The position numbers and the translations under genes are program-made. Positions 1-64,000 of a stretch of DNA of 64,000 bases are shown in pieces. Position 1 is the stretch's first letter. Every line of letters starts with the position of its first letter. The stretch comes from Pseudomonadota bacterium (GTDB lineage: Bacteria > Myxococcota > JACRCW01 > JAFGSX01). The stretch is from the NCBI GenBank assembly GCA_043821645.1, contig JBDRCO010000089.1, positions 40,908-104,907 of the forward strand. The letters run 5' to 3'. Below the pieces are notes generated by a model that saw only the letters and a program-made list of their open reading frames with translations, was not told the DNA's origin and did no database searches.

Positions 1-3000
1 TTCACGGATGTGCAGGTCGCCTATGCCAAGAAGAAAAAGAAGAAAAAGAAAAAGAAGAAGAAGGCGCCCAAGACCGAGGCCAGCGAGACCAAGGCCCAGG
101 CCTGCAAGGACGACGGCGATTGCAGGACGGGTCAGGTCTGCGAGAAGGACCTGTGCATCGAGGAGTCCAAGGCCACCAAGGCCGAGGGCGAGCCGAAAAA
201 ACCCGACGATACGCCGCTGCGGACCACCGGCCCCGCCAAGCTGCGCATTCCGACCAGCGACAAGAACTTCGACCGCTCGGCCAAGGCGGATGCCAAGCGC
301 GACGAGGTCATCACCGACATCAAGAAGATCCTGCCCACCATGAAGGGGCCGCAGAAGGCGGAGCTGATCTTCCGCCTGGCCGAGATGTACTGGGAGAAGT
401 CCAAGTTCATCGAGTCCGTCGAGTGGGCCGAGTTCGAGAAGGACGTGCAGGCCTGGGTCGACGGAGGCATGAAGGGCAAGGAGCCCAAGCCAGACAGCTA
501 CCAGCGTCAGAGCGTGGTCTACAAGAAGCAGGCCCTGGCCAACTACCAGACCATCCTCGAGCAATACAAGGAGTACCCCCGCCGCGACGAGGTGCTCTAC
601 ATCATGGCCTACAACCAGTACGACGCCGGCCAGAAGCGAGAGGCGGTGCGCAATTACTGGGAGCTGATCAAGCAGTATCCGGAGAGCCAGTACGTGGGCG
701 ATGCCTACCTGGCCATGGGCGAGCACTACTTCAACTCGAACCAGGTGCTCAAGGCACGCAAGGCCTTCCTCGAGGCGCTGAAGACCAAGAAGCCCAAGAT
801 TTACAGCTTCGCGCTCTACAAGCTGGCCTGGTGTGACTACAACCTGCAGGAATTCGAAGCCGCCATCGACAAGTTCAAGAAGGTCATCGACTACGCCGAG
901 CGGCAGGTGGGGAAGTCCAAGGAGGGTGAGCGCGACAATGTCCAGCTCAAGAACGAGGCGCTCAACGACGTCACCTTGACCTTCAGCCACGTCGACGCGG
1001 TGGATACAGCCTACGAGTACGTGCGCAAGAAGGGCGGCGACAAGCTGGCGCGCTCGCTCACCGAGAAGCTGGCGCGCATCTACAACGACCAGGGCAAGTT
1101 CGACCAGGAGATCATGACTTACAGGCTCCTGATCAACACCTACCCCGACGACGCAGCCTGCCCGGACTTCCAGTCCAGCATCGTGGCGGCCTTCGCCAAG
1201 CTGGGCAAACGCGGCGAGGTGCGGACCGAGGTGCGCCGGCTGGTCGAGCTGTACCGGCCCGGCTCACCGTGGTGGAAGAAGAACGAGAGCAACAAGGCAG
1301 CGCTGGAGCGGGCGCGGGACACCGCCGAGAGCCGCATGCGCGAGCTGGTCACCGACTACCACCAGTACTGCCAGAAGTTCAAGAAGAGGCCAGACTGCAC
1401 GCTGTCCAAGGATATCTACGCCGAGTACCTGCAGGTGTTTCCGGACACGGAATACGCCTACCGCATGCGCTTCTTCTACGCCGAGATCCTGTGGGACCTC
1501 GGTCTGTACAAGGACGCGGGTGATCAGTACGACAAGGTCGTGGACAAGGATCCCAAGGGTGAATACTCCCGCGTCGCAGCCTTCAACTCGGTGTTGACCT
1601 GGGAGAAGATCGTCGCCGGCATCGAGAAGGACGAGAACAAGGCCATCGAGGGCATCGACGATCACAAGACCAAGAAGCGCGACCCCAGCCGCTCGACCAA
1701 GATCAAGCTCGAGAAGAACTACAAGGAGGCCGCCAAGCGCGGCAAGACCTTCGAGCAGCAGCCCATCCCCGAGAATGAACTCAAGCTGGCTGCCGCCTGC
1801 GACCGCTACGTGGCCATCGTGCCCGAAAAGGAAGCCAAGAAGGACAAGGAGATCCTCGAGGAGCTGGTGGCCGTCAAGTTCAAGGCCGGCGCCATCTACC
1901 AGAAGTACTACCACTTCAAGGATGCGGCGCAGCGCTTCGGCGAGCTCATTGATCGCTGGCCCGCCCACAACCTGGCCCGGGCCGGCGCGGACCTGATCCT
2001 CGATAGCTTCGACGCCCGCGAGGACTGGACCGAGCTCAACAAGTGGTCGCGGAGCTTCCAGAAGAACAAGTCCCTGATGGCCGACAAGAAGTTCGCGGAC
2101 CAGATCGACAAGTATGTCGAGGGCTCGAGCTTCAAGGAGATCATGGTCATCTACGCCAAGGCCAACGTCTTGCTGGAGCAGAAGAAGTCCGCCGAAGCAC
2201 AGCCCATGTTTGGCGACGCGGCGAGCCGCTTCAGGGCCTTCCAGAAGGAGTTCCCGGGCAGCCAGTTCTCGCCCATCGCGCTGTTCAACTCGACCGTGGT
2301 CTATGACCGCGCCAAGGAGCTGGATCGCGCCATCGACTCCGCGGAGCTGCTGCTCAAGCAGTATGACAAGGAGCTGGACCAGGGCGACAACAAGAAGAAC
2401 GACCTCAAGCCCAAGACCCTGCTCTACCTGGCCTCGTTCTACGAGCGCATCGCTGACTTCGAGCGCGCCGCGCAGTACTACGAGCAGTACGTCGACAAGT
2501 ACAAGACCAACGACAAGGCCACCGACGCCCTTTACAACGCCGGCATCTTGTACCAGGGGCTCGGTGACACCAAGCGCGCCATCGCGGTCTTTGGCAAGTA
2601 CATCAAGGACTTCAAGGACGCCAAGGACGTGCCCCAGGTGTACTGGAAGATCGCCAACATCTATGTCGAGGAAGAAGACTGGCGGCGGGCCGCGGTGCTG
2701 TTCGGAGAGTTCGAGCAGCGATTCCCCAAGGCGGACCCGGTGCTGCAGTTCGAGAGTCGCTACCGACTGGCCGAGAACCTGTGGCGTGACAATCGTGGCA
2801 AGGACGCCATGAAGGTCTGTGAAGACCTGACCATGCGTTATGCCAAGGCCAGTGCCGACGTGAAGAAGGTGCCGGTGGTGCAGGAGGCCGCAGGGCGTTG
2901 CGCTTTCGAGTTGCTCGAGCCCGACTTCGTTGCTTACGAGGCCATCAAGCTCGAACTCCCCATGAAGACCATGCGCAAGTCCCTGGAGGCCAAGCTGGAG

Positions 3001-3387
3001 AAGGCTCCTTTGCTGGCCACGCGCTACACAAAGCTGATCGACTACGGCAACGCGGAGTGGGGTGTGGCCGGTCTGGTGCGCGCCGCCCTGTGCTTCAAGT
3101 CGCTGGTCGATGCCCTGTTCCAGGCCCCGGATCCGCCGGGCCTGACCCCGGACCAGCTCGAGATCTACCGGGCCGAGCTGGAGAACGAGGCTTTCAAGTA
3201 CGAGGACCAGGCCATTGCTGGCCTCGAGCTGGCGCTCAAGACGGCCTTCGACAAGGGCATCTACAGCGACTGGACCATGAAGGGCGAGGACGCACTGAAG
3301 AAGTACAAGCCCAACCAGTTCCCCGACGTCAAGGAGATGCCGTTCTACGCCAGTGAGTCCTTCCGCAACGCCGCGGTGAGCAAGTAG
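1..3387 (+). CDS. gltD: Large TPR-repeat gliding motility protein, GltD/AgmU-like (5' end probably upstream of the window)
   Basis: 1125-aa ORF of tandem TPR-like helices (e.g. YVGDAYLAMGEHYF, DALYNAGILYQ). The frame is open from base 1 (FTDVQVAYA, resembling a signal-peptide end). Gene order matches the myxobacterial gltD-E-F-G-H cluster. Confidence 0.75.
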   Translation, partial: FTDVQVAYAKKKKKKKKKKKKAPKTEASETKAQACKDDGDCRTGQVCEKDLCIEESKATKAEGEPKKPDDTPLRTTGPAKLRIPTSDKNFDRSAKADAKRDEVITDIKKILPTMKGPQKAELIFRLAEMYWEKSKFIESVEWAEFEKDVQAWVDGGMKGKEPKPDSYQRQSVVYKKQALANYQTILEQYKEYPRRDEVLYIMAYNQYDAGQKREAVRNYWELIKQYPESQYVGDAYLAMGEHYFNSNQVLKARKAFLEALKTKKPKIYSFALYKLAWCDYNLQEFEAAIDKFKKVIDYAERQVGKSKEGERDNVQLKNEALNDVTLTFSHVDAVDTAYEYVRKKGGDKLARSLTEKLARIYNDQGKFDQEIMTYRLLINTYPDDAACPDFQSSIVAAFAKLGKRGEVRTEVRRLVELYRPGSPWWKKNESNKAALERARDTAESRMRELVTDYHQYCQKFKKRPDCTLSKDIYAEYLQVFPDTEYAYRMRFFYAEILWDLGLYKDAGDQYDKVVDKDPKGEYSRVAAFNSVLTWEKIVAGIEKDENKAIEGIDDHKTKKRDPSRSTKIKLEKNYKEAAKRGKTFEQQPIPENELKLAAACDRYVAIVPEKEAKKDKEILEELVAVKFKAGAIYQKYYHFKDAAQRFGELIDRWPAHNLARAGADLILDSFDAREDWTELNKWSRSFQKNKSLMADKKFADQIDKYVEGSSFKEIMVIYAKANVLLEQKKSAEAQPMFGDAASRFRAFQKEFPGSQFSPIALFNSTVVYDRAKELDRAIDSAELLLKQYDKELDQGDNKKNDLKPKTLLYLASFYERIADFERAAQYYEQYVDKYKTNDKATDALYNAGILYQGLGDTKRAIAVFGKYIKDFKDAKDVPQVYWKIANIYVEEEDWRRAAVLFGEFEQRFPKADPVLQFESRYRLAENLWRDNRGKDAMKVCEDLTMRYAKASADVKKVPVVQEAAGRCAFELLEPDFVAYEAIKLELPMKTMRKSLEAKLEKAPLLATRYTKLIDYGNAEWGVAGLVRAALCFKSLVDALFQAPDPPGLTPDQLEIYRAELENEAFKYEDQAIAGLELALKTAFDKGIYSDWTMKGEDALKKYKPNQFPDVKEMPFYASESFRNAAVSK

Positions 3388-3399
3388 GAGAGGCTGATC

Positions 3400-4929
3400 A
3401 TGACCACGCAGTACCGTCACCGCACGTGGATCGCCTCGACGCTGATGCTGGGTGTGGTCGCCCTGCTGGGTGGCTGTCCCAAGAGCGAAGAAGCGGTCAA
3501 GCCCAAGGTCGTGGAGCAGAAGCAGGTCAAGCCCCGGGACCTCAGCCCCGAGGAGCTGACCGCGGCCGCGCGCCAGGCCTATTCCAAGAGCGATTTTCAA
3601 AAAGCCCTGGAGCAGTACGACAAGGCCCTGGCACAGAAGCCAGACCTGGCCGACGCCAACCTGGGGCGCGCGCAGTGCCTGCAGAAGCTCGGGCGCCTCG
3701 ACGAGGCCGATGCTGCCTACGAGACCATCCTCAAGAACGATCCGGGGAACATGAGCGTGGTCGCCGCCCTGGGTGGCCTGTACCGCGACAAGGGCCAGAG
3801 CAAGAAGGCCATCAAGCTGTACCAGGATGCGCTCAAGGCCGACGAGTACAACCCGGACCTGCTCAACAACCTGGCGGTGCTGTATCGCGCCGACAAGAAG
3901 TACAAGCAGGCCGAGGAGACCGTCACCAAGCTCCTGACCCGTCACCCCGACGATGTGGATGCGCTCAAGAATCTGTCGCTGGTCTACTTTGACCAGAAGA
4001 AGTACGCCCTGGCCGAGACCCTGATTGCCAACGTGCTCAAGAAGTCTGGCGACGACCCGACGCTGTTCAACAACCGCGGCATGATTCTGGTCTACAAGAA
4101 GAAGCTGCCCGAGGCCCTGGCCAACTTCAAGAAGGCGGCCGAGCTGGATCCCAAGTTCTTCGAAGCGCGCATGAACATCGGCGGCATCGCGCTCAAGTAC
4201 CGGGACTACGCCACCTCGCTCAAGGCCTTCCAGGAGGCCTCGACCCTGGAGCCGGCACACGTGCAGGCCAACCTGGGCATGGGTTACTCCCTGTCCGGGT
4301 TGCAGAAGTCCAAGGAGGCCGTGGTTCAGCTCGAGAAGGTGCTCAGTCTCGACGCGAACAACGCCCCGGCCATGGCCGAGCTGGTGTTCGTGTACCAGAT
4401 GCAGCTCAACGAGCAGGACAAGGCCCTGCAGTGGGCCGAGAAGTACAAGGCGAGCCTGGGTGGCAAGCTTCCGGGCGACGACCCCATGAACGAGCGCCTC
4501 GAGGTGATCCAGCAAAACCTCAAGGCCTTGAAGATGCAAAAGGACATGGCCAAGAAGCTCCAGGAAGAGGACGCCAAGGCCAAGGCCGAGGCAGAGGCCA
4601 AGAAGAAGGCTGACGAGGAAGCGGCCAAGATCAAGGCCGCCGAGGACGCCGCCAAGAAGAAGGCTGATGAGGACGCGGCCAAGGCCAAGGCAGACGAAGA
4701 GGCCGCCAAGAAGAAAGCCGATACGGACGCGGCCAAGGCCAAGGCCGATGAGGCTGCGGCCAAGAAACAGGCCGATGAGGACGCTGCCAAGGCCAAGGCG
4801 GATGAGGCTGTGGCCAAGAAAAAGGCCGACGAGGACGCCGCCAAGCCCAAGGCGGGCGAGGGGAAAACCGAAGCCCCCCCCGAGGCCAAGTCCGGGGGCC
4901 AGGAACCCGCAGAGCCTGCAGGTCCCTAA
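3400..4929 (+). CDS. gltE: TPR lipoprotein, GltE/AglT-like, with Ala/Lys/Asp/Glu-rich C-terminal repeat tail
   Basis: Lipobox LLGGC, multiple TPR repeats, GGAG RBS, position between gltD-like and gltF-like genes. Confidence 0.7.
   Translation: MTTQYRHRTWIASTLMLGVVALLGGCPKSEEAVKPKVVEQKQVKPRDLSPEELTAAARQAYSKSDFQKALEQYDKALAQKPDLADANLGRAQCLQKLGRLDEADAAYETILKNDPGNMSVVAALGGLYRDKGQSKKAIKLYQDALKADEYNPDLLNNLAVLYRADKKYKQAEETVTKLLTRHPDDVDALKNLSLVYFDQKKYALAETLIANVLKKSGDDPTLFNNRGMILVYKKKLPEALANFKKAAELDPKFFEARMNIGGIALKYRDYATSLKAFQEASTLEPAHVQANLGMGYSLSGLQKSKEAVVQLEKVLSLDANNAPAMAELVFVYQMQLNEQDKALQWAEKYKASLGGKLPGDDPMNERLEVIQQNLKALKMQKDMAKKLQEEDAKAKAEAEAKKKADEEAAKIKAAEDAAKKKADEDAAKAKADEEAAKKKADTDAAKAKADEAAAKKQADEDAAKAKADEAVAKKKADEDAAKPKAGEGKTEAPPEAKSGGQEPAEPAGP
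4570..4850 (+). repeat. Coding tandem repeat (K)KKADE(D/E)AAKAKADEEAA, about 9/18-aa period
   Basis: Repeated aagaagaaggc(t/c)ga / gccaaggccaaggc units are visible directly. Confidence 0.85.
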
Positions 4930-5129
4930 CTGATCAGAGTGCCGGGAACCGCCGAGGGCCCGGGGTTGTCAGGGGAGGTGGGAGCGTAGTAGCTTTGGGC
5001 GCTCCGCGCAGCTGGTCTCGTCGAGAGGTTGGGAGCGGAACGCCACAGCGGAGGAGGGGGAGGCAGCCCAGCACACGGTGCTGGGACGCCTGAACGGACC
5101 CCGCGGGTGGTCAGAGCAGGAGGTCTGGG

Positions 5130-5393
5130 ATGCGCAGAACAGTCATCGCCCTCATCGTGGTCGCAAGCATGCTGCCGCTGGTGGCACTGGCGCAGGGTGA
5201 GGTGCGCGAGGCGGATCGCGTGAGCTACAAGAAGCGCACCGTGGTCGACTTCTCCGACGTCACCATCGAAGGTGAGCTGACCAAGCCCGAGGGCTCGTAC
5301 CTTGTCAATCGCAAGAAGACGCGCTTTCGGAACCTGATCGAGGTGCGTGCGCACTTCCGGCCCGAGCTGAACCGCACGGTCAACGCGCTGTAG
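5130..5393 (+). CDS. gltF: Small secreted gliding motility protein, GltF/CglF-like
   Basis: 87 aa with signal peptide, GGAGGT RBS and motif YKKRTVVDFSDVTIEGELTKPEG...F.NLI.VR..F typical of CglF/GltF. Confidence 0.8.
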   Translation: MRRTVIALIVVASMLPLVALAQGEVREADRVSYKKRTVVDFSDVTIEGELTKPEGSYLVNRKKTRFRNLIEVRAHFRPELNRTVNAL

Positions 5394-5448
5394 AGGCGCT
5401 TTCTGTATGGACCCGCACCACCCTGGCTGGTGACGGAGTGGATACACC

Positions 5449-7404
5449 ATGAGCAAGTCAAGCCAACTGGTCCCCATCAGCCTCACCGTGCAGCCGCCCT
5501 CGGGTTCTCCCGAGGTCCTGGAGTTTTCTCAGGAGAGCGTGATCATCGGCTCCGGTCCCTCGGCCAACGTGCGATTGCCCAGTGACGACGTGTCCAGCAT
5601 CCACGCGATGATCAAGAACAAGGGCGAGGCCGGCGTTGCCGTGCTGGACCTGGGGAGTGAGGGCGGCACCGAGGTCAACGGCGTGGACGTTGCCGGCGAG
5701 CACAAGCTCGAGGACGGCGACACGTTGACCGTGGCGGGCTACAAGATCACCGTGTCCATCGGTGGCCATGTCCAGGCGGATCCGACCCAGCCGGACAGGC
5801 CCCAGCAGGCGCCCAAGCCCAAGGAGACCAAGAAGGCCAAGGCCGAGGCCAGGCCGGCCCCGGCGGCGATCGAGCCCACCCTGGCCGTGCGGACCAAGGG
5901 CGCTGCCACCGGCAAGCCCGCGCGCGACGACAGGCCCCCACCGCGCAAGAGCGGTGGCGACGATGTGGCGCATCCCGGTCCCGGGCTGTTTGACCCCTCG
6001 CCGCACATCGACCCCGAGATCTTCGCCGAGGATCTGAAGCCCGAGGAGCAGCCCAGTGAGGGCAAGAAGGTCCTCGAAGTGCTGATGCTGTGGGGCGGCT
6101 CCATGATGGACGTGGCCCACCTGGAGCAGGCGGGCGGTGTCACCATCGGTGACGGCAAGAAGAACACCTTCCGTGTCTCGCACGAGCAGCTCCCGAGCGA
6201 GCATTTCTCCCTTGTGCGCGCGGTCGATGGCGGTTTTGCCGTCGAGCTCATCGAGGCCTTCAACATCGAGGTCAAGCGCGAGGGCAAGATCTACGATCTC
6301 GAGTCGCTGCGCGCAGGCGGCCAGCTCAAGAAGGCTGACACCACGTACAGCGCCCTGAGCTACCGTGTCGGGCTGCACGACCGGGTGGCGATCAAGATCG
6401 GCGCCGTGACTTTCGTTGTCCAGTACGTGGCCCCCGGCCGCGCGATGCTGGGCTCGCTGTGGCAGACGCTGGACTACTACTTCGGCAAGGTGCTGGCCGC
6501 GTCACTGATCCTGCACCTGGTGTTCTTCTTCGCCATGAAGATAACCCCCTGGGATCCGACGGCGCTGACCGAGGATCTTTTCAAGAACCCCAATCGCTTC
6601 GCCAAGCTGATCCTCAAGGAGCCGGACCTGAAGAAGAAGGACGACCTGTCCGGCAAGAAGGGCGGCGCCAAGCACAAGGACAAGGAAGGCAAGTTCGGCA
6701 AGAAGGACAAGCCCAAGAAGGACGCCATGTCGTCCAAGAAGGGCGCGCCCACCGTCGACGCCAACAAGCGCGAGAAGGACCGCAAGATCGCACTCAACGC
6801 CGGTGCTCTGGGCATCCTGCGCAACAAGGGCGCGGGCGCGGTCAGCAACGTGTTTGGTCCTGGTGGACTGGGCACGGGCATGAACAATGCCCTGGGCGGG
6901 TTGCGCGGCGCGGACCTGGGTGACGCCGGTGGCGCCGGTGGCCTGGGTACCCGCGGCACGGGTCCTGGCGGCGGCGGCAATGCGCTGGGTATCGGTGGTC
7001 TGGGTTCGGGCACGGGGCGTGGCACAGGCGGTCGAGGTGACATCGACCTCGGTGGCCGTGGCAAGGGATCCACCCGCATCATCCCGGGCAAGCACGTGGT
7101 CGAGGGCGCGCTGTCCAAGGAAGAGATCGGACGCGTGATCCGGCGCTACCTCAACCAGATCAAGTACTGCTACGAAAAGGAACTGCCCAAGAACCCGAAC
7201 CTCTACGGCAAGGTGGTGGTGATGTTCACCATCGGCGGCACCGGGGCTGTCAACGATGCCAACGTGGTGCAGACCTCGCTCAATGACAACAACGTCGAGC
7301 AGTGCGTGCTGCGCATCATCCACCGGCTGCGCTTCCCGCAACCCAAGGGTGGTGGCATCGTGGTGGTGACCTATCCCTTCATCTTCCAGCAGTCCGGCGG
7401 CTGA
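5449..7404 (+). CDS. gltG: FHA-domain / single TM / TonB-C (AgmX/PglI C-terminal) gliding motility protein GltG
   Basis: N-terminal FHA (IIGSG...VSSIHA...DLGSEGGTEVNG), one TM helix, Gly-rich linker, C-terminal IKYCYEKEL...FPQPKGGGIVVVTYPFIF. Confidence 0.85.
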   Translation: MSKSSQLVPISLTVQPPSGSPEVLEFSQESVIIGSGPSANVRLPSDDVSSIHAMIKNKGEAGVAVLDLGSEGGTEVNGVDVAGEHKLEDGDTLTVAGYKITVSIGGHVQADPTQPDRPQQAPKPKETKKAKAEARPAPAAIEPTLAVRTKGAATGKPARDDRPPPRKSGGDDVAHPGPGLFDPSPHIDPEIFAEDLKPEEQPSEGKKVLEVLMLWGGSMMDVAHLEQAGGVTIGDGKKNTFRVSHEQLPSEHFSLVRAVDGGFAVELIEAFNIEVKREGKIYDLESLRAGGQLKKADTTYSALSYRVGLHDRVAIKIGAVTFVVQYVAPGRAMLGSLWQTLDYYFGKVLAASLILHLVFFFAMKITPWDPTALTEDLFKNPNRFAKLILKEPDLKKKDDLSGKKGGAKHKDKEGKFGKKDKPKKDAMSSKKGAPTVDANKREKDRKIALNAGALGILRNKGAGAVSNVFGPGGLGTGMNNALGGLRGADLGDAGGAGGLGTRGTGPGGGGNALGIGGLGSGTGRGTGGRGDIDLGGRGKGSTRIIPGKHVVEGALSKEEIGRVIRRYLNQIKYCYEKELPKNPNLYGKVVVMFTIGGTGAVNDANVVQTSLNDNNVEQCVLRIIHRLRFPQPKGGGIVVVTYPFIFQQSGG

Positions 7405-7415
7405 CGACCCTTCGA

Positions 7416-7436
7416 AGGGGTGTTCGACACACCCCT
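7416..7436 (+). terminator. Stem-loop after gltG (possible terminator or mRNA-stability hairpin)
   Basis: AGGGGTGT-tcgac-ACACCCCT, followed only by a weak pyrimidine tail. Confidence 0.35.
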
Positions 7437-7523
7437 CTTCCGCCGTGGGGACCCCGGCGGGATTCACCCTGGCAGCACACCTTTTGGTAAAACTGAGAAC
7501 TCGCAACCGTCGACGGTGACAGC

Positions 7524-8147
7524 ATGAAGAAGCAGCTCGTGATCCTGTCCCTCGCCCTCGCCCTGGCTCCACTGGCCCGGGCCCAGGTGTCCTCGCAGGT
7601 GGAGGGCTTCGAGTATTCGCGCGGCTTCTACACCGAGAGCGACCTCGGCTTCTTCCTGCGCTTCGGTGGCTTTGCCGACGAGAAGAGCGGAACCGTGGTC
7701 ACCGGCTCGCGCACCCGGGCCGTCATTGTCAGCAACCTGCAGCCCTACATCGGCTTCTCGGTGGGCTATGACGTGCTCGACTTCCTGAGCGTGCAGCTCA
7801 GCTACGGCACGGGCTATGTCGCCAATGCGGCTCCGAGACAGGGTCAGAGCGAGTCGCCCATGGACCACAGCATCACGCTGCTCAACCTGGCCATCGTGGG
7901 CAACCTGCTGGTCATGGATCGCCTGGCCATCGAGGCCCGGGTGTTTGGCGGTGGCGCCATCTTCGCGCCGCCACCAGTCCCCGACGCCAGCATGTTCGGC
8001 GGTAATGCCGGTGCGGGTCTTGGCATCAAGTACATGACCCTGCTGCCAGGGTTCATCATCGGCGCCGACGTGAACTTCCTGACGACCTTCCCCGAGATCG
8101 TGCCGGCCCTGACCTTCTCGCCGCTGATCATCAAGTACGTATTCTAG
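7524..8147 (+). CDS. gltH: Outer-membrane beta-barrel gliding protein, GltH/CglE-like
   Basis: Signal peptide, amphipathic beta-strands, terminal aromatic residue (IKYVF), synteny after gltG. Confidence 0.7.
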   Translation: MKKQLVILSLALALAPLARAQVSSQVEGFEYSRGFYTESDLGFFLRFGGFADEKSGTVVTGSRTRAVIVSNLQPYIGFSVGYDVLDFLSVQLSYGTGYVANAAPRQGQSESPMDHSITLLNLAIVGNLLVMDRLAIEARVFGGGAIFAPPPVPDASMFGGNAGAGLGIKYMTLLPGFIIGADVNFLTTFPEIVPALTFSPLIIKYVF

Positions 8148-8455
8148 GACCAGCGCCCGTCGAGGTGAGCGCTGCATCGATGCCGGCCACGGGCATGCGT
8201 GTCGAGCAGTCCGCTCCGCCCCCCCCGCTGCAGTGGCGGCGGTGCTCGGGGCTTATGACGCCGGGCCCGCCCTCAGTTATTCGAGACCTGCGATCTGCAC
8301 TTCGCATGGTGTGACCCGGGAGTCCGGATCGACACCCGGCGGGGGTGTGGTGTATCCAAGAAAAGCAATAGATACCGATGTGTTACATGAAGTTCGACCG
8401 CGGCACGATTACTGAAGTGGTGATACCTCAGAACTCGTAACAGCCGGAGGACGAG

Positions 8456-9043
8456 ATGGCAGCTTACCTGGGTTCGAGACGGTCGTGGGGACTTGCGCAG
8501 GGCCTGGCGATGCGAGGGCTCCTGGTGCTGGCGGCGGTGGGAGCGTTCAGCGTGGCCTGCGAATCCCTGCCGCAGCAGGACACCATCAGCGCCTGTGGCG
8601 GATTCGCGCAGACAGGCCAGGCGCTCACCGCCGAGGACGCACAATACTGCGAGGCCGAGATCCTGCACTGGCGCCACGACGCCAGCAGCAAGACTCTGAT
8701 CCTGACCGACTCCCGCGTGCCTCTGAATTGCTGTGGCGAGCACAGCATGACCGTGCACCAGGATGGCGAGGTCTACGTGGTCACCGAGCGTGACGAGCCC
8801 GAACAGATCGGCCCGCTGCCGATGTCCACGGCGCGCTGCGATTGCATGTGCGTGTTCGACTTCAAGGTCGAGGTGCAGGGGGTGAGTGGCGGCGTCATCT
8901 CGGTCAGGCTCGAGCGCGAGGTCACCGACGCCGAGGGTGGGATCAGCAGCGTGTGGCAAGGCGAGATAGACCTGGCCCCGGGTCACGGTGGCGTCATCAT
9001 CGACGAGACCGAGAACATGTGGTGTGAAGCCAGCGGCGGCTGA
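8456..9043 (+). CDS. Hypothetical Cys-containing lipoprotein
   Basis: GGAGGA RBS, lipobox FSVAC, NCCG and CDCMC motifs, coding-like codon usage. Confidence 0.65.
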   Translation: MAAYLGSRRSWGLAQGLAMRGLLVLAAVGAFSVACESLPQQDTISACGGFAQTGQALTAEDAQYCEAEILHWRHDASSKTLILTDSRVPLNCCGEHSMTVHQDGEVYVVTERDEPEQIGPLPMSTARCDCMCVFDFKVEVQGVSGGVISVRLEREVTDAEGGISSVWQGEIDLAPGHGGVIIDETENMWCEASGG

Positions 9044-9206
9044 ATTCGATCTTCTCCTCGACAGGGGCACTCCCTTGTGACGGCCTCCAGCGGGCACGAC
9101 CCCGAATCGCGATGGTCCTCTTCGTGGGCGACACTGGCAGCGCCTGTTCCTGCGACTGCCAAGCCTGCCAGCCCTCTGCTATCATGCGCGACCACCGGAG
9201 GTCGCC

Positions 9207-10034
9207 ATGAGCTGGCTCGACACACTCGAGGATCTGTACAAGAACCGCGATTTTTCGGCGATGACGGCCGACGAGCGCGAACATGCCGCGCGCGATCTGA
9301 TCAACCTGTCGGGTCTGGCCTCCTGCACCCTCACCGCAGCACCCTTGCCCTTCTCGGAACTGATCCTGACCACGCCCGTGCACATCGCGATGGTGATCGG
9401 CGTGGGCCACGTCTACGGTCGCCACCTGAGCAAGACCGAGGCCTCTCGCATCTTCATCGAGCTGGCTGCGGCGGCGGGTGCCAGCCTGGCGGCGCGCAGC
9501 GTGTGGATCGCCTTGAGCAAGCTCATCGCGCCTGGCTTCGGGGTGTTCCTGGTGCTGCCCTATGTCTACGCCGTGACCTGGGGACTGGGGCGTCTGGCCA
9601 TGCAGTACTTCGATGACCCCGAGACCTCACCCGAGCACTTGAGGCAGAAGTTTGGCGAGTTCGTCGACGAGGGCAAGAAGGGCTTTCGCATGGACGCCTT
9701 CAAGGACTTCATGAAGCGCAAGGGCCAGGAGGTTCGCGACTTCACCGACAGCGATCGCGCCAGGCCTGCTGCGGCGTCGAGTGATGCGGTTGAGGCGAGC
9801 TGGGATGAAGGGCCGGTTGGGGCGACGACGAACAAGAGCGAGAAGGCGAAGAGGCCAACCAAGCCCCCGGCCACCAAGCGCACGCCAGAAAAGAAACAGG
9901 AGACGACCCGGCACCCGCCCCGGGCATCCGGAGCCAAGGCCCCGACGCCGAACACCAAGGTTAAGGCCAAGTCGGCGCCTGGACGCCAGGGTGCGTCGCG
10001 GGGTGCAGGTCGCACCGGTCGCCGCAGCAAGTAG
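9207..10034 (+). CDS. DUF697/YcjF-like membrane-associated protein with basic low-complexity tail
   Basis: GGAGGT RBS; motif PLPFSELIL.TPVHIAMV..VGHVYG typical of DUF697. Confidence 0.7.
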   Translation: MSWLDTLEDLYKNRDFSAMTADEREHAARDLINLSGLASCTLTAAPLPFSELILTTPVHIAMVIGVGHVYGRHLSKTEASRIFIELAAAAGASLAARSVWIALSKLIAPGFGVFLVLPYVYAVTWGLGRLAMQYFDDPETSPEHLRQKFGEFVDEGKKGFRMDAFKDFMKRKGQEVRDFTDSDRARPAAASSDAVEASWDEGPVGATTNKSEKAKRPTKPPATKRTPEKKQETTRHPPRASGAKAPTPNTKVKAKSAPGRQGASRGAGRTGRRSK

Positions 10035-10048
10035 AGAGCTTCTCCGCC

Positions 10049-11362
10049 GTGAAGCGAATCGCCGTCGTCAACCTGGGCTGCAAGGTCAATCGCTACGACG
10101 CCCTGGCCTTGCAGGCCAGGCTGGATCCAGCGCACTTCTGTCTGGTCGACGAGAGCCAGCACGCCGACCTGTACGTGGTCAACAGCTGCACCGTGACCCA
10201 CGCTGCCGGGGCGCGGTCGCTCAAGGCCGTGCGTCAGATCGCGCGTCGCCACCCGGACAGACCCATCGTCTTCACGGGCTGCCATGCCACTTTGGCTCCT
10301 GACGAGGCCCAGGCCACTGGAGCCGTTGCACGGGTGGTGGACAACGAGGGCAAGGCGGGCTTGCCCGCGCTCATCGCCGAGCTGTTGCAGGAATCCATGG
10401 CGGAGGTCCGTCCTCCTTTTCCTGTTCCGGATCTCGCACGACCCGTGGTCAAGGTGCAGGACGGCTGTGATCAGCGCTGCGCTTACTGCATCGTGCCACG
10501 GGTGCGCGGGCGATCGCGCTCCGTGTCCGTCGAGCAGGTCCTGCGCCAGGTGGAGCAACTCGTCGGACTGGGCTACCCCGAGGTGGTGTTGACCGGCATT
10601 CACCTGGGCGACTACGGCAAGGGTCTCGACGGTGATCTGGATCTGGCCGGGCTGGTGCGACGTCTGCTCGACGCCACCGAGGTGCGGCGGATCCGTCTGA
10701 GCTCGGTGGACCCGCTGGAGCTGACGCCTGCGCTGGTCGAGCTGGTGACGACGCACCCGCGGCTCTGTGCCCACCTTCACCTACCCCTGCAGTCTGGCTC
10801 CGACACTGTGCTCAGGGCCATGCGCCGTCCCTATGACCGGGCGCGCGTCCGCGAGCTGTTGCACGCCATCCTCGCTGCAAGCCCGGCTCTGGCAGTCGGA
10901 CTCGACGTCATCGTGGGCTTCCCGGGCGAGGGCGAGGTCGAGTTCGAAGAGACGCGGGCCTTGCTCGACGAGCTCGATCTGGCTTACCTGCACGTGTTCC
11001 CCTTCAGCCGTCGCCCGGGCACCGCCGCAGCGGGCCTGAAGCACAGGGTCCCCGAGAGCATCACCAAGGACCGGGCCGCCCTGCTGCGTGAGCTGTCTGA
11101 CGACAAGAGCCGGGCGTTCTACGCTCGACAGCAGGGGCGCAGCCATACGATGGTCGTCGAGTGTGCCGCAGCGGAGCCCGGATGGATGCGCGGCACCAGC
11201 GACAACTACCTGGACCTGGTGGTGGCCACGCAGGCCCCCGTGGGCAGCCTGCTCGAGGTCGAGCTGATCGACGCCGCTCGACCTGCCCGCGCCCAGCAGC
11301 GTCGCGAGCTTGCCCGACCTGCGAAACCGCTGCGCGCTGTGGACGAGGAGGAGCCTGCGTGA
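10049..11362 (+). CDS. mtaB: tRNA t6A37 methylthiotransferase (radical SAM)
   Basis: LGCKVNRYD, VVNSCTVT, KVQDGCDQRCAYC, HLPLQSGSD, LHVFPFSRRPGT. Confidence 0.9.
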   Translation: MKRIAVVNLGCKVNRYDALALQARLDPAHFCLVDESQHADLYVVNSCTVTHAAGARSLKAVRQIARRHPDRPIVFTGCHATLAPDEAQATGAVARVVDNEGKAGLPALIAELLQESMAEVRPPFPVPDLARPVVKVQDGCDQRCAYCIVPRVRGRSRSVSVEQVLRQVEQLVGLGYPEVVLTGIHLGDYGKGLDGDLDLAGLVRRLLDATEVRRIRLSSVDPLELTPALVELVTTHPRLCAHLHLPLQSGSDTVLRAMRRPYDRARVRELLHAILAASPALAVGLDVIVGFPGEGEVEFEETRALLDELDLAYLHVFPFSRRPGTAAAGLKHRVPESITKDRAALLRELSDDKSRAFYARQQGRSHTMVVECAAAEPGWMRGTSDNYLDLVVATQAPVGSLLEVELIDAARPARAQQRRELARPAKPLRAVDEEEPA

Positions 11363-11784
11363 TCACGACCCAGTACCGCGTCATCTACGGCGACACCGAC
11401 CAGATGGGTGTCGTGTACTACGGCAATTACCTGCGCATGTTCGAGTTCGGCCGCGGCGCCCATCTGCGCGCGGCTGGTGTGCCCTACTCCGAGGTCGAGG
11501 CGTCGGGTGTCCTGCTGCCCGTGGCAGAGGCGCACGTGTACTACAAGCGACCCGCGCACTACGAGGACCTGCTCGACATCGACGTGGCCCTGGTCAACAA
11601 GGGACGTGCCAGCGCGGACTACGTGTACCGGATCCGACGCGGTGACGCGGTCATCGCCACCGGTCGCACGCGCCACGGATGCATCACCCGCGATGGCAAG
11701 AAGGCGCGCTTCCCGGCCATCCTGAAGGACAGGCTGACCGTGGATGCCGAGGACGTTTTCGAGACTCCGATGGAGAACCGATGA
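11359..11784 (+). CDS. Acyl-CoA thioesterase, YbgC/FadM family
   Basis: GTG start overlapping the mtaB stop; RVIYGDTDQMGVVYYGNYLRMFE motif. Confidence 0.88.
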   Translation: MITTQYRVIYGDTDQMGVVYYGNYLRMFEFGRGAHLRAAGVPYSEVEASGVLLPVAEAHVYYKRPAHYEDLLDIDVALVNKGRASADYVYRIRRGDAVIATGRTRHGCITRDGKKARFPAILKDRLTVDAEDVFETPMENR

Positions 11785-12560
11785 ACCCGCTGTGCCTGTT
11801 CGAGCGCGTTGGTCACGTTGCGATCCTGACCCTGAATCGCCCCGAGGCGGCCAATGCCCTGTCGCGGGCCCTGGTGGCGGAGCTGGCGACGCGCCTGGCC
11901 GAGGCAGCCGCGGACAAGGAGCTGCGTGCGCTCGTCGTCACCGGCGCGGGCGACCGTGTGTTCTGTGCCGGCGCTGACCTCAAGGAAAGGCGTGAGATGG
12001 CACCCGAGGAGGTGCCACTGTTCCTGCAAAAGGGCAGGGAGCTCATGGATGGCCTGGCGGCTCTTCGATGTCCCACCATCGCCGCCTTCAACGGCGCGGC
12101 CATGGGCGGTGGCCTGGAGCTGGCCCTGTGCTGCGACCTGCGCCTGGCCGCTCGTGGCGTCAAGCTGGGCCTTACCGAGACCTCGCTGGCTATCCTCCCC
12201 GGGGCCGGTGGCACCCAGCGCCTGCCGCGTCTGGTGGGTGTAGCCAGGGCCAAGGAGCTCATCCTCACCGCGCGCCGCGTCGACGCCGACGAGGCCTGGC
12301 GCATCGGTCTGGTCAACGAGGTGGTCGAGCCCGGGACGCTGCGCGCGCGCGCCCTGGCCGTGGCGCAGGAGATCGCGTCGAACGGTCCGGTGGCCGTGGC
12401 CCAGGCCAAGAAGGCCATAGATGGTGGCATCGAGCTTTCGCTCAGCGAGGCGCTGGCCTTCGAGCAGGAGTGCTACGCGCCCACCCTGGAGACCGAGGAC
12501 CGCTGGGAGGCGCTGAACGCGTTTGTCGAGAAGCGAAAGCCGGTGTTCAAGGGCTGCTGA
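11781..12560 (+). CDS. Enoyl-CoA hydratase/isomerase (methylglutaconyl-CoA hydratase-like)
   Basis: LNRPEAANAL, FCAGADLKER, GGGLELAL, PGAGGTQRLPRLVG; ATGA overlap with the thioesterase. Confidence 0.9.
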   Translation: MNPLCLFERVGHVAILTLNRPEAANALSRALVAELATRLAEAAADKELRALVVTGAGDRVFCAGADLKERREMAPEEVPLFLQKGRELMDGLAALRCPTIAAFNGAAMGGGLELALCCDLRLAARGVKLGLTETSLAILPGAGGTQRLPRLVGVARAKELILTARRVDADEAWRIGLVNEVVEPGTLRARALAVAQEIASNGPVAVAQAKKAIDGGIELSLSEALAFEQECYAPTLETEDRWEALNAFVEKRKPVFKGC

Positions 12561-15500
12561 TCAGATTTCGTCGCACCCGATATCCATCACCGCCTGTCGC
12601 GCTACTCCGTCCACGTCGAGCAAGGTCATACCCAGGGGTACCCAGACCGGCGTGCGGTACGCCCTGTCCTTGAGCGGTGAGATCGACTGCAGGTGGGGGA
12701 GGCGAGTGGCGTCGAACAGCGGGTCTACGCTCCAGCATCGGTCATTCGAATTGATGAGGTCGGCCTGATAGGGCACGGTCTGGTTGACCACGTCTATGCT
12801 CGTCACCGTGACGCCGCGGCAGGGCGAGTTCTCACCGTTGTTCAGAAGCCCACTGCCACCAGCTGGCCACAGGTCGTTGTTGCGGCCGCCCTGGGCGATG
12901 ATCCCGGACAGCGAGCTGTAAGGCTCGGCCCTGACCTTGACGTTGCCGGAGCAGCTGATGTTCTCGAAGATGTTGAAGCCTTGACTACCCAGACCCGCGC
13001 CGATGATGTTGCCGACCACGATGCCCACCATGTTGAGCTCGACCGTCTCGTCGAGCACCCAGCCCAGCACCAGGCCATGGCTGGTGCCCGTGCCCACGCC
13101 ACCGCCGTACACGTTGTTGTTCAGGAAGCGCAGGCTGTCGCCCGCCAGTCCGTCGATCTCGACGCCGTGAGCGCGGGCCGCGGCACCACCGGTCAAGACA
13201 TTGGCGGTGATGAAGGTCATCGGATCCAGTGTTGCACTGGCCACGAAGCGCGCGCCTACACTGCGCCCGGGCGTGGTCTGGGCGATGGGACCGCCCGTGG
13301 CCTGACTGCGCGCGATGGTGCATCCATGACAGTCCTTGCTGAACCACAGACCCGCGCTCAGGGCGGGAGTGGCTGAAACTCCATTCACGCGACCGGTGCC
13401 AGCCTGTGCCGAGTTGCTCGTCCACACCAGGCCGGTGTGCGACTGGTTGCCACTGCCAGCGATGGTGGCACCTGTGCTCTCGGCGGCTGCACCACCCCGC
13501 AGGGTGCTGTTCAGCACCTGCGTGCCGTCGCTGCCATTGCCCAGAAACAGACCGTGGCTCTGCGCGGCAGCGTCGTCAGCTTGGATGTCCATGCCGTCGA
13601 CCACCAGTCCAGTAAGCACGCCGCCAAAAGCGGTGATGCGCACGCCATTGCTGCGGCTCTGAGGATTGCTCGCCAGCCCCGGACCGGCCAGGGCCTGACC
13701 GTCGACGAGCTGCGAGCCCGAGCCGTTGTAGAGCCAGGCGCCATGGCTGTTGACCGCAGCGCCGCAGGACAGGGCGCTGCCCTGCAGGTCCAGGGGCGCG
13801 TCGTCGACGCGGATCGCGGCACAGTGGCCGGGGGTTCCGCCGGCCCCGGCCGCGGCGATCATGTCCCAGCGTGAGGTGACCGGCGTGGCCTCGCTGCGCA
13901 CACCGTAGGACACGCCGTTCTGGGCCGCGCCGACGTCCAGGGTGCAGTCTGAAAGGGTGAGCCCGGCACAGGCGTTGATGTAGATGCCGCTGGCCGCGCG
14001 CGTGCTCGCCGAGCCCGAGCCAACCACATTGCCGGTGTACAGCTCGGCACCGTCGACCTGGGCAGTCGTGGCTGTGCCTCCCGAGCAGTCCAGGGACAGG
14101 GCTGTCGAGATGTCGTCGGCGGCCCCGGAGTGGAGGAGGGCAAAGGTTCCCAGAGTGCTGTTTTCGACGACCAGGGTGGTGCTGATGGCCGTGATACCGT
14201 GGGAAGTCCCGCCGGCCGCGCTGGTGTCCGCGGCGTCGACCTCGCTGCCACGGACGCGCAGGGTGCCGCCAAGAGACTGGATACCTGCGGCAAGCAGAAG
14301 GCCTGGCCCGCTCGACACCCGGCCCTCCTCGGTGACCAGGGTGGTCGCGGCTTGTTGCAGCACGCCCGTTGCCACCGTGGTGTCTGTACTGCCCGCCCGC
14401 GCGCCCCACACCGTGCTGTCGACCAGGCGTGCGGTCCCTGCGACGAGTTCGAGGCCGGTGGCGCGGGTCGCATTTCCACCTGTGGCCTGGCTGGTCTCGA
14501 CCACGACCTCGGTGGAGCTGGTGGTGTCGATGCGCAGACCGAGACCATGGCCGGCAGTCGCCGCGTCGTCGCTGCCTTCAAACAGGCAGCCTCGCAGCAA
14601 GACGCCACCGCTGTGCACGATGCCCGCCAGGCGCTCGGTATAGGTGGTACCTCCCGTCGAGCTCGCGCTGAAGGCGCAGTTCTCGACGGTGAGGTCCGGG
14701 TAGGCGACGCTGAGTCCGGTGCTCCCGGCGAAGGCAAAGGGGGTGCGGGAGAGGGGTAGGGGTCTGTCCCAGGTCCCGGCACGGTAGGCGCAGCGCAGGG
14801 ACAGGCCATTGTTCAGCAGCACTGGCTGGGTCCGGGCGTACGGGGTGGCGGTCGTGGCCACCTTGACCACCGGCTCCTCACTGCTGCCGTCGTCGATGAG
14901 GTCGCGCAGGTTGATCAGGGCATCGTCCACGCCGCGACAGGGGTGCAGGGCGTGACCGCAGTAGCCGTGGCGCGCGCCGCCACCAGCGTAGCCTGTTCCC
15001 TCGAAGCTCGAGGTGTTGGCGACGTAGGGACCGCGCTCGTCAAGGATGGTGACGACGAGCAGGTCGCTGTCCTGCAGGCTGCCTGGATCCGTGACCGTCA
15101 CCACCAGGGTGATGGCCAGGGGCGCAGGGCCGCTCGCGTACAGAGCGCGGTTCACCACCACGCTGGTGTTGAGCCCGGTGGGGTTGGCGATGCTGACGCC
15201 GCTGGGCAGGAACCCGGCCTGGGCCGTCCACAGCACGGCCAGGGCCTGGTTGTCGGGATCGCTGGCGGTCGCCGTGATGGTCACGCTCTCGCCGGGCAGC
15301 ACGCTGCGATCTCCGCCGGCGGCGACGCTCGGCGCGTGGTTGCTGAACAGATCGTATCCACCCAGGTCGGGAGGCGAGGTATCCGGCGTCGCCGTGTCCG
15401 GGGCACCGGCGTCAGGGGTGGTCGCGGCATCGCTCCCGGCGCTGACGTCCATTCCCGTCGTGGTGTCCGATCCCGCCGTACTGTCGCGGACGCTGGCCAG

Positions 15501-15866
15501 ATCTGTCGTCGCCCTGTCCGGGGCCGAGCTGTCCTGCAGCCCCAGATCCGCTGAACCCTGGTCCTGCGTGGCCACGTCGAAGGCCACCGCATCCACAGTG
15601 CTGGCGTCGTGGCTGCTCGCCAGGTCGGTGCCCGTGACATCGTGGCCGCCAAGGTCCGGCAAGGCGCTGTCCCGGGCCGTGATATCGCCGCTCGCGGCAT
15701 CGCGGTGAACCACGTCCAGGGCGCCGGCGTCTCCCGTCCCGGAGTCCACCTGCCCAGCGTCGTAGTACAGGAAGCCCTGGTCCAGACCGGCCGGCACAGC
15801 CGGACCGCACTGGCACGAGGCCATCGTCGACACGAGCAGCACCAGAGCAACGCGCAGGCGTCTCAT
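12561..15866 (-). CDS. Large secreted/lipoprotein with Asp/Thr-rich stalk, PKD/Ig-like domain and probable right-handed beta-helix
   Basis: Signal ending ASCQC, D/T/A-rich repeats, NHAPSVAAGGDRSV...DPD PKD-like domain, many G(I/V)x repeats, C-terminal DVDG...DIGCDE motif. Confidence 0.7.
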   Translation of the reverse strand: MRRLRVALVLLVSTMASCQCGPAVPAGLDQGFLYYDAGQVDSGTGDAGALDVVHRDAASGDITARDSALPDLGGHDVTGTDLASSHDASTVDAVAFDVATQDQGSADLGLQDSSAPDRATTDLASVRDSTAGSDTTTGMDVSAGSDAATTPDAGAPDTATPDTSPPDLGGYDLFSNHAPSVAAGGDRSVLPGESVTITATASDPDNQALAVLWTAQAGFLPSGVSIANPTGLNTSVVVNRALYASGPAPLAITLVVTVTDPGSLQDSDLLVVTILDERGPYVANTSSFEGTGYAGGGARHGYCGHALHPCRGVDDALINLRDLIDDGSSEEPVVKVATTATPYARTQPVLLNNGLSLRCAYRAGTWDRPLPLSRTPFAFAGSTGLSVAYPDLTVENCAFSASSTGGTTYTERLAGIVHSGGVLLRGCLFEGSDDAATAGHGLGLRIDTTSSTEVVVETSQATGGNATRATGLELVAGTARLVDSTVWGARAGSTDTTVATGVLQQAATTLVTEEGRVSSGPGLLLAAGIQSLGGTLRVRGSEVDAADTSAAGGTSHGITAISTTLVVENSTLGTFALLHSGAADDISTALSLDCSGGTATTAQVDGAELYTGNVVGSGSASTRAASGIYINACAGLTLSDCTLDVGAAQNGVSYGVRSEATPVTSRWDMIAAAGAGGTPGHCAAIRVDDAPLDLQGSALSCGAAVNSHGAWLYNGSGSQLVDGQALAGPGLASNPQSRSNGVRITAFGGVLTGLVVDGMDIQADDAAAQSHGLFLGNGSDGTQVLNSTLRGGAAAESTGATIAGSGNQSHTGLVWTSNSAQAGTGRVNGVSATPALSAGLWFSKDCHGCTIARSQATGGPIAQTTPGRSVGARFVASATLDPMTFITANVLTGGAAARAHGVEIDGLAGDSLRFLNNNVYGGGVGTGTSHGLVLGWVLDETVELNMVGIVVGNIIGAGLGSQGFNIFENISCSGNVKVRAEPYSSLSGIIAQGGRNNDLWPAGGSGLLNNGENSPCRGVTVTSIDVVNQTVPYQADLINSNDRCWSVDPLFDATRLPHLQSISPLKDRAYRTPVWVPLGMTLLDVDGVARQAVMDIGCDEI

Positions 15867-15918
15867 GTTCACGCTCCAGCCAAAGATGTGCAGAGTCTAG
15901 CCGGTCTGCAGCCGCGAT

Positions 15919-17037
15919 TCACGCCTCGCCGCGCGCCAGGTCCTCGACCTTGATCCCGTCGATGCGCTCGACCCAACCAAAGGGGTCGTCCTCGTAGCCA
16001 CGCTGCAGGCGGTTGAGGTAGGTGAACAGCTTCTGGCTCAGCTCGCCGGTCTTGTGGTTGTTGATCTGCACTTCCTGACCCTTGTAGGCCAGGGTGCCGA
16101 CGGGCGAGATGACCGCAGCCGTGCCCGTGCCAAAGCACTCCTTGAGTTCACCTGAGCGCGCAGTCTCGATGACCTCGTCGATGGAGATGGTGCGCTCGAC
16201 CACCTTCAGGCCCCAGTGCTTGCAGATCTGGATCACGCTGTCCCGGGTCACCCCGGCCAGGATGGTGCCGCCGAGAGGAGGCGTGACGACCTCGTCCTGG
16301 AAGCGGAAGAAGATGTTCATGGTGCCGACTTCCTCGACCCAGCGGTGCTCGATGGCATCGAGCCACAGCACCTGGGTGTAGCCGGCCTTGGCTGCCTTTT
16401 GCTGCGCGCACAGCGAATGGGCGTAGTTGGCTGCGGTCTTGGCCTCGCCCAGGCCTCCCTTGACCGCGCGCACATCCTCGTCGCTGACCCAGATGGCCAC
16501 GGGGTTGAAGCCCTCGGGGTAGTAGGCACCCACCGGGCCGACGATGACGTAGAAGGCATACTCGTCTCCGGGGCGCACGCCCAGAAAGGGGTCGGTGGCG
16601 ATGGCCGTGGGCCGGATGTATAGCGAGCTGGCCTCGTCCGCGGGGATCCAGGACTGCTCGAGCAGCACCAGCGACTTGACCGCGCGACCGAAGAAGGCCT
16701 CGTCGATCATCTCCATCATCAGGCGGTTGGCGGACCTGCACATGCGCTCGGCATTCTTCTGCCAGCGGAACAGGTAGATGCCCCCGTCCTTACCTCGGTA
16801 GGCCTTGAGCCCCTCGAAGATCTCCTGGCCGTAGTGCAAGCAGATGGCGGCCGCGTCGATCTGCAGCAGGCGCATGGGCTCGATGCGCGTCATGTGCCAG
16901 CCGTTCTGGCGGTCGAACTCGGTGGCGAAGAAGTGGTCGCTGAAATAGCGACCGAAGCCCAACTTGGCATCGGCAGCTGGTCTGGCGCGCATCTGGTCTG
17001 GACGAGCCCGGTGGATCACGATGCGTTGACGCGACAT
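15919..17037 (-). CDS. ilvE: Branched-chain amino acid aminotransferase
   Basis: LGFGRYFSDH, LHYGQEIFEGLKAY, YIRP, EAKTAANY, EEVGTMNIFF, ILAGVTRDS, FGTGTAAVISP. Confidence 0.95.
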   Translation of the reverse strand: MSRQRIVIHRARPDQMRARPAADAKLGFGRYFSDHFFATEFDRQNGWHMTRIEPMRLLQIDAAAICLHYGQEIFEGLKAYRGKDGGIYLFRWQKNAERMCRSANRLMMEMIDEAFFGRAVKSLVLLEQSWIPADEASSLYIRPTAIATDPFLGVRPGDEYAFYVIVGPVGAYYPEGFNPVAIWVSDEDVRAVKGGLGEAKTAANYAHSLCAQQKAAKAGYTQVLWLDAIEHRWVEEVGTMNIFFRFQDEVVTPPLGGTILAGVTRDSVIQICKHWGLKVVERTISIDEVIETARSGELKECFGTGTAAVISPVGTLAYKGQEVQINNHKTGELSQKLFTYLNRLQRGYEDDPFGWVERIDGIKVEDLARGEA

Positions 17038-17219
17038 GCGGCCTCCGTCCCCCGGTTGTCAGCGGGGTGGCCAGCCACCGCGCTGGCCGCGAGGATACAA
17101 CGCGCCACCGCAGGAGTGAACCCATGCCAATCCGCCGGGTCCGCGCGCCCGAAGTCGGCGCTTTTTTCCGCGCCCTGGCATGATCACCTGGTGCAACGGG
17201 TCGGGCTGCCGGAGGGATC

Positions 17220-17636
17220 ATGATGCGGGTCGTGCGCATACTGCTGCCATTGATTGCCCTGACCTGCGCCTGTCCGGCCAAGGTCGAGCCCGCCGGAAGG
17301 CGTCTGGAGAGGTTCTCCGAGCTTCAGATCGATGGAAAGGCGCTGGCGAGCCGCTACCAGGCTGATCTGCGAAAGGCCTACGATGCAGCGCCGGAGATCG
17401 GCTGCGAGGTCTACGACAAGCCAGACCTGGAGATCCACGAACTGTCCGGCAATACCCAGGAAACGCGGATCTCCTCCGTGTTCCTGACTGCGCGCTACAT
17501 CTATCCCGGGCTGTACCTGGATGCCTGGACAGAGCGCATGAAGGGGACGACGGCGCGTTGCTTCGCCATCGATGACGCGTTTCGGCAACTGCTTGTCGCC
17601 TACCCTGCGCATACCCGACCCGACGATCCTCTGTAG
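17220..17636 (+). CDS. Hypothetical lipoprotein
   Basis: GGAGG RBS, signal peptide with LTCAC lipobox. Confidence 0.55.
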   Translation: MMRVVRILLPLIALTCACPAKVEPAGRRLERFSELQIDGKALASRYQADLRKAYDAAPEIGCEVYDKPDLEIHELSGNTQETRISSVFLTARYIYPGLYLDAWTERMKGTTARCFAIDDAFRQLLVAYPAHTRPDDPL

Positions 17637-17681
17637 GGCAGCCATGGCTCACGACCGCTCGCGGGCGCGCAGGAGTCTCCC

Positions 17682-18041
17682 ATGGATCTCGCAGTGCTGT
17701 GGATGACGGGCCTGGTGGCCGTGCTGCACGTCGGCTTCCTGATCCTCGAGATGTTCCTGTGGGCGCGGCCGCTAGGTCGTCGTGTCTTCGGGCACTCCCG
17801 AGAGGTGGCCACCACGACCCGCGTGCTGGCTGCCAACCAGGGCCTGTACAACGGCTTCCTCGCTGCGGGACTGGTCTGGGGGCTGTGGCTGGGACCCGCG
17901 GGGGCGGACCTGAGAGTGTTCTTTCTCGGCTGTGTGCTGGTGGCTGGCCTGTTCGGTGCACTCACGGCGAGTCGGCTGATCCTGTTCGTGCAAGCTTTGC
18001 CCGCGGCCCTGGCGTTGCTGCTGAACCTGCTCGCCCGCTAG
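17682..18041 (+). CDS. DUF1304 family membrane protein
   Basis: LH..FL.LEMFLW and LAANQGLYNGFLAAGL motifs. Confidence 0.88.
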   Translation: MDLAVLWMTGLVAVLHVGFLILEMFLWARPLGRRVFGHSREVATTTRVLAANQGLYNGFLAAGLVWGLWLGPAGADLRVFFLGCVLVAGLFGALTASRLILFVQALPAALALLLNLLAR

Positions 18042-19639
18042 CGTTCGGGAGTGGGAGGCACTGCAGGCGCCGGTATGTCCAGGCTCTGGTCCCGGGCCTG
18101 GAGCAGCTCGGATCCGAGCTGTGCTGCCATGTGCTCGTCCAGGAGACCGTCGGCGGTGAGTTCGCGCAGGGCGTCGCGGGCCACCTCGAGCAGGTGTGCG
18201 TCGATCTCCTCGCGGCGTGTGGCCACCGCACCTGCCATCTCGGTCTGCGTCACGTCGGCCAGGCGTGTCTCCATTTCCTGCACCAGGGCCGCGCGCTCGT
18301 TCTCCAGCCTGGCGTGCACAGGCTGCAGGATCATATCGGGCTCACCGTGATCGTCGTCGATGATCTGCACTGCCTGCAGCTGGGCGCGCAGCACGCGCAG
18401 CCGCGCCAGCCTCAGGTCCAGCCATCGCACAGCCTCGCTGCGCGATCGCACCAGGCCCAGACGGCGGAGCACCAGACCCATGGTAGAGCCCTGCACCAGG
18501 ATGGACAGCACCACCACGCCAAAGGTCATGGTGACGATGAGCTCGCGCCCAGGCAGGTCGCGCGGCAGGCTCATGGCCAGCACCATGGACAGAGACCCGC
18601 GCAGCCCACCCCAGAACAGCACGGTGGCGCTCCGGCCGTCGAGGGACTGGCCCAGCCTGCGCAGCAGGGGGAGTGGCGCGTAGACGGCCACCGCGCGGCC
18701 AACCAGCACGGCGACGAAGGCGAGCCCGATGGCGGCCTTGTGCTCCCACATCGCACCCAGAGAGACCTCGAGCCCAAGCAGCAAGAAGACGATGCTGTTG
18801 ATGAAGAAGGCAGCGTATTCCCAGAAGGACAACACGGCCTCGCGCGAGGTCGGACTCATGCCGCGCGTCTTTCCAATGTTGCCAACCATCAGGCCCGCAA
18901 CCACGGTGGCGATGACGCCTGAGACGTGGATGCGCTCGGCGATCAGGAAGGCGCCCCAGGCCGTGACCGTGGTCAGGGCGATCTCGATCAGGTGGTCGTC
19001 GACCTGGGCCGTCGCCCAGGAGGCCAGGAGCCCGATCGCCGCGCCGATGATCGCGCCGCCGGCGAATACCAGCACGAACTGCCAGATGGCGCCGCCCGCG
19101 CTCGTCGGCTGCCCCAGGGCCATGGCCAGCACGATGCCGAACACCACCACGCCGGTACCGTCATTGAGCAGACTCTCACCCTCGACCAGCACGCCCAGCC
19201 GCCGGCTCACGCCCAGTTGCTTGAACAGGGACACCACACTGATGGGGTCCGTGGCGGCGATGAGTGCGCCGAACAGCAGGGCCAGTTGCCAGGGCAGGGC
19301 CTCGCCCTCACCGATGGCGCGCACCTCCGTGAACAGCACCAGTCCGGTGGCACTCATGGCCAGCAGCACACCCGGGATGGCCAGGGTGACCACAGCGGTC
19401 GAGACTTGCCTCAATTCGCGCGCCTGCACGTGGATGGCCGCCTCGAACAGCAGGGCCGGCAGCAGCACCGTCATCAGCAGTTCCTGGGTCAGGTGCAGCG
19501 GAGGCACCGCGCCGACCTCGTGCATGCCAATGCCGACGACCACCAGGGCGATGGTATAGGGTAGGCGCAGACGGCGGGTGGCCATGGCGACCACGGTGGC
19601 GACCAGGATCAGGGCGACCACGGCGTCGATGGTGTGCAC
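18038..19639 (-). CDS. Na+/H+ antiporter, CPA1 family
   Basis: LLPALLFEAA, ATDPISV, EGESLLNDG, GGLRG motifs; many TM helices. Confidence 0.92.
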   Translation of the reverse strand: MHTIDAVVALILVATVVAMATRRLRLPYTIALVVVGIGMHEVGAVPPLHLTQELLMTVLLPALLFEAAIHVQARELRQVSTAVVTLAIPGVLLAMSATGLVLFTEVRAIGEGEALPWQLALLFGALIAATDPISVVSLFKQLGVSRRLGVLVEGESLLNDGTGVVVFGIVLAMALGQPTSAGGAIWQFVLVFAGGAIIGAAIGLLASWATAQVDDHLIEIALTTVTAWGAFLIAERIHVSGVIATVVAGLMVGNIGKTRGMSPTSREAVLSFWEYAAFFINSIVFLLLGLEVSLGAMWEHKAAIGLAFVAVLVGRAVAVYAPLPLLRRLGQSLDGRSATVLFWGGLRGSLSMVLAMSLPRDLPGRELIVTMTFGVVVLSILVQGSTMGLVLRRLGLVRSRSEAVRWLDLRLARLRVLRAQLQAVQIIDDDHGEPDMILQPVHARLENERAALVQEMETRLADVTQTEMAGAVATRREEIDAHLLEVARDALRELTADGLLDEHMAAQLGSELLQARDQSLDIPAPAVPPTPER

Positions 19640-19795
19640 GACTCAGACCTCCAGTGCATTCTAAGTAACCCACGCAGCTGCTGCTGGCCAGGCTGCGCAC
19701 GCGCCTTGCCGGATGCCATCCCATGGGATAGCACACGGCCTTTGAACCGCATGGTGATGGGCTCCCGGCGATGCCGGCAGGCCGCGGGATGTGAC

Positions 19796-22700
19796 ATGCA
19801 CGCCACACTCGGAATAGATCTGGGTTCGGTCAACATCAAGCTCTGCCTGCTGCAGCCCGATAGCGTACCGCGTGTGGTGGTCCTGCCCCACGAGGGAGAC
19901 ATCGGCCGCACCGTGCGCCGTCTTTTCGACGAGCTCGGTGTGGATCCGGAAAGAACAGACCTGCGCGGTCTGGTCACCGGCACCGAGGGCCGGCACCGTG
20001 TGAACCTGCCACAGGAGATCGCGCCCGTGTGCGTCGAGGCCGGTCTGCGGGCCCTGGATCTGCGACCGCGCGCCGTGGTGTCGCTGGGCGGCGAAGACCT
20101 CGCCGTTTACGGCCTCGACGCGCAGGGCAGGGTGATCAGCACCACCGCGGGCAACAAGTGTGCCTCGGGCACCGGCGAGTTTCTGGCCCAGCAGCTTGGC
20201 CGCATGGACCTGCGCATCGCGGACCTGGACCGCGTGGCCGAGGGCGCCTGCGTGCACAAGCTCAGTGCGCGCTGCTCGGTGTTCATGAAGTCAGATTGCA
20301 CGCATCGCCTGAACAAGGGCGAGGCCAGCAAGGGCGACATCGCGCTGTCCTTGAGCAAGGTCATGGCCGACAAGGTCGGCGAGTTCCTGCTGCGCGCCCA
20401 CATCCTCGACGGACAGGTCGTGCTCGTCGGCGGCGTGACGCGCAACCGCCACCTGCTGCGCTTCCTGCAAGAGGGATGTCCACAGGTCGAGTTCGTGGTG
20501 CCCGAGCTGGCGCCCACCTTCGAGGCCTTCGGCGCGGCTCTGCTGGCGCGCGATCAGGGAGCCGCGCTGCCTGCCCTGGATCGCCTGGTGGGCCCGGCGC
20601 GTGGCCTCGAACTTCCGGTGTTCCAGCCCTTGGACAGCGTTGGCGAGCGCGTTCGCTATGCCAGCAGCATGCGCGGGACCTTCGACCCCGAAGCCGAGTA
20701 CATCCTGGGCATCGACGGCGGTTCCACCACCACCAAGGTGGCCCTGATCCATGCCACGACCCTGCAGATCGTGGCTGCGCACTACGGCCGCACCCACGGC
20801 GACCCGGTGGCCGCACTCAAGAGCTGCCTGCGCGAGGTGCAGATCCAGCTCGGTGGGGCCCGGCCGCGCATCGTGCTCGCCGCCACCACCGGCTCCTCGC
20901 GCGAATTACTGGGTGTGTTTGCCCAGACCCCGGGCGTGTACAACGAGATCATCGCCCACGCCGTGGGCACCACCTACTTCGAGCCCGAGGTCGACACCCT
21001 GTTCGAGATCGGTGGCCAGGACGCCAAGTACGTGCTGCTGCACAACGGTGTGCCCATCGACTACGCCATGAACGAGGCCTGCAGCGCGGGCACCGGCTCT
21101 TTTCTCGAGGAGAGCGCGGCGGGCGATCTGGACATTCATCGCGCCGAGGACATCGCACCCCTGGCCCTGCGCTCGAAGGCGCCCCTCAAGTTCGGAGAGC
21201 ATTGTTCGGCCTTCATCAACAGCGACATCCGCAAGGCCATACAGCACGGCGCTGGCGTCGAGGACGTGGTGGCGGGGCTGGTCTTCTCCATCGTCGCCAA
21301 CTACCTCAACCGCGTCGTGGGCAACCGCAGCGTCGGCGAGCGCATCGTGCTGCAGGGCGGCGTGGCCAAGAACCCGGCCGTGCCCCTGGCCTTTGCACAG
21401 ATGACGGGCAAGGCCATCACCGTGCCGCCGGATCCCGAGCTCATGGGCTGTTTCGGTGTGGCGCGCCTGGCGGCGCAAAAGGCTGCCGATGGCCTGCTGG
21501 AGCGTGGTGAATTCGACCTCGAGGCACTGGTCAGCAAGGAGATCGTGACACGCGGCGTCACCACCTGCCGGGCCTGCGACAACCTGTGTTCCATCCGTAA
21601 GCTCGAGGTGGGCGGCAAGCGCTACCCCTTTGGCGGACGCTGCTCGCGCTTCACCAACGCGCGCAAGAAGCGCCACGTCGACGAGAAACATGTCGCGGAC
21701 TGGATAACACGCCGTAGCGAGATGCTGTTTCACGACTTCGCGCCCGACCCCGGGACGCTCCAGGCGCGCTCTGACAAGGTGGTGGGCGTGCCCATGGCTT
21801 TCTCGGTGCACAGCTTGTGGCCATTCTACGCCTGGTACTTTCATACCCTGGGCGTGCGCGTGGTGAGGTCACAGCAGGTATCGCCCCTGGGCATCGCCAA
21901 GCAGCAGAGCAACTACTGCTTCCCGGCGGAGATCGCCCATGGCGTGCTGCAGGACGTGCTCGATCAGAACGTGGACTATGTGTTCTTGCCCCAGTTCCGC
22001 GACATGCCGTCGATGGAGCCTGGCGAGGTGCACGCCTGCCTGTGTCCGCTGACCCAGGGCTATCCCTTCTTCGCGCGGCACGCCTTCGACCTCGACGACA
22101 GCCAGATGCTGCGTCCCCTGGTCAGCTTCAAGCACGGCTGGGGCGCCAGCCAGCACGCCTTCGAGGACCTGGCCGAGCAGCTGGGCTTCACCCGGGCGCA
22201 GGGTGGTGCTGCTTATCTGCGCGCGATCACGGAGCAGCAGCGCTACGAGGCTGCGTACCGGCGCTTGGGTGATGAGGTGCTGGCCGAGATCCAGGCGCAC
22301 CCAGAACGCTCCTACGTCGCGCTCATGGGCCGGCCCTACAACGCCTTTACCCGCGACGCCAACATGGGTATTCCGCGCAAGTTCACGTCGCTGGGCATCC
22401 ACGTGGTGCCCTACGATCTGCTGGTGCAGCCGGACGCCGCGATCCCGCCCAATAACTACTGGTATTTCGGTCAGCACAACATGAAGGCCGCGCGCTGCCT
22501 GCGCGACATCCCCAACCTTCACCTGTGCTGGGTCAGCAACTTCTCCTGCGCGCCGGATTCGTTCTTGCTGCACTACGTGCGCTGGATGATGGGCAAGAAA
22601 CCCTACCTGGTGCTCGAGATGGACAGCCACACGGCGGACGCCGGACTGGACACGCGCATCGAGGCCTTCCTGGACATCGTCGAGAGCTACCGTCGCGCCG

Positions 22701-24106
22701 GCGGAGAGGTCGGGAAAGAGCGCGGACCGCGCCGCCTGACCATCGAAGCCAAGGCCGAGTTCTGCGACGTGGTCGACAGGGTGACCGGTGAACGCGTGGA
22801 CATCCGCGACCCGCGGGTTGTGGTGGTGTGGCCCTCCATGGGCGATCTGGGTGTCCAGGCTGCGCGCGTGGCCTCGGCCCGCAACGGTCTACGCAGCGAG
22901 GGCCTGCCAGTGCCAGACCGCCAGTCCACCCAGCTTGTGCGGCAGGTGGCCTCGGGCAAGGAGTACATCCCGGCGCTGCTGGTGCTGGGGTCTGTGCTGC
23001 AGTTCTTCCAGCGCCGCACTCCCAGCCGCCCCGACGAGATCGTGGTGGTGCTGGTGCCCTCGACGCTGGGCCCCTGCCGGACTGGCCAGTACCACGTGTT
23101 CTACGAGCAGGTGTACGAGGACCTCGGCTGGGACAACGTGGTGCAGTTCGTGGGCTCGAGCGAGAACTCGTATCGCGAGATGGGGCCGACCACAGCGCGG
23201 GATGTTTGGCGCTCGCTGGCGCTCAGCGACACCTTCACCGACGTGCGCCTGGGCCTGCGCCTGCTCGCCACCGACGTGCCGCGGGCGCTGCAGATCTTCG
23301 ACGAGGAGTGGCAGCGCGTTCTCCAGGGCTTCGAGCAGGGTGGGCAGGCTCTCGACCGCGCCGTGCGCCAGGCCTCGCGGCGACTCGGCGCCATCCCGCG
23401 GCGACGCAGCCTCGATCAGCTCAAGAAGGTGCTGGTGGTGGGTGAGATCTACGTCCGCCGCGACACCTTCTCGGTGCAGGAGTTGACCGATTATCTCGTC
23501 GACAGCGACATCTTCCCCAAGGTCACAGGCGTGACCGAGTGGATCTACTACACCGACTACGCGCGCAAGGCCTTGCTCAAGGAACAAGTGCAGCGTGACG
23601 GCGTGCGCCGAGCTCTCGAGGAGGGCGCCCTGCTTGGCGCCAGCCAGTACGTGGTCGAGAAGGCCTGGAAGCACTGGGTCGAGCACAAGGTGCGCGCGCT
23701 GTTCGTGAAGAACGGTTTGGTGCCCGACGTGCCTCACGACATGGATCGCATCATCGAGGAGGGCCGCCACGACTTCGTCGAACCCGAGCTCGAGAGTGAG
23801 GCCACCGTGTCACCCGCCGTCGCCGCGGCCGGGATGAAGAACGGCTACTCGGGGGTGGCCATCATCGCGCCCTTCGGCTGCCTGCCTGGGCGCCTCATCG
23901 AGGGCGTGTACGCACCCTGGGCCAAGGCCCGCGGCTATCCGGTCATCGCCCTCGAGAACGACGGCCAGCCCTATCCGCCCAGCACCCTGGCGCGGATGGA
24001 GGTCTTCGCGCACAACGTGCAGCGCTACCATGGGGAGGATGTGGGCCCAGCCACCCGGCTGCAGGCAGCGGGCACGCAGGGCGCACCACGGTCGAGCGCC
24101 CGGTGA
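19796..24106 (+). CDS. Acyl-CoA dehydratase activase-type multidomain protein (2x BadF/BcrAD ATPase + DUF2229-like region)
   Basis: GIDLGS, NKCASGTGEF, GIDGGSTTTK, EIGGQDAK, MNEACSAGTGSF, CxxCxNxC, CFPAEIAHG, FSCAPD. Confidence 0.88.
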   Translation: MHATLGIDLGSVNIKLCLLQPDSVPRVVVLPHEGDIGRTVRRLFDELGVDPERTDLRGLVTGTEGRHRVNLPQEIAPVCVEAGLRALDLRPRAVVSLGGEDLAVYGLDAQGRVISTTAGNKCASGTGEFLAQQLGRMDLRIADLDRVAEGACVHKLSARCSVFMKSDCTHRLNKGEASKGDIALSLSKVMADKVGEFLLRAHILDGQVVLVGGVTRNRHLLRFLQEGCPQVEFVVPELAPTFEAFGAALLARDQGAALPALDRLVGPARGLELPVFQPLDSVGERVRYASSMRGTFDPEAEYILGIDGGSTTTKVALIHATTLQIVAAHYGRTHGDPVAALKSCLREVQIQLGGARPRIVLAATTGSSRELLGVFAQTPGVYNEIIAHAVGTTYFEPEVDTLFEIGGQDAKYVLLHNGVPIDYAMNEACSAGTGSFLEESAAGDLDIHRAEDIAPLALRSKAPLKFGEHCSAFINSDIRKAIQHGAGVEDVVAGLVFSIVANYLNRVVGNRSVGERIVLQGGVAKNPAVPLAFAQMTGKAITVPPDPELMGCFGVARLAAQKAADGLLERGEFDLEALVSKEIVTRGVTTCRACDNLCSIRKLEVGGKRYPFGGRCSRFTNARKKRHVDEKHVADWITRRSEMLFHDFAPDPGTLQARSDKVVGVPMAFSVHSLWPFYAWYFHTLGVRVVRSQQVSPLGIAKQQSNYCFPAEIAHGVLQDVLDQNVDYVFLPQFRDMPSMEPGEVHACLCPLTQGYPFFARHAFDLDDSQMLRPLVSFKHGWGASQHAFEDLAEQLGFTRAQGGAAYLRAITEQQRYEAAYRRLGDEVLAEIQAHPERSYVALMGRPYNAFTRDANMGIPRKFTSLGIHVVPYDLLVQPDAAIPPNNYWYFGQHNMKAARCLRDIPNLHLCWVSNFSCAPDSFLLHYVRWMMGKKPYLVLEMDSHTADAGLDTRIEAFLDIVESYRRAGGEVGKERGPRRLTIEAKAEFCDVVDRVTGERVDIRDPRVVVVWPSMGDLGVQAARVASARNGLRSEGLPVPDRQSTQLVRQVASGKEYIPALLVLGSVLQFFQRRTPSRPDEIVVVLVPSTLGPCRTGQYHVFYEQVYEDLGWDNVVQFVGSSENSYREMGPTTARDVWRSLALSDTFTDVRLGLRLLATDVPRALQIFDEEWQRVLQGFEQGGQALDRAVRQASRRLGAIPRRRSLDQLKKVLVVGEIYVRRDTFSVQELTDYLVDSDIFPKVTGVTEWIYYTDYARKALLKEQVQRDGVRRALEEGALLGASQYVVEKAWKHWVEHKVRALFVKNGLVPDVPHDMDRIIEEGRHDFVEPELESEATVSPAVAAAGMKNGYSGVAIIAPFGCLPGRLIEGVYAPWAKARGYPVIALENDGQPYPPSTLARMEVFAHNVQRYHGEDVGPATRLQAAGTQGAPRSSAR

Positions 24107-25872
24107 CCGAGACGACGCTCCCCCACAGCGGAGCCACCTTTGGCAGCTACGACCTGATCGAGCTGCTGGGCAGCGGCGGCATGGGCGAGGTCTGGCTGGC
24201 GCGGCATCGCCTGATGCAACGCCCGGCCGCCGTCAAGCTGATCCGCCCCGACGTGCTGCGCGGCGCCGACGCCGAGCAATCGCGCACGGTGCTGCGGCGC
24301 TTCGAGCGCGAGGTGCGCGCCACCGCGGCCCTGCGCTCGCCCAACACCATCTCGATCTACGATTTCGGTGTGGCCGAAGATGGCACCTTCTACTACGCCA
24401 TGGAGCTTCTCGAGGGCCTCAACCTGCAGGCCATGGTGCACCATGCTGGCCCGCTGCCCGTCGAGCGCGCTGTGCACTTTCTGCTCCAGGCCTGCGACTC
24501 CCTGGGTGAGGCCCATGGCCAGGGTCTGGTCCACCGCGACATCAAGCCGGGCAACCTGTTCTCCTGTCGCCTCGGCTTGCGCCACGACGTGCTCAAGGTG
24601 CTCGACTTCGGTCTGGTCAAGCTGGACACGGCACCCGACGCGCGAACCCAGCTCACCGCCGACGGCATGATGCTCGGGACCCCCGCCTTCATGGCGCCTG
24701 AGATGGCCCGCGGTAAGGCCAGTCTGGACGGTCGCTGCGATCTGTACGCCCTGGGCTGCGTGGCCCACTGGCTGGTCACCGGCAAGCTGCTCTTCGACGA
24801 CGACTCGCCCATAGGCGTGGTCATGGCGCACCTGACCGACGAGCCCGAGCCGCCGTCGAAACACAGCGCGATGCCCATCCCCGCGGCGTTCGACGAGGTG
24901 GTCCTGCGCTGTCTGCAGAAGAAGCCCGAGGACAGGTACCAGTCTGCCCGTGAGCTGGCAGCAGCGCTCGAGGCCATCCCCCTCGCACCTCGCTGGACCG
25001 TCGAGCGCGCCGAGACCTGGTGGTCCGAGCACTCGCCAGCCCAGGTCGAGCCGGCGCAGAAGGCCATCAGCGATCACCTGTCCGTGCTTCGCCCTGACCA
25101 GGCAGCCGACGCCCCGAATGCGCCCCGACCGGTGGCCAAGAAGGTGCTCGAAGCCGAGCGCGAGCGCGCCATCTCCGAGCTGCGCGCGCACTTTGTCGAG
25201 AGCCACATCGACGCCACCATGCTGCAGCAGCGCATCGGCCTGGCAGAAGACGCCGCGGACGTGGATGCACTCGATCGCATCTTCGCGGACCTGCCACAGC
25301 TTCCTCCGGGCACAGCCCTGGTACCAGTGGCGGCAGATCTGCCTGTTCCCGTCGCCACGCCGGACGAGCCTGTCCCCCTGGCCCTGCGCGACCCCGCGGC
25401 TTCACGCAGCCTGATCTCGGTCTTCTCGGGCCGCAACCTGGCCGGTACCTGGCGTCCGCCCAAGCAGCTACGCATCATCAATGTGTTCGGTGGCGCCCAG
25501 ATCGACCTGCGCCAGGCCCAGCTACAGCCCGGCTGCACCACCATCCGGACCTTCAGCGTCTTTGGGGGCTGCGAGGTGGTGGTGCCCCCCGACCTGTACG
25601 TCGAGGTGGATGGGGTGGGCGTGCTGGGCGCGTTCGAGGAACCCTCCAACTCGAAGGCGCAGCCGCCGCAAGGGTCCACGCCCTGGGTGCGTGTGACCGG
25701 CTTCGCCGTCCTGGGCGGTGTCGGCGTCAAGGTCAAGGGTCCGGACAAACCCGGTCTGCTGCAGCGCCTCGAGCTGCTCCTCGACCCCGAGAGCGACGAC
25801 GGCGACAGGGAGGACAGCGACGGCGACGCGCCGCGCGCCTTGCCACCGCACACGACGTCCAAACCATCCTGA
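24103..25872 (+). CDS. Hanks-type Ser/Thr protein kinase fused to DUF1707-like and LiaF-C/DUF2154-like domains
   Basis: GSGGMGEV, AVK, HRDIKPGN, DFGLVK, GTPAFMAPE; C-terminal ERERAISELRAHF...DLP and VFGGAQIDLR...VFGGCEVVVP. Confidence 0.85.
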   Translation: MTETTLPHSGATFGSYDLIELLGSGGMGEVWLARHRLMQRPAAVKLIRPDVLRGADAEQSRTVLRRFEREVRATAALRSPNTISIYDFGVAEDGTFYYAMELLEGLNLQAMVHHAGPLPVERAVHFLLQACDSLGEAHGQGLVHRDIKPGNLFSCRLGLRHDVLKVLDFGLVKLDTAPDARTQLTADGMMLGTPAFMAPEMARGKASLDGRCDLYALGCVAHWLVTGKLLFDDDSPIGVVMAHLTDEPEPPSKHSAMPIPAAFDEVVLRCLQKKPEDRYQSARELAAALEAIPLAPRWTVERAETWWSEHSPAQVEPAQKAISDHLSVLRPDQAADAPNAPRPVAKKVLEAERERAISELRAHFVESHIDATMLQQRIGLAEDAADVDALDRIFADLPQLPPGTALVPVAADLPVPVATPDEPVPLALRDPAASRSLISVFSGRNLAGTWRPPKQLRIINVFGGAQIDLRQAQLQPGCTTIRTFSVFGGCEVVVPPDLYVEVDGVGVLGAFEEPSNSKAQPPQGSTPWVRVTGFAVLGGVGVKVKGPDKPGLLQRLELLLDPESDDGDREDSDGDAPRALPPHTTSKPS

Positions 25873-25929
25873 ACCTTCGTGCCATCGACCACGGGTTCTG
25901 CGGTCGCGCACCCTCGAGAGAGTGCGGAA

Positions 25930-28467
25930 CTATCCGCGGCGCCGACGCAGCAGCAGCAATCCGAGTCCAAGGACCCACCAGGCCCTGTCCGGCATGGCGC
26001 CGCTGGCGCACTGGCAGCCCCCCTCTTCGGGCTTCTCCGGCACGACATCATGTCCCCCGTCACCGGGGCGGACCGCGTCGACGCCGGCACCCGCGTCGTG
26101 CAAGGACGCCGCATCAAGCTGCGACAAGGCGTCCTGCTGAACCGCCGCGTCGGCTTGGGTTGTCGAGTCTGACGCTGCTGCAACATCGGACGGTGTCGAC
26201 GCATCAACCTGTGTCACGGCGTCCGCCTGGGTCGAGGCATCGACCTGGGTCGTCGCATCAGAGCTGGTGCTGCTGTCGGGCGCACTTCCCACATCGACGT
26301 CTGCGCCGCTATCCAGCACAAGGACCGCGTCGTTGCCACCCGCCGCATCGACCGCGCTGGCACTGTCCACACCTGCGCTGGCATCTGACCCGGGACTGAG
26401 GTCGCTGCTGGCACCTGTGTCCGGCGTCGACGCCGCATCTGCTGGCGATGTATCCGGGCTCGATGCCGAATCCAGGGCTGTGGCGGTGTCGGGAGTGGTG
26501 GCGGCGTCGGCGGGTGGGGGCAGATCCGATCCGCCACCGGCGTCGCTGAGGGCGGCATCGGGGGTGACCGCATCAAATCCTGGATTCGCGTCGGACCCGG
26601 AGGTCGCGTCGACCGCGCTGGCAGAGTCCACCCCTGAAGCTGCATCGTCGACGGCAGCGTCGGTCAGAGGGTTGCAGGGGCAATCACCGTCCAGGCACAG
26701 GCCGGGGCCACCACCAGCACAAGCGCAGGGTGTGCCGTTGCCTGTGTTGCTGAAGCTCGTGCAGATCTGCAGATCCGGTGTCACGCAGACGCCAAGGCTG
26801 TCGCACCGGTCGGCCTGCAGATCCTGGTAAGTCCGGCAGGTGGTGGACAGGGCGCCACAGGCGATGTCGCCGCAGGCGGGATCATCGGCAGTTATCTGGT
26901 CGCAGCTACCTGTACCGTCACAGGCTGTGCACAGGTCGCACAGCTGCGTGCTGTCTGGAAAGGCGCAGGCGCGCACGCCGTCGCAGTGTCCGGCACACAG
27001 CCCGGAGCCGCTGCACTCGCCGTCCGGGTCCGTGCCGTCGGCCACAGGCCAGCACTGCCCAAGGTGGTCTGCCACGTCGCAGCGCTCGCAGAAGCCGTTG
27101 CAGGCATCGAGGCAACACACTCCATCGACACAGCTCAGTGCGCCGGCGCAGGGTGCCTGGGTCGAGCAGGTCGCGCCTCTGGGGACAAAAAAGTAGGCGG
27201 CACCCCGCTGGTGGTTCGCCGCGGTCCCGGAGAAGGGCGCACCGACGAGCACGGCACGATCCCGCAGTGCCACGGACCAACCCAGGAGCTCGTTGCCGTC
27301 TGGAGCCGTAGCGACCAGCTTGTCGACCAGGCTCCAGCTCGCGGCGGCGCCCTCGAACAGGTAGGCCGCGCCGGCCGTGAGCAGCGTCGAGCTGTCAACA
27401 CCGTAGGCACCTATGGCCACGGCACCATCCTGGAGAGCCACGGCGCTGCCAAAGAAGTCGCTCGCCGAGCGCGCCGAGGCCTGCAGCTCGACGCGGAAGG
27501 TCCAGGTGCTGGCGCTGCGCGTGAACACGTAGGCCCCGCCGGCGTCGGTGGTGCCGTGGTCGTGGCGACGTGCGCCGATCACAGCCGTGTCACCGGCCAC
27601 GGCGACGGCGGCCCCGAACTCGTCATCGGCAGTCCCGTCGGCGGGGGTCAGCTTGCCCTGCTGGCTCCACGTCGTGCCGGTGCGCGAGAAGACGTAGGCC
27701 GAACCGGTGAGCGCCAGAACAGCGATATCCGTGGGTGCCCCGATCACCACCGTGTCGCCGCTGATGGCCACGGCGCTGCCGAACAGATGATTGGCGGCGA
27801 AGTCGGTGGCCACGAGCTTGGTCTGCTCCTCCCAAGTGGAGCCGTTGAAGACAAAGACGTATGCAGCCCCGCGGTTGCTGTTGGTCGACGAGTTTGCTTC
27901 CTCGTTGTTGGCGCCGACCACGATGGTGTCGCCGTCCAGCGCCACGGCGACGCCAAACTGGTCGATGTTGGCGCGGTCAAGGGCGACCAGCTTGGCGCTC
28001 TGCGTCCAGCTGGAACCGTTGCGAGTGAACACGTAGACCGCCCCTGGCCCTTGTTGCATGCCTGTGGCATCGGCGCGATAGGCGCCAACCACGGCGCGGT
28101 CGCCCTGCAGCGCCACGCTGTAGCCGAATCTCTCCTCCGCCTGCTGGTCCGGCGAACCCACACTGAGCTTGGCCTGCTCGGCCCAGCCGCTCACCGTGCG
28201 CACGTAGACGTAGGCCGCACCAACGTTGATGGTGGTTCCGTTGTCCACGTTCTGCGCTCCGATCAGCGCGGTGTCTCCGTCCAGGGCCACCGAGCGGCCG
28301 AAATCATCACCGGTGATGCCGTCGCCACTGTGCAAGGTGGCAGCCTCGGCCAGGGCTGCGCTGCCAGATCGCGGTGGCGCTGCAGCTTCGATTGGCGCAT
28401 CGAGTTCCAGCTCGGGGGCGCAGGCGCACAGGGCGAGAGCAACAGCGAAAACAGGGCAGCGGGTCAT
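25930..28467 (-). CDS. FG-GAP repeat surface protein with Cys-rich domain, Asp/Ala-rich stalk and MYXO-CTERM-type anchor
   Basis: Seven FG.SVAL.GD...VGA...GAAYVF repeats, CVDGVCC module, C-terminal GGCQCASG-hydrophobic-RRRRG; AGGAG RBS before 28467. Confidence 0.88.
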   Translation of the reverse strand: MTRCPVFAVALALCACAPELELDAPIEAAAPPRSGSAALAEAATLHSGDGITGDDFGRSVALDGDTALIGAQNVDNGTTINVGAAYVYVRTVSGWAEQAKLSVGSPDQQAEERFGYSVALQGDRAVVGAYRADATGMQQGPGAVYVFTRNGSSWTQSAKLVALDRANIDQFGVAVALDGDTIVVGANNEEANSSTNSNRGAAYVFVFNGSTWEEQTKLVATDFAANHLFGSAVAISGDTVVIGAPTDIAVLALTGSAYVFSRTGTTWSQQGKLTPADGTADDEFGAAVAVAGDTAVIGARRHDHGTTDAGGAYVFTRSASTWTFRVELQASARSASDFFGSAVALQDGAVAIGAYGVDSSTLLTAGAAYLFEGAAASWSLVDKLVATAPDGNELLGWSVALRDRAVLVGAPFSGTAANHQRGAAYFFVPRGATCSTQAPCAGALSCVDGVCCLDACNGFCERCDVADHLGQCWPVADGTDPDGECSGSGLCAGHCDGVRACAFPDSTQLCDLCTACDGTGSCDQITADDPACGDIACGALSTTCRTYQDLQADRCDSLGVCVTPDLQICTSFSNTGNGTPCACAGGGPGLCLDGDCPCNPLTDAAVDDAASGVDSASAVDATSGSDANPGFDAVTPDAALSDAGGGSDLPPPADAATTPDTATALDSASSPDTSPADAASTPDTGASSDLSPGSDASAGVDSASAVDAAGGNDAVLVLDSGADVDVGSAPDSSTSSDATTQVDASTQADAVTQVDASTPSDVAAASDSTTQADAAVQQDALSQLDAASLHDAGAGVDAVRPGDGGHDVVPEKPEEGGCQCASGAMPDRAWWVLGLGLLLLRRRRG

Positions 28468-28551
28468 GGGCACTCCTGATTCAGGCCAAGGGGCCGGGGA
28501 CACTAGCATGAAATTCTGCCTGGGGTCCGTACGCGGAGGGGGCTGCGCCGA

Positions 28552-31500
28552 TCAGCTCGAAGCGCGAATGAGGTCCAGCAACTCATCGGCACTGAGTTTG
28601 GCAGCCAGCTCGCCGCCGGCCAGGATCTGGCTGGCGAGGTCGCGCTTATCTCGATGCAGAGCCACAATCTTCTCCTCGATGCTGTCCTGGACGATGAGCC
28701 TGTATACCGTGACCGGTCGGGTCTGGCCGATGCGGTGGGCGCGGTCCGAGGCCTGGTCCTCCACGGCAGGGTTCCACCATGGATCCACGTGCACGACGTA
28801 GTCAGCTGCCGTGAGGTTGATGCCCTGGCCTCCGGCCTTGAGGCTGATTAAAAACACCTCGGCCTTCCCGGCCTGGAAGGCGTCGATGCGTTGCTGGCGC
28901 TCGGCCACCGGCGTGGAACCATCGAGGTAGAGCTGTGCGAATCCGAGCTCGTCGAGGCGCTGTTGCAGTGCCGTGAGCTGGGCGATCCACTGGCTGAACA
29001 CCAGTGTGCGATGGCCGCCGTCCCGGAGCTGTTCGAGCAGCTCCACACAGGCGTCGAGCTTGCAGCTCGGCAAGCCCGCGTCCGGGGAGACCATGGCCGG
29101 GTTGCTACAGGCGCGACGCAGCCGCGTGATCTCGGCCAGGATGCGTACGTGGTTGGACGGTTGGCCGTCCGTCGTGGGCTGCACCAGCTTGGTCAGGGCG
29201 CGCTGTCTGAGCGCCTCGTAGTGTGCACGCTCGGCTGCGCCCATCTCGACGCCGAGTTCGATATCGGTGCGCGGCGGCAGCTCGGCGAGCACCTGCTGCT
29301 TGACGCGACGCAGGATGTAGGGCGCCACCAGAGTCTTGAGGTGGCCGAGGCGCTCCCTGTCCTTATCGCGCTCGATGGGCAGGGCGAAGCGCCGAGCAAA
29401 GGACTCGCGGGAACCCAGCAAGCCGGGGTTGAGGAACTGGAACAGCGCCCACAGTTCGTCGAGGTGGTTCTCGACGGGAGTACCGGTGGTGATCACTCTC
29501 GCCTGGCCCTGCAGGGTCGCCACCGCCTGCCAGCGCTTGGTCGAGGCGTTCTTGATGGCCTGGGCCTCGTCGAGGACCAGGGTGCCGAAGGCGACTTTCT
29601 GTAACGCCCGGATCTCGCGCACCAGCAGGGAGTAGCTGCACAGCAGCACGTCTCCCGGCGCCAGCGTCTCGATGGTGCGCCTGCGCTCGCCCACGCCCAG
29701 CTGGACCAGCCGCAATGCCGGCGCGTAGCGCGAGGCCTGGTCGCGCCAGGTGCCGCACACCGTGGTTGGCGCCACCACCAGGCTCGGCCCCAGGGCGCGC
29801 CGCTCGAGCAGCAAGGCCAGCACCTGCGCGGTTTTGCCCAGGCCCATGTCATCGGCGAGACAGGCTCCCATGCCGCCGGCGGCGAGCCGCGCCAGCCAGG
29901 CGAAACCCTCGACCTGGTAGCCGCGCAGCTCGAGCTGAAGGTCGACCGGAACGGCGGGATCGGTGCGAAACGCAGTCTCGATCTCGATCAGGCGAGCACC
30001 AAAGTCTGCTCCGCGCTCGACCTGTCCTGCCCCCTGCACGGCCTGCTCGACCGCAGCGGCGGCCAGCGCATGAAAGCGCAGGTCCTCGCCCTGGCCCTGG
30101 GTAAAGGCGCGGAGCGCGTCGATCTGGCGTCGGAGCTGTGCGCTGAGCGCCAGGAACTCACCATCCCCGAGGGGTACGAATCGGCCCGGCATGACCTCGG
30201 TGAGCTCGAGCAGGCGCCGCATGTCGAGCACCAGATCCTCGTCGACGCGGAGCTCACCGGACAGGGTGAACCAGTCATTGGCGCGCCCAATGCGCAGGCG
30301 AAGGTTGTGCGAGCTGGACTCGGCCCGGATGCGCAGTCGACCCTCGCTGGACCACTCCATCACCACGGCATCACCGAGGGCTCGCAGTTCGGCGAGCAGC
30401 TCCAGGCTGTGCTGTGGATCGTCCACGGCCCAGCGAAAGCTCCCGTCGCGAGGCGTGTCCAGGTTCGGACAGGCGCGCACACAGGTCTCGGCCTGGCGCA
30501 GCTCCTCGTCAAGGTCGCGGCGAGTCTGCACTCGCTGGCCGTCGATCGAGGCCACCAGATTGACGGCGCCGAGGCCAGGCGTGAAGGCTGCGCCATGGTC
30601 TCCCAGGGGACGGGTCACGAACTCGACGCGCAGGTCGCGGCCGACGAAAGCGATGCGCGCCCGTGGTCGCGGATCGGCCGGGCGTTGCTCGAACCCGGTC
30701 AAGCTGGCGTCGATTTCGGACTGTACGTCGACGACGGTGGCGGTCGAGCTGAGCGCCTCGATGAAGGCCTGCTCGGCCGCGGCGGGGAGGCTCAGGCCTG
30801 GACCCAGGATACTGGCGATCGCACGCTGCCGCGGATCCAGTTCGATGACCTGGGCGCGATCCGCTCCATCGCGCACGATGGCGAAGTCCTCTGCGCCGGC
30901 GAGGGGAGGATGCAGGCTCAAGCGGACGCTGCCGTCGACGCCGCGCTGCACCTGAAGCTCGGCTCGTCCCAGCACCACCTCGATGGGCTGGTCGAGTCTG
31001 TCCACCCAGAATACCAGCGGGTGCCCGACCAGCGCTCGGGCCGCCCTCGCACTGAGCTCGAAGGCTGGCTTGGTGTGGACACCGGGAGGCGTCACCTTCA
31101 GGGCGCGGCAGATCTCGATATCCTGGGGACTCAGGAAGTCGACCTCGTCGGGGAGGTTCCCTGTCCTCGTGTCGTGGATGCGTCGGCCCTGACTGAACCG
31201 GCCCCGGGCCGTGCGCTTCTGGTCGCGCGCCTCGAGTCGTATCCCGGCGGAGAGATCCAGCGTCCACACCAGGCGCCGGGTCCGGCTCGTCGAGGTGGTG
31301 CCCGACAGGCCTATGGCAGCCAGAGCCTCGAGGGTGCGCTGCCACAGCGGGCGTGGTGCGACCAGGCTGGACAGGGGAGGCAGCGCCGGCGGCGTGGCGA
31401 CGAGCAGCGCGGGTTGGTCCGACGGTGCGAGCTGCAATAGCATGTCCGCAAGCTGATCTCCGAGCCAGCACAGCCCCGTCGCGTCACAGCGTTTCTGGCT

Positions 31501-32976
31501 GGTCGCCAGGGCGGTCAGCAGTTCGGGCGCGGGCACGGCCTGGGTCCAGCACGTCGCCAGGGCCTCGACCAGGGTGGCGAGGACCCCGGGCAGGTCCAGC
31601 GTGTCGGCCCCCTTCGCCAGGAAGACGAGGTCCTGCTGCCGCGTGGCGCGTGTGGGGTCTCTCCATACCGCTGCGAGCTCGGCGAGGATGCCATGGCTTC
31701 TGCGCAGCCGGCCTGGCGCGTATCGTCCGTGGTGCAGGCGCTCGATGCGCTCGAGGTCCTGCGGGGTGCCCCGTGCGAACAGGGCGATCATGCAGAACAG
31801 ACCCGCGATCCCCGCGAAGAAGGGGTCGGGGAGGGGCAGCAAGCGCCGCAGCTCGGCGAGCCCGGCCTCAAAGAAAACCAGTGCGCTGTCGGTCTGACCG
31901 AGCATGAGGTCGAGCCAGCCAGCGCAGCCGAGCACCTCGCCGTCCTCGCTGCCGAGGATCACCTGCCGGGCTTCCTCGATGCGGCCTTGCAGCAGCAGGT
32001 TGGCGGCCAGCCTCTGGCGCAGCAGGTCGTCCGATGTGCCACCGGATTGACGCCAGCGTCGCAGGGCCTCGTCGACCAGGGCGGTATCCGGTTCGAGACG
32101 ATACAGGCTCACCCCTAGCAGGAGGATCAGCGCTTCGTGCAGCATGGCGGCCGGCAGGCGCTCGAGCCACGCCGCGTCAAAAGGTGTGCACAGCTCCTCG
32201 AACAGCACCGTCTCCCAGGTCGGGAACCGGCGGTCACCCTGCTCGCCCAGCAGCAGCCAGTGCTCGGCAGCCTGTGCGTCCCCCTGCGCGATGGCCATGC
32301 GCAACTCGCGCCGGATCGCCGCCATGCTCATGGGGTCTGGCCGGGCGCCATAGCGGATCTTGAGCGGTGCGCCACCAAGCGCCCGCGTCACGGCGCGGTG
32401 GAGCGAGGAGAAGTCGCGTCGGGTCACGGCCTGGCGCCAGGCGAGCTGGTGGCAGCCAGTGGTGCACAGGAACGCGTTGCCGCTGCCCCGGGCGATGAGG
32501 CCATCGCGAGCGAGCAGGTCGAGACGGCGCTGGACCTCCGCCTCACTGCCGAGCCCTTCACACAGGGCGCCGTGCTGAACCACGCGATGCAGCCGGGCGG
32601 CGTCGAGTTCGGTGCTCGCGACCGACAGCACCTCCAGCAGCAACTGTGAGGGCTCGTCGAGGGCATCCAGGGCTGCGCTCAACGACTCGTGGCTGAGCCC
32701 GGACGGTCGTCGCTCAGAGCTCCGGTCCACGTCGACGTCCTCGTCGTCCACGTCCATGTGGTCGTCGGCGTCGGAATCTTCGTCCAACGGGTTTTCCTGG
32801 TCACGCAGGTAGGCCTCGTACTGCCTCCGCATCTCCACCAGTTCTTGCGCCTGCTCGTCGCTGCGCGCGTCGCGCTGCAGGCGGTCCAGGTAGTCCCGGA
32901 TGAAGCCACTGCGGGGATGTTCCCCTGTCGGGTGATCGGTCATGGGCCTGGATCCTGCCATCTCTCGTCGTCTCAC
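28552..32976 (-). CDS. Snf2/SWI2-family helicase-like ATPase with long N-terminal region (start uncertain, possibly 32943)
   Basis: LRGYQ, LADDMGLGKT, LDEAQAIKN, TGTPVENHL, LVFSQW, SLKAGG.G.NL, WWNPAVEDQA.DRAHRIGQ. Confidence 0.92.
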   Translation of the reverse strand: MRRREMAGSRPMTDHPTGEHPRSGFIRDYLDRLQRDARSDEQAQELVEMRRQYEAYLRDQENPLDEDSDADDHMDVDDEDVDVDRSSERRPSGLSHESLSAALDALDEPSQLLLEVLSVASTELDAARLHRVVQHGALCEGLGSEAEVQRRLDLLARDGLIARGSGNAFLCTTGCHQLAWRQAVTRRDFSSLHRAVTRALGGAPLKIRYGARPDPMSMAAIRRELRMAIAQGDAQAAEHWLLLGEQGDRRFPTWETVLFEELCTPFDAAWLERLPAAMLHEALILLLGVSLYRLEPDTALVDEALRRWRQSGGTSDDLLRQRLAANLLLQGRIEEARQVILGSEDGEVLGCAGWLDLMLGQTDSALVFFEAGLAELRRLLPLPDPFFAGIAGLFCMIALFARGTPQDLERIERLHHGRYAPGRLRRSHGILAELAAVWRDPTRATRQQDLVFLAKGADTLDLPGVLATLVEALATCWTQAVPAPELLTALATSQKRCDATGLCWLGDQLADMLLQLAPSDQPALLVATPPALPPLSSLVAPRPLWQRTLEALAAIGLSGTTSTSRTRRLVWTLDLSAGIRLEARDQKRTARGRFSQGRRIHDTRTGNLPDEVDFLSPQDIEICRALKVTPPGVHTKPAFELSARAARALVGHPLVFWVDRLDQPIEVVLGRAELQVQRGVDGSVRLSLHPPLAGAEDFAIVRDGADRAQVIELDPRQRAIASILGPGLSLPAAAEQAFIEALSSTATVVDVQSEIDASLTGFEQRPADPRPRARIAFVGRDLRVEFVTRPLGDHGAAFTPGLGAVNLVASIDGQRVQTRRDLDEELRQAETCVRACPNLDTPRDGSFRWAVDDPQHSLELLAELRALGDAVVMEWSSEGRLRIRAESSSHNLRLRIGRANDWFTLSGELRVDEDLVLDMRRLLELTEVMPGRFVPLGDGEFLALSAQLRRQIDALRAFTQGQGEDLRFHALAAAAVEQAVQGAGQVERGADFGARLIEIETAFRTDPAVPVDLQLELRGYQVEGFAWLARLAAGGMGACLADDMGLGKTAQVLALLLERRALGPSLVVAPTTVCGTWRDQASRYAPALRLVQLGVGERRRTIETLAPGDVLLCSYSLLVREIRALQKVAFGTLVLDEAQAIKNASTKRWQAVATLQGQARVITTGTPVENHLDELWALFQFLNPGLLGSRESFARRFALPIERDKDRERLGHLKTLVAPYILRRVKQQVLAELPPRTDIELGVEMGAAERAHYEALRQRALTKLVQPTTDGQPSNHVRILAEITRLRRACSNPAMVSPDAGLPSCKLDACVELLEQLRDGGHRTLVFSQWIAQLTALQQRLDELGFAQLYLDGSTPVAERQQRIDAFQAGKAEVFLISLKAGGQGINLTAADYVVHVDPWWNPAVEDQASDRAHRIGQTRPVTVYRLIVQDSIEEKIVALHRDKRDLASQILAGGELAAKLSADELLDLIRASS

Positions 32977-33066
32977 GCGTCAGGCTTCGGTGACAGACTG
33001 TCCTTGGGGCATGGCAGCCTCTCCCCACGGCGGTCTCCGAAGGGGGGGAGGCGTGGCTCAGGTGCG

Positions 33067-33095
33067 TTGACATCCCTGTCGTCGACCACTAGCCT
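33067..33095 (+). promoter_or_regulatory. Sigma70-type promoter of the rib-nusB-che operon
   Basis: TTGACA-17 bp-TAGCCT. Confidence 0.7.
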
Positions 33096-33216
33096 TCGGC
33101 ATCCTTCACGATGCGGTGAAGGCCGCGAGATGAGAGGCAAAAAGCTCATCGCGGGCCGGGCGTCAACAACCCGCATGCGGCGCTCCCGGGCGACCGCTGC
33201 GAGGAGCGAAAACGGC

Positions 33217-33858
33217 GTGTTCACGGGCATCATCGAGCACCTCGGTACGGTGACCGCGCGCGGTGGTGGCGCTTCGGGGCAGCAGCTTGCCGTGGACCTC
33301 GGTCCCAGCGCCGCAGGCGTGAAGCCTGGTGACTCGGTGGCCATAGACGGAGCCTGCCTCACGGCCACGTCCCTCGATGGCAGCGTGGCCTGGTTTGACG
33401 CGGGCCCCGAGACCTTGAACCGCACCAGCCTGGGTGGACTGCGCGTGGGCGACCGTGTTCACGTCGAGCGCGCCCTGGCGCTGGGAGGTCGTCTCGACGG
33501 GCACCTGGTGCAGGGGCACGTGGATTGCGTGGGCGAGCTGAGGCGTGTGGCGCCGCGAGGCCAGGCCGTCGACCTCGAACTGGTGGTTCACGATCACCCG
33601 CTCGACCTGGTGGTCGAGAAGGGCAGCATCGCCGTGGCGGGGGTCAGCCTCACGGTGAATCGCGTCGAAAGTCATGGTTTTGAGGTGAGTGTGGTCCCGT
33701 TCACCCAGCAGCGGACGCGTCTGGCGTCCTTGCGGCCGGGCCAGCACCTGAACATCGAATTCGATGTCATCGGCCGCTACGTGGCACGTCTGGTGGGGAG
33801 CGCGCGCGGTGGCCACGGACTCAGCATGGATGTGCTGAGGGAGAACGGCTTTGCCTGA
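33217..33858 (+). CDS. ribE: Riboflavin synthase (alpha chain)
   Basis: GTG-FTGIIE start, GDSVAIDGACLT, GHLVQGHVD, KGSIAVAGVSLT; GAGGAG RBS. Confidence 0.93.
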   Translation: MFTGIIEHLGTVTARGGGASGQQLAVDLGPSAAGVKPGDSVAIDGACLTATSLDGSVAWFDAGPETLNRTSLGGLRVGDRVHVERALALGGRLDGHLVQGHVDCVGELRRVAPRGQAVDLELVVHDHPLDLVVEKGSIAVAGVSLTVNRVESHGFEVSVVPFTQQRTRLASLRPGQHLNIEFDVIGRYVARLVGSARGGHGLSMDVLRENGFA

Positions 33859-35057
33859 ACAGCGTCACCATACCGACGACTTCGCCAATGTCGATCCCCG
33901 GCGCGTCGAGCGCGCCATCGAGGAGATCCGCCAGGGCCGCATGGTCATCCTGGTCGACGACGCGGACCGCGAGAACGAGGGCGACCTGACCATGGCCGCC
34001 GAGCTGGTGACGCCCGAGGCCATCAACTTCATGGCCAAGCACGCTCGCGGCCTGATCTGCATGACCATGACCCGGGAGCGCGCTGAGTTCCTGCAGTTGC
34101 CTCCCATGGCCAGCCAGAACACCTCACCCTACGGCACGGCCTTCACCGTCAGCATCGAGGCCCGCAAGGGTGTGACCACGGGCATCAGCGCCGCGGATCG
34201 CGCCCATACCGTGCGCACTGCCATCTCCGATGCCTCGCGTCCCGACGATCTGTCACGACCCGGGCACATGTTCCCGCTGGTGGCACAGGCTGGCGGCGTG
34301 CTGGTGCGTACCGGTCAGACCGAGGGTTCGGTGGACCTGGCGCGACTGGCCGGCCTCAAGCCCGCCGGGGTGATCTGCGAGATCATGCGGGACGACGGCA
34401 CCATGGCGCGCATGCCCGATCTTCTCGAGTTTGCGCGCATCCACGAGCTGCTGCTGCTGAGCATTGCCGACATCGTGGCCTACCGCCTCGAGCACGAGCT
34501 GCTGGTCGAGAAAGCTGCCGACACCGAAGTGGATACGGAGTTCGGGCCGTTCCACGCCACGGCCTTTCGCAGCACCGTGGACGACCGCGAAGCCCTCGTG
34601 CTGTCTCGAGGTGACCTGACCGGGGCCGAGGCACCGCTGGTGCGCGTGCACTCGGGCTGTTGCCATGGCGACCCCTTCCCGGGCGCGCTGTGTGACTGCG
34701 GTCTGCGCCTGCGAGGCTCGCTGCAGGCCATCGTCGACGCCGGTGTCGGAGCGCTGCTGTACCTGCCTCCTGACCTGCCCCAGCGCTCCCTCGTCGAGAG
34801 CGTGGTCGATGCCGCCCAGGTACGCCGGGACCGGCAGGTCCGAGCACGGCACCCTCGAGGTCCCCAGGGTGGAACCTCGACGGGCATGCGCCACTACGGC
34901 ATGGGTGCCCAGATCCTGCGCTCGCTCGGGCTGCGCCAGATCCGCTTGCTCTCCAATAGCCCCATCAAGCTGTCCAACATCACGGGTTTCGGCCTGACCA
35001 TCCTCGACGTGGTGGCCATTCCCCAGATCCCTGGCAGCGTCGATACGGAGGACTCCC

Positions 35058-35068
<11 letters not shown>
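33851..35068 (+). CDS. ribBA: DHBP synthase fused to a probably degenerate GTP cyclohydrolase II domain (RibBA/RibBX type)
   Basis: [25 protein letters not shown] intact. The C-domain has VRVH and CDC but lacks the EGRG motif. Confidence 0.88.
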
Positions 35069-35518
<450 letters not shown>

Positions 35519-35522
<4 letters not shown>

Positions 35523-35980
35523 CGGGCATGGCGCGCTCTGCTCGCCGCCGCGCTCGAGAGAGCGCCTTGCAGGTGCTGTATCAGCTGGACGAGAGCGCCC
35601 AGGAGACCTGGGACGTGGAGCGCGCGCTCGAGGGCTACTTTGCCAACTTCGAGCACGCGGAGCCCGCGCGCGCCTTTGCCCGGGAGCTGGTGCAAGGCGT
35701 GGCCATGCATCGTCCGCAGATCGATCAGTGTATCCTGGCCACCTCGACCAGCTGGCGGCTCGAGCGCATGTCTGCCGTGGACCGCAATCTGCTCAGGCTC
35801 GGGACCTTCGAGCTGTTGCACGGTCCCGAGGTCCCGGCTGCCGTGGTCATCAACGAGGCGGTCGAGATCGCGCGCCGGTTCGGGAGCGAGAGTTCGGCCG
35901 CCTTCGTCAACGGCATTCTCGACGAGATCGCTCGCCGCAACGGGCGGACCGGTTCCCCGGGTCCGGGAGGGGGCGGATGA
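35519..35980 (+). CDS. nusB: Transcription antitermination factor NusB
   Basis: [42 protein letters not shown]. Confidence 0.95.
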
Positions 35981-36471
35981 ACGCGAACGCTCGCCCGAGC
36001 CTGTGGACGCCCAACCTCGACACCCTCGACAGCCTCGATGTCGACGATCTGGTGCTCGGTGTGTTCTCGGACGTGCGCCCGCTGCCGGGCGTGGCTGGGC
36101 TGGTGGACTGGCGGATGTGTGGCACCCTGTCGCGCTTCGTGCGTGAGGGGCGTCTGGGTGGAGCGCAGGGCGAGCGCGTGCTGATACCGGGGGCGGGACG
36201 GGTCGGCGCACGGCGCGTTTTCTTGTTCGGACTCGGTCCCCGGGAGCACTATGCCCGGCGGATCACCGAACTGGCCGCCGAAATCCCCCAGGTGGTGCGT
36301 CAGGCCGGATCCCGGCGGGCGGTGCTGGCGCTGCCAGGACCGAGCCGGGTGATTGGCCCGGCCATGGAGCGCATGGTGGGCGAGCTCGGCGGGGTGCTCC
36401 TCGCCATCTTCGATCACGATGGCAAGCTCGGAGACTGGGTCGAGGGGAGTCAGCCGGCGGGCGGCGCTTGA
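35977..36471 (+). CDS. M17 aminopeptidase N-terminal-domain-like protein (stand-alone)
   Basis: ATGA overlap with nusB; DVRPLPGVAGLVDWRMCGTLSR...GERVLIP...LFGLG. Confidence 0.7.
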   Translation: MNANARPSLWTPNLDTLDSLDVDDLVLGVFSDVRPLPGVAGLVDWRMCGTLSRFVREGRLGGAQGERVLIPGAGRVGARRVFLFGLGPREHYARRITELAAEIPQVVRQAGSRRAVLALPGPSRVIGPAMERMVGELGGVLLAIFDHDGKLGDWVEGSQPAGGA

Positions 36472-36526
36472 GCTCCCGTCGCACGAACGCGCCGCAGGCG
36501 AGACTGCGACGCCAGGGCAGGCGACC

Positions 36527-36940
36527 ATGACGACACAGTCCCTGAAGGTGCTGGTGGTGGATGACTCCGCAGCGGCCCGCGCCATGTTGACGGCGGCCAT
36601 CGAGAGCTATGCCGAGGCGAACGCGAGGGTCCCTGAGATCCAGGCTGCGAGCAGCGGCCTCGAGGCACTCCGCTTCCTCCCCGCCAACGCCCTCGACCTC
36701 ATCGTCACCGACATCAACATGCCGGACGTCAACGGGCTGGAACTCATCTCCTTTGCCCGACGACATCCCCTGCACGGAGCGACGCCCATCGTTGTGGTCA
36801 CCACGCAGAGCGCGGAGCTGGATCGCGATCGCGCGCTGGCCCTCGGTGCCAACGGGTACTGTGAAAAACCGGTCACGGTGACCGGCCTGCTGCATGTGAT
36901 CACACCCTTGCTCGATGCCAAAAACGGAGGTTCACGGTGA
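36527..36940 (+). CDS. cheY: CheY-like single-domain response regulator
   Basis: VLVVDDS, DINMPDVNG, VTT, GANGYCEKP. Confidence 0.88.
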   Translation: MTTQSLKVLVVDDSAAARAMLTAAIESYAEANARVPEIQAASSGLEALRFLPANALDLIVTDINMPDVNGLELISFARRHPLHGATPIVVVTTQSAELDRDRALALGANGYCEKPVTVTGLLHVITPLLDAKNGGSR

Positions 36941-38970
36941 GCGGATCCGCTGGCGATCGCACCAGCGAATTCCTCGCCGAGGCGGTCGAGATCGTCGACC
37001 GCATCCAGGCCGGTATCTCCAACCTGGACGAGGGGCGGCGCTCGGGGCAAGTGTCGCCTCGACACCTCAACGACCTGTTCCGCTCGGCACACTCCCTCAA
37101 GGGCCTGGCCGGCATCTTCGGCATCGAGACCCTGGTCGCCCTGGCTCACGAGTTCGAGAACCTGCTGCACGGCCTTCGCCTCGGCAAGGTCCACCTCGGT
37201 GCCGAGCTCATGCGCGTGCTCGAGGAGACCGGCGACGTCTTCGGCAGACTGCTGCAGAATCTGCAGGGCGGCGAGGCCCACATCAGCGGCCTCGACGCTC
37301 TCGCGGCGCGCCTGCGCGAGGCCGCACAGGGTTCGGTCGAGGTTGCGGTGGATCCGATCCTCGACCTGGCACTGCCCGAGGGCGTGCGTGCGGTGCTCAC
37401 CGAGTACGAGGAACACCGGCTTGCCGAGAACGCACGGTTGGGTACACCGCTGTTCCTGGTGCGCGCGGTGCTCCCGATGGCGACCTTCGACACGCAACTC
37501 GCGAGTCTTGGGGAAAAGCTTAGCGAGGCAGGCGAGCTCCTCACCACGCTGCCGGGTGGCGAGGCGCCGGCCGATCACATCGAGTTCAAGATCCTGTTCA
37601 CCTCGTCGCAGCCACCATCGGCCTGGGAGCACGATCTCCTTACCGGGGAGGGCGAGCTCGACGTCCACGCCGTGCTGCGGCGCAGTGAGACGGAAGGACC
37701 GGCACCGGCCCGGGTCGAGGAACCCGAGCCCGCGGTGGACCCCGAAGAAGCCAGGAGCGGAGGCCTGATCGGGGATTCCATCCGCGTCGACCTGCGCAAG
37801 CTGGATACCCTGATGAGCGTGGTGGGGGAGCTCTCGCTGGTCAAGGCCGAGGTCGGACGCGTGCTCACCCGGTTGCGCACGGTTCACGGCACCAACCTGA
37901 TCGCACTCGATCTGCAGAAGACCTCCAGGGCTTTCGAGCGACACCTTTCCGAGTTGCAGCAGGGTCTGATGGATGTGCGCATGGTGCCCCTGCGCATGAT
38001 CTTCGACCGCCTCGGCCGCACGGCCCGGCGTATCGCACGCGAGATGGGCAAGGACGTGCGCTTCCAGGTGACCGGTGAGGACACCGAGCTCGACAAGGTC
38101 CTCATCGAGGAACTCTCGGATCCGCTTGTTCACCTCGTGCGCAATGCCATCGACCACGGCATCGAGCCCTCGACGGTGCGCGAGGCAGCAGCCAAGTCCC
38201 CCAACGGCACCGTCTCCATCCGTGCCTTTCCCAAGGGCCGGCACGTGGTGATCGAGGTCAGCGACGACGGAGCGGGCATCGACCCGGTGGCACTGCGCCG
38301 GACCGCGCTGGAGCTGGGGCTGGTCGACGAGGAGCGGGTGGGCTCCCTGACCCAGAACGAGCTCTTTGCTTTCATCTTCCGCCCTGGCTTCAGCACGCGG
38401 CGCGAGGTGACCGAGGTTTCGGGCCGCGGCGTGGGTATGGACGTGGTCAAGACCAACATCGCACGGCTGTCCGGAGTCATCGACGTGGCCTCGACCAAGG
38501 GGCGCGGCTCGACCTTCACCCTGACCCTGCCCATCACCCTGGCCATCGTGCAGGCCCTGGTGATCGGGGTCAGCGGTCGCACCTTCGCGCTGCCCCTGTC
38601 GTCGGTGCTCGAGATCCGGACCCTCGAACCCTGGGAGGTCCGCACCATCGAGGGCCGTGAGGTCGTGTTCGGGCGTGATGAGACCATTCCGCTGCTCTGG
38701 CTCTCCGACGTGTTCGGGCTCGGGCGCGTCGAGGTCGAGGGTGACCTGCGGCACGTCATCGTCATCGGGCTTGCCCAGAGCCGGCTGGGCCTGATTGTCG
38801 ACGAGCTCCAGGGCCAGCAGGACATCATCATCAAGCCCCTGGGCAGGCTCTTGCGCCGGGTTCCGGGTATCGCCGGTGCCACCGACCTGGGTGCCCAGGG
38901 CCTGGTGCTGGTCCTCGATGTGGGCGAACTGGCCAGCGCCCCCGAGACCTCCGTGCGCAAGGTGGGTTGA
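36937..38970 (+). CDS. cheA: Chemotaxis histidine kinase CheA
   Basis: Hpt FRSAHSLKG, HLVRNAIDHG, DDGAGID, GFST..VTEVSGRGVGMDVV, C-terminal CheW domain. Confidence 0.96.
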   Translation: MSGSAGDRTSEFLAEAVEIVDRIQAGISNLDEGRRSGQVSPRHLNDLFRSAHSLKGLAGIFGIETLVALAHEFENLLHGLRLGKVHLGAELMRVLEETGDVFGRLLQNLQGGEAHISGLDALAARLREAAQGSVEVAVDPILDLALPEGVRAVLTEYEEHRLAENARLGTPLFLVRAVLPMATFDTQLASLGEKLSEAGELLTTLPGGEAPADHIEFKILFTSSQPPSAWEHDLLTGEGELDVHAVLRRSETEGPAPARVEEPEPAVDPEEARSGGLIGDSIRVDLRKLDTLMSVVGELSLVKAEVGRVLTRLRTVHGTNLIALDLQKTSRAFERHLSELQQGLMDVRMVPLRMIFDRLGRTARRIAREMGKDVRFQVTGEDTELDKVLIEELSDPLVHLVRNAIDHGIEPSTVREAAAKSPNGTVSIRAFPKGRHVVIEVSDDGAGIDPVALRRTALELGLVDEERVGSLTQNELFAFIFRPGFSTRREVTEVSGRGVGMDVVKTNIARLSGVIDVASTKGRGSTFTLTLPITLAIVQALVIGVSGRTFALPLSSVLEIRTLEPWEVRTIEGREVVFGRDETIPLLWLSDVFGLGRVEVEGDLRHVIVIGLAQSRLGLIVDELQGQQDIIIKPLGRLLRRVPGIAGATDLGAQGLVLVLDVGELASAPETSVRKVG

Positions 38971-38974
38971 GCAG

Positions 38975-39823
38975 ATGTATCGGTCGTACTACGAGCTCAA
39001 GCTCCGCCCCTTCAGCAAGACGCCGGATCCGGCCTTCCTGTACCGCGGCCGGGTTCACGGCGAGGCGCTGGCGAGGCTCGAACTTGGCGTCGAGGAACGC
39101 GAGATCGTGCTGCTAACCGGTGAGATCGGCTGCGGCAAGACCACACTGTCGCGGACCCTGGTGGACAGTCTGGGGGAGTCCCACCGCATTGCCCTCATCG
39201 TGCATCCCCGGATGTCCGCCACCCAGCTGCTGGAGCAGATCGCGGCACGCCTGGGCGTGGATCCGGTGCCACGGCGCAAGAGCGCGCTGGTCGACGCCCT
39301 GACCGCCCAGCTGTTCAACCTGGATGAGGCAGGGCTGACACCGGTGGTGATCATCGACGAGGCCCAGCTGATCAGCGCCAAGGGCGTGTTCGATGAACTC
39401 CGGCTGCTGTGCAACATCCAGCTCGACGACCGAGGTTTGCTCAGCCTGGTGCTCATCGGCCAGCCCGAGCTCAAGAAGAAGCTGGCACGACCAGCGTACC
39501 GGGCCTTCGCCGAGCGCATCGGACTGGGCTTTCACCTGGACCGCTTCGACCTCGAGGAGACCCGACGTTACGTCGCCCACCGGGTACAGGTGGCGGGCCG
39601 CCAGCGGGCACTTTTCACCGAGGACGCGGTGGCCGGCATCCACCACGCCGCGGACGGTGTGCCCCGGCGCATCAACAACATCGCTGCCAATTGCTTGCTG
39701 CAAGGATTCGGGCGCGAACGGGATCCTGTGGATGCCGAGATCGTGCGCGAGGTGGTCCAGGATCTGGCGCAGTTCCTGGGCGGCATCTACCGCACCCCGG
39801 AGAACGTGGGGCGGGAGCCATAG
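38975..39823 (+). CDS. ExeA/GspA-family AAA ATPase
   Basis: Y..YY.L..RPF..TPDP, Walker A GEIGCGKT, Walker B IIDEAQ, LIGQPEL, GVPRRIN. Confidence 0.88.
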   Translation: MYRSYYELKLRPFSKTPDPAFLYRGRVHGEALARLELGVEEREIVLLTGEIGCGKTTLSRTLVDSLGESHRIALIVHPRMSATQLLEQIAARLGVDPVPRRKSALVDALTAQLFNLDEAGLTPVVIIDEAQLISAKGVFDELRLLCNIQLDDRGLLSLVLIGQPELKKKLARPAYRAFAERIGLGFHLDRFDLEETRRYVAHRVQVAGRQRALFTEDAVAGIHHAADGVPRRINNIAANCLLQGFGRERDPVDAEIVREVVQDLAQFLGGIYRTPENVGREP

Positions 39824-40696
39824 ATGGACATCCTCGAGATCCGGCGGCGCGCCAAGGCGCGTCAGGAGCACAAGGGCCCGACGCCAGGAAGCGAGCCCCG
39901 GACCGACAGCACGGCAAAGGCCGACGCGGCCGCGCGGGGCACGCCCTCTGCTCGTGCCGCCGAGGAACCCCTGGCGGCGCGTGCTGTCGGGACCTCCGCG
40001 CCGAGCCGCCCGGCACCCGTTTCGGCGCAGAATAAACCTGCCGCGGCAGCGCCGGCCACGTCGCGCGAGGTGCCGAGATCAAAGGTCGCGGAGCCGCCGA
40101 GGGTCGAGGTCCAGGCCGTGACCGACGAGGAAGAGGACGAGCACATCCTGGCCGAGTTCTTTGCCTCGGAGCGCGATGCGGCGATCAATCGCTTTGCGGA
40201 TCCGACGTTGTTCTCCTCGGCTCGCGTGTTCGGGCGCGTGAGCCCGGACAGCACGCGCTACCTGACCTGCCGTGTGGGGTCCGAGGAATATGGCGTGGAG
40301 CTGTCGCGGACCCGCGAGATCTTGAAACCCCTCAAGCTGACCCCGGTGCCCCGCGCCCCGGCCGAGGTCCTTGGTGTGATCTCGCTGCGCGGCCAGGTCC
40401 TGCCCGTGGTGGACCTGACGCAGCGCCTGGGGGGGCAGGCGACGCCCCAGCCACTTCGTACGGAGCGCTACGTGGTGCTGCAACTGCAGGGAGATCTGCT
40501 GTGCATTCGCGTCGACGCGGTGAGCGGCGTGGTGGGCTTCGGCGCCGCCGAGATCGAGCCACCTCCCAAGAAGGTACGGGGTCTGGACAGCGATGCGGTG
40601 GCCGGCATCGGCCGGATCGACGAGCGCATGATCATCCTGCTGCGCATCGAGGAGCTGGTCCACGCGCTCTTCAACGATCACGGGGGTGTGGCGTGA
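39824..40696 (+). CDS. cheW: CheW with N-terminal low-complexity extension
   Basis: EEYGV...REI, VPRAP..VLGVISLRGQVLPVVDL. Confidence 0.9.
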   Translation: MDILEIRRRAKARQEHKGPTPGSEPRTDSTAKADAAARGTPSARAAEEPLAARAVGTSAPSRPAPVSAQNKPAAAAPATSREVPRSKVAEPPRVEVQAVTDEEEDEHILAEFFASERDAAINRFADPTLFSSARVFGRVSPDSTRYLTCRVGSEEYGVELSRTREILKPLKLTPVPRAPAEVLGVISLRGQVLPVVDLTQRLGGQATPQPLRTERYVVLQLQGDLLCIRVDAVSGVVGFGAAEIEPPPKKVRGLDSDAVAGIGRIDERMIILLRIEELVHALFNDHGGVA

Positions 40697-40698
40697 GC

Positions 40699-41193
40699 AT
40701 GCCCAGCACCGTGCAGCTTCTGACCTTCCTGGTGGACAGCGACGAGTACGCCCTCGACATCATGCGTGTGCGCGAGATCGCGCGGCCCCTCCCGGTACGA
40801 CCCATCCCGGGGGCGCCTGCGGGGCTGGTGGGTGTGATCAACCTGCGCCATACCGAGGTGATCCCCATCATCGACCTGCGCCGGCGCTTCGAGTTGCCGC
40901 CCGCGGCCGAGCTGCGCAACCAGCGCATCATCGTGTGTGTCGTCGAGGCGCGCCTCATCGGACTGTTCGTCGACGAGGTGGTGGACGTCGTCAACGTGGA
41001 GCGTCGGGACATCCACAGCGGGAGCGGGATCTTTCGAGGCAAGGCAGCCGGATTGTTCGCGGGTGTCTGTCACGTCCGCAATCGACTGCTGGTGCTGCTC
41101 AATCTCAAGCGATTACTGTCGTCGGAAGATCGCATCGCGATCGATGCGGTGCGCCAGGAGATCGCCAGCGCCCGGGCTGGAGAGGAATCATGA
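40699..41193 (+). CDS. cheW: CheW
   Basis: EYALDIMRVREI, GVINLR..IPIIDLRRRF, GLFVDEV. Confidence 0.9.
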   Translation: MPSTVQLLTFLVDSDEYALDIMRVREIARPLPVRPIPGAPAGLVGVINLRHTEVIPIIDLRRRFELPPAAELRNQRIIVCVVEARLIGLFVDEVVDVVNVERRDIHSGSGIFRGKAAGLFAGVCHVRNRLLVLLNLKRLLSSEDRIAIDAVRQEIASARAGEES

Positions 41194-42053
41194 GCGAGAA
41201 GGCCTACTACTGTCCCGAGTGCGGCAGGCGGTACCTGCTCGACCTCGTCGTCCCGGAGCAGACGGTCCGAGTGGTATGCGGGAGCTGCGAGGTCCTGTTC
41301 GATCCCGAGCAGGCCACCGCGCACCCGATCCCGGAAGGCGGGTTGTCAGGGGCCTCCTCGGTGATGGTGGCCCACGAGTCGCCTTCGGTCTGCGCCTCCG
41401 TGGGGCGGGTTCTGCGCAGCTCGGGCTACGTGCCGCGTTACGTGCACACGGGGACAGCAGCCCTGGCCGCCTTTGATCGCGCGCTCCTGGATCTGCCAGT
41501 CGCCCTGGTTCTCGACGTCGGTGTGCCCGAGATGCTGGCCTTCGACGTGATGGCCAGCCTGCGGCGACGCGAGGACCTGCGCGCGTTGCCCATCGTGCTC
41601 CTGGCCTCGGTGTTCGACCCGACCCGCTACAAGCGGCGACCGTCGACACTGCACGGCGCCAACACCTACCTCGAGCTGCACCACGTACCGGATCGACTCC
41701 CCGAGATTCTCCGCGAGCACCTCGGGGATGGGCTCGCCCGCGGCTATCGGGGGCACCTGCCCGGCGAGTATGCGGTCTCCGAGGCCATTCGCCAGGGAGC
41801 CGAGGTCGACGGCGATGATCGCGCACGCATCGACGCGCGCCGTATCGTGTCCGACATCGCGCTCTACCATGAACAGGAGATCTTGCAGGGGCTGGCCGAG
41901 GATGACCTCGAGCAGCGCCTGCAGGATGCGTTCGAGGAAGGACGCCAGCTGTTCCTGAAGGCGACGCGAGAACTGGGGCCGCTCCGGGGTGATCCTTACC
42001 AGCAAGCGGTGAAAGATCTGGTGGCCTCGATTCGTCGCCGCAGCGAGATGTGA
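41190..42053 (+). CDS. Zn-ribbon + atypical receiver domain + conserved helical C-terminal domain
   Basis: CPEC...CGSC ribbon, LDVGVP receiver, ARRIVSDIALY C-terminus. Confidence 0.8.
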   Translation: MSEKAYYCPECGRRYLLDLVVPEQTVRVVCGSCEVLFDPEQATAHPIPEGGLSGASSVMVAHESPSVCASVGRVLRSSGYVPRYVHTGTAALAAFDRALLDLPVALVLDVGVPEMLAFDVMASLRRREDLRALPIVLLASVFDPTRYKRRPSTLHGANTYLELHHVPDRLPEILREHLGDGLARGYRGHLPGEYAVSEAIRQGAEVDGDDRARIDARRIVSDIALYHEQEILQGLAEDDLEQRLQDAFEEGRQLFLKATRELGPLRGDPYQQAVKDLVASIRRRSEM

Positions 42054-42095
42054 GTCGCGACGTCGCCAGGGCGAAGAGGAGGACCAAGGAGAACC

Positions 42096-44291
42096 GTGGC
42101 AGACCTGCAGTCCATACGCGAGGACCTGGCTTCCCCCGACGAGGAGGTGCGCTACCAGGCGGTACGCCTGTCCTCCACCCTGGGGCCGGACGAGCTGCGC
42201 GTGGCTCTGGCGGACGTTCTTGGAGATGACTCCTGGCGGGTTCGCAAGCAGGCGGTGGCCCTTCTCGCCCGGGTGGTCGACGACACGACCGCCTGGCAAC
42301 TGGTACAGACAGGGATCGGCGATCCCGATAACGCCGGTCATCGCGCCTCGGCCCTGGAGTTGCTCGGTGAACTGCTACCGCGCCTGTGGTTCAGGCTGCT
42401 GCAGCTCAGCCGCGATCCCTCACCAGCCCTTCGCAAGTTTGCTATCGACGCCGTGGCAGCCCATCCCTCGGTCGAGGCGCTCACCTTGCTGGAGGAGCGG
42501 CTTGCGGAGGGAGACGCCAACGTGCGTGCCGCGGCGGTCGAGGTTGTCGGCCGGATCGATCATCCCCGGTCCCGGGGCCTGCTGCGCCAGGTGGTGGAGG
42601 AGCGGGCCCGGCGTGACGCTCTCGAGGTTGTGGCGGCGCTGCATGGTCTGGTTGAGCTGCGCGAGGACCTGCCCCAGGCGATGTTGCTGCCGATGCTGGC
42701 GGACCCCTTGCTCCGCCCCCCGGCCTTGCAGCTCCTCGCGCGCTGCCCCGGCACCGAGGTTATTGAGTTGCTGGTGTCCGCGCTGGATCCCAGGAGCCCG
42801 AGCAAGGCCCGGGCGGCGGCCGGGGGACTTGCGGAACGGGGTCGCCGGGGTGACGAGGACCTGCGCAGCGTGGCGATGGCTCTGCGTCGTGGTCGCGACG
42901 TGCCCCAGGCTCTTCGCCTGGTGTTTCAGTCGCACAGCCTGGTCGATGCGCGAGCAGCGAGCGTGCTGGCCGGCTGGCTGGCGGATACCGAGCTGGTCGC
43001 GGATCTTTACACTCTGCGCCGGGGACGCTGGGTCGAGCGCGATCTGATGGATGCGCTGCGTCGCTGCGGACCCGAGCGCGGCGTGGCCCTGGCGAACCGG
43101 CTGGACAGCATGGAGCCCGGAGACCAGGTGGTGGCCATCGATGCGCTGTCCGTGGTTGCAGACGATACGTGCCTGACTCCCGTCGAGCGCCTGCTGCGCT
43201 TCGGGCGGGGTCAAGCCGCTGCCACCGCCGCGCGCTGTCTGGGCGAGCTGGGCGGCCTGCAGCGGTGCGCCTCCCTCGAGGGCTTGCTTAGCGACAGCGA
43301 TGCGACTCTGGCCGCAACCTGTCGGATCGCTCTGGACCGGATCCGGGCGCGGCACGGGCTGGTACTGGCCGAGAGTCCACCGCGGATTCCTTCCCCGGAG
43401 CTCCCGCTGACCCAGCGCTCCTCGGCGAGCGATCTGGGGGCCGTGGCACCGCTGTCGAGAGGGACTTTCCAGACGCTTCGCGATGCCATCCGGGACCGAA
43501 CCGGTATCCACTTCGCGGAGGATGCGGTGGAGCGTCTGGAGATGCGCCTGCGCCCGCGCCTGCTCGAACTCGGGATCCAGCAATTCGAGGCCTACGTGCA
43601 GCTCCTCCAGCGTGGCGAGGACGCGAGCCAGGCGGAATTCGGGGCCCTGGTCGAGCGCATCACCACCCACGAGACCTATTTCTTCCGCGAGAAGCACCAG
43701 CTCGACGCCTTCGTGGGCGAGGTGCTGCCGGATCTGAAGCAGCGACGGCAACGCGATCGCCGTCTGCGCGTCTGGTCGGCAGGTTGCGCTACTGGCGAGG
43801 AGGTCTACACCCTGGGCATGCTGATTCAGGACTGCGGCCTGTTCGCGGACTGGGACATCGAACTCGTCGGTTCGGACATTGCTTCCACGGTCATCGCCCG
43901 CGCCCGCCAGGGAGTGTATGGCGACAACAGTTTCCGCGACGACGACCGAAGCTACCTGGAACGCCATTTCGAGCGCCAGGGCGATCGCTTTCGCATCAAG
44001 GACAGCCTGCGCCGGCTGACCCAGTTCAACGTCCTCAATCTTCTCAACCGGGAAGCACTCGGTGAGCTCCCGGGTTTCGACGCCATCTTCTGCCGCAACG
44101 TGCTCATCTACTTCCACCAGGAGGCCAAGCTGCAACTCGTGGACAGCTTCTACAAGCTGCTCAGGCCGGGTGGATACCTGATGCTGGGGCACGCCGAATC
44201 CTTGCTCAACCTGTCCACGGACTTCGAGGTGGTACCCCTGCGGACGGACCTGGTCTACCGTCGCCCTGGCGCCGCCCAGGTGGCTTCATGA
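42096..44291 (+). CDS. cheR: HEAT-repeat protein fused to CheR methyltransferase
   Basis: HEAT repeats (D.SWRVRK.AV, DANVRAAAVE) followed in frame by TTHETYFFRE, WSAGCATGEE, FCRNVLIYF, GYLMLGHAES. Confidence 0.88.
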   Translation: MADLQSIREDLASPDEEVRYQAVRLSSTLGPDELRVALADVLGDDSWRVRKQAVALLARVVDDTTAWQLVQTGIGDPDNAGHRASALELLGELLPRLWFRLLQLSRDPSPALRKFAIDAVAAHPSVEALTLLEERLAEGDANVRAAAVEVVGRIDHPRSRGLLRQVVEERARRDALEVVAALHGLVELREDLPQAMLLPMLADPLLRPPALQLLARCPGTEVIELLVSALDPRSPSKARAAAGGLAERGRRGDEDLRSVAMALRRGRDVPQALRLVFQSHSLVDARAASVLAGWLADTELVADLYTLRRGRWVERDLMDALRRCGPERGVALANRLDSMEPGDQVVAIDALSVVADDTCLTPVERLLRFGRGQAAATAARCLGELGGLQRCASLEGLLSDSDATLAATCRIALDRIRARHGLVLAESPPRIPSPELPLTQRSSASDLGAVAPLSRGTFQTLRDAIRDRTGIHFAEDAVERLEMRLRPRLLELGIQQFEAYVQLLQRGEDASQAEFGALVERITTHETYFFREKHQLDAFVGEVLPDLKQRRQRDRRLRVWSAGCATGEEVYTLGMLIQDCGLFADWDIELVGSDIASTVIARARQGVYGDNSFRDDDRSYLERHFERQGDRFRIKDSLRRLTQFNVLNLLNREALGELPGFDAIFCRNVLIYFHQEAKLQLVDSFYKLLRPGGYLMLGHAESLLNLSTDFEVVPLRTDLVYRRPGAAQVAS

Positions 44292-45358
44292 GCGCGTCCA
44301 CTCCCATCCGTGTGCTCATCGTCGACGACTCCGCCGCGGGGCGTGCTGCCATCGCCGAGGTCCTCGACGCTGCGGGTGACATCCAGGTGGTGGGTCGCGC
44401 CATGGATGGCGCCGAGGCCTTGCAGCTGGTTCAGCGCCTGCAACCGGATCTGTTGACCCTGGACCTCGAGATGCCGCGCATGGACGGCTTTTCCTTCCTG
44501 CGCATCATGCGTGCCCAGCGTCCGCGACCTGTCATCGTCGTCAGCAGCGACACTCGACCCGAAGCTTCGATCCAGGCCCTCGAGCTGGGGGCTTTTGACT
44601 TCGTGGTCAAACCCGGACGGCTGACCGGGCAGAACCTGGTGGCGATGGGTGAGCAGCTCGTGCTCACGATCCGGGCCGCCCTGGGCAAGCGGGCTCCAGC
44701 GCCCGTGCAGTTCGAGCGTCGGCCGCCAGGGAGCGCCACCCTGAACGCGATCCGGGTGCCACCCGAGCGCGTGCGTCTGATCGCGATCGGAGCCTCCACC
44801 GGTGGCCCCATGGCCATCCAGAGCATCCTCAGCGAGCTGGCGGAGCCCCTCGACTGCCCCGTGATCATTGCCCAGCACATGCCTGCGCAATTCACCTACG
44901 CCTTCGCCGATCGCCTGGATCGGACGCTGACGCACCGCGTGCACGAAGCCCGGGACGGGGATGTCTTGGAGCCCGGCCAGGTGCTGATCGCGCCGGGCGG
45001 TCAGCGCACCACGGTGGGTTTCGACGCCGAGGGCACGCTGGTAGCGCGGGTTTCCGCGATGCCGGAGCGAGATCCGTACACGCCATCGGTGGACAGGCTG
45101 TTCGAGACCGCCGCCGCGTGCTGTCGCGCCGAGCTGGTCGCCGTGGTGCTCACGGGCATGGGAGCCGACGGCGCCATGGGCGTGCGCGCCGTCGACGAGC
45201 TGGGTGGCCTGGTGATCACCGAGTCCCCGGAGACCGCGCTCATCGATGGCATGCCCGAGGAGGCGCGACGGGCGTGTCCGAGCGCGCGTTCCTTGCGTCT
45301 GGACCAGATCGCACGCGTCCTGAGCAAGCTCGGGCGCCTGCGCCAGACCGAGGCATGA
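44288..45358 (+). CDS. cheB: Chemotaxis methylesterase CheB (receiver + esterase)
   Basis: GASTGGP, QHMP, PSVD, LTGMGADG; N-terminal receiver domain. Confidence 0.95.
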   Translation: MSASTPIRVLIVDDSAAGRAAIAEVLDAAGDIQVVGRAMDGAEALQLVQRLQPDLLTLDLEMPRMDGFSFLRIMRAQRPRPVIVVSSDTRPEASIQALELGAFDFVVKPGRLTGQNLVAMGEQLVLTIRAALGKRAPAPVQFERRPPGSATLNAIRVPPERVRLIAIGASTGGPMAIQSILSELAEPLDCPVIIAQHMPAQFTYAFADRLDRTLTHRVHEARDGDVLEPGQVLIAPGGQRTTVGFDAEGTLVARVSAMPERDPYTPSVDRLFETAAACCRAELVAVVLTGMGADGAMGVRAVDELGGLVITESPETALIDGMPEEARRACPSARSLRLDQIARVLSKLGRLRQTEA

Positions 45359-45439
45359 CGTGGGCCCAGCCCTGTGCTTGAGCGTGGCTGCGCCGTCGTG
45401 GTAGTGACATCTGGCGTTAGGAAACACGGAGAGGACCAC

Positions 45440-46300
45440 ATGGCTGCGAAGAAGACGCCCTCCAAGACCCGGGGCCAGGAAGGAGCCGGCGGCCTGTTCG
45501 ATGGTCGCGAGGACTTCATCCAGGTCTTCAAGCGTGGAGCCGAGTTCTACGAGGAGCTGCTCGGAGAGAACGAGCGCCTGCGCTACCGCAATGCATCCCT
45601 CGAGGACGAGCTGGCCGCCCTGCACAAGGGCATCGAGGAGACCGGTCTGATCGAGCAGCTGCGGCGGCAGATTACCGAGCTCACGGCCGAGCGCGAGAGC
45701 CTGCTGGGTCGTTTCCGGGACGTCGAGAAGGCCAGCTCGGACTACGCCTCGCGGTATGCCGAGATCGAGGAAGAACACAACACCCTGGCCAACCTGTACA
45801 TCGCCAGCTACCAGCTGCACTCGACGCTGTCCTTTGCCGAGGTGGTGCGCATCATCCTTGAGATCGCCATCAACCTGATCGGCATCGGGCGCCTGGTCCT
45901 GTACGTGCTTGACCGCGCCCAGAACAAGCTCTTCCCGGTGGCCGGCGACGGCCTGGGAGAGCAGTTCGACGTGGTGCAGCGCGCGCCGGTGGAGGTGGGG
46001 CAGGGCATCATCGGCGAGGCCCTGGCCAGCGGCACGCAGTACATCTCGGATCCGCCCGACGAGAGGAGTGGTGTGCTCGCGGTGATACCGCTGATGGCCG
46101 GAGAGCGCGCCGTGGGTGCCCTGGTGCTCGAGCGCTTCCTGCAACAGAAGAGCGCGTGGCACCGCGTGGATCACGAACTGTTCACCTTGCTCGGTGCGCA
46201 CGCCGGCACGGCACTGCAAGCGGCGGTGATGGCGGCCAGCATCGAGGGCGATACCCTGACCGAGGCGCGCGCCCGGCAGCTGCTGACGGAGCACACATGA
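45440..46300 (+). CDS. Coiled-coil + GAF domain protein
   Basis: EELL.ENERLR coiled coil, LANLYIASYQLHSTL, GQGIIG, IPL...VGAL. Confidence 0.85.
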   Translation: MAAKKTPSKTRGQEGAGGLFDGREDFIQVFKRGAEFYEELLGENERLRYRNASLEDELAALHKGIEETGLIEQLRRQITELTAERESLLGRFRDVEKASSDYASRYAEIEEEHNTLANLYIASYQLHSTLSFAEVVRIILEIAINLIGIGRLVLYVLDRAQNKLFPVAGDGLGEQFDVVQRAPVEVGQGIIGEALASGTQYISDPPDERSGVLAVIPLMAGERAVGALVLERFLQQKSAWHRVDHELFTLLGAHAGTALQAAVMAASIEGDTLTEARARQLLTEHT

Positions 46301-46677
46301 GCCAGACACTCCACGCACTGGTGGTCGAAGATTCGCCGACCATGCGACAGCTCATCGTGTTCGCGCTGTCCCGCATCCGCAACCTGCGGGTGATCGAGGC
46401 CGAGGACGGCGTCGATGGGCTCAAGAAGCTGAGCCAGCAGAAGTTCGACATTCTCATCACCGACATCAACATGCCGATGATGGACGGGCTCAAGCTGGTC
46501 TCCATGGTGCGCCGCGACGAGGTGCACAAGGACATCCCCATCGTCATCATCACCACCGAGGGAGCCCAGGAGGACCGCCAGCGTGCCCTCAGCCTGGGTG
46601 CCAACGCCTACATCACCAAGCCCATCCAGGCACCTCAGGTCATCAGCAAGATCAAAGAGTTGCTTCAGATCAGCTGA
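46297..46677 (+). CDS. cheY: CheY-like single-domain response regulator
   Basis: LVVEDS, DINMPMMDG, ITTEG, GANAYITKP. Confidence 0.92.
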   Translation: MSQTLHALVVEDSPTMRQLIVFALSRIRNLRVIEAEDGVDGLKKLSQQKFDILITDINMPMMDGLKLVSMVRRDEVHKDIPIVIITTEGAQEDRQRALSLGANAYITKPIQAPQVISKIKELLQIS

Positions 46678-46813
46678 TCCTGCACCGAGGCCCGGGCATC
46701 CCGGCGACGTGCACTCCCTGCCGGCTCGGACTGTGACCAAAAGCACAGCCACTGCGATACTATGGGCAAGGGGGCGATGAACCCTGTCGGGGGGCACGCA
46801 GCCGGAGGCGCGC

Positions 46814-47266
46814 ATGAAGGCCAATCTCGTCCAACGCAAGCAGCAGATCCTCAGCGAACTTCGCAGCATGGCCGCCGACAAGGCCAAGGACGGGGTGTTC
46901 GACCGCAGCGACGTCGAGGCTCTGCTCAGCCGCGCCAAGAGCGACGGCGAGGTCACCACCGTCGAGGCCAAGGACCTGAGCTTCGTGCGCGAGGAATACG
47001 CCGGCATCATGACCAAGGATGCGGCGTCCTTCCTCGACGGTTTCCTGTCGTCGTGGATCGCGGACCAGATTGGCCGCGAGATGCGCAAGCGCGAGAAGGA
47101 AAAGGAGCGCGAGAAGAAGATCGAGTCGCACATCGAACGCATCGACGACGGGCTCGAGGCGCTGCAGCGCTGGCGTGACGAGGTGGATCAGCGCATGCGG
47201 GCCATGGATGTCGACGACAAGCAACGCGTCATGATCTCCAGCTTCTTCAACCTGAAGCGCGATTGA
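46814..47266 (+). CDS. Hypothetical helical/coiled-coil protein
   Basis: GGAGG RBS and host-like codon usage; no recognised family. Confidence 0.7.
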   Translation: MKANLVQRKQQILSELRSMAADKAKDGVFDRSDVEALLSRAKSDGEVTTVEAKDLSFVREEYAGIMTKDAASFLDGFLSSWIADQIGREMRKREKEKEREKKIESHIERIDDGLEALQRWRDEVDQRMRAMDVDDKQRVMISSFFNLKRD

Positions 47267-47303
47267 TCGCAGCACGCGCTCACTCCACGGATCCTCGATT
47301 CCC

Positions 47304-48005
47304 ATGACAAAGGACCGCGTGCCTGCAGATGGCTCGGGCGCCATGTTCGATGCCATCGCGCCGCGCTACGACCTGCTCAACCGGGTGCTGTCCCTCGGCA
47401 TCGACCGATCGTGGCGACGTCGCGCCGTGCGCCAGCTGGCCTGCGTCGACGGCGGGCTGTACCTGGACCTGGCCTGCGGCACCGCGGACGTCGCCCTGAC
47501 CCTGCTGGCCACGCAGGACCGGGCGCGGGTTGTTGGCCTCGACCCCTCGCTGGGCATGCTGCGGCAGGCTGCACGCAAGGGCCTCCCCGTCGACAGCGCG
47601 ACGCTCCTGCTGGGCGCGGCCGCGGGCGAGAACCTGCCCCTGCGCGACGCCTCCGTGCATGGCGCCATCATGGCCTTCGGCATCCGCAACGCCGTGGACA
47701 GGCTCGCCTGCCTGCGCGAGCTGGGGCGGGTCGTCAGGCCCGGCGGTCGCGTGGTGGTGCTCGAGCTGGGCGAGCCGCGGGGACCCTCGGGCGTGCTGTA
47801 CCGCGCCTACTTCCGGGGTGTGGCGCCCGTGCTGGGTGGCCTGCTGTCGCGCGGCACCGCCTACCGCTACCTCACGCAGTCGGTGGCGGCCTTCCCCGAG
47901 CCCGAGGCCTTCGCCGCATTGCTGCGCCAGGCGGGCCTGCAGCTGCTTGGCGTCGAGCGCCTGACCCTGGGCGCCGCCCACATCTACACGGCACAGCGAC
48001 CCTGA
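47304..48005 (+). CDS. menG: UbiE/MenG-family quinone C-methyltransferase
   Basis: MFDAIAPRYDLLNRVLSLGID..WR, LDLACGTAD, AFGIRN, AYRYL..SV..FP. Confidence 0.88.
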   Translation: MTKDRVPADGSGAMFDAIAPRYDLLNRVLSLGIDRSWRRRAVRQLACVDGGLYLDLACGTADVALTLLATQDRARVVGLDPSLGMLRQAARKGLPVDSATLLLGAAAGENLPLRDASVHGAIMAFGIRNAVDRLACLRELGRVVRPGGRVVVLELGEPRGPSGVLYRAYFRGVAPVLGGLLSRGTAYRYLTQSVAAFPEPEAFAALLRQAGLQLLGVERLTLGAAHIYTAQRP

Positions 48006-48070
48006 GCTGCGGGTCCGGACGTGCGGCCGGCGCGAAAAAGGGCTACACAGATCCCCGTCGGAGGTGGGCC

Positions 48071-49609
48071 ATGAAGTGCGCGAGCGCTGCCGAGATGCGC
48101 GAGCTGGATCGCCAGACCATAGAGGACCTGGGCATCCCGGGCCTGGTGCTGATGGAGGTGGCGGGTCGAGGCGTGGCCGACGTGGCCAGCGAGATGCTGG
48201 GTGCGCTCGACAGCTTCGTGGTCGTCGCAGGTCCAGGCAACAATGGTGGCGATGGCTATGTGGCTGCCCGCCACCTGCTTGGCCGCGGACATGATGGTCA
48301 CGTTGTTCTGGTGGGCGACCCCGCCAGGCTCAGCGCCGATGCGGCTGCCCACCGCGGTTTCTTTCTGGCCCTGGGTGGGCAGGAACTCCTCGACGACGGC
48401 GAGCACGACCTGGACGCGTGGCTGCAACCGGCCGATCTGGTCATCGACGCCCTGTTCGGCACCGGGCTGGCGCGCGACGTCGAGGGGCGACCCCTCGAGG
48501 CCATCGCCGCCATCAACGGCTGTGGCAAACCCGTGCTGGCCGTGGACCTGCCCTCGGGTCTGGACGCGGACAGCGGGCGCATCTGCGGCGAGGCCGTGCA
48601 AGCGACCCGCACCGTGACCCTCGGCCTGGTCAAGCGCGGCCTCGTGACGTCGACCGGGGCGGCCCTGGCTGGCGAGGTGGCCGTGTGTGACATCGGCATC
48701 CCCCCCGCCTTCGTCGACAAGCTAGAGCTGCGCTGCGAGTTCGTCGACCGCGGCTGGGCGCGGCAGCACCTGCCTGTGGTGGCGAAGACCGATCACAAGG
48801 GCACGCGCGGTCACGTGCTGGTGGTGGCCGGCTCCACACCCAAGGCCGGGGCTGCCTGGCTGGCGGCGCGCGGGGCCCTGCGCGCGGGAGCGGGACTGTG
48901 CACGCTGCTCACCTCCCCAGGTGCGCGCGCGCGCATGGGTGCGGACCTGCCCGAGCTCATGGCCGAGGCCTTCGCCCGCGGCAAGGACGACCTGGCGCGT
49001 ATGGATCTGGCGCACCTGCGAGAGCTGACCCAGGGCAAGGACGCCCTGCTGCTGGGTCCTGGCCTGGCCCATGGCGGCGAGACAGCGGCTGCTCTCGAGG
49101 AGCTCCTGGCCGAGTTGTCCCTGCCCGCGGTGGTGGACGCCGAGGGGCTCAACCTGCTGGCGGGCACGCCTGCGGCGTTCAAGGCCGCCCGGGCCCTGGT
49201 GCTGACCCCTCACCCCGGCGAGATGGCCAGGCTGCTGTCGTCGACGGTGGCCGAGGTACAGGCGGATCGCTTCGCCGCGGCCCTGGCCTGTGCCGCGCAG
49301 TGCCAGCAGGTGGTGCTGCTCAAGGGAGCGCGGACCGTCATTGCGGCGCCTGACGGGCGGCATGGTCTGATCCCCATCGAGCACGCAGCCCTGGGCACGG
49401 CGGGCTCGGGGGATGTGCTGGGAGGCGTGGTGGCGGCGCTACTGGCGCGCGGGCTGTCGCCCTACGACGCAGCCTGCACGGGCGCCTACCTGCACGTGAC
49501 CGCAGGCGTCCTCGCCGCCGAGGCGCTGGGACAGACCGCGGTGCTGGCCAGCGACATCGCCGATCGCCTGGGCACCGCGCGCAACACCGTGCTCGGAGAG
49601 GATGCGTGA
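48071..49609 (+). CDS. nnr: Bifunctional NAD(P)HX epimerase/dehydratase
   Basis: LME.AG, GPGNNGGDG, DALFGTG, DLPSG, HKG.RG, GPGL, TPHPGEM, AGSGDVL. Confidence 0.93.
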   Translation: MKCASAAEMRELDRQTIEDLGIPGLVLMEVAGRGVADVASEMLGALDSFVVVAGPGNNGGDGYVAARHLLGRGHDGHVVLVGDPARLSADAAAHRGFFLALGGQELLDDGEHDLDAWLQPADLVIDALFGTGLARDVEGRPLEAIAAINGCGKPVLAVDLPSGLDADSGRICGEAVQATRTVTLGLVKRGLVTSTGAALAGEVAVCDIGIPPAFVDKLELRCEFVDRGWARQHLPVVAKTDHKGTRGHVLVVAGSTPKAGAAWLAARGALRAGAGLCTLLTSPGARARMGADLPELMAEAFARGKDDLARMDLAHLRELTQGKDALLLGPGLAHGGETAAALEELLAELSLPAVVDAEGLNLLAGTPAAFKAARALVLTPHPGEMARLLSSTVAEVQADRFAAALACAAQCQQVVLLKGARTVIAAPDGRHGLIPIEHAALGTAGSGDVLGGVVAALLARGLSPYDAACTGAYLHVTAGVLAAEALGQTAVLASDIADRLGTARNTVLGEDA

Positions 49610-50070
49610 GCAGGACCCTGGAGCTCAGCACCACCTCGGCGCGCCACACCGAGCGCATCGCTGCGGCCATGGCCACGGTCTGCGGGCCAGGCGATCTGAT
49701 TGCCCTCGTGGGTCCCCTGGGTGCTGGCAAGACACGTTTCGTGAGTGGCTTCGTTGCGGCACTGCCTGGAAGCGACCACGTCCGCGTGTCCTCACCCACC
49801 TTCACCACGGTGAACACCTATCCGACGACACCTCCGGTCTTTCACATGGACCTGTACCGCCTTGCGCCGGGGGTCGACGTGGACCAGCTCGGCTACGAGG
49901 AGTACACCGAGGGCGATGGAATCTGCCTCGTCGAGTGGTTTGACAGGGCGCCTCGGGTGGCTCCCGCGGACTTCCTCGAGATTCGCTTTGCCCTGCGCGC
50001 GGGTTCACGCCGACGGCTCACGCTGTGTGCGCACGGGCCGCGCAGTCGCCGGCTGCTGCCGCAGAGGTAG
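49606..50070 (+). CDS. tsaE: tRNA threonylcarbamoyladenosine biosynthesis ATPase
   Basis: GPLGAGKT, SSPTFT, HMDLYRL, LVEW. Confidence 0.94.
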   Translation: MSRTLELSTTSARHTERIAAAMATVCGPGDLIALVGPLGAGKTRFVSGFVAALPGSDHVRVSSPTFTTVNTYPTTPPVFHMDLYRLAPGVDVDQLGYEEYTEGDGICLVEWFDRAPRVAPADFLEIRFALRAGSRRRLTLCAHGPRSRRLLPQR

Positions 50071-50115
50071 CCGACCGTGCCGGCGGGTACTGCGGTTTCC
50101 GTCGACAAAAAGATC

Positions 50116-50144
50116 TTTACACACCTGGGGGCCCGCGTTATATC
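50116..50144 (+). promoter_or_regulatory. Probable sigma70 promoter of tRNA-Met
   Basis: TTTACA-17 bp-TATATC followed by a GC-rich discriminator, directly upstream of the tRNA. Confidence 0.5.
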
Positions 50145-50155
50145 GACGCCGTTGT

Positions 50156-50231
50156 TGCGGGGTGGAGCAGTTGGTAGCTCATCGGGCTCATAACCCGAAG
50201 GCCATTGGTTCGAGTCCAATCCCCGCTACCA
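50156..50231 (+). tRNA. Initiator tRNA-Met (CAT)
   Basis: Cloverleaf TGCGGGG/CCCCGCT with 1:72 mismatch, D-stem GAGC/GCTC, anticodon stem TCGGG/CCCGA (three G-C pairs) around CAT, TTCGAGT T-loop, encoded CCA. Confidence 0.97.
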
Positions 50232-50238
50232 AATGAAT

Positions 50239-50278
50239 ACGGGCGGTTAGCTAGATGGCTGACCGCCCGTTTTCTTTT
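50239..50278 (+). terminator. Rho-independent terminator after the tRNA
   Basis: ACGGGCGGTTAGC-loop-GCTGACCGCCCGT followed by TTTCTTTT. Confidence 0.85.
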
Positions 50279-50280
50279 GG

Positions 50281-50301
50281 TGTGGCCATTTTGTGGCCAT
50301 T
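50281..50301 (+). repeat. Tandem direct repeat TGTGGCCATT x2 (candidate integrase arm-type site)
   Basis: tgtggccatt-t-tgtggccatt lies between the tRNA terminator and the integrase. Confidence 0.55.
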
Positions 50302-50386
50302 CTGCGCGGGGACGGGCCCGTCCCGCAGTATCGGCTGGCTGGAGTTGCGGGGGACCTGGACGACTTTGCTCCGGTAGGAGTGAGGT

Positions 50387-51520
50387 ATGGCCAGACCCGT
50401 CCGATGCCGAGACCGATGGCGCATCCGCTGGACCGATCACATCGGCCGCCGTCGCAGCGCCATGTTCGAGCGCTTCGAGGAGGCCCAGTACGCCCTGCAG
50501 CGCTACCAGGCCGAAGCGCGCGAGGTCCGGCGCGGGTTGCGGGTCGCGCCACCCCCGGAGCATACCTTCGGCGAGCTGTGCGACTACTGGGTGAAGCACC
50601 GGCTTCCGTCCCGCCGCAGCCCCAAGGACATCGAGAGCATCGTCCGCAAGCACCTGAGGCCGAGCTTCGGCGAGCTGCCCCTGCGCCTGATCTCCATCGA
50701 GGATGTCGACAGCTTCGTCGCCGAACGTCGCTACCTGACCGACAAGACCATTCACAACCTACTCACCCTGCTGGTGACCCTGCTGCGCACCGCCGTCGAG
50801 CTGGGCTGGTTGCACCAGGTGCCCCGACTCCGCAAGCCCAGGATCCAGGTCGTCGACACGAACTACCGCTGGTTGAAGACTCCCGAGGAGATCGCCCGCC
50901 TGCTGACGGCGGCGAGAGAGGAGGGCGAGGACGTCCACGACTTGTATGCCCTGGCGATCTACACCGGGCTGCGGCAGGGCGAGATCGCGGGCCTGCGCTG
51001 GAGCGACATCTCGCTCGGTCGCAGGATGATCACCGTCGAGCGCAGCTTCTGCTCCCCGACCAAGAGCGGACGGGCTCGGCCTGTCCCCATCCTGGACCCC
51101 CTGCTGCCCATCCTGCAGCGGCGCCATCGACGCTCACAGGGCAACGTGCTGGTGTTCCCCAACGCCAGGGGCCACATGCACCTGAACGGCGCCAGTGTGT
51201 TCAGGGAGACCCTGCACCGGTTGGTCGATGCGGCGGCGTTTCAAGAAACGCAAGACGTGGGCGGGCATCGTCGTCGCTACATCGTGTTTCACAGCCTGAG
51301 GCACACCTTCGCTAGCCACTGGATGATGAACGGTGGCGACCTGTTCAAGCTGCAGAAGGTCCTGGGGCACGCCTCCGTCGAGATGACGCAGCGCTATGCC
51401 CACCTGGCCCCGGACGCCTTCGAGGACGATTACAGCCTGTTCGGGGCTGCTTCTGTCCAGAGTCGCGGCGTTCCTGACATGCCCATGGCCAAGGTTATCC
51501 CGTTTCGAGCGTCCCGGTAG
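50387..51520 (+). CDS. Tyrosine recombinase/integrase
   Basis: Catalytic set intact: TGLRQGEI, PTKSG, FHSLRH, LGH, TQRYAH; GAGGT RBS. Confidence 0.95.
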   Translation: MARPVRCRDRWRIRWTDHIGRRRSAMFERFEEAQYALQRYQAEAREVRRGLRVAPPPEHTFGELCDYWVKHRLPSRRSPKDIESIVRKHLRPSFGELPLRLISIEDVDSFVAERRYLTDKTIHNLLTLLVTLLRTAVELGWLHQVPRLRKPRIQVVDTNYRWLKTPEEIARLLTAAREEGEDVHDLYALAIYTGLRQGEIAGLRWSDISLGRRMITVERSFCSPTKSGRARPVPILDPLLPILQRRHRRSQGNVLVFPNARGHMHLNGASVFRETLHRLVDAAAFQETQDVGGHRRRYIVFHSLRHTFASHWMMNGGDLFKLQKVLGHASVEMTQRYAHLAPDAFEDDYSLFGAASVQSRGVPDMPMAKVIPFRASR

Positions 51521-51635
51521 TGACTGCGTCTTCCCGTAGATCTCGATGCCGACTCTGCGGGAGACCAAGCTCGATCCTCCACGGCTTCGCGTCGACGTGG
51601 CTGGCAAAGGACCGCTTTCTTATACCGCTACTGTC

Positions 51636-51769
51636 ATCCTCGGTCACCAGAGCCCGGAAATGACGCGCTCTACGCCTACCTCGCGCCCGATCTCTACGGC
51701 GCCGAGCACGGGATCTTCGGCCAAGAGGCCACGCTGCACCCAGCGACAGTGTCACGAATTTTCGGCTGA
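51636..51769 (+). pseudogene. Frameshifted relic of the 3' end of a second, related integrase
   Basis: Reads ILGHQSPEMTR, then after a 1-nt loss YAYLAPDLYGAEHGIFG...stop. This aligns with VLGHASVEMTQRYAHLAPDAFEDDYSLFG of the adjacent integrase. Confidence 0.75.
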
Positions 51770-51807
51770 ACCATCCGGAGAGCCGAACTACTGCACGCAG
51801 TTGAAGA

Positions 51808-51846
51808 CCCCGCAGCAACTCGAGCTCGATGCTGCGGGGGATTTCT
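51808..51846 (+). terminator. GC-rich hairpin between integrase and excisionase-like gene
   Basis: CCCCGCAGCA-loop-TGCTGCGGGG with a weak ATTTCT tail. Confidence 0.5.
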
Positions 51847-51900
51847 CGTCGTCATGGTGAGATACGTGAAGCTGGGCCAACAACACAAGGAGGACGCGAG

Positions 51901-52161
51901 ATGGCCAGCTTGATCGGCTACGCAGAGGCTGCGGACATCCTGGGACTCAAGCATGGCACCCTGTACGCGATGGTCTCCCAGCGACGGATACCGCACGTTC
52001 GAATGGGTGGGCGGCTGGTTCGCTTCGACTCGGCCGAGCTTGAGCGCTGGGTCGAGTCTCGGAGAGTGGCTGTGAGCCCCGAGGTGGACTCAGGAGCTCA
52101 TGTCTCTGATCGTCACCTCGGCGCTGCCGGTGGAAACAAGAACGGCAGGAGGCGGCCATGA
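51901..52161 (+). CDS. Excisionase-like helix-turn-helix protein (HTH_17/MerR-like)
   Basis: AAGGAGG RBS; YAEAADILGLKHGTLYAMVSQRRIPHVRMGGRLVRFD...LERW. Confidence 0.9.
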   Translation: MASLIGYAEAADILGLKHGTLYAMVSQRRIPHVRMGGRLVRFDSAELERWVESRRVAVSPEVDSGAHVSDRHLGAAGGNKNGRRRP

Positions 52162-54386
52162 ACAAGACCGTCCCCCTGCCGGAGGGGTTCGATGGGCTCG
52201 CGTTGTCGACGGCGGACGCCCACCGGACCAATGTTAACTACATAATCAACTTCGAGATCGTGTCTCAAGCCTCGCCCGCCGAGGCCACGGCCTACACTCT
52301 GCACTTCAAGAAGTCGCCGCCGGTCTGTCATCCGATGTACCGATCACGGCGGCGCAGGGACAGGTTCGTCGAGCTGCTCGGTGGCCTCGGTGATCTCGAG
52401 ATTCTCACCGGCACGAAAGCAGAGGAGCTGGACCTCAGCTTTCTCGGCCCGGACGCGGACGTGGTCCAGGTGCAGCGCCTGAGGCTGACTACGCTGGGCA
52501 CCTTGGAGGAGACCGAGGCAGCCATCTTTGAGCTCACCGCGCGGAGGGACGTGGACGCTCTATGTCCTGGCGACCTGCCTGCTCGAGTCGACCTCTCCGT
52601 GACGCTGGACGGGGCTGCTGACCACGTCGAAGTCGTCGTAGACGAGGTGCAGGTGGCCCGGTTCCTGGATGACCTCTCTCAACGCGTGGAGCGCATGCAC
52701 CGGGCTGGGGCAGACCTCCGCGTCAGCTGGGTTTCCAGGCCTGCCAGGGCTTTCAGGCTGATCACCGGCAAGCCCATCGGGCGGCCAAGGCTGGATTCCA
52801 GCACTGACACTGAAGGTGCACCCAAGGTGGTCATCAGTATTCCGGGGAAGAAGCAGGCAGTGACAAGAGTTGGACCTGTCCAGGTCTGTGACGAGCGGTC
52901 GGGAATTCACCGGACCACGACGCCTGTAGAGGAGAACGTCGCTAACAAGAAGAAGGAGAGAACCCAGGAGAGAGCCCGTACCGACCATTACCTGTATCCC
53001 CTGCCTGGTGGTTGTTCAGATATTCGTGGGTGTCCGCTGAGTTGCGCTACTCCCAGGTCTGCAGAAACCAGCCCCTACCTTGCAGATTTCGTGACGTCCC
53101 CCTTAGAGGGCTTGACCGGCCTCGAGCCCTTCTTCAAGACAGCGTTGCTTATCGACCCACGCCTTGCTTTCCGCCCGGGTAATGCGCACTACGCTCTGAC
53201 GCGGCTAGCGTCTGAGGCTGGTGTGGAACTCCTCAGCCCGGCCTTCAGGGCGCTGCTCTGCGTGGCCGCCAACGTGCTGGTCGCGTGGCAGGACGGTCGC
53301 CCGGTCGGGGTTGGTCTGGGTAATGACGACTTCCGGTGTCCGCCCCGCTACGGCCTTCCGCACTGGCGCTACAGGTACGTCAGAGAAGTGATCAATCTGC
53401 TGGAGACCGGGGGGCACATCGGAGTCAAGATCGGCACGCAGCACCCCAGCCGTCGAACACGGCTCTGGCAGCGGGATGGACTCGGCGAACTCCTCGGTGG
53501 CGTCGACGGGTACGCGGATGTCGTCGAGGATCCCCACGTCGAGTTGCTGCAGCGCAAGGACAGGTCCAAGCGGTTCGAGGACTACCAGGACAACGACAGG
53601 CTGAACCAGCAGCGCCAGCAGCTGGTTCGGTACAACGCCTTGCTGGAGAAGACCGAGATCACGCTAGCTCCGGGGCACGGGCTCGACGCCATGGCACTGC
53701 GCATCTTTGACTCGCGTCGCCAGGCCTACCGCGTGTTCAACAACAGCAGCTGGAGTCGCGGTGGGCGCATCTACTGCGCGAAGTGGCAGAACCTGCCCAA
53801 GCAGGCCCGTCGCCACATCTTGATCAACGGCGAGCCCTGCGTCGAGCTGGACTATTCGAGCCTTCACGTGCGGATGCTTTACGCCATGCGCGGCTTGGTC
53901 CTGCAGCACGACCCGTATGAGATCGACGGCCATCCCGGACTGCGCCCGCTCGGCAAGTTCATGATCCTGATTTTGCTCAACGCCAGGGGGAAGATTCAGG
54001 CCCTGAAGGCTTTCCACAAGAAGGTCATGGGCGACGCCGACCTGGCAGCGCTGCTCTTGGACAGCGGGCTCACCCCGGCGAAGCTGTACAACCAGCTTGC
54101 TGAAGCGAACAGGTGGATCGCCCATTACTTCCACACGGGCATCGGGCTCCGGCTTCAGGCCTGGGACTCGAAGATCATGATGAAGGTGGTCAACCACCTC
54201 ACGAGGCGTCAGATCCCTGGGCTCCCAGTACATGACAGCTGCATCGTTCCGGTCTCTCGCGAGGCAGACCTGAAGAGGTTGATGACCGAGGGGTACGAGA
54301 AGGAGTTCAAGTTCGGGATCCCCATCAAGCGCACCCCTGGAGTCGGCGCCGAGGTCGACAAGCCAGAGAAGGGAGGTGCGCGATGA
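52158..54386 (+). CDS. Putative family-A-like (PolA/T7-RNAP superfamily) polymerase/replicase with uncharacterised N-terminus
   Basis: GGRIY...WQNLP, ELDYSSLH (motif A), RPLGK (motif B-like), LQAWDSKIM, LPVHDS (motif C); ATGA-coupled to the HTH gene. Confidence 0.7.
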   Translation: MNKTVPLPEGFDGLALSTADAHRTNVNYIINFEIVSQASPAEATAYTLHFKKSPPVCHPMYRSRRRRDRFVELLGGLGDLEILTGTKAEELDLSFLGPDADVVQVQRLRLTTLGTLEETEAAIFELTARRDVDALCPGDLPARVDLSVTLDGAADHVEVVVDEVQVARFLDDLSQRVERMHRAGADLRVSWVSRPARAFRLITGKPIGRPRLDSSTDTEGAPKVVISIPGKKQAVTRVGPVQVCDERSGIHRTTTPVEENVANKKKERTQERARTDHYLYPLPGGCSDIRGCPLSCATPRSAETSPYLADFVTSPLEGLTGLEPFFKTALLIDPRLAFRPGNAHYALTRLASEAGVELLSPAFRALLCVAANVLVAWQDGRPVGVGLGNDDFRCPPRYGLPHWRYRYVREVINLLETGGHIGVKIGTQHPSRRTRLWQRDGLGELLGGVDGYADVVEDPHVELLQRKDRSKRFEDYQDNDRLNQQRQQLVRYNALLEKTEITLAPGHGLDAMALRIFDSRRQAYRVFNNSSWSRGGRIYCAKWQNLPKQARRHILINGEPCVELDYSSLHVRMLYAMRGLVLQHDPYEIDGHPGLRPLGKFMILILLNARGKIQALKAFHKKVMGDADLAALLLDSGLTPAKLYNQLAEANRWIAHYFHTGIGLRLQAWDSKIMMKVVNHLTRRQIPGLPVHDSCIVPVSREADLKRLMTEGYEKEFKFGIPIKRTPGVGAEVDKPEKGGAR

Positions 54387-54547
54387 CCAACGACATCGTC
54401 TTGAACTGGTGGCATTGCATCCAGCAACGCTATCCCTCGGTACGATACCAGGGCGCTCTGGGCTTCACAGACCCCTGTTGGAGCGCAAGGCACCCAACTT
54501 CTGCAATACAAAATGCAGCACCCCCGCTCCACCACCCCACTGCATGA
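54383..54547 (+). CDS. Putative 54-aa microprotein
   Basis: GGAGGT RBS and ATGA overlap with the polymerase-like stop; MTNDIVLNWWHCIQQRYP... Confidence 0.35.
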   Translation: MTNDIVLNWWHCIQQRYPSVRYQGALGFTDPCWSARHPTSAIQNAAPPLHHPTA

Positions 54548-54742
54548 GTATAAATCCAGGGTGGATATATAGCCACATATGGCCAGGTATGGTTATGGAT
54601 CCCGGTACCTTTTCCCCACGCTCACGTACAGTGCCCCGCGAATCGCAGGTCAAATTGGGCGTGACCCTACACATTCCCCTGTCTGATAGGTACCCGTCAG
54701 ACCGTTTTGACACCTGGTCAATAGCCACAATATCGGACGGTA

Positions 54743-55552
54743 TCAGCCGCAAGAATTGACCTGGTAGATCGCGCCGCTCAGCACTGCACAGCACACGTCG
54801 TTGTCTTCGGTCATTTCCGTCCGCGCGGGGAGAGCGTCTGCCATCGCGTCGATGAAGGTAAACAGCGGCACCACCATGGTTGGGTTGATGCGGAACCTGA
54901 TCATGAACTCTTCAAGCGCCCACTCTAGCCGAAAGTGGTCCCTGCCGAGTTCCTGGCCAATCCGGTCAATGGTGTCATCGTGCAGGCTCGCTCCATCGAC
55001 CATGGAGTCGAGCTGCTTACGGAGAGCGTCAGCCGTCTCCGTCTTGCCCTTTTCGAGCTTGCATCGTGCTGCCTGATGTTGCCTGCGCTTTTCCCGCAGA
55101 ACCCTTTCCCGCGCCGCCAGGGACACGGTTCGCATCTGCCCCCCCTGGTTCGCACCCTTGACCTGACGGTTGCCAGCGAAGATCCAGCGCGGTGCGACAG
55201 CCGAAGCCCCGCTGCCGCTTCTTTCAAGGACGCGCACACCTGACCGCGCCATCAGGAAGGCGATGGTGGCGGCCGTGGCTATCAGCCAGTGCTGGTGGTT
55301 GTTGCGCCGGTCAAACCCCTCGAGCGCGACGCCGAGCCCATCGGACAGGACCTCCACCGCCAGATCGCGGGGTAGGCCGAAGGCCTGCTGGAAACGAGAG
55401 GCGGGCAGCGCCTGTCCGACCAGGGCATGGATCACACGGTGGCGTACCCCCTTGCGCTTTGGTGGTTCACCGCTCTTTGCCCACCGGCGTATGGCCTTGG
55501 CGTTGGCGTCGCCCAATCGCGGCTCGAGCCGGAGCACCTCCATCAGGAGCAT
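54743..55552 (-). CDS. Hypothetical protein (ORF open to 55687)
   Basis: Long ORF with GGGGAG RBS before the ATG at 55552; no recognised family. Confidence 0.6.
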   Translation of the reverse strand: MLLMEVLRLEPRLGDANAKAIRRWAKSGEPPKRKGVRHRVIHALVGQALPASRFQQAFGLPRDLAVEVLSDGLGVALEGFDRRNNHQHWLIATAATIAFLMARSGVRVLERSGSGASAVAPRWIFAGNRQVKGANQGGQMRTVSLAARERVLREKRRQHQAARCKLEKGKTETADALRKQLDSMVDGASLHDDTIDRIGQELGRDHFRLEWALEEFMIRFRINPTMVVPLFTFIDAMADALPARTEMTEDNDVCCAVLSGAIYQVNSCG

Positions 55553-55739
55553 GAGCAGCTCCCCGGAATGAGAAGGCAGAGGTGGACGCTCTTCTGTCAG
55601 GTCCGCTCCTCGACTTTGACCGAGGTCATTCTGCAGCCCGGCCCTGGTGTGTAGCAAGTCGGATGCGGGAGTTCCTCCCGGCGACACCGAGACCCAGTGT
55701 CGCCGGGAGGTGCAGAATGAAGCAGGGCTCTGTCAGGTG

Positions 55740-55901
55740 CTACTTCTTCGGCGGCGCGTTAGTCCTCCCATGCCCGGAAGGCTTGCCTGGATGCGCGCTG
55801 GGCCAGCCCGGTCCCTGGCCACCCTTGGGAACACCGCCGCCGCCACCTCCGCCCTGACCGCTCTTGATGCCACCACCACCCTTGCTGCTGCTCTTGCCCA
55901 T
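55740..55901 (-). CDS. 53-aa Gly/Lys/Pro-rich microprotein
   Basis: GAGGAG RBS and ATG; MGKSSSKGGGG...PGWPSAHPGKPSGHGRTNAPPKK; coding-like codon usage. Confidence 0.65.
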   Translation of the reverse strand: MGKSSSKGGGGIKSGQGGGGGGGVPKGGQGPGWPSAHPGKPSGHGRTNAPPKK

Positions 55902-56291
55902 GTTCAGCTCCTCTTGCCGGTCCGATTTTTTCGTCAGGCGCTGCACCGGCCCCAGCGTCGGACGGTGGAGAGGCCATTCCCGCCCTCCACGCGGATAGCG
56001 GTAGGCACGGCCCAGGGGCCGGCACGGAGGATTCCTGGACAAGACCCGCCGCAGGCGGGGGAGGCATCAGGCATCCTCGGCCCGCAGCCGAGCCCCAGAC
56101 CCAGGCTGAAGGTCGTGGCGTCGAGCACCTGCGAGCCCCCGCCCTTTCCTGCCGGGCCCAGGAACGCGTTTGCCATTCCGCCCACCTCGTGACCTGTGGT
56201 ACTTCACCCAACGGAACGAGGCCCGCCGACGTCGAGCCCATGCGGGGGGCGCGCCGGTCCCCCCGTCCGATCGCGACCAGGAGACTGCCCG

Positions 56292-58754
56292 ATGCCTCTC
56301 AAGAAATCCGAGCTCTACAGCTCGCTCTGGAAGAGCTGCGACGAGCTGCGCGGCGGCATGGATGCCTCGCAGTACAAGGACTACGTCCTGGTCCTGCTGT
56401 TCATGAAGTACGTCTCCGACAAGTACGCCGGCCAGAAGGACGCCCTGCTCGACGTGCCCAAGGGTGGCAGCTTCGCAGACATGGTAGCACTCAAGGGCGA
56501 CAAGGAGATCGGCGACAAGATCAACAAGATCATAGGCAAGCTCGCTGACAAGAACGACCTCAGGGGCGTCATCGACGTCGCCGACTGGAACGACACCGAC
56601 AAGCTGGGCAAGGGCAAGGAGATGGTCGACCGCCTGTCGAGGCTGGTCGGCATCTTCGAGGGGCTCGACTTTGGCAAGAACCGGGCGGACGGCGACGATC
56701 TGCTCGGGGACGCCTACGAGTACCTGATGCGGCACTTCGCCACCGAGTCGGGCAAGAGCAAGGGGCAGTTCTACACCCCTGCCGAGGTCTCGCGCATCCT
56801 GTCTCGGGTCATCGGCGTCGACCAGGCCAAGAACTCGAAGCAAGCCATCCATGACCCGACCTGCGGCTCGGGCTCGCTCTTGCTCAAGGCCCACGACGAG
56901 GCCAAGGGCAACACCGGCCTCGACCTCGCCCTGTACGGGCAGGAGATGGACGTGGCCACCGCCGCCCTGGCCCGCATGAACATGATCTTGCACGACTGCA
57001 TCACCGCCGAGGTGAAGCAGGGCAACACGCTGGCGAGCCCCCACTACACGGACAAGAGCGGGCTCAAGACCTTCGACTTCGTGGTGGCCAATCCACCGTT
57101 CTCCAACAAGGCCTGGAGCAACGGCCTGCACCCCGAGGACGACGAGTACAAGCGCTTCGAGTTTGGCATCCCCCCGGCCAAGAACGGCGACTACGCCTTC
57201 TTGCTGCACGTGCTCACGAGCCTCAAGAGCACCGGCAAGGGCGCCATCATCTTGCCCCATGGCGTGCTCTTTCGCGGCGGCGCCGAGGCCAACATCCGCA
57301 GGGAGATCGTCAGGCGCGGCTACATCAAGGGCATCATCGGCCTGCCCCCCAACCTCTTCTACGGCACGGGCATCCCGGCCTGCATCGTCGTGCTCGACAA
57401 GGAGAACGCCCACGCCCGCAAGGGCATCTTCATGCTCGACGCCTCCAAGGGCTTCATCAAGGACGGCCCCAAGAACCGCCTGCGGGCCCAGGACATCCAC
57501 CGCATCGTCGACACCTTCAACCGGCAGGTCGAGGTCGAGCGCTACGCCCGCATGGTGGGGCTGTCAGAGATCTCCGACCCCAAGAACGACTTCAACCTCA
57601 ACCTGCCCCGCTACATCGACAGCACCGAGCCCGAGGACATCCAGGACATCGACGGTCACCTCCGGGGTGGCATCCCTGATCGGGACATCGACGCCCTCGC
57701 CTCATACTGGGAGGTGTTCCCGGCGGTGCGCTCGCTCCTGTTCAAGTCGGCGGGGCGCGAGGGCTACTGCCAGCTCAAGGTGCCGGTAACCGAGGTGAAG
57801 GCCGCCATCTTCGGGCATGAGCAGTTCACCGCGTTCATCGCCACGGTCACCAAGCTGTTCGAGCAATGGAAGAAGGCCAACACCGCCCGGCTACACGGCA
57901 TCGAGGTCGGCGACAAGCCCAAGGCCCTGATCGGCACGCTGTCCGAGGACTTGCTGGGGATCTTCCACAAGGCCCCGCTGGTCGATGGCTACGACGTGTA
58001 CCAGCGGCTGATGGACTACTGGGCCACGACCATGCAGGACGACGTGTACCTCATCGTCCACTCGGGTTGGGTCGAGGCGGCGAAGCCCAGGCACATCATC
58101 GAGAGCAAGGAGAACAAGAGCAAGGAGGAGCCCGACTTCGTCGTCGACAAGAAGAAGTTCAAGTCCGACCTCATCCCGGCCCGCCTGCTCGTCGCACGCT
58201 ATTTCCAGAAGGAGCAGGCCGCCATCGACGAGGCGGAGGCCTCGCTCGCGGCAGCCGAGCAGCAGCTCGAAGAGCTCAAGGACGAGCACGGGGGCGAGGG
58301 TGGTCTGCTCGAGGTGGTCATCGAGGGTGAGGGCGACAAGCGCAAGATCTCGAGGAAGGCCGTGACTGCGCTGCTGGATGAGATTGCAGGGGACAAGGAA
58401 GCTGCCGACGAGCGTGAGATTCTTGAGCTGTACCTTGGTGTTCTGGATCAGGCGTCCGACGCAAAGGGAGTGCTGAAGGCCGCTCGGAGCACGCTGGAGG
58501 CCAAGGTCGCCGCCCATTACGGCAAGCTCAAGGAAGCCGACATCAAGGCACTGGTGGTCGAGGACAAGTGGCTGGCGCAGCTTGCTGCCGACGTGCGGGG
58601 AGAGCTCGACCGTGTGTCTCAGGCGCTGACTGCTCGGATCAAGGAGTTGGCCGAGCGATACGAAGCACCACTGCCGGTGCTCCTGGCCCAGCTTGAAGGA
58701 CTATCGGCCAAGGTCGATGGGCACCTCCGACGTATGGGGGCGGTATGGAATTGA
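56292..58754 (+). CDS. hsdM: Type I R-M methyltransferase subunit (long form)
   Basis: LW.SCDELRG.MDAS.YKDY, GQFYTP, DPTCGSGSLL, NPPF, PHGVLFRG; AGGAG RBS. Confidence 0.96.
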   Translation: MPLKKSELYSSLWKSCDELRGGMDASQYKDYVLVLLFMKYVSDKYAGQKDALLDVPKGGSFADMVALKGDKEIGDKINKIIGKLADKNDLRGVIDVADWNDTDKLGKGKEMVDRLSRLVGIFEGLDFGKNRADGDDLLGDAYEYLMRHFATESGKSKGQFYTPAEVSRILSRVIGVDQAKNSKQAIHDPTCGSGSLLLKAHDEAKGNTGLDLALYGQEMDVATAALARMNMILHDCITAEVKQGNTLASPHYTDKSGLKTFDFVVANPPFSNKAWSNGLHPEDDEYKRFEFGIPPAKNGDYAFLLHVLTSLKSTGKGAIILPHGVLFRGGAEANIRREIVRRGYIKGIIGLPPNLFYGTGIPACIVVLDKENAHARKGIFMLDASKGFIKDGPKNRLRAQDIHRIVDTFNRQVEVERYARMVGLSEISDPKNDFNLNLPRYIDSTEPEDIQDIDGHLRGGIPDRDIDALASYWEVFPAVRSLLFKSAGREGYCQLKVPVTEVKAAIFGHEQFTAFIATVTKLFEQWKKANTARLHGIEVGDKPKALIGTLSEDLLGIFHKAPLVDGYDVYQRLMDYWATTMQDDVYLIVHSGWVEAAKPRHIIESKENKSKEEPDFVVDKKKFKSDLIPARLLVARYFQKEQAAIDEAEASLAAAEQQLEELKDEHGGEGGLLEVVIEGEGDKRKISRKAVTALLDEIAGDKEAADEREILELYLGVLDQASDAKGVLKAARSTLEAKVAAHYGKLKEADIKALVVEDKWLAQLAADVRGELDRVSQALTARIKELAERYEAPLPVLLAQLEGLSAKVDGHLRRMGAVWN

Positions 58755-59992
58755 GGCCTGGATACAGACGGACCGAAGTTGGGGCGATCCCCGAGAATTG
58801 GGACGTCGGGGCCCTCGGCGGAATCGCAAGAATCAAGACCGGCCCCTTTGGCACACTTCTCAAAGCCCATGAGTATTCGTCCGGTGACGGTGTCCCGTTG
58901 ATTTCGGTCGGCGAGGTGGGAGAAGGCCAGCTTCGAGTTGACGCTGACACGCCCCGCGTGCCGGCCTCCGTGTTGAGGCGACTTCCAGAGTACATTTTGC
59001 AGGCTGGAGACATCGTTGTTGGGAGGAAGGGAGCAGTAGACCGCTCGGCGCTAGTGGGGGCTCAGCAGTCCGGATGGTTTCTCGGATCTGACGGTATTCG
59101 CATTCGACCGTTGAACGGTTGCCATCCCCCGTTTGTCGCCTGGCAGCTTCAAAGGGGCGATGTTCGTTCGTGGCTTCTGCAAAACGCGACGGGCACCACA
59201 ATGCCGTCGATGAATCAGGAGATACTCAGCCGCGTCGTCCTGCCGCTGCCGCCACTGGTCGAACAACGCGCCATCGCCACCGCCCTGTTGGATGTCGATG
59301 CCCTGATCACCAAGATCGACCAGCTCATCACCAAGAAGCGGGACCTCAAGCAGGGCGCCATGCAGCAGCTCCTCACCGGCAAGACGCGGCTGCAGGGGTT
59401 CAAGGGGGAGTGGGAGACCAAGCGGCTCGGCGCGATCTGTCAAATTCGGATGGGTCGTACTCCTAGCCGTCTCAATCAGGCCTACTGGGGTCCTGGTCAC
59501 ACCTGGCTTTCGATTTCGGATCTCCAAGAAAAGGTCGTCTCGGCGTCGAAGGAGCAGATCACGGAACTGGGTGCGCAAGGCATGGAGGTCGTGCCGGCGG
59601 GCACTCTGCTGATGAGCTTCAAGCTCTCAATAGGACGCCTGGCGTTTGCCGGCTGCTGCCTCTACACGAATGAGGCGATTTGCAGCTTCAACGATATCCA
59701 GGCGAGTGCCGACTATCTCTACTACGCGCTCGCTCGCACCGACTTCTCGCTTTACGGAAAGCAGGCTGTGAAGGGCCACACGCTGAACACTCAATCGCTG
59801 AAGGAAATTGAGGTTCGCCTTCCCGAGCGTCCCGAACAGGACGCGATTTCATCGATTCTCTCAGACATGGACACCGAACTCGCCGCCCTCGAAAACCGCC
59901 GCGACAAGACCCGCGCTCTCAAGCAAGGGATGATGCAGGAATTACTAACTGGACGAATACGGCTTTTACCGAAATCGGGGTGTCCTGCATGA
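58745..59992 (+). CDS. hsdS: Type I R-M specificity subunit
   Basis: TEVG.IPENW, PPL.EQRAIA..L, K.G.MQ.LLTG twice; two TRDs. Confidence 0.95.
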   Translation: MELRPGYRRTEVGAIPENWDVGALGGIARIKTGPFGTLLKAHEYSSGDGVPLISVGEVGEGQLRVDADTPRVPASVLRRLPEYILQAGDIVVGRKGAVDRSALVGAQQSGWFLGSDGIRIRPLNGCHPPFVAWQLQRGDVRSWLLQNATGTTMPSMNQEILSRVVLPLPPLVEQRAIATALLDVDALITKIDQLITKKRDLKQGAMQQLLTGKTRLQGFKGEWETKRLGAICQIRMGRTPSRLNQAYWGPGHTWLSISDLQEKVVSASKEQITELGAQGMEVVPAGTLLMSFKLSIGRLAFAGCCLYTNEAICSFNDIQASADYLYYALARTDFSLYGKQAVKGHTLNTQSLKEIEVRLPERPEQDAISSILSDMDTELAALENRRDKTRALKQGMMQELLTGRIRLLPKSGCPA

Positions 59993-61860
59993 ATAGCGGT
60001 CGCTACCCCGATGGACTCGTTGTCACAACCCAGGATTTCATCGACTGTGGGTGGAGAACCGTATTGGACAGTGCCACACGAGAGGGTTATCCATCGATGT
60101 GGCAGGCATTCGCAGGCGCAGCAAAGAAAGCCATCGACGAAAACCGACTGGCTCATGGCAAGGTCCTATGGCTCTTGGCTGATGCCTGTTCGATGATGCT
60201 AGCTCCCGATAGCCCGAGCGAGCCATTCAGGCCAATCATGGTGCTCCAGGGCCGACGCACAACAATTGTCGACGATTTATCCGATGCTGACATCTCCTTC
60301 TACGCTCAAATCGTAGAAGTTTTTGATGACCCGTGGCTGAATGCACGTTTGGCAGATATCGTTTGGCACAAACAGAAACCGCGTGAAGTTAAGTACGCGC
60401 TGATGGCCATAGACAGCTACCGGCGAATCCCTCTTGAAACGGATATCTGGGTGAGCGGAGGCGATGAATGCTGGAAGCGGGCGATTGCATTAGCAATCCT
60501 GCTAAAGAAAGGCGCCGGTAGTAGACTAAAAGAGATGGAACATGACGTTCTCATGGCGTTCGGTTGGGCAACACGGGAGGATGGCTTCCTGGCATGTTGG
60601 CTTGCCGTTCTATTGGATTCAAATGGACTTGGCAATTCCGCTATCGACGAAATTGCACAGAAGCTGGAATCACTAGCTTCTGAGTTTGATAGAGACAGCG
60701 ATCTTAACAGATCGCGTGGGTATTTTGAGGAATCAAGGAAGTGGTTTCAGAAAGCTGAAAATGTTTCAAAGACAACCTCTATGACTGCTGCCGTAGCGGA
60801 GACCTGGGTCAAGGAAGCCGCTAGACGTCTCGAGAGCAAAGACCCCAGCAACATGGTTGCCGCTACATTTTATGAAAAGGCCATACAGATCTATCGCACG
60901 ATTCCTCACTCAGAGCGCGGCCCCCATCGAACAGCTGAACGTCTTGAAGAACTTCGGACAAAACTCTCAGATGCAGGTGAAAAATCATTGGGCGAGATGC
61001 GGCCTATCAGCGTTCCTGGTGCCGATATAAGTCAGATTGTGGGCAGTGCTCGAAGTGCAGTGGGTGGCAAAGCAGCTGTTGAAGCACTAAGAGCATTTGC
61101 CAATCTTTGCCGCACAGCAAACTGCAACGAGATGCGGCAGAACGCACTTACTATGCTAAACGAACATCCCCTGCAGGCACTTTTTGGAAACAGCGTCCTC
61201 AGCCAAGACGGGCGAGTTATTGCCAAGGCAAAAGGGCTAAGTCACGGCGCCGAGCCAACCGAAGATGACGAGATAACCATTCGTACCACTATGATCAGAG
61301 AGTATGGGATCATGGTGGGCATCAACGTTTTAGGCAACATTCTCCCTGCATTAGAGGTGCTGCTGCTGGAGCAACACCTAAAAGAGCCTGATTTCATCTC
61401 ATTATGCCGCCAATCCCCCATAGTCCCAGTTGGTCGTGCTCGACTGTTCGGGAAAGCTCTATTTGCAGGGTATGACCGCGATTTTATCAGCGCTCTCCAT
61501 CTGCTAACCCCGCAAATTGAGAACATGGTACGATACCATTTAAAACAAGCAGGAGCGAAGACCACGAATCTCGATCAGCAAGGTATCGAGAATGAAAATG
61601 GCCTGAGTACGCTCATTGAATTGCCCGAGGCAGAGAGAGTCTTTGGACCAGACCTCGTGTTCGAGATCAAGACCTTGTTTTGCGATTCCTTTGGCTCAAA
61701 TTTGCGAAATGAAATTTCACATGGTTTGCTCAATGACGATTCTTTTCAGTCTGCAGCGGTGGTGTACGCGTGGTGGCTCGGGCTGAAACTCGTTTTCAAT
61801 ACATTCTGGAATGCCGCAAGAAAACCTGCTGAAGCCGGCGGGGAAGGTCAAGAAGAATGA
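59989..61860 (+). CDS. DUF4209-like HEPN-motif protein (putative defence RNase)
   Basis: AT-rich ORF of about 620 aa with helical N-terminus, LLTPQIEN.VR and C-terminal GSNLRNEISHG (RxxxxH). Confidence 0.75.
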   Translation: MNSGRYPDGLVVTTQDFIDCGWRTVLDSATREGYPSMWQAFAGAAKKAIDENRLAHGKVLWLLADACSMMLAPDSPSEPFRPIMVLQGRRTTIVDDLSDADISFYAQIVEVFDDPWLNARLADIVWHKQKPREVKYALMAIDSYRRIPLETDIWVSGGDECWKRAIALAILLKKGAGSRLKEMEHDVLMAFGWATREDGFLACWLAVLLDSNGLGNSAIDEIAQKLESLASEFDRDSDLNRSRGYFEESRKWFQKAENVSKTTSMTAAVAETWVKEAARRLESKDPSNMVAATFYEKAIQIYRTIPHSERGPHRTAERLEELRTKLSDAGEKSLGEMRPISVPGADISQIVGSARSAVGGKAAVEALRAFANLCRTANCNEMRQNALTMLNEHPLQALFGNSVLSQDGRVIAKAKGLSHGAEPTEDDEITIRTTMIREYGIMVGINVLGNILPALEVLLLEQHLKEPDFISLCRQSPIVPVGRARLFGKALFAGYDRDFISALHLLTPQIENMVRYHLKQAGAKTTNLDQQGIENENGLSTLIELPEAERVFGPDLVFEIKTLFCDSFGSNLRNEISHGLLNDDSFQSAAVVYAWWLGLKLVFNTFWNAARKPAEAGGEGQEE

Positions 61861-64000
61861 GCTCAGTCGGCCAGATCGAAAAGAAGACGCAGAAGCGTGT
61901 CGTCAAGCTCTTCAGCGGTGAGCCTTCGGAGGGCGGTCTTGGCTATGTGTACCTCGGCAGCTGGATCGACCACGAGGGCAACAGCAACATCGACGAGCCG
62001 CTGCTGCGGGAGTTTCTCTCCGGGAAGCAGCACTACGACGACGGACTCATCACCCGAGCCCTGCACCAGCTCACCAAGACCGCCGCTGACACCAGCAAGA
62101 CCATTTACGACCGCAACCGGGCCGTCTACGAGTTGCTCCGCTATGGCGTGAAGGTGAAGCCCGACGTGGGTGAGCACACCGAGACCGTGTGGCTCATCGA
62201 CTGGAAGCACCCCGAGAAGAACAACTTTGGCGTGGCCGAAGAAGTCGCCATCCAGCCGGTCGACCCCACCGCCCACGGCAAGCGCCCCGACGTTGTCCTC
62301 TACGTCAACGGCATCGCCCTGGTCGTGCTGGAGCTCAAGCGCTCGACGGTTTCGGTGACAGAGGGCATCCGTCAGCAGCTCGATAACCAGAAGAAGATGT
62401 TCATCGAGCACTTCTTCTCGACGGCGCAGTGGCTCCTTGCCGGCAACGACACCGAGGGGCTGCGCTACGGCTCCATCCAGACTCCTGAGAAGTACTACCT
62501 CAGATGGAAAGAGGACGGGCTCGAGCCTAACCCGCTCGACCGTGCCCTGCTTCAGCTATGCGCCAAGGAGCGCTTGCTTGAGCTCGTCCACGACTTCATC
62601 GTCTTCGACGCCGGCATCAAGAAGCTCTGCCGTCACAACCAGTACTTCGGCGTGCGGGCCGCCCAGGACTTCGCCAAGCGTCGCGAGGGCGGCATCATCT
62701 GGCACACCCAAGGCTCAGGCAAGAGCCTGACCATGGTGTGGCTGGCAAAGTGGATTCGAGAGCACGTGAAGGACGGTCGGGTGCTCATCATCACCGACCG
62801 CAACGAGCTCGACGAGCAGATCGAAGGGGTGTTCAAGGGAGTCAACGAGGACATCTACCGCACCAAGAGCGGGGCCGATCTGACAGGCACACTGAACGCC
62901 ACCACACCGTGGCTCGTGTGCTCGCTGGTTCACAAGTTCGGCGCCCACAAGAGCAGTGATGACGACGGCGCCGTCGCCGACTACATCGCCGAGATCAAGA
63001 AGGCTCTCCCCAAGGGCTTCAAAGCCAAGGGCAGCCTCTTCGTCTTTGTTGACGAGTGCCACCGCACTCAGTCCGGCGATCTGCACAAGGCCATGAAGGC
63101 CATCCTGCCCGATGCCGTGTTCATCGGCTTCACCGGCACTCCGCTTCTCAAGGCCGACAGGCAAAAGAGCCTCGAAGTCTTTGGTCGCTACATCCACACC
63201 TACAAGTTCGACGAGGCCGTGCGAGATGGCGTTGTGCTCGACCTCCGCTACGAAGCGCGGGACATCGACCAGCGCATCACCTCGCAGGCCAAGATAGACG
63301 AATGGTTCGAGGCCAGCACTGCACCGCTGACCGATGTAGCCAAGGCCCAGCTCAAGCAGCGCTGGGGCACCATGCAGAAGGTCCTGTCGAGCAAGTCCCG
63401 GCTGGACCAAATCGTGGCCGACATCCTGATGGACATGGTCAAGCGTGACCGGCTCAAGAGCGGTCGAGGCAATGCCATGCTGGTGTCGGGGAGCATCTAC
63501 GAGGCCTGCAAGTTCTACGAGCTCTTCGCCAAGACGTGGCTCAAGGGAAAGTGCGCGATCATCACGTCATTCGTGCCTGCAGCCTCGGTCGTGAAGGGCG
63601 AAGAGACCGGCGCGGGGCTCACCGAAACGCTGGAGCAATACGACATCTACCAGCAGATGCTGGCCGACTGGTTCAACGAACCTGCCGGAATCGCGCTCTA
63701 CCGCGTGACCGAATTCGAACGCGAGGTGAAGAAGAAGTTCATAAACGAGCCAGGGCAGATGAAGTTGCTCATCGTCGTCGACAAGCTGCTCACCGGCTTC
63801 GATGCACCACCCGCCACGTACCTGTACATCGACAAGGAGATGCAGGACCACGGCCTCTTCCAGGCCATCTGCCGCACCAACCGCCTCGACGGTGAAGACA
63901 AAGACTACGGCCACATCGTGGACTACAAAGACCTCTTCAGGAAACTGGAAAATGCCATCGCCGTCTACACCTCCGAACTGGACGACAGCGCCGGCGGTCC
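61857..64000 (+). CDS. hsdR: Type I R-M restriction subunit (3' truncated by the window; missing from the ORF track)
   Basis: Manual translation MSSVGQIEKKTQKRVV...; RPDVVLYVNGIALVVLELK nuclease motif, IWHTQGSGKS Walker A, VDECHR, LLTGFD, QAICRTNR. Confidence 0.95.
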   Translation, partial: MSSVGQIEKKTQKRVVKLFSGEPSEGGLGYVYLGSWIDHEGNSNIDEPLLREFLSGKQHYDDGLITRALHQLTKTAADTSKTIYDRNRAVYELLRYGVKVKPDVGEHTETVWLIDWKHPEKNNFGVAEEVAIQPVDPTAHGKRPDVVLYVNGIALVVLELKRSTVSVTEGIRQQLDNQKKMFIEHFFSTAQWLLAGNDTEGLRYGSIQTPEKYYLRWKEDGLEPNPLDRALLQLCAKERLLELVHDFIVFDAGIKKLCRHNQYFGVRAAQDFAKRREGGIIWHTQGSGKSLTMVWLAKWIREHVKDGRVLIITDRNELDEQIEGVFKGVNEDIYRTKSGADLTGTLNATTPWLVCSLVHKFGAHKSSDDDGAVADYIAEIKKALPKGFKAKGSLFVFVDECHRTQSGDLHKAMKAILPDAVFIGFTGTPLLKADRQKSLEVFGRYIHTYKFDEAVRDGVVLDLRYEARDIDQRITSQAKIDEWFEASTAPLTDVAKAQLKQRWGTMQKVLSSKSRLDQIVADILMDMVKRDRLKSGRGNAMLVSGSIYEACKFYELFAKTWLKGKCAIITSFVPAASVVKGEETGAGLTETLEQYDIYQQMLADWFNEPAGIALYRVTEFEREVKKKFINEPGQMKLLIVVDKLLTGFDAPPATYLYIDKEMQDHGLFQAICRTNRLDGEDKDYGHIVDYKDLFRKLENAIAVYTSELDDSAGG

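What the first reader, a model, noticed from the sequence alone, without database searches (positions are those of the whole stretch)
53230..54386. Minimal PolA-like catalytic core preceded by a possible winged-helix domain
Seen: GGRIYCAKWQNLP, ELDYSSLH, RPLGK, LQAWDSKIM and VHDS occur in the same order as PolA's TGRLSS..PNLQNIP, DYSQIE (motif A), R...K (motif B), IQGTAADI and VHDE (motif C). Both catalytic Asp residues are kept, but the motif-B YG and all exonuclease domains are absent. The upstream segment YRYVREVINLLETGGHIGVKIG...RRTRL looks like a winged helix. Inference: related to the little-studied transposon/virus (TV-Pol-type) polymerases and possibly a primase-polymerase that recognises its own origin.
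Basis: partly seen in the sequence, partly recalled or inferred. Interest (0 to 1): 0.75.

Follow-up and report, generated by a model that had tools for sequence, protein, structure and literature searches.

The report
Minimal PolA-like polymerase of a genomic island
A gene in a mobile DNA island inserted at a tRNA gene encodes a stripped-down relative of DNA polymerase I joined to a DNA-binding winged helix; it belongs to a large, almost unstudied enzyme family that probably starts copying of such islands.

Summary
Window 53230-54386 is the C-terminal 383 residues of one 742-aa ORF (52158-54386, +). All quoted motifs are present. AlphaFold2 (pLDDT 93.9) gives a winged helix (residues 360-456) followed by a thumb-palm-fingers core (457-735). 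[quoted passage not shown] Both catalytic Asp (D565, D693) are kept in 159 of 159 homologues.

The gene lies in a ~21.8-kb island at tRNA-Met, in the order integrase, AlpA-like HTH, this gene, then a type I restriction-modification operon. The family is large (6,882 cluster representatives). Neither Pfam nor NCBIfam matches this protein, and no solved relative is found by sequence.

In 79 related loci, 44 have a tyrosine integrase or serine resolvase within three genes. 44 of 60 scanned loci have a tRNA or tmRNA gene nearby. These features fit the TV-Pol family predicted in 2008. A profile match to the probable TV-Pol of phage Ma-LMM01 (78.6%, E 1.7e-5) is stronger than the match to PolA.

It is a new member of a known but barely characterised kind. 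Priming, origin recognition and sugar choice are untested. The steric-gate Glu of PolA is His here, and motif C is HDSF as in T7 RNA polymerase. No helicase, SSB partner or origin repeats were found.

The parts
50156..50231 (+). tRNA-Met (CAT), the integration site (attL). Its last 45 nt (50187-50231) are repeated at the far end of the island on contig C68.
   Evidence: ARAGORN. An exact 25-nt match on G000:C68:347702-347726(-) lies outside any tRNA gene. The alignment shows 45 identical nt.
50387..51520 (+). Tyrosine integrase (377 aa)
   Evidence: Pfam Phage_integrase, E 4.4e-28. It falls in one BLAST cluster with integrases next to family members in 38 of 79 loci.
51829..52161 (+). AlpA/HTH_17-type small DNA-binding protein (probable excisionase or regulator). 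Its stop overlaps the start of the polymerase gene by 4 nt.
   Evidence: Pfam HTH_17, E 8.3e-13, and Phage_AlpA, E 7.4e-5; coordinates.
52158..52982 (+). N-terminal ~275 residues of the 742-aa protein, an orphan region of unknown fold
   Evidence: AGGAGG lies 5 nt before the ATG, and GC3 is 0.73-0.85 over residues 1-210. No Pfam family. No homologue among 3,769 candidates. No usable Atlas hit. The single-sequence AF2 model has pLDDT 32.
52983..53234 (+). Residues 276-359: linker plus the helical lead-in that the nearest homologues share. The coding signal is weakest here (GC3 0.60-0.67).
   Evidence: Alignment A2 shows the N-termini of P0013, P0015 and P0016 starting to align here. GC profile.
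53235..53525 (+). Winged-helix domain (residues 360-456)
   Evidence: AF2 model elements H2-19, H46-58 and hairpin E62-65/E75-79. VIA Z 6.3-7.6 to MarR, PadR and AF1382 winged helices.
53526..54362 (+). Minimal family-A polymerase core (residues 457-735): short thumb, hairpin G536-R537, motif A D565 (with H570), fingers D585 and R596/K600/N608, motif C H692-D693-S694
54743..55687 (-). 314-aa ORF of unknown function, convergent with the polymerase gene
   Evidence: No Pfam or PADLOC family. No relative among the neighbours in 79 loci.
56196..63998 (+). Cargo: type I restriction-modification operon. hsdM 56196-58754, hsdS 58745-59992, PDC-S39/DUF7380-DUF4209 gene 59980-61860, hsdR 61857 to beyond the window end.
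   Evidence: Pfam; PADLOC PDC-S39, E 1.7e-239. An HsdR C-terminal domain sits at the end of contig C68.

Best explanation
The 742-aa protein is a TV-Pol-type enzyme: a winged-helix DNA-binding domain fused to the smallest known form of the family-A (PolA / T7 RNAP) polymerase core, with no exonuclease. It is encoded directly after the integrase and an AlpA-like gene of a ~21.8-kb island inserted in tRNA-Met. Shown here: the fold, an intact two-Asp active site, the island context, and the recurrent link of the family with site-specific recombinases and tRNA or tmRNA genes. Inferred: after Int/AlpA-mediated excision, the protein binds a site on the circular island through its winged helix. It then starts a new strand de novo or extends a short primer, and hands over to the host replisome, so the excised island is copied before loss or transfer. 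Whether it makes DNA or RNA is open.
For: Fold and active site: AF2 pLDDT 93.9; Z 10-13 to PolA enzymes and T7-like RNAPs over ~230-257 residues; Foldseek probability 1.00. G536, R537, R551, D565, K600, H692 and D693 are each kept in 159 of 159 homologues, R596 in 156 and D585 in 150. Island: tRNA-Met, integrase, HTH_17/AlpA; GC falls from ~0.68 to ~0.62; a 45-nt att repeat lies 8.1 kb from the end of contig C68, which carries the HsdR C-terminus. The family was not found in 25 of 25 other genomes of the phylum, and the own genome has one copy. Family context: within +-3 genes, tyrosine integrase in 38 of 79 loci, serine resolvase in 16 of 79, either in 44 of 79. A tRNA or tmRNA gene lies within <=7 kb in 44 of the 60 loci scanned. 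The order integrase, HTH_17, polymerase, then type I R enzyme is repeated in L007. Link to TV-Pol: all features listed in PMC2579912 are present; hhalign to the Ma-LMM01 gp030 family gives 78.6%, E 1.7e-5. Precedent for priming by a family-A core: CcPol-MP (PMC7581432).
Against: No activity was tested. No origin-like repeats or iterons lie near the gene. No helicase, SSB or small OB-fold partner was recognised in the island or as a recurrent neighbour. CcPol alone only extends primers. The family is almost absent from plasmids: 4 of 72,556 records, which is odd for a replication initiator. It is common in large lytic phages that carry their own replisomes, with up to three places per genome. 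The sequence-level link to PolA is weak (probability 39.8%). The link to a published TV-Pol rests on my inference that gp030 is that protein. The A1 profile itself did not find gp030 significantly (E 4.5), and the two fall in different PHROGs. The first 275 residues are unexplained.
Confidence: 0.55

Rival explanations
1. It makes RNA. Either it is a minimal promoter- or origin-specific single-subunit RNA polymerase, or a 'transcription primase' like T7 RNAP at the T7 origin or mitochondrial RNAP. The winged helix would serve as the specificity module.
For: Structural matches to yeast mitochondrial RNAP (Z 12.9) and T7 RNAP (Z 11.7) tie with those to DNA polymerases (13.1-11.8). Motif C is HDSF as in T7 RNAP (IHDSFG), not HDE, and the hairpin GGR(I/F)Y resembles T7 RGRVY. 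1 of 65 members hits Pfam RNA_pol PF00940 at E 2.3e-4. The PolA steric-gate Glu (D+5) is His in 156 of 159 homologues, and the residue at the position of the PolA Phe (R+8) is Leu in this protein. CcPol, which prefers dNTPs, keeps both. De novo initiation is native to this branch of the superfamily (established knowledge).
Against: T7 Tyr639 (R+12) is Asn here, in 157 of 159 homologues. The hhalign match to T7 RNAP covers only 35 columns, E 0.034. There is no equivalent of the T7 N-terminal domain or specificity loop in a 280-residue core. An Atlas neighbour cluster and one phage relative are named DNA polymerase.
Confidence: 0.2
2. It is a primer-dependent gap-filling or repair polymerase that works with the element's recombination machinery (integrase or resolvase, or the Rad52-like annealing protein and PD-(D/E)XK nuclease at the other end of the island). 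It would not be a replication starter.
For: Its closest association is with site-specific recombinases (44 of 79 loci), not helicases. The island carries a Rad52-like protein and a PDDEXK nuclease. The family is rare on plasmids. CcPol alone only extends primers.
Against: The Rad52/nuclease pair is not a recurrent neighbour. Tyrosine and serine recombinases need no DNA synthesis (established knowledge). A sequence-specific-looking winged helix fused to the polymerase is not expected for gap filling.
Confidence: 0.15
3. It is part of an anti-phage or counter-defence function of the island, for example synthesis of a nucleic-acid product on infection.
For: Defence genes are frequent neighbours: restriction-modification genes in 5 of 40 loci, an OLD-like ATPase in L003, Cas9/Cas1 in L014. 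The window has type I R-M plus PDC-S39. One relative is fused to a reverse transcriptase (P0011).
Against: P0001 has no PADLOC match. The defence neighbours vary and are more simply read as island cargo. The constant partners are the recombinase and the tRNA site.
Confidence: 0.06

Closest known systems
TV-Pol family (Iyer, Abhiman, Aravind 2008, Biol Direct 3:39; PMC2579912)
   Same: Minimal family-A core with a two-helix thumb, hairpin Arg, two Asp, and a fingers Asp plus RxxxK. No nuclease. Typical protein size 400-600 aa (median 487 aa in 79 loci). An extra N-terminal domain. Found next to lambda-type integrases or resolvases in restriction-modification hot spots. Also found in phages. Same bacterial groups (Rhodobacterales, Rhizobiales, Desulfobacterota).
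   Different: Membership could not be checked against the authors' own list: their supplement gave 106 characters of text. The N-terminal domain, called 'all-helical, uncharacterized' in 2008, is resolved here as containing a winged helix. This protein carries a further ~275-residue orphan extension. There is no D5-like helicase.
CcPol-MP primase of SCCmec (Bebel et al. 2020, PMC7581432) and PolA-SSB pairs (PMC10061031)
   Same: Exonuclease-less family-A polymerase encoded by an integrative element. It is the only experimental precedent for de novo DNA synthesis by this fold.
   Different: CcPol is recognisable as PolA by sequence and keeps the equivalents of E710 and F762, where this protein has His570 and Leu604. 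[quoted passage not shown] None of these partners is seen here.
Bacterial DNA polymerase I / Klenow-type family A polymerases (Pfam PF00476)
   Same: Palm-fingers-thumb fold (Z 11.8-12.6). The order hairpin GR, motif A D-Y-S, RxxxK, motif C HD is the same.
   Different: No Pfam hit at E<=10. No exonuclease domains. About 280 residues instead of ~420 for the polymerase domain. Steric-gate Glu is His; the motif-B F...YG is absent; HDE is HDS.
T7-like single-subunit RNA polymerases (Pfam PF00940) and N4 RNAPII
   Same: Equal structural similarity (Z 11.7-12.9). HDSF motif C and a GR(V/F)Y hairpin.
   Different: No equivalent of Tyr639; no N-terminal promoter-binding domain or specificity loop; a third of the size.

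Membership tests
TV-Pol (Iyer et al. 2008) | Minimal family-A catalytic unit: thumb centred on two antiparallel helices, RRM-like palm, fingers inserted after the first palm strand; no nuclease domain | tested here: met
   AF2 elements H121-139/H152-160 (thumb), E200-207, fingers helices H237-291, H304-324, hairpin E330-339. Z 10-13 to family-A enzymes. Pfam reports no nuclease.
TV-Pol (Iyer et al. 2008) | [quoted passage not shown] | tested here: met
   G536-R537 lie in hairpin E164-168/E176-181 of the model. R is kept in 159 of 159 homologues.
TV-Pol (Iyer et al. 2008) | Two highly conserved metal-binding Asp in the palm | tested here: met
   D565 and D693 are kept in 159 of 159 homologues. 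They align with the PolA motif A and C Asp. Their 3-D superposition was not inspected, because no coordinates were available.
TV-Pol (Iyer et al. 2008) | Fingers with a conserved Asp and an RxxxK motif | tested here: met
   D585 in 150 of 159, R596 in 156 of 159, K600 in 159 of 159.
TV-Pol (Iyer et al. 2008) | Encoded in mobile elements with a lambda-type integrase, gamma-delta resolvase or transposase, often in restriction-modification hot spots (or with a D5-like helicase) | tested here: met
   Window. Related loci: integrase or resolvase in 44 of 79; restriction-modification genes in 5 of 40. No D5-like helicase was seen.
TV-Pol (Iyer et al. 2008) | Detectable sequence relationship to a published member | tested here: inconclusive
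   hhalign of A1 against the Ma-LMM01 gp030 family: 78.6%, E 1.7e-5, 163 columns, all motifs aligned. That gp030 is the published Ma-LMM01 TV-Pol is inferred from its size and its IS605-type neighbours. The plain HMM search was not significant. The authors' list could not be read.
Canonical family A DNA polymerase (Pfam DNA_pol_A, PF00476) | Match to the Pfam model at its gathering score | tested here: not met
   No Pfam family at E<=10 for P0001. None of 65 family members hits PF00476 at E<=0.01.
Canonical family A DNA polymerase (Pfam DNA_pol_A, PF00476) | Motif A DYSQIELR with the steric-gate Glu; motif B RxxxKxxxFGxxYG; motif C HDE | tested here: not met
   This protein has DYSSLH (His570), RPLGKFMILILLNA and HDS. 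The PolA consensus comes from 23 genomes.
T7-like single-subunit RNA polymerase (PF00940) | Pfam match; motif C HDSF; Tyr639-type residue on the O-helix | tested here: inconclusive
   HDSF is shared. 1 of 65 members hits PF00940 at E 2.3e-4, and the window protein does not. The residue at R+12 is Asn608, not Tyr.
PolA-SSB (CcPol-MP) primases | Adjacent small OB-fold partner and helicase; retained remnant of the exonuclease domain | tested here: inconclusive
   No SSB, OB-fold or helicase Pfam family among neighbours in the window or in 40 loci, and no recurrent small neighbour. The authors report that MP-like proteins are found by structure prediction rather than sequence (abstract), and that was not done here.

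The most novel reading that the evidence does not exclude
This wHTH-TV-Pol group, with thousands of members in tRNA-integrated islands and large phages, may be the smallest self-sufficient, sequence-specific de novo initiators of the PolA/T7 RNAP superfamily. In this reading the fused winged helix picks the start site. The His in place of the steric-gate Glu, together with the T7-like HDSF motif, lets the ~280-residue core start chains with ribonucleotides. The enzyme would then be a minimal 'transcription primase', or even a minimal RNA polymerase, and not a DNA polymerase.
Probability: 0.2. Interest if true: 0.8.

Novelty: new member of a known kind. Interest (0 to 1): 0.45.

Why it matters
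The family-A fold is among the best-studied of all polymerase folds. Yet this branch is very large: 6,882 representatives at 50% identity, 4,519 of them at E<=1e-10. Pfam and NCBIfam give no match for this protein, no relative with a solved structure is found by sequence, and the library searches made here turned up no enzymology for this branch.

It shows how far the core can be pared down: about 280 residues, with the canonical nucleotide-selecting residues replaced. It appears to be the standard replication-type gene of a widespread class of small tRNA-integrated islands that carry defence cargo.

Biochemistry on one member would settle three points. First, whether these islands replicate on their own. 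Second, whether a family-A core can prime without an SSB partner. Third, what a His at the steric gate does to sugar choice. A very small sequence-targeted polymerase could also be useful as a tool.

Tried and rejected
1. Sequence searches of P0001 against Pfam, NCBIfam and PDB chains found nothing, with a single sequence or with the A1 profile.

2. The search for related loci failed with A1 because it has no conserved 7-10-column stretch. With the single protein it found nothing. The 12-sequence alignment A2 worked.

3. Direct tests against phage Ma-LMM01. The genome search with A1 found nothing. My own hmmsearch over 205 ORF translations gave no significant hit (best E 1.3; gp030 E 4.5). gp030 belongs to phrog_34692, not phrog_4756. 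Only the profile-profile comparison linked them.

4. The supplement of Iyer et al. 2008 was unreadable, at 106 characters. The authors' member list was therefore not seen.

5. N-terminal residues 1-275: no homologue among proteins of 151-482 aa, no usable Atlas hit, and a useless single-sequence AF2 model of residues 1-359 (pLDDT 32). Longer or shorter relatives were not searched.

6. Origin search: no iterons or tandem repeats of note in 50000-56400. The direct and inverted repeats found look like chance.

7. attR was not in the window. It was found on another contig.

8. Plasmid search: only 4 records, none from the species named in the 2008 paper.

9. PADLOC: no match for P0001.

10. Earlier scan notes: nothing at this place or for this sequence.

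12. An archaeo-eukaryotic prim-pol fold was considered and rejected, because the 15 best VIA rows are all family-A DNA polymerases or T7-like RNA polymerases.

13. No complex prediction was run, because no binding partner is claimed.
Full report
WHAT IS THERE

The finding (53230-54386) is not a gene of its own. It is the C-terminal 383 residues of a 742-aa ORF, 52158-54386 on the + strand. An AGGAGG lies 5 nt before the ATG, and the ATG overlaps the stop of the preceding gene by 4 nt.

Pfam (E<=10), NCBIfam (E<=10) and a sequence search of all PDB chains give nothing. The only library hit is PHROG phrog_4756, function unknown, at E 2e-53 over residues 404-715.

FAMILY

An exhaustive phmmer search with residues 360-742 against 1.84 billion cluster representatives found 6,882 proteins at E<=1e-3. 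Of these, 4,519 are at E<=1e-10 and 268 at E<=1e-30. Most are 400-600 aa; in 79 genomic loci the median is 487 aa and the maximum 636 aa.

I aligned the 159 other retrieved proteins to the family HMM (the 150 best hits plus the word-index hits). The conservation is as follows:
- G536, R537, R551, D565, K600, H692 and D693: 159 of 159.
- S694: 158. N608: 157. H570 and R596: 156. D585: 150.

FOLD

AlphaFold2 on a 65-sequence alignment gave mean pLDDT 93.9 and pTM 0.90.

Foldseek against the PDB gave 118 hits at E<=1e-3. All 50 listed are family-A DNA polymerases (Bst, Taq, Pol theta, apPol, M. smegmatis Pol1), at probability 1.00. The best E is 1.2e-5, but TM is only about 0.3.

The Foldseek-independent VIA-align search aligned model residues ~97-376 (protein 456-735) as follows:
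- apicoplast Pol: Z 13.1, 243 residues, rmsd 3.9.
- yeast mitochondrial RNAP: Z 12.9.
- Aquifex Pol I: Z 12.6.
- Klenow: Z 11.8.
- T7 RNAP: Z 11.7.
- T7 DNAP: Z 11.0.

The next unrelated rows are near Z 7.6. Model residues 1-97 (protein 360-456) match winged-helix proteins (AF1382, MarR, PadR, kleisin C-terminal domains) at Z 6.3-7.6. That range calls for caution, but the hits are consistent with each other. In BFVD the 11 best hits are phage proteins of 400-450 aa aligned over their whole length (E 5e-19 to 5e-24), so the winged-helix-plus-core architecture is shared.

SEQUENCE-LEVEL LINKS

A profile-profile comparison with 23 PolA polymerase domains taken from genomes of the same phylum gave E 3e-4, but probability only 39.8%, over 204 columns. 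The hairpin (GGRFY / TGRLS, Q..P / LQNIP), motif A (ELDYS.LH / ADYSQIELR) and motif C (VHDSFIV / VHDELV) align in order. The fingers alignment is unreliable.

With T7 RNAP only motif C aligns (35 columns, E 0.034), but it is the closer match: IHDSFG. T7 also has RGRVY at the hairpin. One of the 65 family members hits Pfam RNA_pol at E 2.3e-4, and none hits DNA_pol_A. An ESM Atlas neighbour cluster (TM 0.83) is auto-named 'DNA-directed DNA polymerase family A palm domain-containing protein'.

IS IT A TV-POL?

I read the main text of Iyer, Abhiman and Aravind 2008 (PMC2579912; parts 1 and 2 of 3). The family is defined by:
- a thumb of two antiparallel helices;
- a hairpin with an invariant Arg;
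- a palm with two Asp;
- fingers with a conserved Asp and RxxxK;
- no nuclease;
- a size of 400-600 residues;
- either a D5-like helicase or an uncharacterised N-terminal domain.

For the subset with the N-terminal domain, the authors add neighbourhoods with a gamma-delta resolvase, a lambda-type integrase or a transposase, in hot spots rich in restriction-modification operons. Every one of these features is met here (see Membership tests).

For a direct link I took phage Ma-LMM01, which the paper names as carrying a TV-Pol element. Its gp030 is 505 aa, annotated 'hypothetical', and lies beside two transposase genes. That makes it the likely candidate, but this is my inference.

A plain HMM search was not significant (E 4.5), although it aligned the hairpin and motif A. 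A profile of gp030 and its 7 homologues matched the family profile at 78.6% probability, E 1.7e-5, over 163 columns. The aligned motifs were GLRxYE..GGLQ, N.D...CH, K...L...NGA, LQ and QHDGALI. That is stronger than the match to PolA.

The authors' supplementary list could not be read. I therefore put membership at about 0.8.

CONTEXT IN THE WINDOW

The gene order is:
- TsaE;
- tRNA-Met, 50156-50231;
- tyrosine integrase, 50387-51520;
- HTH_17/AlpA, 51829-52161;
- the polymerase gene;
- an unknown convergent ORF, 54743-55687;
- hsdM, hsdS, a DUF7380/DUF4209 gene (PADLOC PDC-S39), and hsdR running off the window.

GC falls from ~0.68 to ~0.62 at the tRNA. The window ends at a contig end.

The last 45 nt of the tRNA recur on contig C68, on the minus strand ending at 347726 and not inside a tRNA gene. 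This lies 8.1 kb from the end of that contig. That stretch starts with an HsdR C-terminal domain, followed by a YgjP-like peptidase, unknown ORFs, a PD-(D/E)XK nuclease and a Rad52-like annealing protein.

The island is therefore about 13.8 + 8.1 = 21.8 kb, if the two contigs abut. The gene is single-copy in this genome. It was not found in the 25 other genomes of the phylum that were searched.

CONTEXT IN RELATIVES

A pattern scan of 185,579 species genomes found 361 relatives, and the best 80 loci were kept. They are mostly Alphaproteobacteria (Rhizobium, Mesorhizobium, Rhodobacteraceae, Paracoccus), Ignavibacteriales, Desulfobacterota and Methylophilaceae.

I called genes myself with a crude greedy longest-ORF method. 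One locus was dropped because no polymerase ORF was called in it.
- BLAST clustering of the +-3 neighbours put a tyrosine integrase in 38 of 79 loci, a serine resolvase in 16 of 79, and either in 44 of 79.
- Pfam on the +-2 neighbours of the first 40 loci confirmed the cluster identities. It also showed restriction-modification genes in 5 of 40, HTH_17 in 3 of 40, an OLD-like ATPase once and Cas9/Cas1 once. It showed no replicative helicase or SSB.
- ARAGORN found a tRNA or tmRNA gene in 44 of the 60 longer loci scanned, out of 80. It often lies 2.5-3.5 kb upstream on the same strand, as in the window.
- No other recurrent neighbour family exists.

The family is in 168 phage records: Vibrio 141, Aeromonas 14, Pseudoalteromonas 6, Shewanella 4, Klebsiella 2 and Pseudaeromonas 1. 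The 30 rows listed are annotated 'hypothetical protein' or 'conserved hypothetical protein', apart from one record without annotation, and there are up to 3 places per genome. It is in only 4 of 72,556 plasmid records.

HOW IT PROBABLY WORKS

Shown: an intact two-metal family-A active site on a pared-down core, fused to a winged helix, in the slot directly after int and alpA of a tRNA-integrated island.

Inferred: it acts on the excised island as a starter of DNA synthesis, with the winged helix giving site choice. This follows the 2008 prediction and the one experimental precedent. In that work the CcPol-MP complex of SCCmec synthesises DNA without a primer, using the CcPol Asp residues, while CcPol alone only extends primers (PMC7581432, passages read). 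[quoted passage not shown]

A 2023 reclassification of family-A polymerases mentions CcPol but, in the passages I searched, not TV-Pols (PMC10201439).

WHAT IS DIFFERENT, AND OPEN

CcPol keeps the two PolA residues that exclude ribonucleotides, E710 and F762. This family has His at D+5 in 156 of 159 homologues, and this protein has Leu at R+8. Together with HDSF, the sugar choice cannot be predicted, which is the basis of the RNA-synthesis rival.

Several results count against a simple 'replication initiator' reading:
- there are no origin-like repeats;
- there is no helicase or SSB partner;
- the family is near-absent from plasmids;
- there are multiple copies in lytic phages.

The first ~275 residues of this particular protein have no relatives, no usable Atlas hit and no confident model. 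They are nevertheless clearly coding (GC3 0.73-0.85). Residues 211-330 have the weakest coding signal and may be a linker left by a gene fusion. The 742-aa product is recorded as called in NCBI and is a singleton at 90% identity.

VERDICT

This is a new member of a known, computationally defined and almost uncharacterised family. The modest additions here are:
- the winged-helix identity of the N-terminal module;
- the strong tRNA-island association;
- the His steric-gate and HDSF signature;
- the very large size of the unannotated family.

Function as an island primase-polymerase remains an inference, at about 0.5.

Noticed in passing
window 50187-50231 and G000:C68:347682-347726 (L117, L119): A 45-nt direct repeat of the tRNA-Met 3' half marks both ends of the island. 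Contig C89 (the window end) and contig C68 appear to join inside hsdR, giving an island of ~21.8 kb. The hairpin after the tRNA is also present at the far end, with several paired differences.
   Followed up: yes
window 59980-61860: A 626-aa DUF7380/DUF4209 protein sits between hsdS and hsdR. It matches the PADLOC candidate defence family PDC-S39 at E 1.7e-239, so a candidate defence gene is embedded in a type I restriction-modification operon.
   Followed up: partly
L119 2560-4316 (G000:C68, far arm of the island): A Rad52/22-like annealing protein (E 2.4e-8) and a PD-(D/E)XK nuclease (E 7.1e-31) lie side by side. This is a phage-type recombination pair inside the island. A YgjP-like metallopeptidase lies next to the hsdR end.
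   Followed up: partly
protein P0011: A 931-aa relative of the polymerase family also carries a reverse-transcriptase domain (PF00078, E 3.8e-10). This is a fusion of two polymerase types.
   Followed up: no
phage records; L121: 168 phage genomes, mostly 110-140-kb Vibrio and Aeromonas phages including V. cholerae phages, carry one to three copies. The 30 rows listed are annotated as hypothetical (one record has no annotation). In Aeromonas phage 4L372D the gene sits among small unknown genes next to an XRE-type gene.
   Followed up: partly
window 55674-55710: A perfect 14-nt inverted repeat (9-nt spacer) overlaps the start of the unknown 314-aa ORF, in the divergent region before hsdM. It may be an operator or a terminator.
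   Followed up: no
G000:C43:107961-109028 (L001): The only Pfam DNA_pol_A match in this 94.7%-complete assembly is a ~580-aa short form. Most of the other genomes searched in the phylum have a ~900-aa Pol I, and many also have such a short form. The canonical polA may lie in an assembly gap.
   Followed up: no
window 52158-53234: The N-terminal ~275 residues of the polymerase protein are an orphan: no homologue, no family, no confident model. Residues 211-330 show a dip in third-position GC, which suggests a gene fusion or a disordered linker.
   Followed up: partly
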